This document shows positions 1-36,698 of a stretch of DNA of 36,698 bases, piece by piece (the first letter of the stretch is position 1; every line of letters starts with the position of its first letter). The stretch is taken from positions 1-36,698 of the forward strand of contig JACOZU010000003.1 in assembly GCA_016181165.1 (NCBI GenBank). Reading direction: 5' to 3'. A program made the position numbers and the translations under genes. The notes under the pieces were generated by a model. It worked only from the letters and a program-made list of their open reading frames with translations, searched no databases and was not told the origin of the DNA. This stretch comes from Candidatus Woesebacteria bacterium (GTDB lineage Bacteria; Patescibacteriota; Microgenomatia; UBA8517).

Positions 1-25
1 AAAAAAATGTTAAAATAAAATCCAT

Positions 26-205
26 ATGAAAGTTCTGGTTACTGGCGGGGCAGGTTTTATCGGGTCTCGTGTTCAGAGGTTACTCCTTGACCAAAAACAT
101 CAAGTAACAGTTATTGATGATCTATCAAAAGGATATAAAAATCTTGTAGAACTTATTACCAAAGCCCATCTTGATGGTTTTTATTTTAAGTTTGACTATT
201 TTTGA
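26..205 (+). pseudogene. N-terminal remnant (59 codons) of an NAD-dependent epimerase/dehydratase (GalE-like); only the first Rossmann beta-alpha-beta survives
   Basis: ATG at 26. Translation [42 protein letters not shown]... is the canonical SDR/GalE N-terminus ([10 protein letters not shown] glycine loop, acidic end of beta2 VIDDL). The frame stops at TGA 203-205, whereas family members are roughly 300-330 aa. It falls below the 60-aa ORF-track cutoff. Confidence 0.55.
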
Positions 206-220
206 GTAGTATGATATAAT
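192..220 (+). promoter_or_regulatory. Near-consensus sigma70-type promoter: TTGACT, 17-nt spacer, TGaTATAAT (extended -10)
   Basis: TTGACT at 192-197, a 17-nt spacer, TG at 212-213 and TATAAT at 215-220. ATG at 225 follows 4 nt later. The promoter lies inside the 3' end of the GalE remnant. Confidence 0.4.
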
Positions 221-224
221 GTAA

Positions 225-578
225 ATGCCCAAAAAATTCCGAAAGAAGGCGGACAAAGTGGCGGAACATTTCAAAGAAATTTTTTCTAACTGTAAAGGCG
301 TAATCAGACAATGCCGATGCTTCTTCGACCAATATAAAAAAACTGTCTATAGTCTCTGCCAAAATTGCCTTAGCAGAGGCGTACAACCAAAGCCTCATAT
401 GAATATAACCAAAGTTATAGACTTAACAGCCGATTATAATGTGCGACGAGTAACCATGCCTTCGAGTCTGATTGCAAATGCTTTTAAGTTTGAAGAGTTA
501 CCGGGGCTAATTACTCCCGAAGGGAAACACCTTAAGGTCTCGGAGCAAGAAACTAAAACTCCCAAGGTGAAACTCTAG
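225..578 (+). CDS. Hypothetical protein (117 aa), doubtful; the region could instead be a long 5' leader of htpX or a ncRNA
   Basis: It is the only long ORF covering 399-578 and starts 4 nt after a strong promoter with no Shine-Dalgarno. The product is Lys/Cys-rich with no recognisable motif. It overlaps an equally plausible antisense ORF at 186-398. Confidence 0.2.
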   Translation: MPKKFRKKADKVAEHFKEIFSNCKGVIRQCRCFFDQYKKTVYSLCQNCLSRGVQPKPHMNITKVIDLTADYNVRRVTMPSSLIANAFKFEELPGLITPEGKHLKVSEQETKTPKVKL

Positions 579-599
579 AGATGGGAATAACACATCGGA

Positions 600-1547
600 A
601 TGATTAACGTCTACGAGGCCCAAGCGGCCAACAAAAGAAAAAGTGCCGTAATCATTGCACTCTTTATTCTCTTTGTGACGGTGTCCGTCTACTTCATTTC
701 TCAGGCCATGGGAGTTTACTTTGGATATGAGCCTGGAGGCTTGGGCGTTGCCGGCCTTGCTTTTATCATCTCGGGCCTAATTACCTTTGTAAGTTATTAC
801 GCAAGCGACAAAATAGTTCTCTCCATTTCAGGAGCTAGGCCGGCGGACAGGAAAAAGGATTTTAACTTTTATACAGTTACTGAAAACTTAAGTATTGCGG
901 CGGGACTTCCCAAGCCCAAACTTTATGTTATTGAAGACTCCGCTCCCAACGCCTTTGCGACCGGCAGGGACCCAGAACATGCCGTCGTCTGCGTGACCTC
1001 CGGTCTACTTCAAAAACTAAACAGGACGGAACTTGAAGGAGTGATTGCTCACGAACTCTCCCATATCAAAAATTTCGACACGCGACTGATGTCGATAGTA
1101 GCCGTTCTGGTAGGAATGGTTGCACTTTTGGCCGATATTTTCCTGAGAACGAGTTTTCGTGGCGGAAGAAGCGGCAGAAGAGAAAGTGAGGCAGCAGCAA
1201 TATTTCTTGTCTTGGGCCTAGTCTTTGCCATTCTTTCCCCAATAATTGCCCGACTCATTCAGCTGGCGGTTTCAAGAAGACGCGAGTTTTTTGCCGATTC
1301 CTCTTCGGTGGCGATGACCCGACAACCCAGCGGGTTAATTTCAGCCTTAAAAAAGATTGCCGCCGACCATGAACCTCTGGAAGCGGCCAATAAAGCCACG
1401 GCCCATCTTTACATTGTCAATCCTTTTAAAAGTGACACGGGCGGCGTTAGCCCTGAGCAACGTCGAAGGGTTGACTGGTTTGCCAATCTATTTAATACCC
1501 ATCCTCCTCTCTCGGAGAGAATTGCGGCCCTCACTAAGATGGTTTAA
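600..1547 (+). CDS. htpX: Membrane zinc metalloprotease HtpX (peptidase family M48)
   Basis: Two N-terminal TM helices, the HExxH motif HELSHIKNFD, two further TM helices, and the conserved downstream EFFADS... and C-terminal THPPLSERI motif typical of HtpX/M48. Confidence 0.9.
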   Translation: MINVYEAQAANKRKSAVIIALFILFVTVSVYFISQAMGVYFGYEPGGLGVAGLAFIISGLITFVSYYASDKIVLSISGARPADRKKDFNFYTVTENLSIAAGLPKPKLYVIEDSAPNAFATGRDPEHAVVCVTSGLLQKLNRTELEGVIAHELSHIKNFDTRLMSIVAVLVGMVALLADIFLRTSFRGGRSGRRESEAAAIFLVLGLVFAILSPIIARLIQLAVSRRREFFADSSSVAMTRQPSGLISALKKIAADHEPLEAANKATAHLYIVNPFKSDTGGVSPEQRRRVDWFANLFNTHPPLSERIAALTKMV

Positions 1548-1556
1548 GATAAGCTC

Positions 1557-1868
1557 ATGAGCAAGCTTACAAAAAAAGACGTAGAACACGTAGCGGGCCT
1601 GGCTAAATTACCTCTTTCCGACAAAGAAATAGAGACATACGTTAGGCAACTAGATGAAGTCGTTAACTATATTGGAGAGCTTAATGAAGTTGATACCAAA
1701 AATACCGAGCCGACGAGTCAAACGACCGGACTGGAAAACGTTACCCGAGCCGATGAATTGAGACCCCGACAATCTCTGACTGACGAAAGTGCTCTGTCAG
1801 GAACCGAAGCAGTCCACAACGGTTATTTCAAAGTTGAAGCAATATTGACCGAAAGGGGCGACAAATGA
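1557..1868 (+). CDS. gatC: Asp/Glu-tRNA(Asn/Gln) amidotransferase subunit C
   Basis: 103 aa. VEHVAGLAKLPLSDKEIETYVRQLDEVVNYIGELNEVDT is the typical GatC signature. The stop overlaps the gatA start (ATGA at 1865). Confidence 0.9.
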   Translation: MSKLTKKDVEHVAGLAKLPLSDKEIETYVRQLDEVVNYIGELNEVDTKNTEPTSQTTGLENVTRADELRPRQSLTDESALSGTEAVHNGYFKVEAILTERGDK

Positions 1869-3268
1869 ACTTGCCGTTGACGATAAAAGAAACACAGGCG
1901 GGGCTAATGGGGAAAAAGTTCAAGGCGGCCGAGATAGTGAGAGAGTACTTAGAAAGAATTAAAAAACACGACCAGGGAATCAACGCCTTTTTGACGATTT
2001 CGGAAGAGCAGGCTTTTGAGGCGGCGGCTAAGGTCGATCGATTACTTGAAAATTCAGGAAAGGATGCTTTTAGCCAATATCCTTTATTGGGTGTTAGCCT
2101 TGCTCTCAAAGATCTTTTCTTGACTAAAGGAATAAGAACTACGGCCGGTTCAAAAGTTTTGGAATCGTACGTTCCTGCTTACTCGGCCACCGTGGTGACG
2201 AAACTGGAAAAAGCCGGTACTATTTTAATTGGAAAAACCAATTGTGACGCTTGGGCCCACGGAGCCTCCGGCGAAAATTCAGACTTCCGCCCGACAAAAA
2301 ATCCTTGGCAGCCCGAATTTGTTCCGGGTGGCTCCTCAAGCGGTTCGGCCGCGGCCATCGCCGCCAATTTTTCTCTCATCGCAACAGGAACAGACACGGG
2401 GGGATCGATCAGGCAACCGGCGAATTTTTGCGGGGTGGTGGGACTTAAGCCCACCTACGGAGCCGTATCCCGCTACGGAATAATTGCCATGGCTTCATCT
2501 CTTGATTCGGTGGGTCATTTTGCCAGAACCGTTAACGACGCAAGACGCGTTTTTGAGGTTACCAAAGGAGAAGACGGACTCGACTCCACAGTTAAGAATG
2601 CTAGCCCTCAAAAGCCGAAGAGTTCCAAGTTAAGAATAGGGATTCCCAGGGAATATTTTGCCCAAGGACTTGATAAAGAAGTAGAAAAATCGGTTTTTAC
2701 CGCCGCCCATGTTTTAGAAAAAGAAGGGGTTGAACTTGTCGAAGTTAGTCTTCCACACACCAAATACGCAATCTCAGTTTATTACATAGTCCAGCCAGCA
2801 GAAGTTTCTTCAAACCTGGGTCGATACGACGGAATTAGATACGGCAACGGCAGAAATTCTTTCGGGGCCGAGGCAAAAAGAAGAATCATGCTGGGAAGCT
2901 ACGTTCTTTCCTCAGGCTATTACGATGCCTATTATCTCAAGGCGATGAAAGTTCGTTCGAAAATCATTCAAGATTTTGAACAAGCATTCGATAATGTCGA
3001 TGCCATTTTGGCCCCCGTTTCTCCAACGCCGCCTTTTGCCTTGGGAGAAAAAGCTGATAACCCCCTTCAGATGTATCTGGCCGACATTTTAACCGTGGCC
3101 GGAAACTTAGCCGGGATTCCTGGGCTAGCCATTCCCAGCGGTTTTACGAAAAAAGGTCTACCTCTGGGATTTCAGCTTTTAGGGCCTAGGTTTTCGGAAG
3201 AGACACTTTTTTCTCTGGGAGAACGTTATCAGCAATCTACCGATTATCAGCCGAAAGTCGCCATTTAA
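1865..3268 (+). CDS. gatA: Glu-tRNA(Gln) amidotransferase subunit A (amidase signature family)
   Basis: 467 aa. Amidase signature GGSSSGSAAAIA...GTDTGGSIRQPA, the LKDLF...TTAGS motif, and synteny with gatC. Confidence 0.95.
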   Translation: MNLPLTIKETQAGLMGKKFKAAEIVREYLERIKKHDQGINAFLTISEEQAFEAAAKVDRLLENSGKDAFSQYPLLGVSLALKDLFLTKGIRTTAGSKVLESYVPAYSATVVTKLEKAGTILIGKTNCDAWAHGASGENSDFRPTKNPWQPEFVPGGSSSGSAAAIAANFSLIATGTDTGGSIRQPANFCGVVGLKPTYGAVSRYGIIAMASSLDSVGHFARTVNDARRVFEVTKGEDGLDSTVKNASPQKPKSSKLRIGIPREYFAQGLDKEVEKSVFTAAHVLEKEGVELVEVSLPHTKYAISVYYIVQPAEVSSNLGRYDGIRYGNGRNSFGAEAKRRIMLGSYVLSSGYYDAYYLKAMKVRSKIIQDFEQAFDNVDAILAPVSPTPPFALGEKADNPLQMYLADILTVAGNLAGIPGLAIPSGFTKKGLPLGFQLLGPRFSEETLFSLGERYQQSTDYQPKVAI

Positions 3269-3276
3269 TTTTAGCC

Positions 3277-4548
3277 ATGGTTGATATTTTTAAACCTATT
3301 CTAAAAAATTCAAAGTTTGTACATCTTTGGGTATCGCAGTTATTCTCGCAGCTTGCCATAAACATCATGAATTTCCTTTTACTGGTCAGAATTTTTACAA
3401 TAACAGGCTCGACGATTGCCGCCTCCTTACTTTGGGTTTCCTACGCCTTGCCGGCAATATTAATCGGGCCGATAGCGGCCGCTTCTGTCGATATGGTTGC
3501 CAGAAGAAAGATGTTGATGATAACCAACTTTTTACAATCTTTGGTGATATTGCTGTATGCCCTGGCCCACACCGAGCGCTTTTTCCTTCTTTTCGGGGTT
3601 GCCTTCGCCTATTCTTTTCTTAACCAGTTTTATGTTCCCGCCGAGCAGGCTTCCCTACCGGGTATTGTCCCCAAACGTCTTCTGCCTCAAGCCAACAGCC
3701 TTTTTTTTCTTACGCAGCAGTCGGCCCTGATCGCGGGTTTCGGGGTGGCCGGCGTTTTAAATAAATTTTTAGGATTCGAATATTCTCTTTATCTAGTGAG
3801 CCTCTTCCTTTTACTGGCTTTTATCAGCGTCAGTTTCTTACCTGAACTGGCAACCCGAGAAAGATTGCCGGAGAGTTTTGAAAAAGGGATTATTAAGTTC
3901 TTTTCAAGAATAGTCGAGGGTTATAAGTTTATTAAAGAAAATAAAAACATCCTTGCCCCGTTTCTTCTTCTCATGGCGATGCAGATTGCGGCGGCCGTTG
4001 TCGTTGTCAACGTGCCGGTCCTGGCGGTAAATATCTTCAAAATAAGTATCAACTCGGGGGGGCTCCTGATCGTCGTCCCGGCAGGACTCGGAGCCATAAT
4101 CGGCTCGACCTTAGTCTCGAAACTTCTTAAGGGGGGGCTAAGAAAGAAAAGGGTTATTGAGACCTCGCTGTTTTTGATTTCTCTGGCGATACTATTTCTT
4201 GTCTTTATTACCCCCGAAGTTTCCGGCTGGGTCAGAATTTTCATTGGGGCATTGATAGTTATGGTGATGGGGGCTTCCTTTGTCGGAGTGATGATACCTT
4301 CCCAGACTTTTTTGCAGGAGGCTACCCCCGGAGGGATGAGGGGGAGAGTTTTCGGAAACTACTGGTTCCTGGTTACCCTGGCAACGATATTCCCGGTTAT
4401 TTTCTCCGCCACCCTAACCGAGCTTTTCGGTATCCAGTTTCTTTTCGTAATACTGGCCGGACTTGCCCTTAGTGGTTTCATCGTTTCCAAAAAATATGGC
4501 CAAAAGTTCATAGAAAGTGAATTTTCGCTAAACCATGAAGAAGAGTAA
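3277..4548 (+). CDS. MFS-type transporter (about 12 TM)
   Basis: 423 aa and highly hydrophobic, with about 12 predicted TM segments and the MFS loop 2-3 motif-like DMVARRKML. It overlaps the gatB start by 14 nt. Confidence 0.8.
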   Translation: MVDIFKPILKNSKFVHLWVSQLFSQLAINIMNFLLLVRIFTITGSTIAASLLWVSYALPAILIGPIAAASVDMVARRKMLMITNFLQSLVILLYALAHTERFFLLFGVAFAYSFLNQFYVPAEQASLPGIVPKRLLPQANSLFFLTQQSALIAGFGVAGVLNKFLGFEYSLYLVSLFLLLAFISVSFLPELATRERLPESFEKGIIKFFSRIVEGYKFIKENKNILAPFLLLMAMQIAAAVVVVNVPVLAVNIFKISINSGGLLIVVPAGLGAIIGSTLVSKLLKGGLRKKRVIETSLFLISLAILFLVFITPEVSGWVRIFIGALIVMVMGASFVGVMIPSQTFLQEATPGGMRGRVFGNYWFLVTLATIFPVIFSATLTELFGIQFLFVILAGLALSGFIVSKKYGQKFIESEFSLNHEEE

Positions 4549-5881
4549 CCAGCTTCGCAAGAATAACCAGCTACGCTATAAAAATTTCACCGCCGTCATT
4601 GGCCTAGAGGTTCATATTGAGCTTTCCACCAAGAGCAAAATGTTCTGTGGTTGCTCGGCTGACCATTTCGGCAGGCTCCCCAATACCCAAGTTTGTCCTG
4701 TTTGTTTGGGCCTTCCCGGGGCCCTCCCTTATGTCAATAAGGAAGCCCTCTTATCAACCCTAAAACTGGGCCTTGCCTTTGGCGCCCAAGTCAACAATTT
4801 TTCCAAGTTTGACAGGAAACACTACTTTTATCCCGACCTACCCAAAGGCTATCAAATTAGCCAGTATGATATTCCGCTCTCCCAAGGGGGGAAAATTGGA
4901 GAAATTAGAATTAGAAGGATTCACCTTGAAGAAGATACGGCCAAACTCGTCCACCAAACGCTTGACGGCAAAAAAGTTTCCTTAATTGACTTTAATCGAA
5001 GCGGCGTACCCCTGGTCGAACTGGTCACCGAGCCCGATTTTAACGACCCAAAGGACGTTGTCGGGTTTGTTAAAGAAGTTCAGTTAATCGCCAGGTATTT
5101 GGGAATTTCTTCTGCCGACATGGAGAAAGGCAGTATGCGCCTTGAAGCTAATGTTTCGGTTGCCAAAGACGCTAAAGTTCCCGACTACAAAGTCGAGCTC
5201 AAGAACATCAATTCTTTTAAGTTTTTAGAGAAAGCGATCGTTTTGGAAATTGCTAGACAAATAAAACTGATTACCTCGGGGGAGGCGGTGGTTCAAGAAA
5301 CAAGAGGCTACGATGAGGCCAAAGGGACCACTTTTTCCCAAAGAACAAAGGAAGAGGCCCAAGACTACCGTTATTTCCCCGAGCCGGACATTCCTCCTTT
5401 GAGATTTTCAGACGAGCTCGTTAAAGAAATTAGCCGGTCCCTGCCTGAGCTTCCAGACCAAGTCAGAAAACACCTAATAAGTGAGTACGGGGTAAGAGCC
5501 GATTATTCGGAGATTATCCTCGCCGATAGAAAAAGAGTCGAATTCTTTGAAAAGGCCGCGGGGCTGGGAAGAGAAGAAAATATCTCGCCAACGCTCATTG
5601 CCGAACTGATGGTTAATAAAAACATGGACAAAGATTTTCCGGAAGCGACGGGCTTAATTAAAAGAATTCTTGAACTGACCCGGAGGCAATACGCTAAAGC
5701 CAACGCTGTCGAAAAGGCGGTCAAAAAGGTGGTCAGAGAGAATCAGAAACCGGTTAACGACTATGGCCAAGGCAAGGTAGCCGTCTTAGGGTTTTTGATC
5801 GGCTTGGTTCAAAAGGAACTCAAAGGAAAGGGAGATTCCAAGATGATTAAAGACTTACTTGTTGTAGAATTAGAGAAATGA
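4535..5881 (+). CDS. gatB: Asp/Glu-tRNA(Asn/Gln) amidotransferase subunit B
   Basis: 448 aa with GLEVHIELSTKSKMFCGC, KFDRKHYFYPDLPKGYQISQ, HLEEDTAK and DYRYFPEPD, all hallmark GatB/GatE motifs. Confidence 0.95.
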   Translation: MKKSNQLRKNNQLRYKNFTAVIGLEVHIELSTKSKMFCGCSADHFGRLPNTQVCPVCLGLPGALPYVNKEALLSTLKLGLAFGAQVNNFSKFDRKHYFYPDLPKGYQISQYDIPLSQGGKIGEIRIRRIHLEEDTAKLVHQTLDGKKVSLIDFNRSGVPLVELVTEPDFNDPKDVVGFVKEVQLIARYLGISSADMEKGSMRLEANVSVAKDAKVPDYKVELKNINSFKFLEKAIVLEIARQIKLITSGEAVVQETRGYDEAKGTTFSQRTKEEAQDYRYFPEPDIPPLRFSDELVKEISRSLPELPDQVRKHLISEYGVRADYSEIILADRKRVEFFEKAAGLGREENISPTLIAELMVNKNMDKDFPEATGLIKRILELTRRQYAKANAVEKAVKKVVRENQKPVNDYGQGKVAVLGFLIGLVQKELKGKGDSKMIKDLLVVELEK

Positions 5882-8800
5882 AGGTTGCCAAGTTTGTCCA
5901 CCTGCATGTTCACACCGAATATTCGCTTCTCGACGGTCTTTCAAAAATAAGCAAGCTTTTCACGCACGTTAAGGAAAGCGGGATGGACTCTCTCGCAATT
6001 ACCGATCACGGGACAATGTATGGAGTCGTGGAATTTTACAAAAAAGCCCTTAAGGAAGGTATTAAGCCAATTATAGGCATGGAGGGCTATACCACCAATA
6101 TTAATCATCGGGAACGCCCCGAGAGAGGTAAATTCCAAAACTTTCACTTGCTTCTTCTGGCTAAAGACAAAGAGGGCTATCAAAATTTAATGAAGATAAC
6201 CTCCATTGCCCATCTGGAGGGCTATTATTACAGGCCTAGGGTAGACCGGGAAACACTAGCCAAATATTCAAAAGGGTTAATTTGCACTTCAGCCTGCGCG
6301 CAAGGAGAAGTTGCCCAAGCTCTAATTTCCGGTAATTTTGAAGAGGCCAAGAAAGCGGCGGAGTGGTTTCAGGACATTTTTGGCAAAGATTATTACTTGG
6401 AAGTCCAAAGACACGACTACGGGAAATTTATTGCTGATGTCGAAAATGCCCAGATTAGAAGCGAGCTTGCTAAAATGGCCGAGAATGAGAAAGCCATTTT
6501 TCTTGGGGTTAAAAAGCTAAGCCGGGAGCTGGGGATTCCCATCGTTGCCACCAACGATGCCCACTACGTCAAGGCCGAGGAGGCTACTGCCCAAGATTCT
6601 CTTGTTTGTATCGCCACCGCCAAAAACGTCAGCGACGTCACCCGCCTTCGTTTTATCGATTCTCCGACTTATTACCTTAAAACTCCCAAAGAAATGGCGG
6701 AGCTCTTTTCCGACCTTCCGGAAGCTTTAGAAAATAGCGTCAAAATTGCCGGAAAGTGCGACGTCTCCATCTCTTTAGATAAATGGTTTTTTCCGAAGTA
6801 CGAGCTTACAGAAGGCAAAACTCCGGAAGCTGAATTGACGCTAAGAGCCCGAGAGGGGCTAAAAGAAAAATTGGGAAAACCGACCAAGGAAGCGATTGAA
6901 AGACTCGACTATGAACTAGATACCATCAAGAAAAAGGGCTATTCGACCTACTTTTTAATAGTTTCCGACGTTGCGCGCTGGGCCGCGGAGAAAGGAATTA
7001 TAACCAATACCAGAGGCTCTACCGCAGGCTCCCTCGTCGCATTTGCTTTGGGCATCGTCAGTATTAACCCCTTAACCTACGAGCTTCCTTTTGAAAGATT
7101 TTTAACTCCATGGCGACCGTCCCCTCCCGATATCGACTTTGATATAGCTGATGATAGGCGCGAGGAAGTGATTAATTATATTGGAGAAAAATACGGGCAC
7201 GATAAAGTCGCTCAAATTTGTACATTCGGAAGGATGCTAGCAAGAGCAGCCGTTAGGGATATTGCCAGGGTTTTAGGCTATCCCTATTCAGCGGGTGATA
7301 GGATTGCGAAGCTAATTCCCTTGGGTTCTCAGGGCTTTCCCATGAGTATTGAAAAAGCGCTGGTGGTTTCCCCGGACCTTAAGAACCTTTATGACGGGGA
7401 CAACGACGCCAAAAAAATTATAGAGCTTGCCAAGCAAGTTGAAGGAAATGCCAGGCACATTTCTGTTCATGCCGCGGGGCTGGTTATAGCCCCCACCGAA
7501 ATTACCGATTTTACCCCTGTCCAGCTCGATCCGGAGGGTCAAAAAGTAATTACCCAATATGACATGGATGCACTCGACCCCAATGTTTCTCCTGGTGAAG
7601 CAATCGGGCTTCTCAAGTTTGATTTATTGGGCCTAAGGAACCTTTCGATTCTGGGGGCATCAATTGAGATTGTCAAAGAAACCAGGGGTGTGGATATAAA
7701 CCTGCGAACAATGCCAGTGGACGATAAAAAGACATTCGAGATGCTTTCTCGAGGAGACACAATGGGAGTTTTCCAGCTATCTGGCAGCGGCATGACCAGA
7801 TACTTAAAAGAACTTAAACCGACAAGAGTTGAGGATTTAATGGCGATGGTGGCTCTCTACCGTCCGGGACCGATGGCCCAGATTCCCGCCTACATTGAAA
7901 GAAAGAATAACCCCAAAAAAATCTCTTTTTTTGACCCAAGAATGAAGGACTACCTGGAAAAATCCTACGGACTGATGGTTTATCAGGACGACGTTTTTAC
8001 CACCGCGATAAATATAGCCGGCTACACCTGGGAAGAGGCAGATAAGTTTAGGAAAGCGGTCGCAAAGAAAATACCGGCCGAAATGGAAAAGCAGAAGCAG
8101 AAGTTTCTCGACGGAGCCCAAGGGAAAGGGATGAAAAAAGATAAAGCTGACGAACTCTTTAGACTAATCGAGCCTTTTTCTGGGTACGGCTTTAATAAAG
8201 CTCATGCGGCCTCTTACGGAATGGTTGCTTATCAAACCGCCTATATGAAAGCCCATTATCCAGTGGAATTTATGGCAGCCCTTCTAACCGCAGAATCCAA
8301 CGACGCCGAGAAAATTTCGGCTGCAGTTAATGGCTGTAGGAGAATCGGGGTTAAAGTTCTTCCTCCGGATATTAACGAAAGCGAAATAGGCTTTAAAATT
8401 GTACCCGACAAAGATTCTATGGATAGCCGTGCCATCAGGTTCGGCCTCTCGGCCATTAAAAATGTCGGTAATGCCGCCATAGAGGCAGTTCTTGAGGCCA
8501 GAAAAAACGGCAAGTTCACTTCATTTGCCGACTTTTTGGCTAGAGTTGACGCCAGGCGTGTCAATAAAAGGGTTTTGGAAAGCCTGATTAAAGTGGGCGC
8601 TCTTTCTTCATTCGGAGGAAGGGCAGCTCTTCTTTACTCGATAGACGAGATCAGAAATAGGGTGGCCAGACCAAAGGGTTCCGCCGGCCAACAGGACCTT
8701 TTCGGCGAAAGCGACATCGTTAAATCAAAGAAATCCGCCTCCGCCCTCATTAGGGCCGACGTCTCAGAGTTTTCGCAGGATGAACTTCAGACGCTGGAAA

Positions 8801-9375
8801 GGCAACTACTCGGCTTTTCTTTATCGGCAAAACCCCTGGGAGAGCTTATAAGTCCTTTTTCCCATGAGGCCACCCATAAGATTTTTGAAATCTCTCCCCA
8901 CGAAAGTCTGGGTGAAAATGTTAGAATAGCCTGTGTGGTGACCCAAATCAGGATTGTGGTGACAAAAACTTCCGGAGCCGAAATGGCCTTCGTTAGAGTG
9001 GAGGATGATACGGGCAGTCTTGAGCTCGTCGTTTTCCCTAGAATCTTTAAAGAAACAAGAAGCTATTGGGTTGACTTTAAACCCCTGCTTATTTCAGGAA
9101 GGGTCGACTCCCGAGAGGAAACGCCGACCCTGATAGTTGAGGCAATAAAGACACAGGATCAAGTCGAGGAAGGCAAAAAAGACGTATATATAAAAATTCC
9201 AGCCAAAGTAGGATCGGAAGAATTAAGAAAATTAAAGTCACTTCTTCTGGCTAATCCCGGAGACATGTCCGTTACTTTGGTTTTTCAAGGAAATGCCAAA
9301 AAAGTAAGCCCCTCATTTAAAATTGCCTGGACCGAGGAGTTGGCCAAAAGTATCGCCGATATCCTTGAAGGCTAG
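5878..9375 (+). CDS. dnaE: DNA polymerase III alpha subunit
   Basis: 1165 aa. N-terminal PHP domain FVHLHVHTEYSLLDG, palm/fingers motifs (PDIDFD, GLLKFDLLGLRNL, FNKAHAASY) and a C-terminal OB fold. ATGA overlap with the gatB stop. Confidence 0.95.
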   Translation: MKVAKFVHLHVHTEYSLLDGLSKISKLFTHVKESGMDSLAITDHGTMYGVVEFYKKALKEGIKPIIGMEGYTTNINHRERPERGKFQNFHLLLLAKDKEGYQNLMKITSIAHLEGYYYRPRVDRETLAKYSKGLICTSACAQGEVAQALISGNFEEAKKAAEWFQDIFGKDYYLEVQRHDYGKFIADVENAQIRSELAKMAENEKAIFLGVKKLSRELGIPIVATNDAHYVKAEEATAQDSLVCIATAKNVSDVTRLRFIDSPTYYLKTPKEMAELFSDLPEALENSVKIAGKCDVSISLDKWFFPKYELTEGKTPEAELTLRAREGLKEKLGKPTKEAIERLDYELDTIKKKGYSTYFLIVSDVARWAAEKGIITNTRGSTAGSLVAFALGIVSINPLTYELPFERFLTPWRPSPPDIDFDIADDRREEVINYIGEKYGHDKVAQICTFGRMLARAAVRDIARVLGYPYSAGDRIAKLIPLGSQGFPMSIEKALVVSPDLKNLYDGDNDAKKIIELAKQVEGNARHISVHAAGLVIAPTEITDFTPVQLDPEGQKVITQYDMDALDPNVSPGEAIGLLKFDLLGLRNLSILGASIEIVKETRGVDINLRTMPVDDKKTFEMLSRGDTMGVFQLSGSGMTRYLKELKPTRVEDLMAMVALYRPGPMAQIPAYIERKNNPKKISFFDPRMKDYLEKSYGLMVYQDDVFTTAINIAGYTWEEADKFRKAVAKKIPAEMEKQKQKFLDGAQGKGMKKDKADELFRLIEPFSGYGFNKAHAASYGMVAYQTAYMKAHYPVEFMAALLTAESNDAEKISAAVNGCRRIGVKVLPPDINESEIGFKIVPDKDSMDSRAIRFGLSAIKNVGNAAIEAVLEARKNGKFTSFADFLARVDARRVNKRVLESLIKVGALSSFGGRAALLYSIDEIRNRVARPKGSAGQQDLFGESDIVKSKKSASALIRADVSEFSQDELQTLERQLLGFSLSAKPLGELISPFSHEATHKIFEISPHESLGENVRIACVVTQIRIVVTKTSGAEMAFVRVEDDTGSLELVVFPRIFKETRSYWVDFKPLLISGRVDSREETPTLIVEAIKTQDQVEEGKKDVYIKIPAKVGSEELRKLKSLLLANPGDMSVTLVFQGNAKKVSPSFKIAWTEELAKSIADILEG

Positions 9376-9403
9376 AGCCTAGCTAGTGTACAATAGCCCC
9401 AGC

Positions 9404-9811
9404 ATGTCTTTAAGAATCTTACATAATGAAACGGAATTTGGGGTCGGAGATAGAATTCGATTACACCAAAAAGTCAAAGACGGAGAAAAGGAAAGAACCC
9501 AGATATTTGAAGGAATGGTTATTGCCATCAAGAACCGTAAAGAAGGCAGAACGGTAACCTTAAGAAGAATAGGGGCTGGGAATATTGGAATTGAGAGAAT
9601 TTTCCCTACGGAGTCTCCGTTTCTGGAAAAAATCGAGGTTGTCAAGAAAGGAACATCGGGAGTTAGGCACGCCAAACTTTATTATACGCGTGAGAAAAGT
9701 CCCAGGGAGGTAGATGAAATTTTCGCCAGGGCGGCTTCTCGCGAAGAGGTCCAAAAGGAAGTAAAAAAGCCCTCAAGGAAAAGGGTCAAGTATGCCCGTA
9801 AAAAAAGATAA
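9404..9811 (+). CDS. rplS: 50S ribosomal protein L19 with a Lys-rich C-terminal tail
   Basis: GDRIRLHQKVKDGEKERTQIFEGMVIAIKNR...TVTLRRI..GIERIFP..SP...IEVVKKG..GVRHAKLYY matches the L19 core. ATG 9404 is preferred over the in-frame GTG at 9386 used by the ORF track. Confidence 0.9.
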   Translation: MSLRILHNETEFGVGDRIRLHQKVKDGEKERTQIFEGMVIAIKNRKEGRTVTLRRIGAGNIGIERIFPTESPFLEKIEVVKKGTSGVRHAKLYYTREKSPREVDEIFARAASREEVQKEVKKPSRKRVKYARKKR

Positions 9812-9822
9812 TCTTCGCTAAT

Positions 9823-10443
9823 ATGCTGTCTATAAAAAGGTTACCTCTAGGCACAATGGCGGCCAATTGTTACCTTGTCTATGATGCTAAAGGTAGCGCC
9901 ATTATTATCGATCCGGGAGATGAAGCCGAGTTTATAAGCAGGATTATTCTTGAAAAAGGTTTAAGACCCCAAAAAATTATTGCCACCCACGGACACTTTG
10001 ACCATATTTTAGCGGCACCCGAGCTTAAACTCGCCTTTGGAATACCTTTTTATGCCAGCAAGAAAGATTCGTCTTTGATATCAAAAATGCCCGAGAGGGC
10101 CAAAAGATTTTTAGGCGAAACACCCTTGCCCTTAAAAATAGACTCAAACATTAAAGAAGGTGATAGAATTAGAGTGGGAAAGTATGTATTTGAGGTTTTA
10201 GAGACTCCGGGACATACCCCGGGTAGTATTTGTCTTTTCGAAAAGAAAGAGAGGGCACTTTTTGTGGGTGATTTAGTGTTTCGAGATGGAAGCGTTGGTA
10301 GGTACGATTTTCCCTACTCTGATAAAGCCAGGTTATACAAATCCGTTAAGAAAATTCTTGGTTTTCCCGATAAAACTATTCTCTATCCCGGACACGGCGA
10401 AGAAGTACTCATAAAAGAGCTCAAGGAAGTTAGACATAAGTAA
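9823..10443 (+). CDS. MBL-fold metallo-hydrolase (glyoxalase II-like)
   Basis: 206 aa. The THGHFDH (HxHxDH) motif, followed by TPGHTPGS and PGHG, is the typical metal-ligand pattern. Confidence 0.85.
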   Translation: MLSIKRLPLGTMAANCYLVYDAKGSAIIIDPGDEAEFISRIILEKGLRPQKIIATHGHFDHILAAPELKLAFGIPFYASKKDSSLISKMPERAKRFLGETPLPLKIDSNIKEGDRIRVGKYVFEVLETPGHTPGSICLFEKKERALFVGDLVFRDGSVGRYDFPYSDKARLYKSVKKILGFPDKTILYPGHGEEVLIKELKEVRHK

Positions 10444-10499
10444 CTATTTTAAATTTTTGAGAAACATGATAGTTTAAATGATAGTAGGGGGTGAGGACT

Positions 10500-10961
10500 A
10501 TGCATAAGTTAAAAGATCTCAAGAAGAGTTCTCTTTGGAAAAAGCTCCCCTTAATTTTATTGGTTGTCTTGGGAGTGTGGTATTTAGTATCCGGGAGAAA
10601 ACCTTTGCCAGTTGGACAAAATAAGGTTAAGGAGGAAGTTGCCCAACTCTCCTCGGTAGAGAATTATGTCGGTATGGCCAATGCAACGAGGAGCTTTAAC
10701 GGCAAAACTTTCTACTTGAGCGTTACCGCATTTCTCCCCGACCCGGCCAAAGGAAGCTCTTACTATCTCTGGCTTAAAGATGGAGTCAGCGGAACCTCGC
10801 TTTCAGTAGGAAAACTTGAAGCAAAGGGGGACGTCTATGCTCTAAATTATTCTGTCAATAAAAATCTCAATTCGTACGAGACGGTTATTGTTACAGAAGC
10901 GACCGATAGCGAAGTAAAAGAAGCGAAAATGGGAAAAGAGTTATTAAGCGGTAGCTTCTAA
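10500..10961 (+). CDS. Membrane-anchored protein with an RskA-like (anti-sigma-K C-terminal) extracytoplasmic domain
   Basis: Strong SD GGGGGTGAGG lies 4 nt before ATG 10500; the ORF-track start at 10491 is a GTG inside that SD. One N-terminal TM. The pattern [23 protein letters not shown]...SVGKL...VIVTEA resembles the RskA C-terminal domain. Confidence 0.4.
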
Positions 10962-10962
10962 A

Positions 10963-11574
10963 ATGTTTAGCCTACCCGATCTTCCCTACTCCTACAGCGC
11001 TCTTGAGCCTCATATCGACGAGGAGACAATGAGGATTCACCACGATAAACACCACGCAGCCTACGTTGAGAATCTAAATAAAGCCCTAGAAGGACAGGAG
11101 GAACTGCTTTCAATGCAGATAGAAGAATTAATTAAAAACCTGGATAAAGTTCCGGAAAATGTGAGAACCAAAGTCAAAAATAACGGCGGCGGACACTTAA
11201 ATCATTCCTTCTTTTGGCAAATCATGACGCCGGATTCTCCAAAAGAACCGAAAGGAAGCTTAATGGAAGAAATAAGAAGAAGTTTTGGAAACTTAGAGAC
11301 ATTTAAAGAGAAGTTTGCGGAGGCGGCCCTCGGTAGGTTCGGCAGCGGTTGGGCCTGGCTCATTTGGGAAAACGCTGAACTAAAAATTGTCGATAGCCCT
11401 AACCAGGATTCTCCTTTGATGGAAAACAAATTTCCGATTTTGGGACTTGATGTTTGGGAACACGCATACTATCTTAAGTATCAGAATAGGCGCGCCGATT
11501 ATATTAAAGCTTGGTGGAATGTAGTTAATTGGAAAAAAGTCGAGGCGATGCTCGCGTCAGCTAAATCCTCCTAG
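10963..11574 (+). CDS. sodA: Superoxide dismutase, Mn-type of the Fe/Mn family
   Basis: [47 protein letters not shown], and [30 protein letters not shown]. The GGGHxNHS and Q-in-NQDSP patterns match Mn-SODs such as E. coli SodA. Confidence 0.9.
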
Positions 11575-11584
11575 GAAGGCACTC

Positions 11585-12196
11585 TTGACCAAATTTAAAA
11601 TTCCCGAAAATCTCCTAAAGAATAAAACGTTCAAAGTCGCAGCCCTAATTATCCTAATAGGAATCGTTCTCACTCTAACCAAATCACTCTTTGTTGCGGC
11701 TATTGTTAACGGCACTCCAATAAGCAGGTTTACGGTTGTCAAGGAACTCGAGAGGCAGGGAGGAGCCGATGCCCTCAACACCTTTATCGAAAGAGCCCTT
11801 ATTTTCCAGGAGGCAAAAAAACAGGGAGTATCGGTTTCCAAAGAAGCAATCGATAGCCAAATTGCCGACATAGAAAAATTACTCAAAGGCCAAGGGGTCA
11901 CTCTCGATGAGGCATTAAAGTCGCGGGGACAAACAAGGAGCGAACTTATTGAGCAGATTAGGATTCAAAAAACCGTAGAGGCAATTTTGGCTCAAAAAAT
12001 TAATATTACGGAAGAAGACTTAGCCAACTATTTTGAAGAGAATAAGGAACTTTTAGAAGAAGGAGCTACTCTGGAAGGCGTTAAGGAAGACATTAGACAA
12101 CAACTTTTCCAGCAAAAATTAAACGAAGAATATTCAAAATGGATAGCAGAGCTTAAGGCTAAGGCCAAAATTTATTACCTAGTCAAATATAGCTAA
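11585..12196 (+). CDS. SurA N-terminal-domain / PrsA-like chaperone lacking an obvious PPIase domain
   Basis: TTG start with SD AGGAAGG 5 nt upstream. One N-terminal TM anchor, then AAIVNGTPISRFTVVKELERQ... and a helical Glu/Lys-rich body typical of SurA_N-type proteins. Confidence 0.5.
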   Translation: MTKFKIPENLLKNKTFKVAALIILIGIVLTLTKSLFVAAIVNGTPISRFTVVKELERQGGADALNTFIERALIFQEAKKQGVSVSKEAIDSQIADIEKLLKGQGVTLDEALKSRGQTRSELIEQIRIQKTVEAILAQKINITEEDLANYFEENKELLEEGATLEGVKEDIRQQLFQQKLNEEYSKWIAELKAKAKIYYLVKYS

Positions 12197-12262
12197 AACT
12201 TAAAGCAAAACTGCGGACTAGACCCGTCTCTTTAATTATGCTTCAATAAAATAAGACAGGGG

Positions 12263-12484
12263 GTGAGACTTTTGAACAAAGAACTTATCTTAGGCCCGAT
12301 CGCTAATTTTCCGACGGCTCTTATTGTCGTATTTATTATCTGGTCGCTTTTTTGGAAAGGTCTTTCGATGTGGAGGGCGGCCAGGAATAACCAAAGCTTC
12401 TGGTATGTGGCCCTTCTTATCGTGAGCACGGGAGGCATCTTGGAAATTATTTATCTGGCTTTCTTTCAAAAGAGGAGGAAATAG
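12263..12484 (+). CDS. Small two-TM membrane protein (DUF5652-like)
   Basis: IWSLFWKGLSMWRAARNNQSFWYVALLIVSTGGILEIIYLAFF matches my memory of the DUF5652 pattern that is common in CPR genomes. The real start may be TTG 12272, 4 nt after SD GGGGGTGAG. Confidence 0.6.
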   Translation: MRLLNKELILGPIANFPTALIVVFIIWSLFWKGLSMWRAARNNQSFWYVALLIVSTGGILEIIYLAFFQKRRK

Positions 12485-12509
12485 CTCTTAGGAGCGTATA
12501 ATATAATCG

Positions 12510-13016
12510 ATGTTGATTTTAGGGATTGACCCGGGAACGGCCGTCACCGGCTACGGGGTAATAAAAACGACCCCAGGTCTTTTTGAGGTTTTGGAATTCG
12601 GCCTGATTGAGACCGACAAAGAAGGTTCACCGGGAAAAAGATTGGAAAACATTTACTTGGCGATGAGCCGCCTTCTTAAAAAGTTCTCGCCCGACCTCGT
12701 TGCCATCGAGAAACTTTTTTTTGCCACCAACGCTAAAACCGCCATGCGAGTTGGGCAAGCCCAGGGTGTAATGATTTTTGCCGCGGCTAAGTATAAAATA
12801 GAAGTGGCTGAATATGCACCGGGAACCATTAAGAAGATAGTTGCAGGAGACGGGAGGGCCGACAAGAAAATGATCCAAAAATCGGTCAGAAAGGTTCTCG
12901 GGGCTAAAGTCAGAAGTGGAGCTAGAAAAAAGACCCACTTTGACAATGCGGCCGATGCCTTGGCAGTGGCGCTCTGCCATGCATATAGGATAAAAGGAGG
13001 TGATAATAATGGCTGA
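12510..13016 (+). CDS. ruvC: Holliday junction resolvase RuvC
   Basis: MLILGIDPGTAVTGYGVI (first catalytic Asp), AIEKLFF (Glu) and the C-terminal HFDNAADALAVALCH (Asp/His) are canonical RuvC motifs. Confidence 0.9.
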   Translation: MLILGIDPGTAVTGYGVIKTTPGLFEVLEFGLIETDKEGSPGKRLENIYLAMSRLLKKFSPDLVAIEKLFFATNAKTAMRVGQAQGVMIFAAAKYKIEVAEYAPGTIKKIVAGDGRADKKMIQKSVRKVLGAKVRSGARKKTHFDNAADALAVALCHAYRIKGGDNNG

Positions 13017-13263
13017 TTTAAAGATAGGGAAAGTCACTCACTACTATGACAAAATCGGAGTAGCCATCGTCGAGCTAGACGGTACCCTAACCGTGGGAGA
13101 AAAAGTAAAATTTTCCCGAGGCGGAGAGGATTTATTTGAACAGGCGGTTGATTCAATCCAGATTGAACACGAAAAGAAGGATTCCGCCGGCAAGGGCGAC
13201 GTGGTAGGATTAAAAGTCGAGAGCGAGGTCAAAGAAGGTGCGGAAGTTTACAAAATCGAGTAA
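13009..13263 (+). CDS. Small beta-barrel protein (translation elongation factor domain-2-like)
   Basis: Strong SD AAGGAGGTGA lies 5 nt before ATG 13009. The 84-aa product MADLKIGKVTHYYDKIGVAIVELDGTLTVGEKVKF...GDVVGLKV...GAEVYK resembles the EF-Tu domain-2-like proteins annotated as translation elongation factor-like. Confidence 0.5.
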   Translation: MADLKIGKVTHYYDKIGVAIVELDGTLTVGEKVKFSRGGEDLFEQAVDSIQIEHEKKDSAGKGDVVGLKVESEVKEGAEVYKIE

Positions 13264-13651
13264 AAGAGGAATTGATTGGAAGTTGGCTCCCGATGTCAAA
13301 AAAAGACTTTTGCATCTTATTTCAACCTGCGAAATAACTTGGGTAAAATCTTCAAAAATCCACTGCTTCAGATCAGTTAATGCCAATACTCGAGCCTATG
13401 CCAGAATCTGGGGCTTAAACAGAGTTTGGCAAAAGGCGCTTAGAGAAACTCCCGCTTATGTCGTTGAAGTAATTGCGGAGAAATATGATAGACTCCCGGA
13501 CATCGAAAAGGATAAGGTCCTTCTTCATGAGCTGACCCACATTCCCAAAAATTTCTCAGGGGCTCTGCTGCCACACGTGAGACGAGGTAAGCGTTCTTTC
13601 CACGACAAAGTGCACGTTTTAATCGCCCAATATCTTGCCAAGGTATCATGA
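13238..13651 (+). CDS. Putative small zinc metallopeptidase (HExxH; SprT/Wss1-like or COG4900-like)
   Basis: LLHELTHIP contains HExxH, preceded by a WG... segment as in minimal SprT/DUF45-type metallopeptidases. The true start is probably downstream of 13263 (for example TTG 13283), because the ORF-track GTG start overlaps the previous gene. Confidence 0.5.
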   Translation: MRKFTKSSKRGIDWKLAPDVKKRLLHLISTCEITWVKSSKIHCFRSVNANTRAYARIWGLNRVWQKALRETPAYVVEVIAEKYDRLPDIEKDKVLLHELTHIPKNFSGALLPHVRRGKRSFHDKVHVLIAQYLAKVS

Positions 13652-14316
13652 AGATAATCATTTTGCACGGAGACCACATCAGTGCTTCCTATGCCCGACT
13701 CTCTAAATTTATAGAAGTAGCGAAGGCCCGGGGTTGGCCCGTCGGCACCCTTGAAATGGGCGAAAATATTGAAGAGAAGCTGACGAATGCCTCTTTGTTT
13801 AGGGGAGAGAATTTCTATGTCATCAAAAGCTTTGTCAAGCTGGGGAAAAACTTCTTTAATAAGAATGCCAAAAGACTAAAAGAGGCTCCCGGGAATTTGG
13901 TCATCTACCAAGAAGACTTTATTGCCAAGGATTTGCTTTCGTTCGTTCCCAAGGATGCAAAAATTGAAGAGTTTAAGCTCCCGAGACTAATTTTTGATTT
14001 TCTCGACTCCTTTTATCCGGGGAACGTCAAAAGGACGCTCACTCTTCTTCATCAAGTTTTAAAAAATGAACCCCCGGAATTTGTTTTTGCCCTTTTAGGC
14101 CGGCACGTCAGGGATCTTTACTGGGCGAAAACGGGCAGCCCCCTGCCGCTCCCTCCCTGGCGAGCCCAAAAGCTGAAAAATCAGGCCGGGAAATTTAGTC
14201 AAGGTGCCCTTGAAGAGATTATCAGCCGTCTTGCGGAAACCGATATCAAAGTAAAAACTTCCCAGGCGCAGCTGACTTCTTCCCTTGACCTTATGACCGT
14301 TACCCTTCTAAAATAA
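13648..14316 (+). CDS. holA: Short DNA polymerase III delta subunit (HolA-like clamp-loader subunit)
   Basis: 222 aa. The N-terminal IILHGDH..., then a helical middle and C-terminus (LLHQVLKNEPPEFVFALLGRHVRDLYWAK; LEEIISRLAETDIKVKTS), resemble HolA domains. ATGA overlap with the upstream gene. The call rests on pattern similarity only. Confidence 0.5.
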   Translation: MKIIILHGDHISASYARLSKFIEVAKARGWPVGTLEMGENIEEKLTNASLFRGENFYVIKSFVKLGKNFFNKNAKRLKEAPGNLVIYQEDFIAKDLLSFVPKDAKIEEFKLPRLIFDFLDSFYPGNVKRTLTLLHQVLKNEPPEFVFALLGRHVRDLYWAKTGSPLPLPPWRAQKLKNQAGKFSQGALEEIISRLAETDIKVKTSQAQLTSSLDLMTVTLLK

Positions 14317-14319
14317 AGT

Positions 14320-15672
14320 GTGAGCGTTGACCCTTCAATCTTTAAGGCCTACGACGTTAGGGGTATCTACCCGACCACTTTGAATGAAGAAATAGCCTAT
14401 AAAATCGGCCAGGGATATGCGGATTTTGTTAAGCCGAAAGGTGAAATTGCTGTCGGCCACGACGTTCGCCTCCACTCGGAAAAGCTTAAGAACGAAGTTG
14501 TCCGGGGGCTGACCGATGCGGGAGTCAACGTCGTCGATGTTGGCCTGATTTCGACCGATATGTATTACTTTGCGGTCGGACATTACCAACTCGGCGGCGG
14601 CATCCAATCCACCGCTTCCCACAATCCTCCGGAGTGGCACGGCTTTAAAATGGTCAAAGAGTCGGTGAAACCGCTGACTTTTGAGCAGGGAATTACCCAG
14701 ATACGGGATTTCGCCGCTTCAGGCAAAAGTATCAAGGCCCCCAGCAAAGGTAATCTTCGGAAGACGAATATCGAAGAAGATTATGCGAGCTTTGTTCTGG
14801 GTTGGCTTGCCCCCGACAAAATAAAGCCGATGAAGGTTGTCATTAACGCCAACTTTGGTTATGCCGGCCTCATCTTCAAGAAAATTGTTCAAAAAGGAAA
14901 GCTGCCTTTAGAAATTGTCGAGCTTAATACCATTCCCGACGGCACTTTCCCCAAAGGAAGACCGGACCCCTTTGTGCCGGAAAACCGAACGGAATTTACC
15001 GAGTTGGTAGGCTCAACGGAAAGTGACTTGGGAATTGCTTGGGATGCGGATGCCGACCGAGTTTTCTTTGCCGCCGACGGCGGGCTCTTCGTCGAGCCTT
15101 ACTACTTAAACACCATTCTGATAAGGAAAATGCTTGCCAAATACCCAGGCGAAAAAGTAATCTACGACCCGCGCTACAGCTGGGCCTTAATCGACGAAAT
15201 AGAAAAAAATGGAGGAAAACCGGTAATTTCCCGGGTTGGACATTCATTCATCAAAGAAGCGATGAGAAGCGAAAACGCCCTATTTGCGACGGAATCAAGC
15301 GGCCACACCTACTACCGAGACTTTTGGTATGCGGATAGCGGCATGATTCCCGTGATGCAAATCCTCGAATTTCTTTCCGAAGGCAACGTCAAGTTATCCG
15401 AGACGGTTAGGCCCGTCATGCAGAAATACTTTATTTCTGGAGAAATCAATTCGGCAGTGGCCGACAAAGAAGCGAAGATGGCAGAGATAGGCCAAAAATA
15501 CAAGGATGGCAAACAATCGACACTTGACGGCATTGCCGTCGAATACGAACAATATCGGTTTGTGGTCAGGCCGTCAAACACCGAGCCGCTTTTGAGGTTA
15601 ACCGTGGAGGGAAAAACCAGAAAAATCATGGAAGAGAAAAAAGAAGAAATACTCAAACTGATCAGGTCTTAA
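14320..15672 (+). CDS. Phosphomannomutase/phosphoglucomutase (alpha-D-phosphohexomutase)
   Basis: GTG start. FKAYDVRG, active-site serine loop TASHNPPEWHGFK, metal loop WDADADR, sugar loop ESSGH, and the phosphate-binding VRPSNTEP. Confidence 0.9.
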   Translation: MSVDPSIFKAYDVRGIYPTTLNEEIAYKIGQGYADFVKPKGEIAVGHDVRLHSEKLKNEVVRGLTDAGVNVVDVGLISTDMYYFAVGHYQLGGGIQSTASHNPPEWHGFKMVKESVKPLTFEQGITQIRDFAASGKSIKAPSKGNLRKTNIEEDYASFVLGWLAPDKIKPMKVVINANFGYAGLIFKKIVQKGKLPLEIVELNTIPDGTFPKGRPDPFVPENRTEFTELVGSTESDLGIAWDADADRVFFAADGGLFVEPYYLNTILIRKMLAKYPGEKVIYDPRYSWALIDEIEKNGGKPVISRVGHSFIKEAMRSENALFATESSGHTYYRDFWYADSGMIPVMQILEFLSEGNVKLSETVRPVMQKYFISGEINSAVADKEAKMAEIGQKYKDGKQSTLDGIAVEYEQYRFVVRPSNTEPLLRLTVEGKTRKIMEEKKEEILKLIRS

Positions 15673-15674
15673 AA

Positions 15675-16745
15675 ATGCACAGTTTAGATTCCCTTGACGA
15701 AATCAATAAGCTTGATAACGGTAACGTTCTTACCTCTATCGAGAAGCTGGGGGCCCAAATAAGACAAGCCTGGGAGGAGGTTAGGCAGCGAGAAGTCCCC
15801 GCCGCCTGTCCCTTAGCTAAGAATGTCATTGTTTCGGGTATGGGCGGCTCAGCCTTGGGGGGGCGGATTGTCGACTCTCTTCTCGCCGACAGGGCCAGGG
15901 TTCCTATCGAGGTTGTCACTGAATATAACCTTCCCAATTATGTTAACAAGGATACCTTAGTTATTCTTTCATCATACTCCGGCAATACCGAAGAAACTCT
16001 GGCTTCGGCCAATGAGGCGCTTAACCGCGGGGCCGTGGTCTACGGAGTCACCACCGGCGGCAAACTGGCCGACTTTTTGAGCGAGAATGGATTTGAAGGT
16101 TATATCTATAACCCCAATGAAAATCCGTCAAATCAGCCAAGAATGGGCCTGGGCTATTCGATTGCTTCCGTCCTCGCGGTTCTTTCGAAATGCGAATTTA
16201 TTAATTTACTCGATAGTGAAATGGAAGAGGCCATCATCGAGGCGGAAGGCCTGATCACCGATTACGGAGCTAACGTTCCCGAGAATGAAAACATCGCCAA
16301 AGCCCTGGCCATAAAACTGAAAGGCAAAGTGCCGGTCATTATTGCCAGCGAGCATCTTGTCGGTAGCGCCCATACCTTTAAAAACCAGCTCAATGAAAAT
16401 GCCAAAACGTTTGGCCTCACCTTCGACATTCCTGAGTTAAATCACCACTTAATGGAGGGGTTAAGAAACCCCCATGAGATTAAAAACCTACTCCATTTTC
16501 TCTTTCTTGAGTCCCAGCATTATAGTAAAAGGGTCAGAATCAGGTATCCGATAACGAAAGAGGTTGTTGAAAAGAACGACATCGAAACGGAAGTTTACAG
16601 CACCCGCGGGTCAAAAAAAATCATCGAGATTTTTGAAATCCTGGTTCTCTCTTCATATATTTCTTTTTATCTGGCGATGCTCTACGGCCAGGACCCCTCA
16701 CCCATTCCCTGGGTTGACCACTTCAAGGAAAGGCTAGCCAGATGA
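15675..16745 (+). CDS. Bifunctional phosphoglucose/phosphomannose isomerase (SIS-domain, archaeal-type PGI/PMI)
   Basis: 356 aa. SIS motif VSGMGGSALGG, then ILSSYSGNTEETL, a second SIS-like half, and a position between PMM/PGM and the glycolytic genes. Confidence 0.7.
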   Translation: MHSLDSLDEINKLDNGNVLTSIEKLGAQIRQAWEEVRQREVPAACPLAKNVIVSGMGGSALGGRIVDSLLADRARVPIEVVTEYNLPNYVNKDTLVILSSYSGNTEETLASANEALNRGAVVYGVTTGGKLADFLSENGFEGYIYNPNENPSNQPRMGLGYSIASVLAVLSKCEFINLLDSEMEEAIIEAEGLITDYGANVPENENIAKALAIKLKGKVPVIIASEHLVGSAHTFKNQLNENAKTFGLTFDIPELNHHLMEGLRNPHEIKNLLHFLFLESQHYSKRVRIRYPITKEVVEKNDIETEVYSTRGSKKIIEIFEILVLSSYISFYLAMLYGQDPSPIPWVDHFKERLAR

Positions 16746-19009
16746 CTGCCCGGCCTTTTGTCACTTTCTTGACGAATATCGACAAAGAAGATATCGACGT
16801 CGTCGGCGGTAAGGGAGCCAATTTGGGCGAAATGGTCAAGGCCGGTTTCCCTGTACCTGCCGGTTTTGCCGTTACCGTTGCCGCCTACGAGCTTTTTTTA
16901 GAGCAAAACAACCTGGGTAGCCAAATCAAGAATATTTTAAAGGTGACCAATGTTGACAACCCGGAAGAGCTTGAGGCTTCTTCAAGAAAAATCCAAAAAA
17001 CGGTGGTTACGGGGAAAATTCCCGAAGCGGTAGGGAAAGAAGTCATTGCCGGCTATAAAAAACTCTCGGGACTCTTTACAGCGAAGCTAGTCGCCGTTCG
17101 TTCCTCGGCCACGGCCGAAGACTTGCCGTCCGCCTCATTTGCGGGCCAGCAGGCGACACTCCTTAATATCAAAGGGGAAGCCAACCTCGTCAATGCGGTT
17201 AGAGAATGTTGGGCTTCTCTTTTCACCCCCCGGGCAATTTTCTATCGAGAGGAAAACAAAATTCCCCACGAGAAGGTGAAGATTTCGGTTATCGTTCAGA
17301 AAATGGTTCAGTCTCAGGTCTCGGGTGTGATGTTCACCGTCGACCCGGTCAGCAATGAAAAAGACAAAATCGTCATCGAAGCCGTCTGGGGACTGGGTGA
17401 GATGATTGTTCAGGGTTCCGTTGTCCCCGACCGGTATGTCGTCCAAAAAGAGACCTTCGACATTCTCTCCAAAGAGATATCGGAGCAGCCGATTCAATTA
17501 ATTAAAGTGGGTAGTCAGACGAAGGAAGCAAAGGTCCCCGAAAAGGCGAGGCAACTTCAGAAAATTTCAAACGAGCAGATAATCAGCCTGGCCATTCTTG
17601 GCGACAAACTGCAAAAACACTATTTCTTCCCACAAGACATCGAGTGGGCGTTAGAAGGAAAAAATTTGTTTATCGTTCAAACAAGGCCAGTGACCACCAT
17701 GGGTAAAAAGACGGCCGAAGTAGTTAAAACCGAGTCTGGAGACGTAAAAGTTACTCAAGCCCCTATTCTTACCGGTTCACCCGCTTCTCCAGGAATCGGA
17801 ACAGGAACCGTTAAGGTCCTGAAAAGTGCAAAGGAGATATCCAAGGTTGAAAAGGGTGATATTTTAGTGGCCCCCATGACTTCACCGGACTTTGTTCCTG
17901 CTATGAGGAAAGCCCATGCAATTGTTACGGACGCGGGAGGAGCTACCTCTCACGCCGCGATTGTTTCGAGGGAACTCGGAATTCCCTGTGTGGTCGGGAC
18001 GAAAGAAGCTACGGAAAAACTCAAAGACGGAATGATAGTTACGGTTGACGGACAAAAAGGGCAAGTGTTCTTGGGAAGTAAGATAACACTCGAAAAGAAG
18101 GAGGAAAAAGAAGAAAAACCCGTAAAAGCTAAAACCGCAACCAAAGTTTACGTTAATCTGGCCGATCCCGAGAGGGCCAAAGAAATTTCGAAATTAAATG
18201 TTGACGGCGTGGGTCTACTTCGAGCCGAGTTTATGATTGCCAATATCGGCATTCACCCCAAGGAAGCGATAAAAAGAAAGGAGCAGGATAAATTTATTAA
18301 CAAATTAGCAGACGACTTAGAAATTTTCTGCAAAGCCTTCAAAGGAAAACCTGTGGTCTATAGGGCAACCGATTTTAAAACCAATGAATATAGGGATCTC
18401 CCCGGTGGAATTTATTGGGAACCGAAAGAACCCAATCCGATGCTCGGCTTTCGAGGCGCTTTTAGATATATTTCAAATCCCGACGTTTTTACCTTGGAAT
18501 TAACCGCCATCAAAAAAGTGAGGGAACAATACAAAAATCTCTGGCTAATGATTCCCTTTGTCCGCTCACCGGGGGAGCTGACGAAGGTCAGACGAATCGT
18601 GGCTGCGGAAGGGCTATTTGCAAGCCCCACCTTTAAGTTTTGGATGATGGTTGAGCTTCCCGTCAACGTGATACTAATGGAGGAATTTATTAAGGTCGGA
18701 ATAGACGGAGTTTCCGTCGGCTCAAACGACCTAACTATGCTTATCGAAGGCACGGATAGAGACAATGAAACAGTAGCCACCGCCTTCGATGAGCGCTCCC
18801 CGGCCGTTCTTTGGGCCCTAAAAAGAGTGGTCAAAACCTGTACTAAGGCCGGCATCACCTCTTCCATCTGCGGACAAGCACCCTCAACCTACGACGACTT
18901 GGTTTCTGAGCTGGTTAAAATGGGAATAACCAGCGTTTCCGTCAATCCCGATGCAGTTAACAGGGTTAGAAATGTTATATTGGATACTGAAAGGAAAGTA
19001 ATAAGTTAA
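16742..19009 (+). CDS. ppsA: Phosphoenolpyruvate synthase (pyruvate, water dikinase)
   Basis: 755 aa. N-terminal ATP-grasp region GGKGANLGEM...VAVRSSATAEDLPSASFAGQ, phosphohistidine swivel GGATSHAAIVSRELGIPCVVG, and a C-terminal PEP-utilizing TIM barrel (GSNDLTM). Confidence 0.9.
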   Translation: MTARPFVTFLTNIDKEDIDVVGGKGANLGEMVKAGFPVPAGFAVTVAAYELFLEQNNLGSQIKNILKVTNVDNPEELEASSRKIQKTVVTGKIPEAVGKEVIAGYKKLSGLFTAKLVAVRSSATAEDLPSASFAGQQATLLNIKGEANLVNAVRECWASLFTPRAIFYREENKIPHEKVKISVIVQKMVQSQVSGVMFTVDPVSNEKDKIVIEAVWGLGEMIVQGSVVPDRYVVQKETFDILSKEISEQPIQLIKVGSQTKEAKVPEKARQLQKISNEQIISLAILGDKLQKHYFFPQDIEWALEGKNLFIVQTRPVTTMGKKTAEVVKTESGDVKVTQAPILTGSPASPGIGTGTVKVLKSAKEISKVEKGDILVAPMTSPDFVPAMRKAHAIVTDAGGATSHAAIVSRELGIPCVVGTKEATEKLKDGMIVTVDGQKGQVFLGSKITLEKKEEKEEKPVKAKTATKVYVNLADPERAKEISKLNVDGVGLLRAEFMIANIGIHPKEAIKRKEQDKFINKLADDLEIFCKAFKGKPVVYRATDFKTNEYRDLPGGIYWEPKEPNPMLGFRGAFRYISNPDVFTLELTAIKKVREQYKNLWLMIPFVRSPGELTKVRRIVAAEGLFASPTFKFWMMVELPVNVILMEEFIKVGIDGVSVGSNDLTMLIEGTDRDNETVATAFDERSPAVLWALKRVVKTCTKAGITSSICGQAPSTYDDLVSELVKMGITSVSVNPDAVNRVRNVILDTERKVIS

Positions 19010-19010
19010 T

Positions 19011-20282
19011 ATGGCAAAAATAGCGCGTATTTGGTCTAGAGAAATTCTCGATTCCAGGGGTATTCCAACTGTTGAAACTGCCTGTATGCTTGATTCGGGT
19101 CACGTGGCCGTAGCCTCCGTTCCTGCAGGAACCTCGACTGGCACTCATGAAGCCCAGGAGCTCAGGGACCAAGACCCGAAAAGATATTTGGGGAAGGGAG
19201 TTTTACAGGCGGTCTCAAACGTCAACTCGCAACTTGGACCGGCTATTGTCGGAATGGAGGTGACCGATCAGGAAGGAGTTGATGCAAGGCTGATCCAACT
19301 CGATGGAACTGATAATAAAACAAAGTTCGGAGCCAATTCGATTCTTTCAATCTCCACGGCCGTTTCAAAGGCCGGAGCAGTAGCCTCGAGTCAGGCTTTA
19401 TATATTTGGATTAACTATCTTGCCCAGAAATTGGGATTAAAGCCTCCCTTGAGAATGCCGATACCTCTTTTCAATATGATTGACGGGGGACTCCATGGAG
19501 CCGGAAACTTAGATTTTCAGGAATTCCTTATCATTCTTGCTTCCTCAAAAACTTTTTCTCAAAGTATCCAAGCCGGGGTCGAAATTTATTTGACAATAGG
19601 GGAGAGCTTGGCAAGGCGCGGAGCTATCCACTCGGTAGGAAATGAGGGAGGATATGCCCCAAATCTATTCACCAACGCGGATGCTTTGGAAGTTTTGGTC
19701 GAGTCAATTAAGCAAACTTCTTATTCTTTGGGTCGGGATGTATTTTTGGGCCTTGACGTTGCCGCCAATTCCTTTGCCAAAGACGGAGAATATGTCATCA
19801 AAGACAAATCCTCCCCTCTGGATGAGAATCAGATGCTTGAATACTACCAATCTCTAAATGAACAATATAGACTTGCCGTTCTTGAGGATCCACTTTCGGA
19901 AGACGCCTGGAGCGGCTGGAAAAAGCTTAACGAGCTTCTTTCTAGCCAGCTTCTTATTGTTGGAGATGATCTCTTGGCGACAAGTCCTAAAAGAGTAGAA
20001 AAAGCTATTGCCGAAAAATCTTGTAACTCGATACTCGTAAAACCGAATCAGATAGGCACCATTACGGAGACAATTAAGGTAATAAAAATGGCAAGGGACG
20101 CCGGCTGGAAAATTATTGTTTCTCACCGCTCTGGCGAAACCAATGACCACTTTATTGCCGATTTTGCCGTCGGGGTTGGAGCTGAATATTGCAAATTTGG
20201 TGCTCCGGCCAGAGGTGAAAGGGTCGCTAAATATAACCGCCTATCGGCAATAGAGCTCGAACTATCCCGCCTTAGAAGATGA
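19011..20282 (+). CDS. eno: Enolase
   Basis: IWSREILDSRGIPTVE, SVPAGTSTGTHEAQELRD, DVAANSF, VGDDLLATS, KPNQIGTITET and SHRSGETND are all enolase signature blocks. Confidence 0.95.
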   Translation: MAKIARIWSREILDSRGIPTVETACMLDSGHVAVASVPAGTSTGTHEAQELRDQDPKRYLGKGVLQAVSNVNSQLGPAIVGMEVTDQEGVDARLIQLDGTDNKTKFGANSILSISTAVSKAGAVASSQALYIWINYLAQKLGLKPPLRMPIPLFNMIDGGLHGAGNLDFQEFLIILASSKTFSQSIQAGVEIYLTIGESLARRGAIHSVGNEGGYAPNLFTNADALEVLVESIKQTSYSLGRDVFLGLDVAANSFAKDGEYVIKDKSSPLDENQMLEYYQSLNEQYRLAVLEDPLSEDAWSGWKKLNELLSSQLLIVGDDLLATSPKRVEKAIAEKSCNSILVKPNQIGTITETIKVIKMARDAGWKIIVSHRSGETNDHFIADFAVGVGAEYCKFGAPARGERVAKYNRLSAIELELSRLRR

Positions 20283-21940
20283 ATTCTGATAAATCCACTA
20301 AATTTGTCTGCCTCGTTGTCCTTGACGGCTGGGGAATTTCGGCGCCGGGGCCTGGAAACGCCATTTCTCTGGCAAACACCGTGAATATGAATAGATTTTG
20401 GGCCTCCTTCCCGCACACCCAATTAGACGCATCGGGTGAGGCGGTCGGTCTTCCCCGGGGTGAGGCGGGAAATACGGAAACGGGACACCTTAACTTGGGG
20501 GCCGGCCGAATTGTTTATCAGGACCTGGCTCGAATAAACATGTCTATCGCTGATGGCGCCTTTTTAAAAAATCCGACTTTACTAGCTGCCATTGAACACG
20601 CCAAAAAAAATAACTCAAACCTTCACTATCTGGGCTTAATCGGTGCAGGCGGAGTTCATTCAAACCTTGAACACCTGTATGCTCTTATTCAACTTGCCGC
20701 CCAGCAATCTTTCAAAAACGTCTATCTTCATTTATTCACCGACGGGAGGGATTCTCCCCCGACCTCAGCCAAAACATACATAAATTCGGTCAGAGAGGTA
20801 ATTGCACGGGAGGGAGTCGGGGCTATCGCCTCTCTGATGGGAAGATACTGGGCAATGGATAGGGACCTCAGGTGGGACAGAACCGAAAGGGCTTATCTGG
20901 CTTTAACGAAAGGCCAAGGGCATCTGGTTAAAACGCCCGAAGAAGCATTAGATATGTCCTATTCCCAAGGCAAAACCGACGAGTTTATAGAGCCAAGCAT
21001 TATCACAAATTCGGAAGGTACTCCCATAACCTGGATTAAAAATGGAGATGCAGTCATTTTTTTCAATTTCAGGATAGATCGGCCCAGACAACTTTCGCGA
21101 GCATTCATTTTTAAGGACTTTACCAAGGCTAATTTAGATTTTGGATACGATCCGTATCTTGTTAAGTATGCGAAGAAGCACGAGGTTGAACTGCACCCAG
21201 TGCAGGAACCTTTCTCGCGGGGACCCCAGTTGCAAAATCTTTTTTTTGCAATGATGACCGACTATGGAAAAACCCTGCTAGAAAACGGAGCCAGGGTAGC
21301 CTTCCCCCCAGAAATAGTCGACATGCCTTTAGGCAGGGTGATTGCGAAAGCCAAAAAAAAGCAGCTGAGAGTGGCTGAATCGGAAAAGGAAAGATTCGTC
21401 ACTTTTTATTTCAACGGCCGGCAGGAAACGGCTTTTGAGGGGGAAGACAGATTCATTACTTCCTCGCCAAAGGTAGCCACCTACGACCTAAAACCGGAAA
21501 TGTCAGCCAGGGAGCTCACCGATTCTTTACTGGCTAAATTAAGAGAGGAAAATCAGCAGTACTCTTTTATACTGGTCAACTTTGCCAATCCCGATATGGT
21601 CGCCCACACCGGCAGCATCGGCCCGGCGGTCAAGGCCTGCGAAGTGGTGGACGAATGTGTTGGAAAAATAACCAATACGGTTCTTGCCTACGGAGGCAGT
21701 TTACTGATTACGGGAGACCATGGAAACGCCGAGGAAATGATCGACGCCCAGTCGGGGGCAATCGAAACCGAACACTCAACCAACCCGGTACCCTTTATCA
21801 TTGTTGCAAAAGAGTATCTGGGAAACCCGTTGAATCTCCCGGCAGGAATTTTGGCCGACGTTGGCCCGACGGTTCTGGCTCTTCTCGGGCTTCCCCAGCC
21901 TACCAGCATGACCGGAAGAAACCTGTTAGAATCTCTCTGA
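20279..21940 (+). CDS. gpmI: 2,3-bisphosphoglycerate-independent phosphoglycerate mutase
   Basis: 553 aa. LVVLDGWG, GNTETGHLNLGAGR, HLFTDGRDSPP, NFANPDMVAHTG and ITGDHGNAE are iPGM metal and catalytic motifs. ATGA overlap with eno. Confidence 0.9.
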   Translation: MNSDKSTKFVCLVVLDGWGISAPGPGNAISLANTVNMNRFWASFPHTQLDASGEAVGLPRGEAGNTETGHLNLGAGRIVYQDLARINMSIADGAFLKNPTLLAAIEHAKKNNSNLHYLGLIGAGGVHSNLEHLYALIQLAAQQSFKNVYLHLFTDGRDSPPTSAKTYINSVREVIAREGVGAIASLMGRYWAMDRDLRWDRTERAYLALTKGQGHLVKTPEEALDMSYSQGKTDEFIEPSIITNSEGTPITWIKNGDAVIFFNFRIDRPRQLSRAFIFKDFTKANLDFGYDPYLVKYAKKHEVELHPVQEPFSRGPQLQNLFFAMMTDYGKTLLENGARVAFPPEIVDMPLGRVIAKAKKKQLRVAESEKERFVTFYFNGRQETAFEGEDRFITSSPKVATYDLKPEMSARELTDSLLAKLREENQQYSFILVNFANPDMVAHTGSIGPAVKACEVVDECVGKITNTVLAYGGSLLITGDHGNAEEMIDAQSGAIETEHSTNPVPFIIVAKEYLGNPLNLPAGILADVGPTVLALLGLPQPTSMTGRNLLESL

Positions 21941-21957
21941 ACGGAAGGTTGTTATTC

Positions 21958-22584
21958 ATGGAAGCTATCACCAATTTTTTTGTCGATAATCTCACCTCGC
22001 TGATTAGTACTTACGGAGTTGGGGCGGTCTTTGTCCTTATGACTTTGGAATCCGCCCTTGTTCCAATCCCGTCCGAGGTTACCATGCCCTTTGCCGGATT
22101 TTTAGCGGGCAGGGGGATATTGGACTTCTGGCTGGTTGTTTTTATTGGAGCCCTGGGAAATTTAGCTGGATCTCTTCTCGCCTACTGGCTTGGTTTTGCT
22201 AAGGGCGAGGCGTCGGTGAGGTTTGCAATTAGAAAATGGGGTAAATGGCTTTTAATGAGGGAGGAAGAATACGACAAGGCAAAAGCCTGGTATATAAAAT
22301 ACGGTCAGGCCGTAACCTTTACCTCAAGACTTCTGCCCATTGTCAGGACTTTCATTTCACTTCCGGCTGGTATTGCCAAAATGAACCTGACTTACTTTTC
22401 TGCCCTAACCTTTATAGGTTCCTTTGTTTGGTCCGCCTTCCTGGCCTGGTTGGGACTTAAACTCGGACAAAACTGGCTCGCCATCGAGCCTTATTTTAGG
22501 AAGTTTCAAATTGTCATCGTCGGACTGGGGGTTTTAGCCGCTTTCTTCTACGTTAGGACCCACGTTAAAAGGCGTCGCGCCTAA
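21958..22584 (+). CDS. dedA: DedA/SNARE-associated family membrane protein
   Basis: Starts at ATG 21958 (MEAITNFF...). The ORF-track start at 21655 is an in-frame read-through overlapping gpmI. ESALVPIPSEVTMPFAGFLAGRG plus LLPIVRTFISLPAGIAKM are typical DedA motifs. Confidence 0.8.
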   Translation: MEAITNFFVDNLTSLISTYGVGAVFVLMTLESALVPIPSEVTMPFAGFLAGRGILDFWLVVFIGALGNLAGSLLAYWLGFAKGEASVRFAIRKWGKWLLMREEEYDKAKAWYIKYGQAVTFTSRLLPIVRTFISLPAGIAKMNLTYFSALTFIGSFVWSAFLAWLGLKLGQNWLAIEPYFRKFQIVIVGLGVLAAFFYVRTHVKRRRA

Positions 22585-23201
22585 TTTCTTCCGTACCTTC
22601 GGATTAAACCGACCACTTTTCCTTGAATTCTGACTTTTTTGACGAAGATTGGGCTCATTTTGGCATTGGCCGGCTCAAGCCTGATTCTGGTTGCCTCTTT
22701 AAAGAATCTTTTTAAGGTGGCCATGCCGTTGTCAAGGAGGGCGACGACTATTTCTCCGTCGGTTGCATTATCCGTTTGCTCAATAACGACATAATCGCCG
22801 TCCCTGATCTGCTCTTCAATCATGCTCTCGCCGCGAACCTGAAGAACATAAACTCTTTTCGTTTTGGAGGTAAAATCGGCAGGAATGGCCATGGTGGCGT
22901 TGGGGTCGGTGTAGGGTTCAATCGGGGCCCCGGCCGCAATAAAGCCCAAAATGGGCACAGCCATCCCTTCTTCCTGAAAGCTGACCGGACCGGTGATATC
23001 AATGGCTCGAGTTTTCCCTTGTTTTCTTTTTATTAGACCCTTTTCTTCGAGGGCGGCCAGGTGTTCGTGGACGGTAGCTAGGGAAGAGACGCCGATGGCC
23101 TCGGCAATTTGTCTCAAGGTGGGAGCGCTACCCGTTGCCTGGATATGCTGCTTAATAAAATCTAAAATTTGTCCTTGTCTTTTGTAGATAATCGGAGCCA
23201 T
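22581..23201 (-). CDS. lexA: LexA repressor (S24 self-cleaving peptidase)
   Basis: Winged-helix N-terminus (GSAPTLRQIAEAIGVSSLATVHEHLAALEEKGLIKR), cleavage-site-like IAAGAP, catalytic Ser in VRGESM and Lys in GKVVGLIRR. ATG 23201 is preferred, because the ORF-track TTG at 23237 coincides with a perfect TTGACA -35 box. Confidence 0.9.
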   Translation of the reverse strand: MAPIIYKRQGQILDFIKQHIQATGSAPTLRQIAEAIGVSSLATVHEHLAALEEKGLIKRKQGKTRAIDITGPVSFQEEGMAVPILGFIAAGAPIEPYTDPNATMAIPADFTSKTKRVYVLQVRGESMIEEQIRDGDYVVIEQTDNATDGEIVVALLDNGMATLKRFFKEATRIRLEPANAKMSPIFVKKVRIQGKVVGLIRRYGRN

Positions 23202-23208
23202 ATATTTC

Positions 23209-23237
23209 AAAATACAAACAAAACCCGAAGCTGTCAA
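23209..23237 (-). promoter_or_regulatory. Putative lexA promoter: TTGACA, 17-nt spacer, TATTTT, then 7 nt to ATG (leaderless geometry)
   Basis: The minus strand reads TTGACA gcttcgggttttgtttg TATTTT gaaatat ATG. There is no Shine-Dalgarno between the -10 and the ATG. Confidence 0.4.
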
Positions 23238-23260
23238 GACCCAAAATTAACCCAATGCTA

Positions 23261-23269
23261 TGGTAAACT
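23261..23269 (+). promoter_or_regulatory. Putative uvrB extended -10 promoter (TGgTAAACT), 7 nt upstream of ATG
   Basis: TG at 23261-23262, TAAACT at 23264-23269, the 7 nt gcttaat, then ATG 23277. No Shine-Dalgarno is present. Confidence 0.35.
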
Positions 23270-23276
23270 GCTTAAT

Positions 23277-25085
23277 ATGAAATTTAAAATTGAGTCCCGT
23301 TTTAGCGGGAAAACTTTTACAATGGCCAATGTGATTGAAAGGTTGCAAAGGCCGACTTTAATCATTTCCCACAATAAAACCCTGGCGGCCCAGCTTTATC
23401 AGGAACTTCGGGATTTCTTTCCGGATAATGCCGTCTCCTACTTTGTCTCCTACTATGACTTTTACCAGCCCGAAGCTTATATCCCTTCAACCGATACTTA
23501 TATCGAAAAAGACTCGGATATCAACGAACTGATCGATAAGCTTAGGCTGGCTGCAACCACCAACCTTTTAACGAGGAAGGATACAATAGTCGTTGCCTCT
23601 GTTTCCTGCATCTATAACATCGGCTCCCCTCGGGAATACGGCCACTTTGTTTTTGAATTTAGAGAAGGAATGAGAGCAGAGAGAAAGCAGATAATCGACA
23701 GACTCATCGATTTGCAATACGAGCGTGGCGACTTCGGCTTTCATCGAGGAACATTTAGGGTCAGGGGCGATGCCATCGACATCTACCCTTCATATCAGGA
23801 CGAGGGGGTTCGAATAGAACTGAGGAGAGAGACAATCAAGAAGGTCTCCCTGATCAATACCGTTACCGGGAAAACCACGATTGGTTGGTTAAAGAATTTT
23901 ATTCTCTACCCGGCCAAACACTTCATCACCGACCCGGCCAAGCATCAATCTAGCTTCGATGAAATTAGGACGGATTTGCAAAAACAGCTAGCCAAGTTTA
24001 AAAAAGAAGGCAAACTTTTGGAAGCTCAAAGACTGACCCAAAGAGTCAATTACGACCTAGAGATGATTCAAGAAGTTGGCTATGTTAAAGGAATTGAGAA
24101 CTATTCAAGGTATTTTGACGGCCGGGCTCCGGGGGATGCCCCTTATTCTCTTCTTGACTACTTCTCGGCCCCATATGCTCGCGACTGGCTGGTCATCGTT
24201 GATGAGAGCCACATGACTTTCCCTCAAGTTAGAGGGATGTATAACGGCGACTTAGTAAGAAAGAAAACCCTTGTTGATTATGGTTTTAGACTGCCGGCGG
24301 CCTTGGACAATCGACCTCTAAGGTTTGAGGAATTTATGAGAAGAATTCCCAATTTCATTGCCACCAGTGCCACACCGGCTGAGTGGGAAATATCCATGGC
24401 CAAGGGCAAGCTCACCCAGCAGCTTTTAAGACCAACCGGAATTCCGGACCCGGAAGTAGAAATACGCCCGACCAAAAATCAAGTAGCTGATGCCTATTTG
24501 CACTCCGACGTTAAAACTCTTGATCGGGGAGACATTTTGGACGACTTAAGGCTGGGAAAATACGATGTTTTGGTTGGAATCAATCTTCTTAGGGAGGGAC
24601 TCGACCTTCCCGAAGTTTCTCTTGTGGCTATTCTTGATGCGGACAAAGAAGGGTTTTTGCGTAGCGACGTAACACTCATTCAAACGATGGGTCGAGCCGC
24701 CAGACACGCCCAAGGACGGGTAATTATGTATGCCGACCGAATTACTGGAAGTATGAGGAAGGCCTTGAGCGAAGTCGAAAGGCGCAGGAAGTATCAGACA
24801 AAAATGAATAAAAAATACGGAATTACGCCAAAATCAATCGAAAAACCCATTCGCGAAAAGCTAATTGAAAAAGAGGAAGAAACGGCAGTCGAAAAATTGT
24901 TTGGAAAGAAAGAGTCGACCTTGATGAAAGTCCCGCACCTTGACCTGGACGGATTAACGCCGATGGACAAAAGAAGGCTTGTCTTAAGTCTCCGTCGAGA
25001 GATGCTTTTGGCCGCGCAGGACTTAAACTTCGAACTGGCAGCGGAGATAAGGGATAAGATAAAAGGAATTAGCTTTGTTAATTAA
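23277..25085 (+). CDS. uvrB: Excinuclease ABC subunit B carrying two in-frame internal deletions relative to canonical UvrB (possibly non-functional)
   Basis: 602 aa from ATG 23277. It is collinear with E. coli UvrB across SGKTFTMANVI, NKTLAAQLY, YFVSYYDFYQPEAY, DESH, GFRLPAALDNRPL, VGINLLREGLDLPEVSLVAILDADKEGFLRS and the C-terminal UVR domain. About 31 aa are missing between codons 9 and 10, and about 40 aa are missing after codon 406. Confidence 0.85.
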   Translation: MKFKIESRFSGKTFTMANVIERLQRPTLIISHNKTLAAQLYQELRDFFPDNAVSYFVSYYDFYQPEAYIPSTDTYIEKDSDINELIDKLRLAATTNLLTRKDTIVVASVSCIYNIGSPREYGHFVFEFREGMRAERKQIIDRLIDLQYERGDFGFHRGTFRVRGDAIDIYPSYQDEGVRIELRRETIKKVSLINTVTGKTTIGWLKNFILYPAKHFITDPAKHQSSFDEIRTDLQKQLAKFKKEGKLLEAQRLTQRVNYDLEMIQEVGYVKGIENYSRYFDGRAPGDAPYSLLDYFSAPYARDWLVIVDESHMTFPQVRGMYNGDLVRKKTLVDYGFRLPAALDNRPLRFEEFMRRIPNFIATSATPAEWEISMAKGKLTQQLLRPTGIPDPEVEIRPTKNQVADAYLHSDVKTLDRGDILDDLRLGKYDVLVGINLLREGLDLPEVSLVAILDADKEGFLRSDVTLIQTMGRAARHAQGRVIMYADRITGSMRKALSEVERRRKYQTKMNKKYGITPKSIEKPIREKLIEKEEETAVEKLFGKKESTLMKVPHLDLDGLTPMDKRRLVLSLRREMLLAAQDLNFELAAEIRDKIKGISFVN

Positions 25086-25092
25086 AAGTAGT

Positions 25093-25311
25093 ATGCTATT
25101 ATCAAAATATATGGAGGATTTGGAAGCTAAATTTATCAAGAAATATGCAAATTTGCCTTGGGGAGCCAGAGAAGAAATTATAGCTGTTATTGATGGCAAA
25201 AATTTTACCTGGAACTCTGCTAATATAGAGATAGATAGAGGGAAAGAAGGCCCCACCGAAATAGGTCAGAAAATACTAAAACAATTACAAGACCTGAGAA
25301 TTTTTGAATGA
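25093..25311 (+). CDS. Small hypothetical protein, cassette ORF1 (66-78 aa depending on start)
   Basis: The ORF is open from TTG 25075, with ATGs at 25093 and 25111. TGcTATTAT at 25094-25102 followed by 8 nt and ATG 25111 suggests a leaderless start at 25111. The stop overlaps the next start (ATGA 25308-25311). No family was recognised. Confidence 0.45.
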   Translation: MLLSKYMEDLEAKFIKKYANLPWGAREEIIAVIDGKNFTWNSANIEIDRGKEGPTEIGQKILKQLQDLRIFE

Positions 25312-25595
25312 CAAGCCAAAGAGAAAAAGACGTACTAAAAGACGAGAGATTGAGACTGCAAGTTCAGAAACTAGTAATAGCAAGGCTTTCTGCTATTCCG
25401 AAAGATTTACAGATATCCGTTGGCTCCAAACAATATACGGTAGAGGACCTCCAAAAATTCGTAAAAGAGGATAACGAAATAGGAAGACAGCTGATGGAGA
25501 GTCAACTAAAGTACCTTAGAGAAATGGCTTCTGGGAAAATTTATAAGATGTGGTCAAATGAGCAAGACAATACTTATAACCAGGCCAAATTATGA
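25308..25595 (+). CDS. Small hypothetical protein, cassette ORF2 (95 aa), apparent distant paralog of ORF1
   Basis: ATGA-coupled to ORF1. It shares the pattern I-x-V-x-x-K-x-[FY]-T ... EIG-[QR] ... L with ORF1 (IAVIDGKNFT...EIGQKILKQL versus ISVGSKQYT...EIGRQLMESQL). Confidence 0.5.
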   Translation: MTSQREKDVLKDERLRLQVQKLVIARLSAIPKDLQISVGSKQYTVEDLQKFVKEDNEIGRQLMESQLKYLREMASGKIYKMWSNEQDNTYNQAKL

Positions 25596-26205
25596 GGAGA
25601 AGTTAAATTTTTTGTTCTTTTGGTCACAAACCGTTGTTGACTTAGCCAGAAAAAAGAATTTTGTTGTTTTAGACCTTAGATCAGAAAAATCTAACAAGAA
25701 AGACTTTGATAGCTATATTAAAAAGAATAATCCTTCCTTTGTGTTTTTCAACGGCCACGGATCAGCTCGTTTAATTACTGGTCATAACGACGAACCTCTT
25801 GTCTGTGCAGATAAAGATGAAGACCTCCTGAAAGATAAAATTGTATATTCTAGAACTTGTGAAAGCGCCCTTGTTCTTGGTAACCAATGTGTAAAAAACG
25901 GCACTAAGACTTTTATTGGTTACATAAGCCCCTTCGTTTTTTTCTACTCTAAGTCTTCTGTCTTGCACCCTCTTGGGGATGACATATGCAGGCAGTTCCT
26001 AGAACCCACTAACTTAATAGCAATTAAACTGCTTAAGGGCCATACCTCTAGAGAGGCAAACGAATATTCAAAAATAGCAATGTTAAAGAACGTTTTTTCA
26101 ATGTTGTCAAGTGCGTCAACTTTAGGTGAAAAGACCGTCGCGTCGTTCTTGTGGGGAAATATTACGAGTCAGGTGTTAATTGGTAATCCTAATGCAATGA
26201 TATGA
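25558..26205 (+). CDS. Hypothetical 215-aa protein, cassette ORF3; putative clan-CD (caspase/legumain/gingipain-like) cysteine peptidase fold
   Basis: Alternating strand/helix pattern: TILITRP, FVVLDL, FVFFNGHGS (His67, 25756-25758) and KIVYSRTCES (Cys101, 25858-25860). Compare legumain ..TDHGS.. / ..EACESGS.. and gingipain ..TGHGSE... No signal peptide. It overlaps ORF2 by 38 nt. The confidence refers to the gene being real; confidence in the fold call is about 0.35. Confidence 0.55.
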   Translation: MSKTILITRPNYEEKLNFLFFWSQTVVDLARKKNFVVLDLRSEKSNKKDFDSYIKKNNPSFVFFNGHGSARLITGHNDEPLVCADKDEDLLKDKIVYSRTCESALVLGNQCVKNGTKTFIGYISPFVFFYSKSSVLHPLGDDICRQFLEPTNLIAIKLLKGHTSREANEYSKIAMLKNVFSMLSSASTLGEKTVASFLWGNITSQVLIGNPNAMI

Positions 26206-26232
26206 TTCTTCTCGTCGGATTTAACTAATCTT

Positions 26233-26241
26233 TGTTATAAT
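26233..26241 (+). promoter_or_regulatory. Putative uvrA extended -10 promoter (TGtTATAAT)
   Basis: TG at 26233-26234 and TATAAT at 26236-26241, followed by a 34-nt leader with a GATGGGG SD-like element 7 nt before ATG 26276. Confidence 0.35.
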
Positions 26242-26275
26242 CATCATACCGTCGGTAAGCCGATGGGGCGTTTGC

Positions 26276-29215
26276 ATGGAAAACACTATCAAAATTAGGG
26301 GGGCGAGACAGCATAACCTGAAAAATATCGACCTAACGATTCCTAAAAACAAACTGGTCGTGTTTACCGGAGTTTCCGGCAGTGGGAAAAGTTCCCTGGC
26401 CTTTGACACGATTTACGCCGAAGGACAAAGAAGATATGTCGAGAGTCTTTCCTCCTACGCCAGACAGTTTCTGGGTGTCATGGAAAAGCCGGATGTTGAC
26501 CACATCGAGGGCCTATCTCCCTCAATTTCGATTGACCAGAAAACCACTTCCCGAAACCCACGCTCAACGGTAGGAACGGTCACCGAGGTCTACGATTACT
26601 TAAGACTTCTTTTTGCCAGGGTCGGGCATCCCCATTGTCCCGTCTGCGGCCGGGAAATTTCTCATCAAACCCTTGACCAAATCGTTGCCAAATCTCTTGA
26701 GCTCATTAAAGAAGAAGCCAAGACAAAGAAAAAGGGTTGGTTCTTAGTCCTTTCTCCGGTTGTTTCCGGTCGGAAGGGAGAATATGCTTCTCTTTTTGAC
26801 AACCTTAAAGCCAAAGGATTTCGAAAGGTCCGGGTCGACGGCTATCTGAAGGATTTATCTGAAGATTTTGTTCTTATCAAGACAAATAAACACTCTATCG
26901 AAGTGGAGATTGATAGAATTTCGGTAGGCAGTAGCAATCTAAAGGATAAGCAAAGCTTGGCCGGCTCCGCCGGTAAAATCTTCGAGGAAAACTTGAAGTC
27001 CCGCTTGGCCGACTCGGTCAGGCAAGCTCTTAACCTCTCCGAAGGCAATGTCGTTTTGACCCAGGTGCTTGATTCGGGCTTTGAAATGCCGGACTTTCCC
27101 AGAAAGTTTTCCGACCACTTATTTTCCGAAAGATTTGCTTGTCCAATTGATAACGTCCAAATCCCTGAGATTGAACCTCGAACTTTTTCTTTTAACTCGC
27201 CTCACGGAGCCTGTCACGCCTGCAGCGGGCTGGGGAGGATTCTCAAGGCTGACCCTAATTTGGTTTTTTCCGATGAACTCTCGATTACCGAAGGGGGCGT
27301 TCTTCCTGTTGGCCACATGTTTGAACACGATACCTGGTATTCCCGACTGATTCTGACCGTTTGTGAAGAACTGGGAATTGATGCGAAAGCACCCTTAGGA
27401 ACCCTTAGCCCAAAAGAGAAAGAGATTCTTCTTTTTGGCACCGGAGACGAAGAATATCAAGTCGGAGGAACCAACCGCTTCGGCAGAAACACTTATATCT
27501 GGGAGCCTTTTTACGGCATCATTCACTTTTTGGAAAAGAGGCACTCTGAAACCGAATCCGATTACGTGCGCTGGGAGCTGGAAAAATACATGAGGCGAAG
27601 GCTCTGTCAAGAATGTCGGGGCAGCCGACTCAAAAAAGAGGCTTTGGCGATTACCATCGACGGACTCTCGATTTCAGCCGTGACCGCTTTTTCTATCAAT
27701 CAGGTGTGGGCATGGATTAGTAAACTGGCCAAGTTTTTGTCTGAGAGGGAAAAAGAAATCGGGCGACTGATTATTAAGGAAATTGCGGCTAGACTCGAAT
27801 TCCTCAAGTCCGTGGGGCTAACCTATTTGACTCTGGAAAGAGAAGCCGGGACGCTTTCGGGCGGAGAAGCCCAAAGGATTAGACTGGCTTCCCAAATCGG
27901 CTCCGGTTTAACCGGGGTTCTTTACGTACTGGATGAACCAACGATAGGACTCCACCAAAGAGATAACCAAAGACTGATTGACACTTTGGAAAAATTAAGA
28001 GATTTAGGCAACAGCGTCATTGTCGTTGAGCACGACCGGGAAATGATAGGCCAGTCCGACCATGTCATCGACTTTGGCCCCGGTGCAGGCAAATGGGGAG
28101 GCCAAATTGTGGCCGAGGGGACACCGGGCAAGATCGCCAAAAATTCAAAGTCGCTTACGGGAAAGTATCTGTCCGGAAAGAAAAAGGTGGAAGTGCCGGC
28201 TCTCCCATCGGTATCAAATCATCAATCACTCAAAATTTATGGCTGTCGACAGTTTAACTTGAAGGATATTGATGTCGAATTCCCTTTGGGGAAATTCATC
28301 GTCATTACCGGCGTCTCGGGGAGTGGAAAATCGACGCTTTTGGTTGAGACTCTCTATCCCAGCCTGGTGCAAAAAATGAACCCCTATTTTAGGGGGGAGG
28401 TCGGGACTTTCAAAAGGCTTGAGGGAGAACATCAAGTCGATAAAGTCATCTTAATCGACCAGTCGCCGATAGGCAGAACCCCAAGGAGCAATCCCGCCAC
28501 CTACACTAAAGTTTTTGACCCGATGAGGGACGTTTATGCGGCAACCCACGAAGCCAAAGCGGCCGGATTCAAGAAAGGTCATTTCTCTTTTAACGTCAGA
28601 GGGGGAAGGTGTGAGGCCTGCGAAGGACAGGGGCAGATTAAAATCGAGATGCAGTTTATGAGCGATATTTGGGTGACCTGCGACGTCTGCCGGGGTAAAC
28701 GATATCTTTCTCAAACGTTGGATATCAGCTATAAAGACAAAAATATTGCCGAAGTCCTTGAGATGACGGTTTCTGAGGCCATAGAATTTTTCCAGGCCCA
28801 CCCCTTGATATCAGCCAAACTCGAGACCCTTTCGGCGGTCGGCCTGGGGTATATCCATCTGGGCCAACCGGCCACGACACTCTCGGGTGGGGAAGCACAG
28901 CGGGTCAAGCTTGCCAGCGAACTATCCAAAAGAGCCACCGGCAAAACTTTTTACATCTTGGACGAACCAACCACCGGCCTTCATTTTGCCGATGTCGAAA
29001 ATCTTCTAAGAGTACTAAAAGTACTGGTAGCAAGAGGAAACACCGTTTGTGTCATCGAGCATAATCTCGATGTCGTCAAAAACGCCGACTGGATTATCGA
29101 TCTTGGCCCCGAAGGGGGAGAGATGGGAGGCGAGGTCATTGGCCAGGGAACACCCAAGGATCTAACCAGGAACAAAAATTCCTACACCGCTTACTACCTG
29201 AAACAAGTCAATTAA
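26276..29215 (+). CDS. uvrA: Excinuclease ABC subunit A
   Basis: 979 aa, full length and collinear with E. coli UvrA. It has two ABC ATPase modules (GVSGSGKSSLAFDT, GVSGSGKSTL, LSGGEAQR twice, YVLDEPTIGLH, YILDEPTTGLH) and zinc modules (CPVCG, CHACSGLG, CEACEGQG...CDVCRGKRY). Confidence 0.95.
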   Translation: MENTIKIRGARQHNLKNIDLTIPKNKLVVFTGVSGSGKSSLAFDTIYAEGQRRYVESLSSYARQFLGVMEKPDVDHIEGLSPSISIDQKTTSRNPRSTVGTVTEVYDYLRLLFARVGHPHCPVCGREISHQTLDQIVAKSLELIKEEAKTKKKGWFLVLSPVVSGRKGEYASLFDNLKAKGFRKVRVDGYLKDLSEDFVLIKTNKHSIEVEIDRISVGSSNLKDKQSLAGSAGKIFEENLKSRLADSVRQALNLSEGNVVLTQVLDSGFEMPDFPRKFSDHLFSERFACPIDNVQIPEIEPRTFSFNSPHGACHACSGLGRILKADPNLVFSDELSITEGGVLPVGHMFEHDTWYSRLILTVCEELGIDAKAPLGTLSPKEKEILLFGTGDEEYQVGGTNRFGRNTYIWEPFYGIIHFLEKRHSETESDYVRWELEKYMRRRLCQECRGSRLKKEALAITIDGLSISAVTAFSINQVWAWISKLAKFLSEREKEIGRLIIKEIAARLEFLKSVGLTYLTLEREAGTLSGGEAQRIRLASQIGSGLTGVLYVLDEPTIGLHQRDNQRLIDTLEKLRDLGNSVIVVEHDREMIGQSDHVIDFGPGAGKWGGQIVAEGTPGKIAKNSKSLTGKYLSGKKKVEVPALPSVSNHQSLKIYGCRQFNLKDIDVEFPLGKFIVITGVSGSGKSTLLVETLYPSLVQKMNPYFRGEVGTFKRLEGEHQVDKVILIDQSPIGRTPRSNPATYTKVFDPMRDVYAATHEAKAAGFKKGHFSFNVRGGRCEACEGQGQIKIEMQFMSDIWVTCDVCRGKRYLSQTLDISYKDKNIAEVLEMTVSEAIEFFQAHPLISAKLETLSAVGLGYIHLGQPATTLSGGEAQRVKLASELSKRATGKTFYILDEPTTGLHFADVENLLRVLKVLVARGNTVCVIEHNLDVVKNADWIIDLGPEGGEMGGEVIGQGTPKDLTRNKNSYTAYYLKQVN

Positions 29216-29235
29216 TCCGTTATACTTTAAAAGTA

Positions 29236-31155
29236 ATGCTCAAACGGAACGTTGTTATTCAGAAGGTTTTTCTTTTTTTTATCTTGTCGGTCCTTTTTCT
29301 AATCTTCCCCAAACATTCTTTGGGAACAGGAGAATTTGCCACCGATGTCACCGTCAACTATCAGGTCGAAGAAGAAGGAACGACGCAAGTTTCCCATACA
29401 ATCTCTCTGGAAAACCTTTTTTCCGACCTCTATGCGACTTCATATACTCTGGTTTTAGACAACATCGAGCCCAAAAAGATAGCGGTTTTTGAAGGCTCAA
29501 AGTCCTTACCCTTTCGATTATCTTCCGAGGGAACACAAAATTCCCTGACGATCGATTTTCCGGAGGCTCTGGTTGGCAAGGGCAAGAAAAGGATTTTTAC
29601 GGTTTTATTTGAGGAGACCGGCTTTGCGGCAAGAACGGGAGAGGTCTGGGAGATTTCCATTCCAAGGCTGTCTCCGGACGAGAATTTCAGAAGCTACAAT
29701 GTCAGCTTTTCGGTTCCCGCTACTTTCGGAACCGAAGCCTATCTTTCCCCGAAACCTAAAGAAGTTGGGGGCCAAGAAGGAAGAGTGATTTACTTTTTTG
29801 ACAAGGAAGATGTCGAAAGAACCGGAGTCACCGCCGGCTTCGGCGCTTTTCAAGTCTTTTCCTTTACTCTCAATTACCACTTGGAAAACCCACTCAGCAA
29901 GAGCGCCAAGGTCGATATTGCCCTTCCCCCCGATACCGCCTTGCAGCGTGTCTATTATCAGGTCGTCAACCCCAAACCGGAGAACATTTATGTCGACTCC
30001 GACGGCAACTGGCTGGCTACCTACTTGCTTAAAAGTCGGGAAAGAATAGACGTTGAGGTCAAAGGGGTCGTTCAGATCTTTGCCGGACCCCGACCTTTTC
30101 CCATGCCCACCCAAGAAACACTTCAAGACAACCTTAAGGCGACAAATTATTGGCAAAGCTCTGACCCTAAAATAAGAAGTCTGGCGGGTAGCCTTGGCAC
30201 TGCCGAAGCTATCTATAACTATGTCTGGCAGAATCTTGCCTACGATTACGAAAGAGTTAAGCCTAATGTAGAAAGGTTAGGGGCTCTCAAGGCCCTAGAA
30301 TCTCCGACAAGCGCCATCTGCATGGAATTTACCGACCTTTTTATCGCTCTGGCGCGTTCTGCCGGAATTTCGGCCAGAGAAATCAACGGCTATGCCTACA
30401 CCGAAAACCCGGAAATCCAGCCTTTGAGTTTGGTTGCTGATGTCCTTCACGCCTGGCCCGAATATTGGGACGCCACCGAAGCAGCCTGGATTCCCATCGA
30501 CCCAACCTGGGCGTCAACCACGGGGGGGGTTGATTTCTTTTCAAAACTCGACTTAAGGCACTTTACTTTCGTTATCCACGGGGTTGACCCCCAGAGGCCG
30601 TATCCGCCGGGGTCTTATAAACTTGGGCCCAATCCACAGAAGGACGTCTTCGTCAGTTTCGGCACTCTTCCCGAAGAGCGGGTCAGCCATCCCGAAATTA
30701 CGGTCGTCACCAAAAGGCCCATCCCTTTTGGTCCCACCAGGCTTGATATCACCATCAAAAATCCCGGCCCGGTTGCGCTCTATAACCTCACTCCTGCCGT
30801 TTCCTTTAACGCAGGTGCGGTCAAGGCGGAAACCATTGAGGTTCTCCCCCCAAATGCCCATTATGAAATCGAGTCGGCCGTTCCTTATAGTTTCCTGGGG
30901 AGAAATACCCCCGAAGTCGTCACGGTTCTTGTTGCCGATAGCCAGGTTCAGGTTCCGACCAACAAAAACCAAATAATTCTTGAAAGTGCGGTTGTCCTTC
31001 TTTTGGTCCTTCTCATTGCCGTTCTGGCGATTTTAATCAAATTCAAAAAGATTCAAATTTCCAAATTTAGCGCTAAAATACCAATGCTAATTGCCCGAGT
31101 AAAGAAAAATGACACAGATACCGACTCTCAAGCGCCTATCGTTAAGAAATCTTAA
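29236..31155 (+). CDS. Envelope-anchored transglutaminase-like cysteine protease-fold protein
   Basis: N-terminal signal/TM (FLFFILSVLFLIFP), a large beta-rich N-domain, the transglutaminase core triad context (SAICMEFTDLF, HAWPEYWD, WIPIDPTW), and a C-terminal TM (VVLLLVLLIAVLAILI) with a basic tail. Confidence 0.85.
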   Translation: MLKRNVVIQKVFLFFILSVLFLIFPKHSLGTGEFATDVTVNYQVEEEGTTQVSHTISLENLFSDLYATSYTLVLDNIEPKKIAVFEGSKSLPFRLSSEGTQNSLTIDFPEALVGKGKKRIFTVLFEETGFAARTGEVWEISIPRLSPDENFRSYNVSFSVPATFGTEAYLSPKPKEVGGQEGRVIYFFDKEDVERTGVTAGFGAFQVFSFTLNYHLENPLSKSAKVDIALPPDTALQRVYYQVVNPKPENIYVDSDGNWLATYLLKSRERIDVEVKGVVQIFAGPRPFPMPTQETLQDNLKATNYWQSSDPKIRSLAGSLGTAEAIYNYVWQNLAYDYERVKPNVERLGALKALESPTSAICMEFTDLFIALARSAGISAREINGYAYTENPEIQPLSLVADVLHAWPEYWDATEAAWIPIDPTWASTTGGVDFFSKLDLRHFTFVIHGVDPQRPYPPGSYKLGPNPQKDVFVSFGTLPEERVSHPEITVVTKRPIPFGPTRLDITIKNPGPVALYNLTPAVSFNAGAVKAETIEVLPPNAHYEIESAVPYSFLGRNTPEVVTVLVADSQVQVPTNKNQIILESAVVLLLVLLIAVLAILIKFKKIQISKFSAKIPMLIARVKKNDTDTDSQAPIVKKS

Positions 31156-32452
31156 ATTTAAGCAAATCCCCGAATCCCCCGGGGTGTATATCTTTATAAA
31201 AGAAAATACGCCTTCCTATATAGGGAAAGCGGTAAACCTCAAAAATAGGTTGAAGAGTTATTTTTCGTTGAATTTGGCGCCCAAAACACAAAGAATGATC
31301 GGAGAGGCGCAGTCGCTATCTTTTATAAGAGTAAATTCGGACTTAGAGTCTTTGCTTTTAGAGGCACGCTTAATCCAGAAATATCAACCCAAATATAACT
31401 CCGCCGCCAAAGACGATAAACACCCTTTATATATAAGAATTACAAAGGAAACCTACCCTAAAGTCGTGACGGCAAGGAGAATTGAGAAAAAAGAAAAAAA
31501 TTTGGCTTTTTTCGGACCTTTTCCTTCATCGAAGAATGTGCGTTCCGTTCTGCGAACGGTAAGAAGAATTTTTCCATACGCCGAACACAAAGCCGGTAAA
31601 AGACCATGTTTATACTCCCATCTGGGATTGTGTAACCCCTGTCCTTCTCTAATCGAAAAAGAAAAGGACCAAAAAACCAAGGATGGGCTGGTAAAGACTT
31701 ATAAAAGGAATATAAGGCACATTAGGGCCGTACTTTCGGGTAAATTTAAGCCAGTTAGAAGCGAACTTTTTAGAGAGATGCAGGTTAAATCAAGGCAAGA
31801 GAAGTTTGAGGAAGCACAAAGGGTAAAGGAACAAATCAGTTGGCTTGACTACATTACCCAGACGGCAGTGCCAACGGAATCTTTTTTGGAGAACCCGAAC
31901 CTGACCGAAGATATCAGAAGGGGGGAGTTGGCGGAGTTAAAAGCAATTTTAAATCAATATCTCTCCCTAAAAGGAAAACTCTTGCGAATCGAGTGTTTTG
32001 ATGTCTCGCATTTGGCCGGCGTTAATCCGACCGCATCGATGGTGACCTTTATCAACGCCGAACCCGACAAAAACTTCTATCGACATTTTAGAATCAGGCA
32101 GGAAAAAGGGGCTGATGATATTGCTTCAATGAGGGAAGTGGCCGGACGGCGTACCCAGTATTTTGCCTCCTGGGGAGTTCCGGATTTAATCGTTGTGGAC
32201 GGAGGAAAAACTCAAGTTTCCGCTTTCCAGACCATTCTCAAAGACGCCAAAATTCCCATTGTCGGAATTGCCAAGAGAAACGAAACGCTGGTCGTTCCCA
32301 TCACCACCAAAGCTAAAATCAGATTCTTTGAAAAAAGGCTGCCAAAGGGAGCTGCCTTAAACCTCATCCAAAGATTACGGAACGAGTCACACCGATTCGC
32401 CAGAAGATACCACCACCACCTTTTGAGGAAAACCCTTCTGCCTTTGTCTTGA
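31109..32452 (+). CDS. uvrC: Excinuclease ABC subunit C, short form lacking the C-terminal (HhH)2 domain
   Basis: 447 aa. GIY-YIG domain (PGVYIF...YIGKAVNLKNRLKSYF), UVR domain (FEEAQRVKEQISWL) and endonuclease-V-like domain (IECFDVSHLAG...VVDGGKTQV...IAKR). It ends right after NESHRFARRYH, whereas E. coli UvrC is about 610 aa. The start overlaps the upstream gene by 47 nt. Confidence 0.9.
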   Translation: MTQIPTLKRLSLRNLKFKQIPESPGVYIFIKENTPSYIGKAVNLKNRLKSYFSLNLAPKTQRMIGEAQSLSFIRVNSDLESLLLEARLIQKYQPKYNSAAKDDKHPLYIRITKETYPKVVTARRIEKKEKNLAFFGPFPSSKNVRSVLRTVRRIFPYAEHKAGKRPCLYSHLGLCNPCPSLIEKEKDQKTKDGLVKTYKRNIRHIRAVLSGKFKPVRSELFREMQVKSRQEKFEEAQRVKEQISWLDYITQTAVPTESFLENPNLTEDIRRGELAELKAILNQYLSLKGKLLRIECFDVSHLAGVNPTASMVTFINAEPDKNFYRHFRIRQEKGADDIASMREVAGRRTQYFASWGVPDLIVVDGGKTQVSAFQTILKDAKIPIVGIAKRNETLVVPITTKAKIRFFEKRLPKGAALNLIQRLRNESHRFARRYHHHLLRKTLLPLS

Positions 32453-32486
32453 CTTTAGAGGCCTTTTAACCCAATACTTAGTTTAG

Positions 32487-32888
32487 ATGAAAACCCTGGT
32501 AAGACACTATGTGATTGATACCGTCGCTCTTTATTTGGCTTCAACCGTAACGAGCGGACTTATCTTCGCTGAGGGGGTTAAAACCCTTCTTTTGGCCGGG
32601 GTGGGGCTTTTGTCGGCTTCTTTGGTCGTTCGGCCATTAATCAATCTGCTCATTCTCCCCTTAAATTTAATTACCTTCGGTCTTTTCAAGTGGGTGTCGA
32701 GCGCCGTTGCCCTTTACTTGGTGACTTTGGTTGTACCCGGATTTAAAATTGGCAATTTTGTTTTCCTGGGACTCGCCTCCGGTTGGCTAGGCATCCCCAG
32801 CTTTTCTTTGGACGGAATTCTCGCCTACGTCGGCTTTTCTTTTCTCCTTTCCCTGATTACCTCTTTGATGCATTGGCTCGTTAAATGA
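32487..32888 (+). CDS. Four-TM membrane protein (DUF360 / phage holin superfamily IV-like)
   Basis: 133 aa. RPLINLLILPLNLITFGLFKWVSSAVALYLVTLVVPGFKI matches my memory of the DUF360 core. Confidence 0.55.
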   Translation: MKTLVRHYVIDTVALYLASTVTSGLIFAEGVKTLLLAGVGLLSASLVVRPLINLLILPLNLITFGLFKWVSSAVALYLVTLVVPGFKIGNFVFLGLASGWLGIPSFSLDGILAYVGFSFLLSLITSLMHWLVK

Positions 32889-32926
32889 TTTAGGTTTTGA
32901 GCCCTTTTAAGGTATAATGGTAGCTT

Positions 32927-33139
32927 ATGAGAAGCGCTCTATTGGCCTTACAGATTGTCGTTTCCGTGCTTCTTGTCGGGGCCATTCTCGTTCAAACCAA
33001 AGGAACCGGCTTCGGCAGGGTTTGGGGCTCGGGCGGGGTCAGTTTTGCCAGAAGGGGACTGGAGAAGCTCGTCTTTAAAGCGACTTTTGGACTCGCCGCA
33101 CTCTTCGTCATTTTGGCTTTAATTCAAATTCTCATCTGA
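32927..33139 (+). CDS. secG: Preprotein translocase subunit SecG
   Basis: 70 aa with two TM helices. LQIVVSVLLVGAILVQTKGTGFG is the typical SecG N-terminal helix plus Gly-rich loop. Confidence 0.7.
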   Translation: MRSALLALQIVVSVLLVGAILVQTKGTGFGRVWGSGGVSFARRGLEKLVFKATFGLAALFVILALIQILI

Positions 33140-33153
33140 CGTCTCAAGTCTTT

Positions 33154-33189
33154 TATGACGCCCAGTCTATATATGACGCCCAGTCTATA
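33154..33189. repeat. Perfect 18-bp tandem duplication (TATGACGCCCAGTCTATA x2)
   Basis: 33154-33171 and 33172-33189 are identical. A degenerate third copy (TGACGTCTCAAGTCTTTTA) lies at 33137-33155. The array ends 2 nt before ATG 33192. Confidence 0.95.
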
Positions 33190-33191
33190 AT

Positions 33192-34514
33192 ATGCTTACG
33201 ATTAGGTATTTTATCAGGTTCCTCACGGCTTTCATTGTTCGCTTCAGGGGAATAATTTTACTGGGAACTTTTTTGGGAGGGGCCATCTTTTTGGCTTTGA
33301 GAATTCTTGGTCCCTACTCACTAACAAGAAGCACCGAAAGAGTCGGGATCGTCGGCCGCTACCGGGTGGAAAACCTGCCCGACTCGGTTTTGACCCTGAT
33401 CGGCAACGGTCTCACCAAAATCAAAGAGGACGGAACCGTTGCCCCCGACCTGGCCTCCTCTTGGGAAAGTCCCGACGGCGGTCAAACTTGGGTCTTTAAA
33501 CTAAAAGCCAACATTTTCTGGCAAGACGGCAAAAGGGTAACCAGTACTAGCATTAATTATCAATTTACCGATGCCAAAGTAGAGAGGCCGGACGAAGAAA
33601 CGATTACGTTTAGACTTGAAAGTACTTTTGCTCCGTTTCCTTACGTCGTGGCCAAGCCCACATTTAGAAAAGGGCTTTTGGGAACCGGGGAATGGCGGGT
33701 CACCAAGGCGACGGTTTCGGCCGGCTTTATTCAAAGACTGGTTTTGGTAGATAAGGACGGAAACAGAAAAATACTTAGGTTTTACCCCACCGAAGAGCGA
33801 GCCAAGTTGGGCTTTAAACTCGGGGAAATAGACATCCTCCAGGGTATTTTTAACGCCAAGCCTTTTAACGAATGGAGTGTGGTCGAAATAGAAAAAGAAG
33901 TCGGCAATAGCCGCTACGTCGCCGTCTTTTTTAATACCCAAGACAAACTTTTGGGAGAAAAATCCTTTAGACAGGCCCTTGCCTACGCCATCAAAAAAGA
34001 TGGGTTTGATGGACCCCGCGCCATCAGTCCAATTTCCCCAAACTCCTGGGCTTTTAACCCCCAAGTCAAGCCGTATCACTACGATTCCGAACGCGCCCAA
34101 GAGCTGATTGATGATTTGGCGGACGAACTGAAAGAAAATCTTACGCTCAATATTGTCACCACACCGGCACTACTTTCTGTCGCCGAGGCGATCGCCAAGG
34201 ACTGGGCCGAAGTGGGCGTTGCCGGAAACGTTCAGGTTTCTTCCGGAGTCCCGGCCGAATACCAAGCCCTTCTAGCCATCTTTGATATTCCGGAGGACCC
34301 TGACCAGTATTCGATTTGGCACTCAACTCAAACCTCAACCAATATCAGCCGCTATCAAAACCCCCGAATCGACAAATTCCTCGAGGACGGCAGGGTAGAG
34401 CTAAATATCGAAGAAAGAAAGAAAATATATTTAGACTTCCAAAGGTTTTTGGTGGAAGACTCCCCTGCGGCCTTTCTCTATCACCCAACCACTTATACCG
34501 TGGTTAGAAAATAG
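33192..34514 (+). CDS. ABC-transporter family-5 (peptide/nickel type) solute-binding protein, N-terminally membrane-anchored
   Basis: 440 aa with an N-terminal TM. LASSWESPDGGQTWVFKLKANIFWQDGKRVTSTSINYQF is the typical SBP_bac_5 N-lobe signature. No permease or ATPase genes are adjacent. Confidence 0.75.
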   Translation: MLTIRYFIRFLTAFIVRFRGIILLGTFLGGAIFLALRILGPYSLTRSTERVGIVGRYRVENLPDSVLTLIGNGLTKIKEDGTVAPDLASSWESPDGGQTWVFKLKANIFWQDGKRVTSTSINYQFTDAKVERPDEETITFRLESTFAPFPYVVAKPTFRKGLLGTGEWRVTKATVSAGFIQRLVLVDKDGNRKILRFYPTEERAKLGFKLGEIDILQGIFNAKPFNEWSVVEIEKEVGNSRYVAVFFNTQDKLLGEKSFRQALAYAIKKDGFDGPRAISPISPNSWAFNPQVKPYHYDSERAQELIDDLADELKENLTLNIVTTPALLSVAEAIAKDWAEVGVAGNVQVSSGVPAEYQALLAIFDIPEDPDQYSIWHSTQTSTNISRYQNPRIDKFLEDGRVELNIEERKKIYLDFQRFLVEDSPAAFLYHPTTYTVVRK

Positions 34515-34531
34515 TATTAAAGTTAGCCCCC

Positions 34532-34726
34532 TTAACCACCGGGTATTCCCTCGGATATTTCTTCGGGCGCTTGGCGAGCCATGTTTTCAATCTCGGAGTT
34601 ATTATCGGTATCTGTTTGCTTTTGAGGCGTGACTTCTTCTGGATCTTCTTCTGATCCATGAATCCTTCTGTCAAGTCCGAATGATTCTCTTGGACGTTCT
34701 TCAATGGGCTTGTCTTCAATTCCCAT
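34532..34726 (-). CDS. Hypothetical acidic, low-complexity 64-aa protein (doubtful)
   Basis: ATG start with no Shine-Dalgarno. The product is Glu/Asp/Pro-rich and likely disordered. An alternative overlapping frame (34504-34719) encodes a basic 71-aa product, and I cannot decide between them. Confidence 0.2.
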   Translation of the reverse strand: MGIEDKPIEERPRESFGLDRRIHGSEEDPEEVTPQKQTDTDNNSEIENMARQAPEEISEGIPGG

Positions 34727-34752
34727 CAGTTAATATTATCAGCTCTAATTCT

Positions 34753-34769
34753 AATTTCAAGCTGGGGTG
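34753..34769. repeat. att-like copy of the tRNA-His 3' end plus trailer (AATTTCAAGCTGGGGTG)
   Basis: It shares a perfect 10-mer AGCTGGGGTG (34760-34769) and a flanking AATTT with 35865-35880, which spans the last 7 nt of tRNA-His and its 3' trailer. Confidence 0.3.
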
Positions 34770-34806
34770 ATTAACTATGTTTGTTTTGAACGATATTAGA
34801 CTCAAT

Positions 34807-35283
34807 TTAAAGCGTCTCGTCTTCAAGTGGGGGGTTCGACTCCAACTCATGAAGCTGCCAAACATTTAACCTATACGGTGCTTGGGGATGCCTTTCATGC
34901 CCTGGACCAATTATAGTTCTGCTTTCCTCTTCCTTCCTCGTTATTAAATATGGTCTCAACTGTGGATGAAGCTCCAGAATTTCATAATCTATGAGTTTTT
35001 CCACCAATTTATTATCCTGGGCAACTCTTTCTAATTCACTTCTTGTCCTATAATGGTCTGCTTGATGTCGTTGCGCTTCTCTATTATATGGCTTCATCCA
35101 AGAATAGGCATCAACTATGAGAATTCCGTCGTTAAAATCGGCAGAATTGTATAAATCAATGATTCTGTCGGCTCCTTCTCTTTGTCCATCTCTTAACCCC
35201 AAGGCATCCCAAATTGCTTCATAATCTAATTGTCGTGTATCAACAACTTCTGTCTGGCCCGCCACTTCAAATTCGTGTCTCAT
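34807..35283 (-). CDS. Hypothetical protein (158 aa), no recognisable family
   Basis: ATG at 35283 (the ORF track uses a TTG two codons upstream). The product is soluble and charged (MRHEFEVAGQTEVVDTRQLDYEAIWDALGL...). It is the longest ORF in the region, with no competing frame. Confidence 0.5.
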   Translation of the reverse strand: MRHEFEVAGQTEVVDTRQLDYEAIWDALGLRDGQREGADRIIDLYNSADFNDGILIVDAYSWMKPYNREAQRHQADHYRTRSELERVAQDNKLVEKLIDYEILELHPQLRPYLITRKEEESRTIIGPGHERHPQAPYRLNVWQLHELESNPPLEDETL

Positions 35284-35416
35284 AAACAAGCGTAATCAGT
35301 TAAACAATATACGCTTTATGACTCGGCGTTTCAACTCCGCTCAGAGAACATGAAGGTGAAACTGCTTTGCACCTGGGGTCGTTATAGTCTTTAGGATGGC
35401 TGACGACTCGTCCGCC

Positions 35417-35425
35417 TGTTAAAAT
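35417..35425 (+). promoter_or_regulatory. Putative extended -10 promoter (TGtTAAAAT), 6 nt upstream of the NUDIX ATG
   Basis: TG at 35417-35418, TAAAAT at 35420-35425, the 6 nt taagca, then ATG 35432. No Shine-Dalgarno. An 11-bp palindrome GACGACTCGTC at 35402-35412 lies just upstream. Confidence 0.3.
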
Positions 35426-35431
35426 TAAGCA

Positions 35432-35860
35432 ATGAATAAAGGGCTTAATAAATTTCTTAACAAATCCGGCAATAACAAAATGTGTCCAGTGGCTTTCATT
35501 TTTAAAGATGGCAAACTACTGATTGGTTTAAGAGACTACACTCCAGATAAGTGGAAAAATATTTCTGTTTGGACTGCCCCAGGAGGAAGATGCGATAACG
35601 GAGAAACCTTGGAAACGACTCTTAGAAGAGAAGTTTACGAAGAGGTAGGCATCAACGAACTAAAATTTACCGATTATTTAGGAGGTGTTCCTGGGGCTAA
35701 AGAAGGTGATGTAATATTTGTTTTCAAGGCTGAAACAAATCAAGAACCAAAACTGCTTGAACCGAAAAAGTTTAGTGAGTGGAAATGGTGTGAACTTTCA
35801 GATATCCCTTCAAATTTCATAAATCCTGAATCTCTTAAACTTCTAAATATACAGGTTTAG
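35432..35860 (+). CDS. NUDIX hydrolase
   Basis: The Nudix box GGRCDNGETLETTLRREVYEEVGI fits Gx5Ex7REUxEExGU. Confidence 0.85.
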   Translation: MNKGLNKFLNKSGNNKMCPVAFIFKDGKLLIGLRDYTPDKWKNISVWTAPGGRCDNGETLETTLRREVYEEVGINELKFTDYLGGVPGAKEGDVIFVFKAETNQEPKLLEPKKFSEWKWCELSDIPSNFINPESLKLLNIQV

Positions 35861-35864
35861 CCTC

Positions 35865-35880
35865 AATTTTAGCTGGGGTG
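35865..35880. repeat. att-like core at the tRNA-His 3' end (AATTTTAGCTGGGGTG)
   Basis: Partner of the 34753-34769 repeat. Positions 35874-35880 are the last 7 nt (CACCCCA on the minus strand) of tRNA-His. Confidence 0.3.
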
Positions 35881-35951
35881 GCCAACGCGATTCGAACGCG
35901 CAACCTCTAGGTCCACAACCTAGCGCTCTAAACCGTTGAGCTATGGCCACC
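35874..35951 (-). tRNA. tRNA-His: tRNA-His (anticodon GTG) with genome-encoded G-1 and 3' CCA
   Basis: Folded by hand from the minus strand GGTGGCCATAGCTCAACGGTTTAGAGCGCTAGGTTGTGGACCTAGAGGTTGCGCGTTCGAATCGCGTTGGCCACCCCA. Acceptor stem GTGGCCA/TGGCCAC with an extra 5' G opposite C73. D stem GCTC/GAGC. Anticodon stem CTAGG/CCTAG with loop TTGTGGA. T arm GCGCG-TTCGAAT-CGCGT. It ends in CCA. Confidence 0.9.
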
Positions 35952-35962
35952 AAGTCTTAGAT

Positions 35963-35971
35963 ATTATACCA
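35963..35971 (-). promoter_or_regulatory. Putative extended -10 promoter (TGgTATAAT) for tRNA-His
   Basis: The minus strand reads ttttTGgTATAATatctaagactt followed by the tRNA 5' end, so the -10 hexamer ends 11 nt upstream of G-1. Confidence 0.35.
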
Positions 35972-35990
35972 AAAAATGGGTGCAGAAGAA

Positions 35991-36596
35991 CTATTCCGTA
36001 GCTATTTCTCTATAAACGACAAAAAGCACCAAAGACCCCAAAAGAGCAATCGTGCCGGCAGTTAAGAACAAAGAGCCGAAACCAAACTTTTCTGCTACAA
36101 ATCCTCCCAGTACGGCCGTTACTGCCCAGCTTAACTCGGTAGTGGTTGAATGCATCCCCCAGAGGAAAGACTCTCTTCCTTCTTCTATGTTTCTAGAAAA
36201 AAGGCCCATCCAGGCTGGGTAGGAGATAGCCCCGGCGACTCCGAAGAGAAATTCTATCAGGTAGATGTGTAAAGGAGATTTTGCCAGTATATAAAGAAGG
36301 ATGGCAATCGCCGAAAGTATACTTCCCAGAAAGGCCAGCCAAAAGTCTATTTTTTCGCCTTCGGTTTCATCTATTTTCATGCCTATTGGGATTTGCAGAA
36401 TGGATTTGGTCGCCAGATAGATAGCTTCAGCAATTCCTACCGTAACCAGCGTGGCTCCCGGTATTTGCTCGGTGACAAAAACGGCGAAAACAGGAGACAT
36501 TAAACCCCAGCCGGAGAAGATGATGACATCGGAGGCAACAAGAACCTTAAGGATCTTGTTGATGTTGAAGAGGTTTTTCCAGCCTACGCGATTCAT
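35991..36596 (-). CDS. Half-size (about 6 TM, 201 aa) MFS-like membrane protein
   Basis: ATG 36596 is preceded by SD AGGAG with a 7-nt spacer. There are six hydrophobic segments, and the sequence looks MFS-like (GWGLMSPVFAVFVTE..., GMKIDETEGEK loop). It stops 39 nt before tRNA-His, whereas typical MFS proteins have 12 TM and about 400 aa. Confidence 0.7.
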   Translation of the reverse strand: MNRVGWKNLFNINKILKVLVASDVIIFSGWGLMSPVFAVFVTEQIPGATLVTVGIAEAIYLATKSILQIPIGMKIDETEGEKIDFWLAFLGSILSAIAILLYILAKSPLHIYLIEFLFGVAGAISYPAWMGLFSRNIEEGRESFLWGMHSTTTELSWAVTAVLGGFVAEKFGFGSLFLTAGTIALLGSLVLFVVYREIATE

Positions 36597-36698
36597 ATGG
36601 GAGCTCCTGACGTGATCTTAGCCAGACTGCCAGAGTTTATCAGATTGTTCCTATCTGACGGTCTATTACCTGATTTAGTTTATGCTTTAGGTCTAAAA

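Follow-up and report, generated by a model that had tools for sequence, protein, structure and literature searches.

The region between uvrB and uvrA in the analysed window (36,698 nucleotides of the Candidatus Woesebacteria contig JACOZU010000003.1) contains a self-contained, translationally coupled three-gene operon; the slot that it occupies is hypervariable, and the operon is accessory cargo there. The third gene, ORF3, encodes a predicted clan CD cysteine protease, the two small proteins upstream of it, ORF1 and ORF2, are acidic, and the trio is shared with other genomes. We consider it very probable that these assignments hold jointly. For the function of the trio our preferred reading, with a probability of roughly 45%, is a toxin-antitoxin-like or abortive-infection-like module in which the protease would be the effector and ORF1 and ORF2 would restrain or gate it.

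The boundaries of the flanking genes in the initial annotation, a uvrB stop at 25085 and a uvrA start at 26276, are exact, and the three open reading frames reported between them lie on the same strand (+). The uvrB of the window carries two in-frame deletions. ORF1 (25111..25311) codes for a small acidic protein of 66 residues. An alternative ATG at 25093 would extend it to 72 residues; the start at 25111 is favoured because it is supported by the homologues. ORF2 (25308..25595, 95 residues), also small and acidic, overlaps ORF1 through the sequence ATGA, and ORF3 (25558..26205, 215 residues), the minimal clan CD cysteine protease, overlaps ORF2 by 38 nt. Both overlaps are exact in the sequence, and the junctions between the trio genes range from -38 to +14 nt in 10 loci, which supports the translational coupling proposed for the operon. 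Purifying selection acts on each of the three genes; dN/dS, for which a value near 1 would count against coding function, is 0.06-0.23 over ORF1, ORF2, and codons 1-59 of ORF3 (0.06 for ORF1 compared with the Woesebacteria copy L001, and 0.23 for ORF2). In the remainder of ORF3, dN is 0.185 and dS is saturated. Spurious open reading frames are ruled out by the conservation together with dN/dS.

The slot (25086..26232, no strand assigned) extends from the uvrB stop codon to the uvrA promoter and here holds the cassette. DNA homology to the loci L017 and L020 stops at about 25064-25085 and restarts exactly at 26233. In close relatives the slot is occupied by unrelated cargo on either strand, and in distant relatives it is empty, with uvrB and uvrA contiguous across a gap of 18-160 nt. 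The gap between the two genes is a hypervariable slot, and the trio is missing even from a relative whose UvrA N terminus is 98% identical. No att-like direct or inverted repeats were found at the slot borders, and the cassette block contains no Rfam elements. The G+C content of 25086-26232 is 0.365, compared with a mean of 0.457 (sd 0.027) for stretches of the same length across the window. The lowest such value outside the cassette block is 0.399, so the block is the lowest in the whole window, and the compositional deviation noted earlier is real. The cassette lies 6-9 points under its host in all loci with a host G+C of at least 0.45, and 4.4 points under in L013, where the host is at 0.41. 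The claim of horizontal acquisition that was based on this deviation stands insofar as the block, lying in a slot of variable content, is accessory DNA. The view that it was recently acquired is too simple, because the Woesebacteria copy (L001) has diverged as much as the flanking uvr genes, and a recent one-off horizontal transfer is thereby ruled out.

Judging by the sequence, the cassette is probably expressed from its own promoter directly 5' of ORF1. An extended -10-like box, TGcTATTAT (25094..25102, + strand), was recognized by consensus match only, and the candidate promoter reads TTGTTA-16-TATTAT with the TG. The box ends 8 nt 5' of the ORF1 ATG at 25111, and the mRNA may therefore be leaderless; comparable boxes are situated 6-8 nt 5' of the ORF1 ATG in L001 and L011. 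The box lies where the initial annotation placed it, but the frequency of promoter-like sites in the region is no higher than in shuffled sequences (6 observed, 5.9 expected). A second extended -10-like box read from the sequence, TGTTATAAT (26233..26241, + strand), is situated at the right edge of the slot, outside the cassette, and would belong to uvrA. Its equivalent in L001 is TGTATAAT.

None of the three proteins could be placed in a named family at first reading, and profile searches agree: ORF1, ORF2, and ORF3 have no match below E = 0.05 to Pfam, PADLOC, NCBIfam, or PHROG models, and none matches PADLOC-DB v2 at E ≤ 1. A Pfam scan of every member of all three families gave nothing consistent, and a profile search of the families against PDB sequences returned noise only (an aminotransferase, sigma-E region 4, and a designed protein); for ORF2, sigma-E region 4 is matched with E values of 0.3-0.9, which are not significant. 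Against the Pfam models CHAT (PF12770), Peptidase_C25 (PF01364), and Peptidase_C14, the ORF3 of the window has no match at E ≤ 1. Among 38 ORF3 relatives, one matches C25 (2.4e-4), one matches CHAT (E = 0.038), and none matches C14. A tblastn search of plasmid and phage records found no copy of the trio, and a scan of wider collections with a narrower ORF3 alignment found three genome loci only and no viral contig. Such a trio was not found described in the literature.

Structure prediction and comparison gave a clan CD fold for ORF3 and no significant fold match for ORF2. The AlphaFold2 model of ORF3 (pLDDT 97.5, pTM 0.93) is an alpha/beta/alpha sandwich with a central six-stranded sheet, matching solved clan CD enzymes. 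The top twelve Foldseek matches in the PDB (E ≤ 1e-3, probability 1.00) are all clan CD proteins, comprising SAVED-CHAT, gingipain R (RgpB), and caspase-4/-11, and are followed by separase and C11. The best match is SAVED-CHAT (8tl0; E = 7e-7), with a TM score of 0.53-0.57 over the query and an identity of 14-15%. In the sequence VFFNGH67G the predicted catalytic histidine (codon 25756-25758, + strand) follows the strand of residues 61-65, and in VYSRTC101 the predicted catalytic cysteine (codon 25858-25860, + strand) follows the strand of residues 95-99. The residues Asn-65, Gly-66, His-67, Gly-68, Tyr-97, and Cys-101 are invariant in the 38 relatives, down to 34% identity. The conservation of His-67, Cys-101, the two flanking glycines, and the preceding hydrophobic strands argues for retained catalysis. 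Arg-9, just past strand 1, is likewise invariant among the 38 relatives, at a position that we take to resemble that of the caspase arginine binding the P1 aspartate, and the spacing of 34 residues between histidine and cysteine presumably resembles that of gingipain. On the basis of the model and the invariant dyad we are confident that ORF3 is a caspase/CHAT/gingipain-fold (clan CD) cysteine protease, putatively active, in agreement with the His/Cys protease fold suggested earlier.

With gingipain R (C25), caspases and metacaspases (C14), separase (C50), and clostripain-like C11 enzymes, ORF3 has in common its fold and the order of its two catalytic residues, and its H-G ... (A/S)-C motif follows hydrophobic strands as in the gingipain/caspase group. 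In contrast to gingipain (about 430 residues) or separase, ORF3 is far smaller. It has no prodomain, signal peptide, or p20/p10 linker. The family comprises about 2,600 clusters at 50% identity (representatives at E ≤ 1e-3); strong members are single-domain proteins of about 215 residues throughout, and sensor domains (SAVED, TPR, NACHT) are absent from them. The median pI of the family is 9.4, with a net charge of about +9.

The two upstream families have median pI values of 5.2 (ORF1) and 5.4 (ORF2). An alignment of 18 ORF1 sequences shows Phe-8, Asn-14, Leu-15, Pro-16, Trp-34, Leu-56, and Leu-59 to be invariant, and wherever a locus has enough sequence, an ORF1 HMM matches upstream of ORF2. 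For ORF2, of which 77 sequences were aligned, the AlphaFold2 model (pLDDT 83.8) predicts a helix, a beta-hairpin, and two further helices, followed by a disordered C-terminal tail. An acidic loop with a near-invariant Asp-56 and an invariant Gly-59 lies ahead of the last helix, and ORF1 carries a T/D-x-x-G sequence that resembles this loop. On one archaeal contig (L015), ORF1 and ORF2 are fused into a single protein, P0045, which argues that both act together. The initial annotation regarded ORF1 and ORF2 as paralogues, and this could not be confirmed. BLASTP gave no match between them, hhalign gave a collinear alignment of 61 columns with P = 0.019 and a probability of 2.4% (the P value being similar with small and large alignments), and HMM cross-scores reach at most 11.7 bits, compared with 10.9 bits for one shuffle control in one direction. 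The repeated placement of ORF1-like sequences onto ORF2 by MAFFT is suggestive and not a test. The sequence case for paralogy is weak.

The trio was found in at least 11 distinct genomic contexts of Patescibacteria and archaeal contigs, always in the same order and with tight spacing (the window, L001-3, L004/5/12, L006/7, L008, L009, L010, L011, L013, L016, L098, and the P0106 contig), which answers in the affirmative whether the genes travel together elsewhere. The carriers are Woese-, Shapiro-, and Beckwithbacteria, other Patescibacteria, and archaeal contigs; beyond the window, the trio was found only in uncultured ultra-small bacteria and archaea. It is intact, in the sense that all three genes are present, in every locus with enough sequence. 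Its neighbours include MazE antitoxins, AAA_14-DUF4143 ATPases, type I restriction-modification genes, and a DNA methylase, as well as Bro-N, serine recombinase, and Polbeta/NTP_transf_2 genes. They are thus often of toxin-antitoxin, restriction-modification, or mobile type, as an impression over about 13 contexts and not as a statistic.

In two cases ORF3 is disrupted. In L001-3 the reading frame shifts by +1 within an A7 run, ORF1 and ORF2 being unbroken, and the copy in L014 has an in-frame TAA stop. Either change may reflect an error of sequencing or a recent event. The two halves of the frameshifted ORF3 are both still conserved (dN 0.16-0.19), and slippage on the A7 run could therefore bypass the frameshift.

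In the module that we favour, the basic ORF3 protease would be the effector. Coupled translation would yield ORF1 and ORF2 in fixed proportion, and a heterodimer of the two would bind the protease and hold it inactive. When the small proteins are lost, degraded, or displaced, for example by the product of a phage or mobile element, the protease would be freed and would cleave cellular targets. Such a module is made plausible by the protease fold of ORF3 with its dyad, the co-conservation and purifying selection of the three genes, the arrangement of acidic upstream and basic downstream products, the start-stop overlaps, and the accessory slot. With type II toxin-antitoxin systems, including the tripartite toxin-antitoxin-chaperone type, the trio shares small acidic upstream genes overlapping the gene of a basic downstream enzyme, a mobile and patchy location beside toxin-antitoxin and restriction-modification genes, decay of the large gene, and orphan small genes. 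By analogy, the decay of the large gene (L001-3, where ORF1 and ORF2 are retained, and L014) would be a typical toxin-antitoxin-like feature, and the copies of ORF1 and ORF2 that lack the protease, in L097 and as the fused P0045 of L015, resemble orphan antitoxins. In L097 an SLFN_AlbA_2-HATPase_c_4 gene follows ORF1-ORF2 instead.

Several observations stand against the module. The genes are adjacent, co-oriented, overlapping, and co-moving, as type II toxin-antitoxin genes are, but they are three and not two, and two non-identical partner genes in place of one are unusual for a toxin-antitoxin system. Typical type II antitoxins have a DNA-binding fold, whereas the acidic ORF1 and ORF2 gave no Pfam or PDB match to an antitoxin DNA-binding domain (RHH, HTH, AbrB, Phd/YefM). 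The trio contains no known toxin family either, and proteases are, to our knowledge, not an established toxin type of classical toxin-antitoxin systems. The lack of a PADLOC match and of copies on phage and plasmid records or viral contigs also counts against the module. A parallel for the co-encoding itself is the staphopain-staphostatin pair, in which the gene of a cysteine protease is co-transcribed with that of a small dedicated inhibitor, which would shield the cytoplasm of the producer. Staphopains are secreted papain-fold enzymes (clan CA), and staphostatins are cytoplasmic inhibitors with a beta-barrel fold, encoded downstream. ORF3, by contrast, would be cytoplasmic and of clan CD, and its small proteins would be of alpha/beta type and encoded upstream.

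A possible, if rather unlikely, alternative to the restraint of ORF3 is a proteolytic relay, in which ORF1, ORF2, or both would be substrates of ORF3 and a trigger would lead to a cleavage that releases an active fragment. The closest solved folds of ORF3 belong to CHAT proteases of signalling systems. These enzymes (SAVED-CHAT of 8tl0, and the TPR-CHAT protease Csx29 of Craspase) share with ORF3 the caspase-hemoglobinase fold, with histidine after strand 3 and cysteine after strand 4, and their role in conflict systems of prokaryotes is to cleave small partner proteins. TPR-CHAT cleaves Csx30, CalpL cleaves CalpT and frees CalpS, and bacterial gasdermins are activated by proteases. A protease with two small co-translated proteins matches the gene count of CalpL-CalpT-CalpS, and a similar plan is found in Craspase-Csx30-Csx31/RpoE; in both, the cleavage of a partner is the step that acts. 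The disordered tail of ORF2, its Asp-56/Gly-59 loop with the similar sequence in ORF1, and the caspase-like position that we take Arg-9 to have would also suit a substrate role. However, CalpL and Craspase proteases have sensor domains, CRISPR loci, and sigma/anti-sigma partners, none of which was seen for the trio. SAVED-CHAT acts in type III CRISPR/CBASS-like signalling, whereas ORF3 is a bare domain of 215 residues across the family, and the Pfam matches on record for its neighbours, over 13 contexts, include no CRISPR/cas, CBASS, cyclase, or nucleotide-signalling gene. Neither ORF1 nor ORF2 was found to have the fold of a sigma or anti-sigma factor, of a pore-forming protein, or of another effector, and the predicted fold of ORF2, unlike sigma-E region 4, is not helix-turn-helix. 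In bacterial gasdermin-protease systems a gasdermin gene adjoins the protease, whereas the 66- and 95-residue neighbours of ORF3 have no gasdermin or other Pfam match. Furthermore, if the small proteins had no use on their own, it would be less easy to see why ORF1 and ORF2 are retained where ORF3 decays.

It is improbable that the trio is a housekeeping-type module, with ORF3 as a processing or quality-control protease and ORF1 and ORF2 as its adaptors or chaperones. In that case the two would form a mini-prefoldin-like pair of helix-hairpin-helix proteins and deliver substrates to ORF3 or aid its folding. Foldseek found no significant match for the ORF2 model in the PDB, where the best is prefoldin beta (E = 0.29), or in BFVD; the top seven PDB matches are all prefoldin subunits at insignificant E values of 0.29-2.5, so that a prefoldin-like topology of the model is only a hint. 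The large ORF3 family with its uniform length, the strong purifying selection, and the ordinary contexts of two loci, L006 in a glycosyltransferase cluster and L098 at the border of a ribosomal-protein operon, would agree with such a role. A core function, however, does not fit the patchy and strain-variable distribution, which leaves out the relative with the nearly identical UvrA N terminus, the low G+C of the cassette relative to its hosts, the hypervariable slot, the toxin-antitoxin, restriction-modification, and mobile genes nearby, or the occasional disruption of ORF3.

The location had also suggested a damage-triggered effector of the LexA/uvr regulon, linked to nucleotide excision repair and read through from the LexA-controlled uvrB promoter. 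In the window lexA is divergent from uvrB, the uvrB stop is separated from ORF1 by 7-25 nt with no terminator-like site, and one Woesebacteria lineage has the same arrangement. Repair-type genes are found near the trio in L008 (HhH-GPD) and L011 (a weak GIY-YIG match), and near the fusion in L015 (DNA_alkylation); at about 4 of 12 contexts, their frequency is by our estimate roughly that of chance for a neighbourhood of 10 genes. Against this link, about 10 of the distinct trio contexts contain no uvr or lexA gene, and apart from the window and that one lineage the trio does not lie between uvrB and uvrA (0 of 80 other uvrA loci). The motif ACCCGAA..TGTCAAG of the lexA-uvrB spacer, conserved in 8 relatives, is missing from 25020-25110 upstream of ORF1, although it may not be the LexA box of this lineage, and some read-through from uvrB may occur. 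Since close relatives carry unrelated cargo in the slot and distant ones none, the uvr/LexA neighbourhood is probably incidental, and we consider the proposed tie to the SOS response and repair unsupported and very unlikely. Equally unlikely is an inert or non-proteolytic ORF3 (a scaffold, or a transpeptidase like legumain or GPI8) within a structural or modification complex: clan CD includes transpeptidases and pseudo-proteases and no Pfam protease model reaches threshold for ORF3, but the conservation of the dyad, its glycines, and the preceding strands in 38 sequences stands against an inert protein, although it leaves a transpeptidase unaffected.

A more tentative and, on balance, doubtful extension of the toxin-antitoxin-like reading is that the trio is a widespread, undescribed three-component system of ultra-small symbionts (Patescibacteria and archaea), a protease-toxin module for immunity or addiction in which a heterodimer of anciently duplicated proteins gates the protease. 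If this is true, toxin-antitoxin or abortive-infection systems would gain a new class, and the trio would show in minimal form how a caspase-like enzyme is restrained. ORF3, with 215 residues, no sensor, and no prodomain, would be among the smallest caspase-fold proteases known. If the toxin-antitoxin-like reading itself is right, a caspase-fold protease would join the short list of toxin-antitoxin-like and abortive-infection-like effector types. The control of the sensor-less ORF3 by two tiny partners would be open to structural dissection, with a bearing on how clan CD enzymes are restrained and on the origin of eukaryotic caspases. The trio would also be a candidate conflict system for Patescibacteria and archaeal contigs, lineages whose defences are known mainly from models that derive from cultured bacteria; none of these models picks it up. 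Because the ORF3 family is large (the 2,600 or so clusters) and entirely unannotated, one characterized member would be enough to annotate a substantial set of metagenomic proteins. Finally, cargo collects in this lineage at the gap between uvrB and uvrA, a hotspot that could be mined for further accessory genes.

The three same-strand genes between uvrB and uvrA form a coupled operon that encodes a predicted clan CD (caspase/CHAT/gingipain-fold) cysteine protease together with two co-conserved small acidic proteins, and this trio is accessory and patchily distributed. Reading frames and Pfam matches agree with the positions given in the initial annotation. uvrB occupies 23277–25085 and uvrA begins at 26276; ORF1 extends from 25093 or 25111 to 25311, ORF2 from 25308 to 25595, and ORF3 from 25558 to 26205. 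The ATGA overlap of ORF1 with ORF2 and the 38-nt overlap of ORF2 with ORF3 are exact in the sequence, as claimed. Relatives of ORF1 start at the equivalent of 25111 (MEDLEAKF versus MENLKIKF), and 66 residues are therefore taken as its real length. The low G+C content of the block was also confirmed, with 0.365 for 25086–26232 against a mean of 0.457 (S.D. 0.027) for stretches of the same length in the window, the lowest of which outside the block is 0.399. The TGcTATTAT box proposed as a promoter is present at 25094–25102, upstream of the ORF1 ATG at 25111, but promoter-like matches around the trio are no commoner than in shuffled sequences (6 observed, 5.9 in shuffles).

ORF3 has no match in four curated libraries (Pfam, PADLOC, NCBIfam, and PHROGs). 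The initial homology search recovered 41 proteins, almost every one 212–221 residues long; the handful with names are hypothetical proteins from Patescibacteria or Woesebacteria. An alignment of 38 of these, with identities down to 34%, has invariant residues Leu-6, Thr-8, Arg-9, Pro-10, Asp-39, Asn-65, Gly-66, His-67, Gly-68, Tyr-97, Cys-101, Gly-121, Tyr-122, Asp-141, and Gly-209. The AlphaFold2 model derived from it (pLDDT 97.5, pTM 0.93) is an α/β sandwich in which strand 61–65 is directly followed by His-67 and strand 95–99 by Cys-101. The signature of clan CD is a His-Gly and an (Ala/Ser)-Cys motif, each preceded by a hydrophobic strand. The 12 best Foldseek matches in the PDB are all clan CD enzymes, headed by SAVED-CHAT (8tl0, E = 7e-7) and including caspase-4, caspase-11, and gingipain RgpB; matches to separase and C11 proteases rank lower. 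No Pfam protease model reaches threshold for the 38 family members: Peptidase_C25 matches one at 2.4e-4, CHAT one at 0.038, and C14 none. On the basis of the model, ORF3 is predicted to be a minimal caspase-fold protease. An exhaustive profile search returned 2,600 cluster representatives (50% identity) at E ≤ 1e-3, 402 of them at E ≤ 1e-30. The best 150 are nearly all about 200–220 residues long, and the shorter ones look truncated. Signal peptide, prodomain, and sensor domain are all absent from ORF3. Together, these lengths, searches, and domain data assign ORF3 to a large family, uniform in length and lacking annotation, of stand-alone domains predicted to have the caspase fold.

The families of ORF1 and ORF2 are both real. 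Residues Phe-8, Asn-14, Leu-15, Pro-16, Trp-34, Leu-56, and Leu-59 are invariant among 18 ORF1 sequences, and Arg-26, Gly-39, Gly-59, and Gly-76 among 77 ORF2 sequences. Neither protein matches Pfam or PDB sequences. The ORF2 model (pLDDT 83.8) consists of helix 13–28, a hairpin (35–44), helices 45–53 and 57–75, and a disordered tail. It has no significant structural neighbor in the PDB or BFVD; BFVD gives nothing, and the seven top PDB matches are prefoldin subunits at nonsignificant E values of 0.29–2.5. The median pI is acidic for ORF1 (5.2) and ORF2 (5.4) and basic for ORF3 (9.4), which has a net charge of about +9. The two small proteins had been described as paralogous, and this was not established. 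BLASTP finds no match between them, hhalign aligns them collinearly over 61 columns with P = 0.019, and their HMM cross-scores of at most 11.7 bits are near the 10.9 bits reached in a single shuffle control run. ORF1-like sequences are persistently placed onto ORF2 by MAFFT. One protein, P0045 (138 residues), is a natural ORF1-ORF2 fusion, an argument for joint action by the pair.

HMM searches across every retrieved locus showed the order ORF1-ORF2-ORF3 wherever the contig allows, with spacings of −38 to +14 nt. The trio lies between uvrB and uvrA in the window and at the same site in one Woesebacteria lineage (L001-3). Elsewhere it is found near Nramp and serine recombinase genes (L004/5/12), glycosyltransferases (L006/7), AAA_14-DUF4143 and MazE (L008), DUF3800, MazE, and pilins (L009), Bro-N and AAA_14 (L010), DNA methylase, DUF4917, and GIY-YIG (L011), type I restriction-modification genes (L016), and, in Shapirobacteria (L013), downstream of a putative peptidase-like gene. 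A further copy (L098, 5106–6183) adjoins an S13-S4-S11-RpoD-L18e-L13-S9-RpoN operon, which is archaeal and thus marks the contig as archaeal. Another complete trio is on the archaeal contig of P0106, near S_layer_C and HVO_A0114. These archaeal copies imply exchange between bacteria and archaea. Comparison with the Woesebacteria copy yields dN/dS ratios of 0.06 (ORF1), 0.23 (ORF2), and 0.10 (ORF3, first 59 codons), with dS saturated. None of the findings that the initial annotation named as refuting it came up: its proteins match no housekeeping family, the trio is co-conserved in other genomes, and there is a clear coding signal.

Several loci depart from this arrangement. The reading frame of ORF3 in L001-3 is broken by a +1 shift within an A7 run (TATATAAAAAAAGAAC, about 5985–6005) just before the catalytic FFNGHG. 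Three separate assemblies list the identical frameshifted 154-residue product, and both halves are still well conserved; the gene may have been inactivated recently, may be phase variable, or may depend on slippage for its expression. The homologue in Beckwithbacteria (L014) has an in-frame TAA at 287–289, separating the regions of the catalytic His and Cys, and is probably a pseudogene. The fusion P0045 (L015, 4282–4698) has no adjacent protease; it lies downstream of Bro-N and YopA_C genes on an archaeal contig with TBP, Ribosomal_60s, and CDC48 nearby. In L097 (4706–6738), ORF1-ORF2 is followed by a 458-residue SLFN_AlbA_2-HATPase_c_4-wHTH protein in place of ORF3, and the block is flanked by two paralogous copies of the N-terminal part of a host gene (160 nt, 81% identical). 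The pair may combine with alternative partners. Taken together, these cases indicate that the large gene decays or is swapped and that the small pair can persist alone.

The site was surveyed by a metagenome scan with the UvrA N terminus, and neither tblastn nor HMM searches detected any gene of the trio in the 80 loci that it returned. More distant relatives with uvrB upstream most often have a uvrB-uvrA gap of 18–160 nt. Among the closest relatives (UvrA N terminus 67–98% identical) the gap is about 80 to 1,790 nt, mostly well above 300 nt, and the larger gaps (roughly 340–1,790 nt; L017–L025, L032, and L033) are filled with unrelated orphan ORFs, which lie on either strand and are mostly lower in G+C, for example a T4SS-pilin-like membrane protein and a σ70 region 4 protein. 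One such locus, L017, shares 84.5% DNA identity and 98% UvrA N-terminal identity with the window and carries a different 134-residue ORF. Homology resumes at 26233, exactly at the TGTTATAAT box (26233–26241), a perfect extended −10 about 35–43 nt before the uvrA ATG that has a similar counterpart in L001. Transcription of uvrA is therefore probably driven by a promoter of its own and not obligatorily tied to that of uvrB. The variable slot (25086–26232) thus spans the spacer from the end of uvrB to the uvrA promoter, a cargo hotspot in this lineage and a position at which insertions are harmless. No flanking repeats were found at its borders. Compared with the Woesebacteria copy, ORF1 is 78%, ORF2 58%, and ORF3 75–78% identical, and the flanking UvrB, UvrA, and transglutaminase-like protein are 68, 70, and 54% identical; because its divergence matches that of the flanks, the trio may have long occupied this site and been displaced in other strains. 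The G+C content of the trio is 6–9 points below that of the host in five hosts of at least 0.41 (window, L001, L004, L006, and L011), 4.4 points below in L013, 1.9 in L009, and equal to it in low-G+C genomes.

Pfam matches identify neighbors of uvrB and uvrA as LexA, UvrC, and a transglutaminase-like protein, and the initial annotation had linked the trio to the SOS response and nucleotide excision repair. This link was not supported, as the association with uvr genes is limited to two lineages and the motif of the lexA-uvrB spacer does not recur before ORF1. lexA is divergent from uvrB, and their spacer contains ACCCGAA..TGTCAAG (23223–23238), which is conserved in eight relatives and absent upstream of ORF1. 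TGTCAAG is the reverse complement of the −35-like CTTGACA for lexA; ACCCGAA may belong to the LexA operator in this lineage. There is no terminator-like site between uvrB and ORF1, so read-through is possible. The repair setting is therefore regarded as probably incidental. The window uvrB itself has two in-frame deletions relative to relatives, one taking out 31 N-terminal residues, among them the first part of the Walker A segment (…LLGVTG|SGKT), and the other taking out 39 residues of the C-terminal helicase domain, following …KNQVAD; the gene may be non-functional, or the assembly may have collapsed there. The 639-residue transglutaminase-core protein between uvrA and uvrC (29236–31155) has an N-terminal signal- or transmembrane-like segment, and its synteny is kept in relatives (54% identity in L001). 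Just downstream of uvrC, a 133-residue protein (32487–32888) matches Phage_holin_4_2 (E = 1.9e-13).

The trio may act as a toxin-antitoxin-like or abortive infection-like module, in which an ORF1-ORF2 heterodimer would restrain the basic protease ORF3. This reading is suggested by the gene order and overlaps, the acidic/basic charge pattern, the decay of the large gene while the small genes occur as orphans or fused, and the neighboring genes, which seem to be drawn from the toxin-antitoxin, restriction-modification, and mobile element world. Against it, no DNA-binding fold was found in ORF1 or ORF2, PADLOC has no match for the trio, and no copies were found on phage or plasmid records. The main rival would be a proteolytic relay with ORF1 or ORF2 as the substrate of ORF3, as in Craspase-Csx30 and CalpL-CalpT-CalpS; the CHAT-like fold of ORF3 and conserved acidic loops in both small proteins favor this, but the lack of any sensor domain in ORF3 and of signaling genes around the trio speaks against it. 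The protease fold and protease-centered conflict modules are already known. Neither the ORF3 family nor its two partners nor their joint arrangement is represented in the four libraries searched, and no published description of the trio was found in the literature searched. The ORF3 family is of interest as a large, unannotated protease family of minimal size that is apparently common to ultra-small bacteria and archaea.

Follow-up and report, generated by a model that had tools for sequence, protein, structure and literature searches.

A predicted minimal clan CD cysteine peptidase encoded with two small partner proteins in CPR bacteria and DPANN-type archaea

The three-gene cassette and its partner proteins

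The window, the whole stretch of 36,698 nucleotides that was analysed, carries in the gap between uvrB and uvrA, with lexA nearby, a cassette of three small genes on the same strand, ORF1, ORF2 and ORF3 (Table 1). The earlier note had listed ORF3 as an open reading frame of 215 aa, and the frame is real, running from ATG to stop opposite a strand that is dense in stop codons. The mechanical call of ORF1 opens at a TTG at position 25075, within the end of uvrB, and we place its start further downstream (Table 1). ORF1 and ORF2 overlap by 4 nt (ATGA), and ORF2 and ORF3 by 38 nt. A weak promoter-like site upstream of ORF1 is treated here as a lead, since 4 such sites occur in the region and 3.7 are expected from shuffles.

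Table 1. Features of the cassette, in positions of the window
Feature	Position	Strand	Basis or remark
GC trough over the three-gene cassette	25000-26250		35-40% vs 44-52% in the flanks (composition profile)
Promoter-like site TTGTTA-16-TG-TATTAT	25075-25102	+	Ends 9 nt before the ORF1 ATG; weak, a lead only
ORF1, partner protein of ~66 aa	25111-25311	+	Likely start ATG 25111, by alignment with the 66-aa homologue of locus L003
ORF2, partner protein of 95 aa	25308-25595	+	Homologue directly upstream of ORF3 in 34/34 loci
ORF3, predicted stand-alone clan CD (caspase/gingipain-fold) cysteine peptidase, 215 aa	25558-26205	+	ATG-to-stop ORF, AF2, Foldseek
Glu13 codon, candidate S1-pocket or third catalytic residue	25594-25596	+	Helix 1 N-cap; Asp in 119 and Glu in 22 of 141
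His67 codon, predicted catalytic His	25756-25758	+	N-G-H-G motif right after strand 3 (residues 61-65); 141/141
Cys101 codon, predicted nucleophile	25858-25860	+	Right after strand 4 (residues 95-99); 141/141
Asp141 codon, candidate S1 specificity residue	25978-25980	+	End of the loop after strand 5; Asp in 139/141

Homologues of the three genes follow one another directly, in a constant order and on one strand, in 25 of 25 loci, and the triad was found again in 8 of 9 further loci. This brings the total to 33 of 34 loci, which belong to CPR bacteria and DPANN-type archaea; in the exception (L029) an ORF2 homologue precedes ORF3 and ORF1 is not among the genes called. Natural triads number more than 400, and one natural ORF1-ORF2 fusion was found (P0280). 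Start and stop codons within the triad overlap or lie within a few nucleotides of each other in most loci, and the flanks contain no further conserved gene family in the loci examined. The identity matrices of the three proteins co-vary (Mantel r 0.71-0.84, 0/2000 permutations), a co-divergence that is also expected for three linked genes under plain vertical descent.

ORF2 is modelled by AF2 as a helix, a beta-hairpin and two helices followed by a disordered C-terminal tail, with pLDDT above 90 in the core and below 50 in the tail, and its homologues range across loci from 75 to 95 aa with variable disordered tails. Arg26 of ORF2 is invariant and Lys60 nearly so, and in ORF1 the invariant residues are F20, P28, R32, W46 and E52. 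Searches of Pfam and the PDB with both partners returned no significant match, nor did a fold search with the ORF2 model (best match prefoldin beta, E 0.6, TM 0.35), and neither partner shows likeness to known antitoxins. The median pI of the two partner families is acidic to neutral (5.3 and 6.5) and that of the protease basic (8.7). With regard to a possible paralogy of the partners, hhalign aligned ORF1 and ORF2 in register, yet with no more than P 3e-4 and a probability of 18-39%. The order helix-strand-helix-helix and weak matches to Trans_reg_C, HTH_5 and sigma-E profiles had suggested that ORF1 and ORF2 could be winged-helix or OmpR-like DNA binders, an idea that was dropped because the ORF2 model has no significant fold match and the pI of either family is acidic to neutral.

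Predicted fold and conserved residues of ORF3

The AF2 model of ORF3 (pLDDT 97.4, pTM 0.93) has core strands at residues 4-9 (TILITR), 36-41 (VVLDLR), 61-65 (FVFFN), 95-99 (IVYSR), 118-122 and 205-209, the first four of which coincide with the hydrophobic segments that had been read as strands from the sequence. They alternate with helices, among them residues 14-22 (helix 1), 88-91 and 142-159; a small beta section formed by strands 72-74 and 80-83 lies between b3 and helix 88-91, and three additional helices lie between b5 and b6. Clan CD peptidases are defined by a central sheet of six strands, b1-b6, in the order 2-1-3-4-5-6 with five major helices, and by the succession b1-a1-b2-a2-b3-(small beta section)-a3-b4-a4-b5-helices-b6, with a His after b3 and a Cys after b4 (McLuskey & Mottram 2015, PMC4357240). 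The secondary-structure order of the ORF3 model agrees with this definition (PMC4357240), including the small beta section that separates b3 from a3, and so do the predicted sheet and helices, the strand order being taken from Foldseek superpositions.

A Foldseek search of the PDB with the ORF3 model gave 13 matches at E<=1e-3, every one of them a clan CD peptidase. The best was the SAVED-CHAT protease 8tl0 (E 1.6e-6, TM 0.60), RgpB (gingipain R) was matched with TM 0.58-0.61 (4ief/1cvr), and caspase-11/-4 was also among the top matches, with separase, caspase-1 and C11 proteases next. Rossmann-like and periplasmic-binding folds rank only beneath these, with poor TM and rmsd.

The earlier note had recognised in ORF3 the His...Cys signature of clan CD peptidases, made up of a G-H-G-S stretch (residues 66-69, His67 included) and of Cys101, 34 residues downstream, and both the fold and the conservation of the family bear this out. 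Among 141 cluster representatives with a mean column identity of 36%, the sole invariant columns are H67, G68 and C101, and the same three are invariant in 37 closer homologues. The neighbours of His67 in the N-G-H-G motif are conserved too (G68 in 141/141, G66 in 140/141 and N65 in 135/141), and residue 100, just before Cys101, is Ser, Ala or Thr in 138/141 representatives. His67, followed by Gly68, stands at the C-terminal end of b3, and Cys101, with a small residue before it, at that of b4, as is characteristic of clan CD. From this placement in the model the two side chains are predicted to lie close together, because b3 and b4 neighbour each other in the clan CD sheet order. An hhalign comparison with caspase-3 paired H67 with the His of SHG and C101 with the Cys of QACRG, with an E of 0.12 that is not significant. 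As judged from the alignments, the His...Cys signature is far beyond chance, and ORF3 is very probably a genuine, if much reduced, relative of caspases and gingipains.

The absence of a signal peptide is likewise confirmed, since strand 1 already starts at residue 4 and leaves no room for one. The statement that ORF3 has no partner domains applies to the protein itself, which has no extra domains, and needs amendment for the locus, where two obligate partner genes accompany it. ORF1 and ORF2 had been named before merely as possible substrates.

In clan CD the dyad faces a substrate cleft whose S1 pocket is built by L1/alpha1, L4 and L5. Two acidic positions are candidates for determining the specificity of ORF3, Glu13 and Asp141, the latter located in the model between strand 118-122 and helix 142-159. 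In characterised clan CD enzymes the corresponding alpha1 acids are RgpB Asp163 and MALT1 Asp365, and the residues on loop L5 are MALT1 Glu500 and caspase-7 Arg233 (PMC4357240). Glu13 would be the counterpart of RgpB Asp163 and MALT1 Asp365, and Asp141, on L5, would take the position of MALT1 Glu500 and caspase-7 Arg233. Asp/Glu13 and Asp141 thus appear to sit where gingipain R, MALT1 and metacaspases put their S1 acids, and with acids at both S1 positions cleavage after Arg or Lys at P1 is predicted rather than after Asp. A correspondence between Arg9 and the S1 Arg of caspases, from which Asp specificity would follow, was also considered. Arg9 is just 81% conserved, is often lost jointly with Asp39 in bacterial-type loci, and is set by hhalign at the end of b1 and not at the L1 Arg, and the pair D/E13 and D141 was preferred instead.

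Family range and genomic setting

The ORF3 family comprises about 2,600 clusters at 50% identity, nearly all of them stand-alone proteins of about 215 aa (almost all 205-220 aa), and it appears to be confined to CPR/Patescibacteria and DPANN-type archaea. A family so large and so strongly conserved would also fit a lineage-specific housekeeping role. Searches of ORF3 against Pfam, NCBIfam, PADLOC and PHROGs profiles and PDB sequences returned nothing significant. Peptidase_C25 (PF01364) does not match the ORF3 of the window even at E<=10; it is the commonest Pfam match in relatives, found in 6 of 141 (best E 7.2e-7) and in 1 of 37 of the closer set (E 2.4e-4), so that on the sequence evidence the relation of ORF3 to Peptidase family C25 is one of remote homology, not membership. 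CHAT (PF12770) has no match in the window ORF3 and matches 2 of 141 relatives at E ~0.01, and the likeness to CHAT proteases displayed by the model is structural only. Peptidase_C14 was matched neither by the window ORF3 nor, among the top families listed, by its relatives. None of the three proteins matched the PADLOC-DB v2 defence models at E<=1, and all three were unrecognised by PHROGs. A search of IMG/VR with two peptide patterns found no viral carriage, and we found in published full text no description of such a protease family or three-gene operon. The best reading of these searches together with the model is that ORF3 would found an unannotated family of clan CD.

The cassette differs in composition from its surroundings, with 36.3% GC in the window vs 47.4% in the flanks, and its GC lies under that of the flanks in 21 of 25 loci (mean -4.7 points, up to -15, Wilcoxon p 1.6e-4). 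A composition rich in Lys, Asn and Ile could account for part of the low GC. The site occupied in the window is itself variable: across 68 related loci with uvrA next after uvrB, 42-1792 nt separate the two genes; the gap is essentially empty in 11, and the cassette is present there in L050 alone, in addition to the window and L003. Other gaps contain a SocA/Panacea antitoxin, DUF2283 or a HicA toxin (E 1.3e-4, below Pfam's cut-off). Elsewhere, genes for AbiEii, MazE, ParE, a serine recombinase, Bro-N and AAA_14/DUF4143 are adjacent to or near the cassette, AbiEii directly adjoining it in L026, and there are loci where it stands amid housekeeping genes (rplT/infC/smpB in L033, tig-clpP in L034). 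Toxin-antitoxin (TA) genes are common in CPR/DPANN-type genomes generally, and for this reason the evidence from the neighbourhood is soft. A functional tie to nucleotide-excision repair or the SOS response, suggested by the vicinity of uvrB, uvrA and lexA, was rejected because only 3 of ~70 related uvrB-uvrA loci carry the cassette, which occupies different sites in other lineages.

In 4 of 24 genomes a frameshift disrupts ORF3 although the partners are retained, one such form occurring on 39 contigs; the frameshift of the UBA8517-type allele lies in an A-run. The hotspot polymorphism, the GC deviation and these frameshifts point to a dispensable accessory element, and the triad shares with TA modules a compact operon, variable accessory sites and presence/absence polymorphism.

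Proposed role and comparison with known systems

We propose that ORF3 would be a cytosolic, single-domain clan CD cysteine peptidase with the catalytic dyad His67/Cys101, encoded as the third gene of a translationally coupled module after ORF1 (~66 aa) and ORF2 (75-95 aa). The module would be inherited and transferred as a unit into variable accessory-gene positions, which in the lineage of the window is the uvrB-uvrA gap. The small acidic-to-neutral partners may bind the basic protease and keep it inactive, like an antitoxin or a trans-acting prodomain and possibly through the disordered tail of ORF2 or an invariant Arg, or they may instead serve as dedicated substrates of ORF3. Loss or cleavage of a partner would then release the protease to cut cellular targets, and the module would work in the manner of a three-part toxin-antitoxin system or an abortive-infection switch, its genes being ordered as in omega-epsilon-zeta. 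We infer the catalytic activity of ORF3, its P1 specificity and the interaction between partners and protease. Taken whole, the explanation that a new clan CD family resides in a mobile tripartite module that works as a TA-like or proteolytic switch seems to us fairly probable. Its least secure step, the TA-like role, is tentative when taken alone and falls short of an even chance. With similar conviction, the triad can be seen as an unrecognised tripartite conflict/addiction module, spread horizontally between CPR and DPANN, in which the minimal caspase-fold protease is toxic and the two novel-fold mini-proteins are inhibitor, sensor or substrate.

Legumain, GPI8 and PorU-type clan CD enzymes ligate or transpeptidate, and ORF3 could in the same way process, ligate or transpeptidate ORF1 and ORF2 into a mature complex with a housekeeping or symbiosis function rather than act as a toxin. 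Such a maturation system would suit the three-gene linkage and translational coupling, the size and good conservation of the family in minimal-genome organisms and the loci amid housekeeping genes (L033, L034); the variable disordered tails of ORF2 could be trimmed, and Arg32 of ORF1 and Arg26 and Lys60 of ORF2 could act as P1 sites. However, in the partner model the invariant basic residues fall within confidently folded helices, and the insertion/deletion polymorphism at uvrB-uvrA, a hotspot common to TA genes, the GC deviation of the cassette and the repeated ORF3 frameshifts with persisting partners are at odds with it, and we regard it as unlikely. We are more doubtful about a defence effector, in which ORF1 and ORF2 would be a sensor/adaptor pair and infection would switch on the protease against host or viral targets, as in the analogous CHAT/Craspase, SAVED-CHAT and caspase-like proteases with gasdermin or TIR partners. 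A SAVED-CHAT protease is indeed the closest structural match of ORF3, the neighbourhoods are accessory and TA-rich, with AbiEii adjacent in L026, and the distribution of the cassette looks patchy and horizontally transferred. Against this, no sensor domains, nucleotide-signal generator or gasdermin-like effector lie nearby, PADLOC gave no match, the partners are tiny and have no recognisable binding domains, and the loci seen show no enrichment beside CRISPR or restriction genes.

The remaining alternatives concern the protein rather than the module. The established features of ORF3 are a fold and a dyad, and the sequence similarity of the window protein to true peptidase families is marginal, which would be compatible with a non-peptidase Cys-His enzyme on a caspase-like scaffold, such as an amidase, an acyl-transferase or a de-modifying enzyme acting on a small-molecule or protein modification. 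This is very improbable, given that ORF3 has conserved acids at the canonical S1 positions and that all characterised clan CD members with an intact His-Gly...Cys dyad are peptidases or transpeptidases (PMC4357240). Alternating beta-alpha units are common in proteins, and weak PDB sequence matches to a response regulator and an aminotransferase could be taken to indicate a generic flavodoxin- or Rossmann-like protein with GHG...C by coincidence. Those matches are, however, non-significant (E 0.06-0.3), Foldseek at E<1e-3 ranks clan CD only, with TM up to 0.61, and the only invariant positions of the family are the dyad and G68; this alternative is effectively refuted.

Clan CD proteases, including caspases, metacaspases, separase, gingipains and CHAT proteases, act as key switches in cell death, in immunity and in the cell cycle, and prokaryotic members have recently been found as effectors of immunity linked to CRISPR, TIR and gasdermin. 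CPR bacteria and DPANN archaea are two radiations of ultra-small symbionts, and to our knowledge almost none of their lineage-specific biology has been experimentally characterised. The ORF3 family would be an addition to MEROPS clan CD and to the Pfam clan Peptidase_CD. With little beyond a catalytic core and abundant in metagenomes, ORF3 could serve as a very small natural model for the restraint and release of caspase-fold enzymes. The triad, common to both radiations, is compact, easily synthesised and amenable to work in E. coli, and its study might uncover a novel mechanism of addiction or defence, or else a processing pathway linked to the ultra-small symbiotic lifestyle.

Among known enzymes, gingipain R (family C25; RgpB 1cvr, 4ief) shares with ORF3 the caspase-haemoglobinase fold, the N-G-H-G and (S/A)-C motifs after strands 3 and 4, and an acid just before alpha1 (Asp163, as residue 13 of ORF3). 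Unlike gingipain R, ORF3 is encoded with two small partner genes, is half the size and would be cytosolic, with no Ig-like domain, prodomain, signal peptide or T9SS C-terminal domain. The CHAT proteases (SAVED-CHAT 8tl0 and the TPR-CHAT/Csx29 of Craspase) are, like ORF3, prokaryotic, cytosolic members of clan CD, and they have co-encoded small partners or substrates, as ORF3 would have in the proposed model. In contrast to these systems, ORF3 has no SAVED, TPR or other sensor domain and no CRISPR or cyclic-nucleotide genes nearby, and to judge by sequence and fold searches, neither ORF1 nor ORF2 is related to Csx30, Csx31 or PCaspase. The caspases, metacaspases and orthocaspases (C14) have the same six-strand/five-helix core, His after b3, Cys after b4 and small beta section, but ORF3 has no Peptidase_C14 match and no evident inter-subunit linker or p20/p10 processing site; its S1 positions are acidic where caspases have an Arg/Gln/Arg triad, and Asp specificity is therefore unlikely.

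The organization of the triad is reminiscent of tripartite TA operons. Two small upstream genes precede a larger enzyme gene with tight overlaps, as in omega-epsilon-zeta and paaR-paaA-parE, the small partners are acidic and the enzyme basic, and the hotspot is common to Panacea and HicA modules. It differs from these operons in having no homology to known toxin, antitoxin or regulator families and partners that are not recognisably DNA-binding, and we know of no clan CD protease that acts as a type II toxin. If the conflict/addiction reading is true, no simpler regulated caspase-like switch would be known, and the triad would be the first TA-like system that is based on a protease and common to the two domains.

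The ORF3 gene and its predicted fold

It was suggested in the earlier note, from sequence alone, that ORF3 carries a caspase/legumain/gingipain-like signature built from four hydrophobic segments (TILITRP, FVVLDL, FVFFNGHGS and KIVYSRTCES), His67 and, 34 residues later, Cys101. Every one of these features is present in the translated ORF, and the opposite strand of the same interval has many stops. The window protein matched nothing in NCBIfam, PADLOC, PHROGs or PDB sequences, and its single match in Pfam (E 0.11) was spurious.

Coordinates of the features discussed (window nucleotides, or protein residues where stated)
Feature	Position	Strand	Details
DedA/VTT-domain ORF	21655-22584	+	
lexA	22581-23237	-	
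uvrB	23169-25085	+	
Weak promoter-like site	25075-25102		
uvrB-uvrA gap	25086-26275		
ORF1	likely ATG 25111, stop 25309-25311	+	66-78 aa; ATGA overlap with ORF2
ORF2	25308-25595	+	95 aa; 38-nt overlap with ORF3
ORF3	25558-26205	+	ATG start, 215 codons
His67 codon	25756-25758	+	
Cys101 codon	25858-25860	+	
Transglutaminase-core ORF	29236-31155	+	639 aa
ORF3 hydrophobic segments	residues 4-10, 35-40, 61-69, 94-103		in the order named in the text
ORF3 model	residues 4-209		b1 4-9; helices 14-22, 24-32; b2 36-41; helix 47-57; b3 61-65; small hairpin 72-74/80-83; helix 88-91; b4 95-99; helix 107-113; b5 118-122; long loop; helices 142-159, 164-182, 189-204; b6 205-209
ORF2 model	residues 13-74		helix 13-28; hairpin 35-38/41-44; helices 45-53, 57-74; then disordered tail

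The AlphaFold2 model of ORF3, for which an alignment of 37 homologues served as input, was very confident (mean pLDDT 97.4, pTM 0.93), and all 13 of its Foldseek matches in the PDB at E<=1e-3 were clan CD peptidases. The SAVED-CHAT filament 8tl0 ranked first (E 1.6e-6, TMq 0.60); gingipain R (4ief/1cvr, TMq 0.55-0.61), caspase-11 and caspase-4, then separase, procaspase-1 and C11 clostripain-like enzymes were also matched, and unrelated alpha/beta folds (periplasmic binding proteins, aminotransferases) ranked later, with low probability and rmsd >10 A. McLuskey & Mottram 2015 (PMC4357240) define clan CD by five helices around a sheet of six strands (order 2-1-3-4-5-6), by a small beta section that separates b3 from a3, and by a dyad whose His lies at the C-terminal end of b3 and whose Cys lies at that of b4; the ORF3 model matches this definition in both topology and dyad placement. 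His67 and Cys101 would be juxtaposed, since both cap neighbouring parallel strands. The caspase-like clan CD fold proposed earlier is therefore supported by the model and its structural matches, and we take ORF3 to be a putative clan CD enzyme, minimal and cytosolic, whose His-Gly...Cys dyad is intact.

A word-seeded search returned 41 ORF3 homologues, nearly all of them 'hypothetical proteins' of 212-221 aa from Patescibacteria-type sources, and L6, T8, R9, P10, D39, N65, G66, H67, G68, Y97, C101, G121, Y122, D141 and G209 were invariant in the alignment of 37. An exhaustive profile search over 1.84 billion cluster representatives yielded 2,609 proteins at E<=1e-3, of which 1,392 also reached E<=1e-10 and 401 reached E<=1e-30; among the 150 relatives listed, almost all were stand-alone proteins of 200-220 aa. 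When 140 representatives were aligned with the window protein (n=141, mean column identity 36%), H67, G68 and C101 were the sole invariant columns, followed by G66 and G75 (140/141 each), D141 (139/141) and N65 (135/141). The two residues singled out in the earlier note are thus clearly kept, being invariant in both alignments.

Among these 141 sequences, Peptidase_C25 was the Pfam family matched most often (6, best E 7.2e-7) and CHAT was matched by two; these weak matches agree with the predicted fold. An alignment of the ORF3 profile with human caspase-3, not significant (E 0.12), points the same way, with FNGHG placed opposite LLSHG and YSRTCES opposite IIQACRG. Judged by the sequence profiles of C25, C14 and CHAT, ORF3 belongs to none of these families, and we therefore prefer to regard it as a new clan CD family, in a new tripartite architecture.

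Determinants of the S1 pocket in clan CD have been assigned to the alpha1 N-terminus/L1 (RgpB Asp163, MALT1 Asp365, TbMCA2 Asp95, caspase-7 Arg87), L4 and L5 (MALT1 Glu500, caspase-7 Arg233) (PMC4357240). In all 141 aligned sequences, residue 13 is either Asp or Glu; in the ORF3 model it caps the helix at 14-22, and D141, which is nearly invariant, lies where the loop between b5 and a5 ends. This pattern resembles Arg/Lys-specific members more than caspases, and we infer a predicted cleavage specificity for Arg/Lys. R9 was our first idea for a mimic of the caspase S1 arginine, but it was downgraded because it is only 81% conserved (114/141), tends to be missing along with D39 where the locus is of the bacterial type, and falls at the end of b1 in the alignment.

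The three-gene module and its partner proteins

Scanning the GTDB species representatives with a sequence pattern gave 23 ORF3 loci, from CPR bacteria (Woesebacteria, Roizmanbacteria, Saccharibacteria, Taylorbacteria) and from archaea (Woesearchaeota, Nanoarchaeia, Altiarchaeota, one Marsarchaeota MAG and one Methanosarcinales MAG). When all ORFs of these loci were searched with iterated HMMs, ORF1, ORF2 and ORF3 proved to be adjacent, co-directional and in the same order in every locus, with junctions that overlap or lie a few nt apart in most of them. The same triad was found in 8 of 9 further loci from exact-protein look-ups; in the ninth (L029), ORF2 and ORF3 were called and ORF1 fell outside the search. 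Clustering of all flanking ORFs revealed no conserved neighbor besides the triad. Pairwise-identity matrices of the three proteins correlate (Mantel r 0.71-0.84, 0/2000 permutations), and therefore the genes diverge together, as linkage alone would also produce. The cassettes form a bacterial-type and an archaeal-type group, with ~28% ORF3 identity between them. A bacterial-type cassette (LVTRP...; ORF2 tail KEGDIYKK) lies in the Marsarchaeota bin (L013) and an archaeal-type cassette in the non-DPANN Methanosarcinales bin (L014), which indicates cross-domain transfer or else mis-binning.

Profile searches returned more than 400 homologues each of ORF1 and ORF2, stand-alone 'hypothetical proteins' of 59-92 aa except for one N-terminally extended ORF and one natural ORF1-ORF2 fusion; neither family matched Pfam or PDB sequences. 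The fusion, a metagenomic protein of 122 aa (P0280), joins an ORF1 that lacks the last helix to the whole of ORF2. This hints at joint action of the two small proteins, although the contig is 1 kb long and the fusion could be an artefact of deletion. Invariant residues are F20, P28, R32, W46 and E52 in ORF1, and V23, R26, L27, S37, G39 and G59 in ORF2. By hhalign the two align in register at P 3e-4 only, and they are possibly paralogues. The AF2 model of ORF2 (pLDDT 82 overall, >90 in most of the core) gave nothing significant against PDB and BFVD, the best match being prefoldin beta (E 0.6, TM 0.35). Its identification as a winged-helix protein was not supported, the model having no significant fold match.

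Genomic setting and mobility

The cassette lies within the order lexA (-), uvrB, cassette, uvrA, transglutaminase-like membrane protein and uvrC, on a GC trough (35-40% vs 44-52% in the flanks). Across 25 loci, cassette GC is 30-45% whatever the host GC (27-51%), and it is below that of the flanks in 21 (mean -4.7 points, up to -15, Wilcoxon p 1.6e-4). We gathered 80 related metagenomic loci (L035-L114) via the UvrB C-terminus (62-87% identity). In the 68 with uvrA after uvrB, the gap between the genes spans 42-1792 nt; it is essentially empty (<=83 nt) in 11 and holds the triad in one (L050), as it likewise does in the window and in L003, a Woesebacteria UBA8517 locus. The remaining gaps hold changing small genes on either strand, many of them ORFs without family; among the occupants are a SocA/Panacea antitoxin (E 8.5e-23), DUF2283, an SDH/ClpP-like protease and two matches below Pfam's cut-off, LPD3 and a HicA toxin (E 1.3e-4). 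The gap is an insertion hotspot in this Woesebacteria-like lineage. Elsewhere, the triad adjoins AbiEii (L026) or MazE (L028), lies a few kb from ParE, serine recombinase, Bro-N or AAA_14/DUF4143 genes, or in some cases sits among housekeeping genes. Two peptide patterns searched against viral contigs (IMG/VR) picked up no copy.

ORF3 is frameshifted in 4 of 24 genomes (L003 type, L022, L023 and L024). In L003 (GW2011_GWA1_40_43, ~5155-5170), the homologue has one additional A in an A-run (TATATAAAAAAAGAAC), where slippage could occur. The frameshift splits ORF3 before the NGHG motif, and the resulting 154-aa fragment (P0010) is found on 39 contigs; it is therefore a genuine allele.

Around the cassette, the window uvrB is 68% identical to the L003 copy (2507-4525), lacks the conserved N-terminus up to Walker A (the alignment begins at SGKTFT, residue 46) and shows an in-frame gap of 39 residues within helicase domain 2. 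The mechanical start of this uvrB overlaps lexA, which is on the opposite strand, and the gene may be decaying or its start mis-called. The LexA homologue, with S24 peptidase and LexA DNA-binding domains, is divergent from uvrB, an arrangement that points to a regulon of the SOS type in this CPR genome. Transcription of the cassette would be read-through from uvrB, unless the weak promoter-like site is used. The transglutaminase-core protein encoded between uvrA and uvrC has hydrophobic N- and C-terminal segments, and its gene is an odd insertion in the uvrABC string; the same arrangement seems to occur in L003, where a 632-aa ORF after uvrA was recognized by position alone. The DedA/VTT-domain ORF has an N-terminal extension of ~100 residues, oddly rich in Arg, Gly and Pro, which overlaps the 3' part of the phosphoglycerate mutase gene, and the listed start of the ORF is probably too far upstream.

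Possible roles of the module

ORF3 would supply the enzyme of a three-gene module that is strictly conserved, horizontally mobile and common to CPR bacteria and DPANN archaea. Our literature search found no description of the ORF3 family or operon, and the triad is of interest because it is tiny, abundant, unannotated and directly testable, and crosses two domains of life.

Median pI values are 6.5 and 5.3 for the two partner families, which makes them acidic to neutral, and 8.7 for the protease, which is basic. Such a charge pattern is common where an inhibitor is paired with its enzyme or an antitoxin with its toxin, and is uncommon among proteins that bind DNA. Because of this charge complementarity and the genomic behavior of the cassette, the mechanism that we judge most likely is a partner-controlled protease, in which ORF1 and ORF2 would control ORF3 within a toxin-antitoxin-like module or, in a broader sense, a proteolytic switch. 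The chief rival reading is that the triad serves as a dedicated maturation system, with ORF1 or ORF2 as the substrate of the protease, and a related alternative is a defense-effector role for the triad. Control of the protease by its partners remains the reading that we favor, and the gene order of the triad resembles that of omega-epsilon-zeta.
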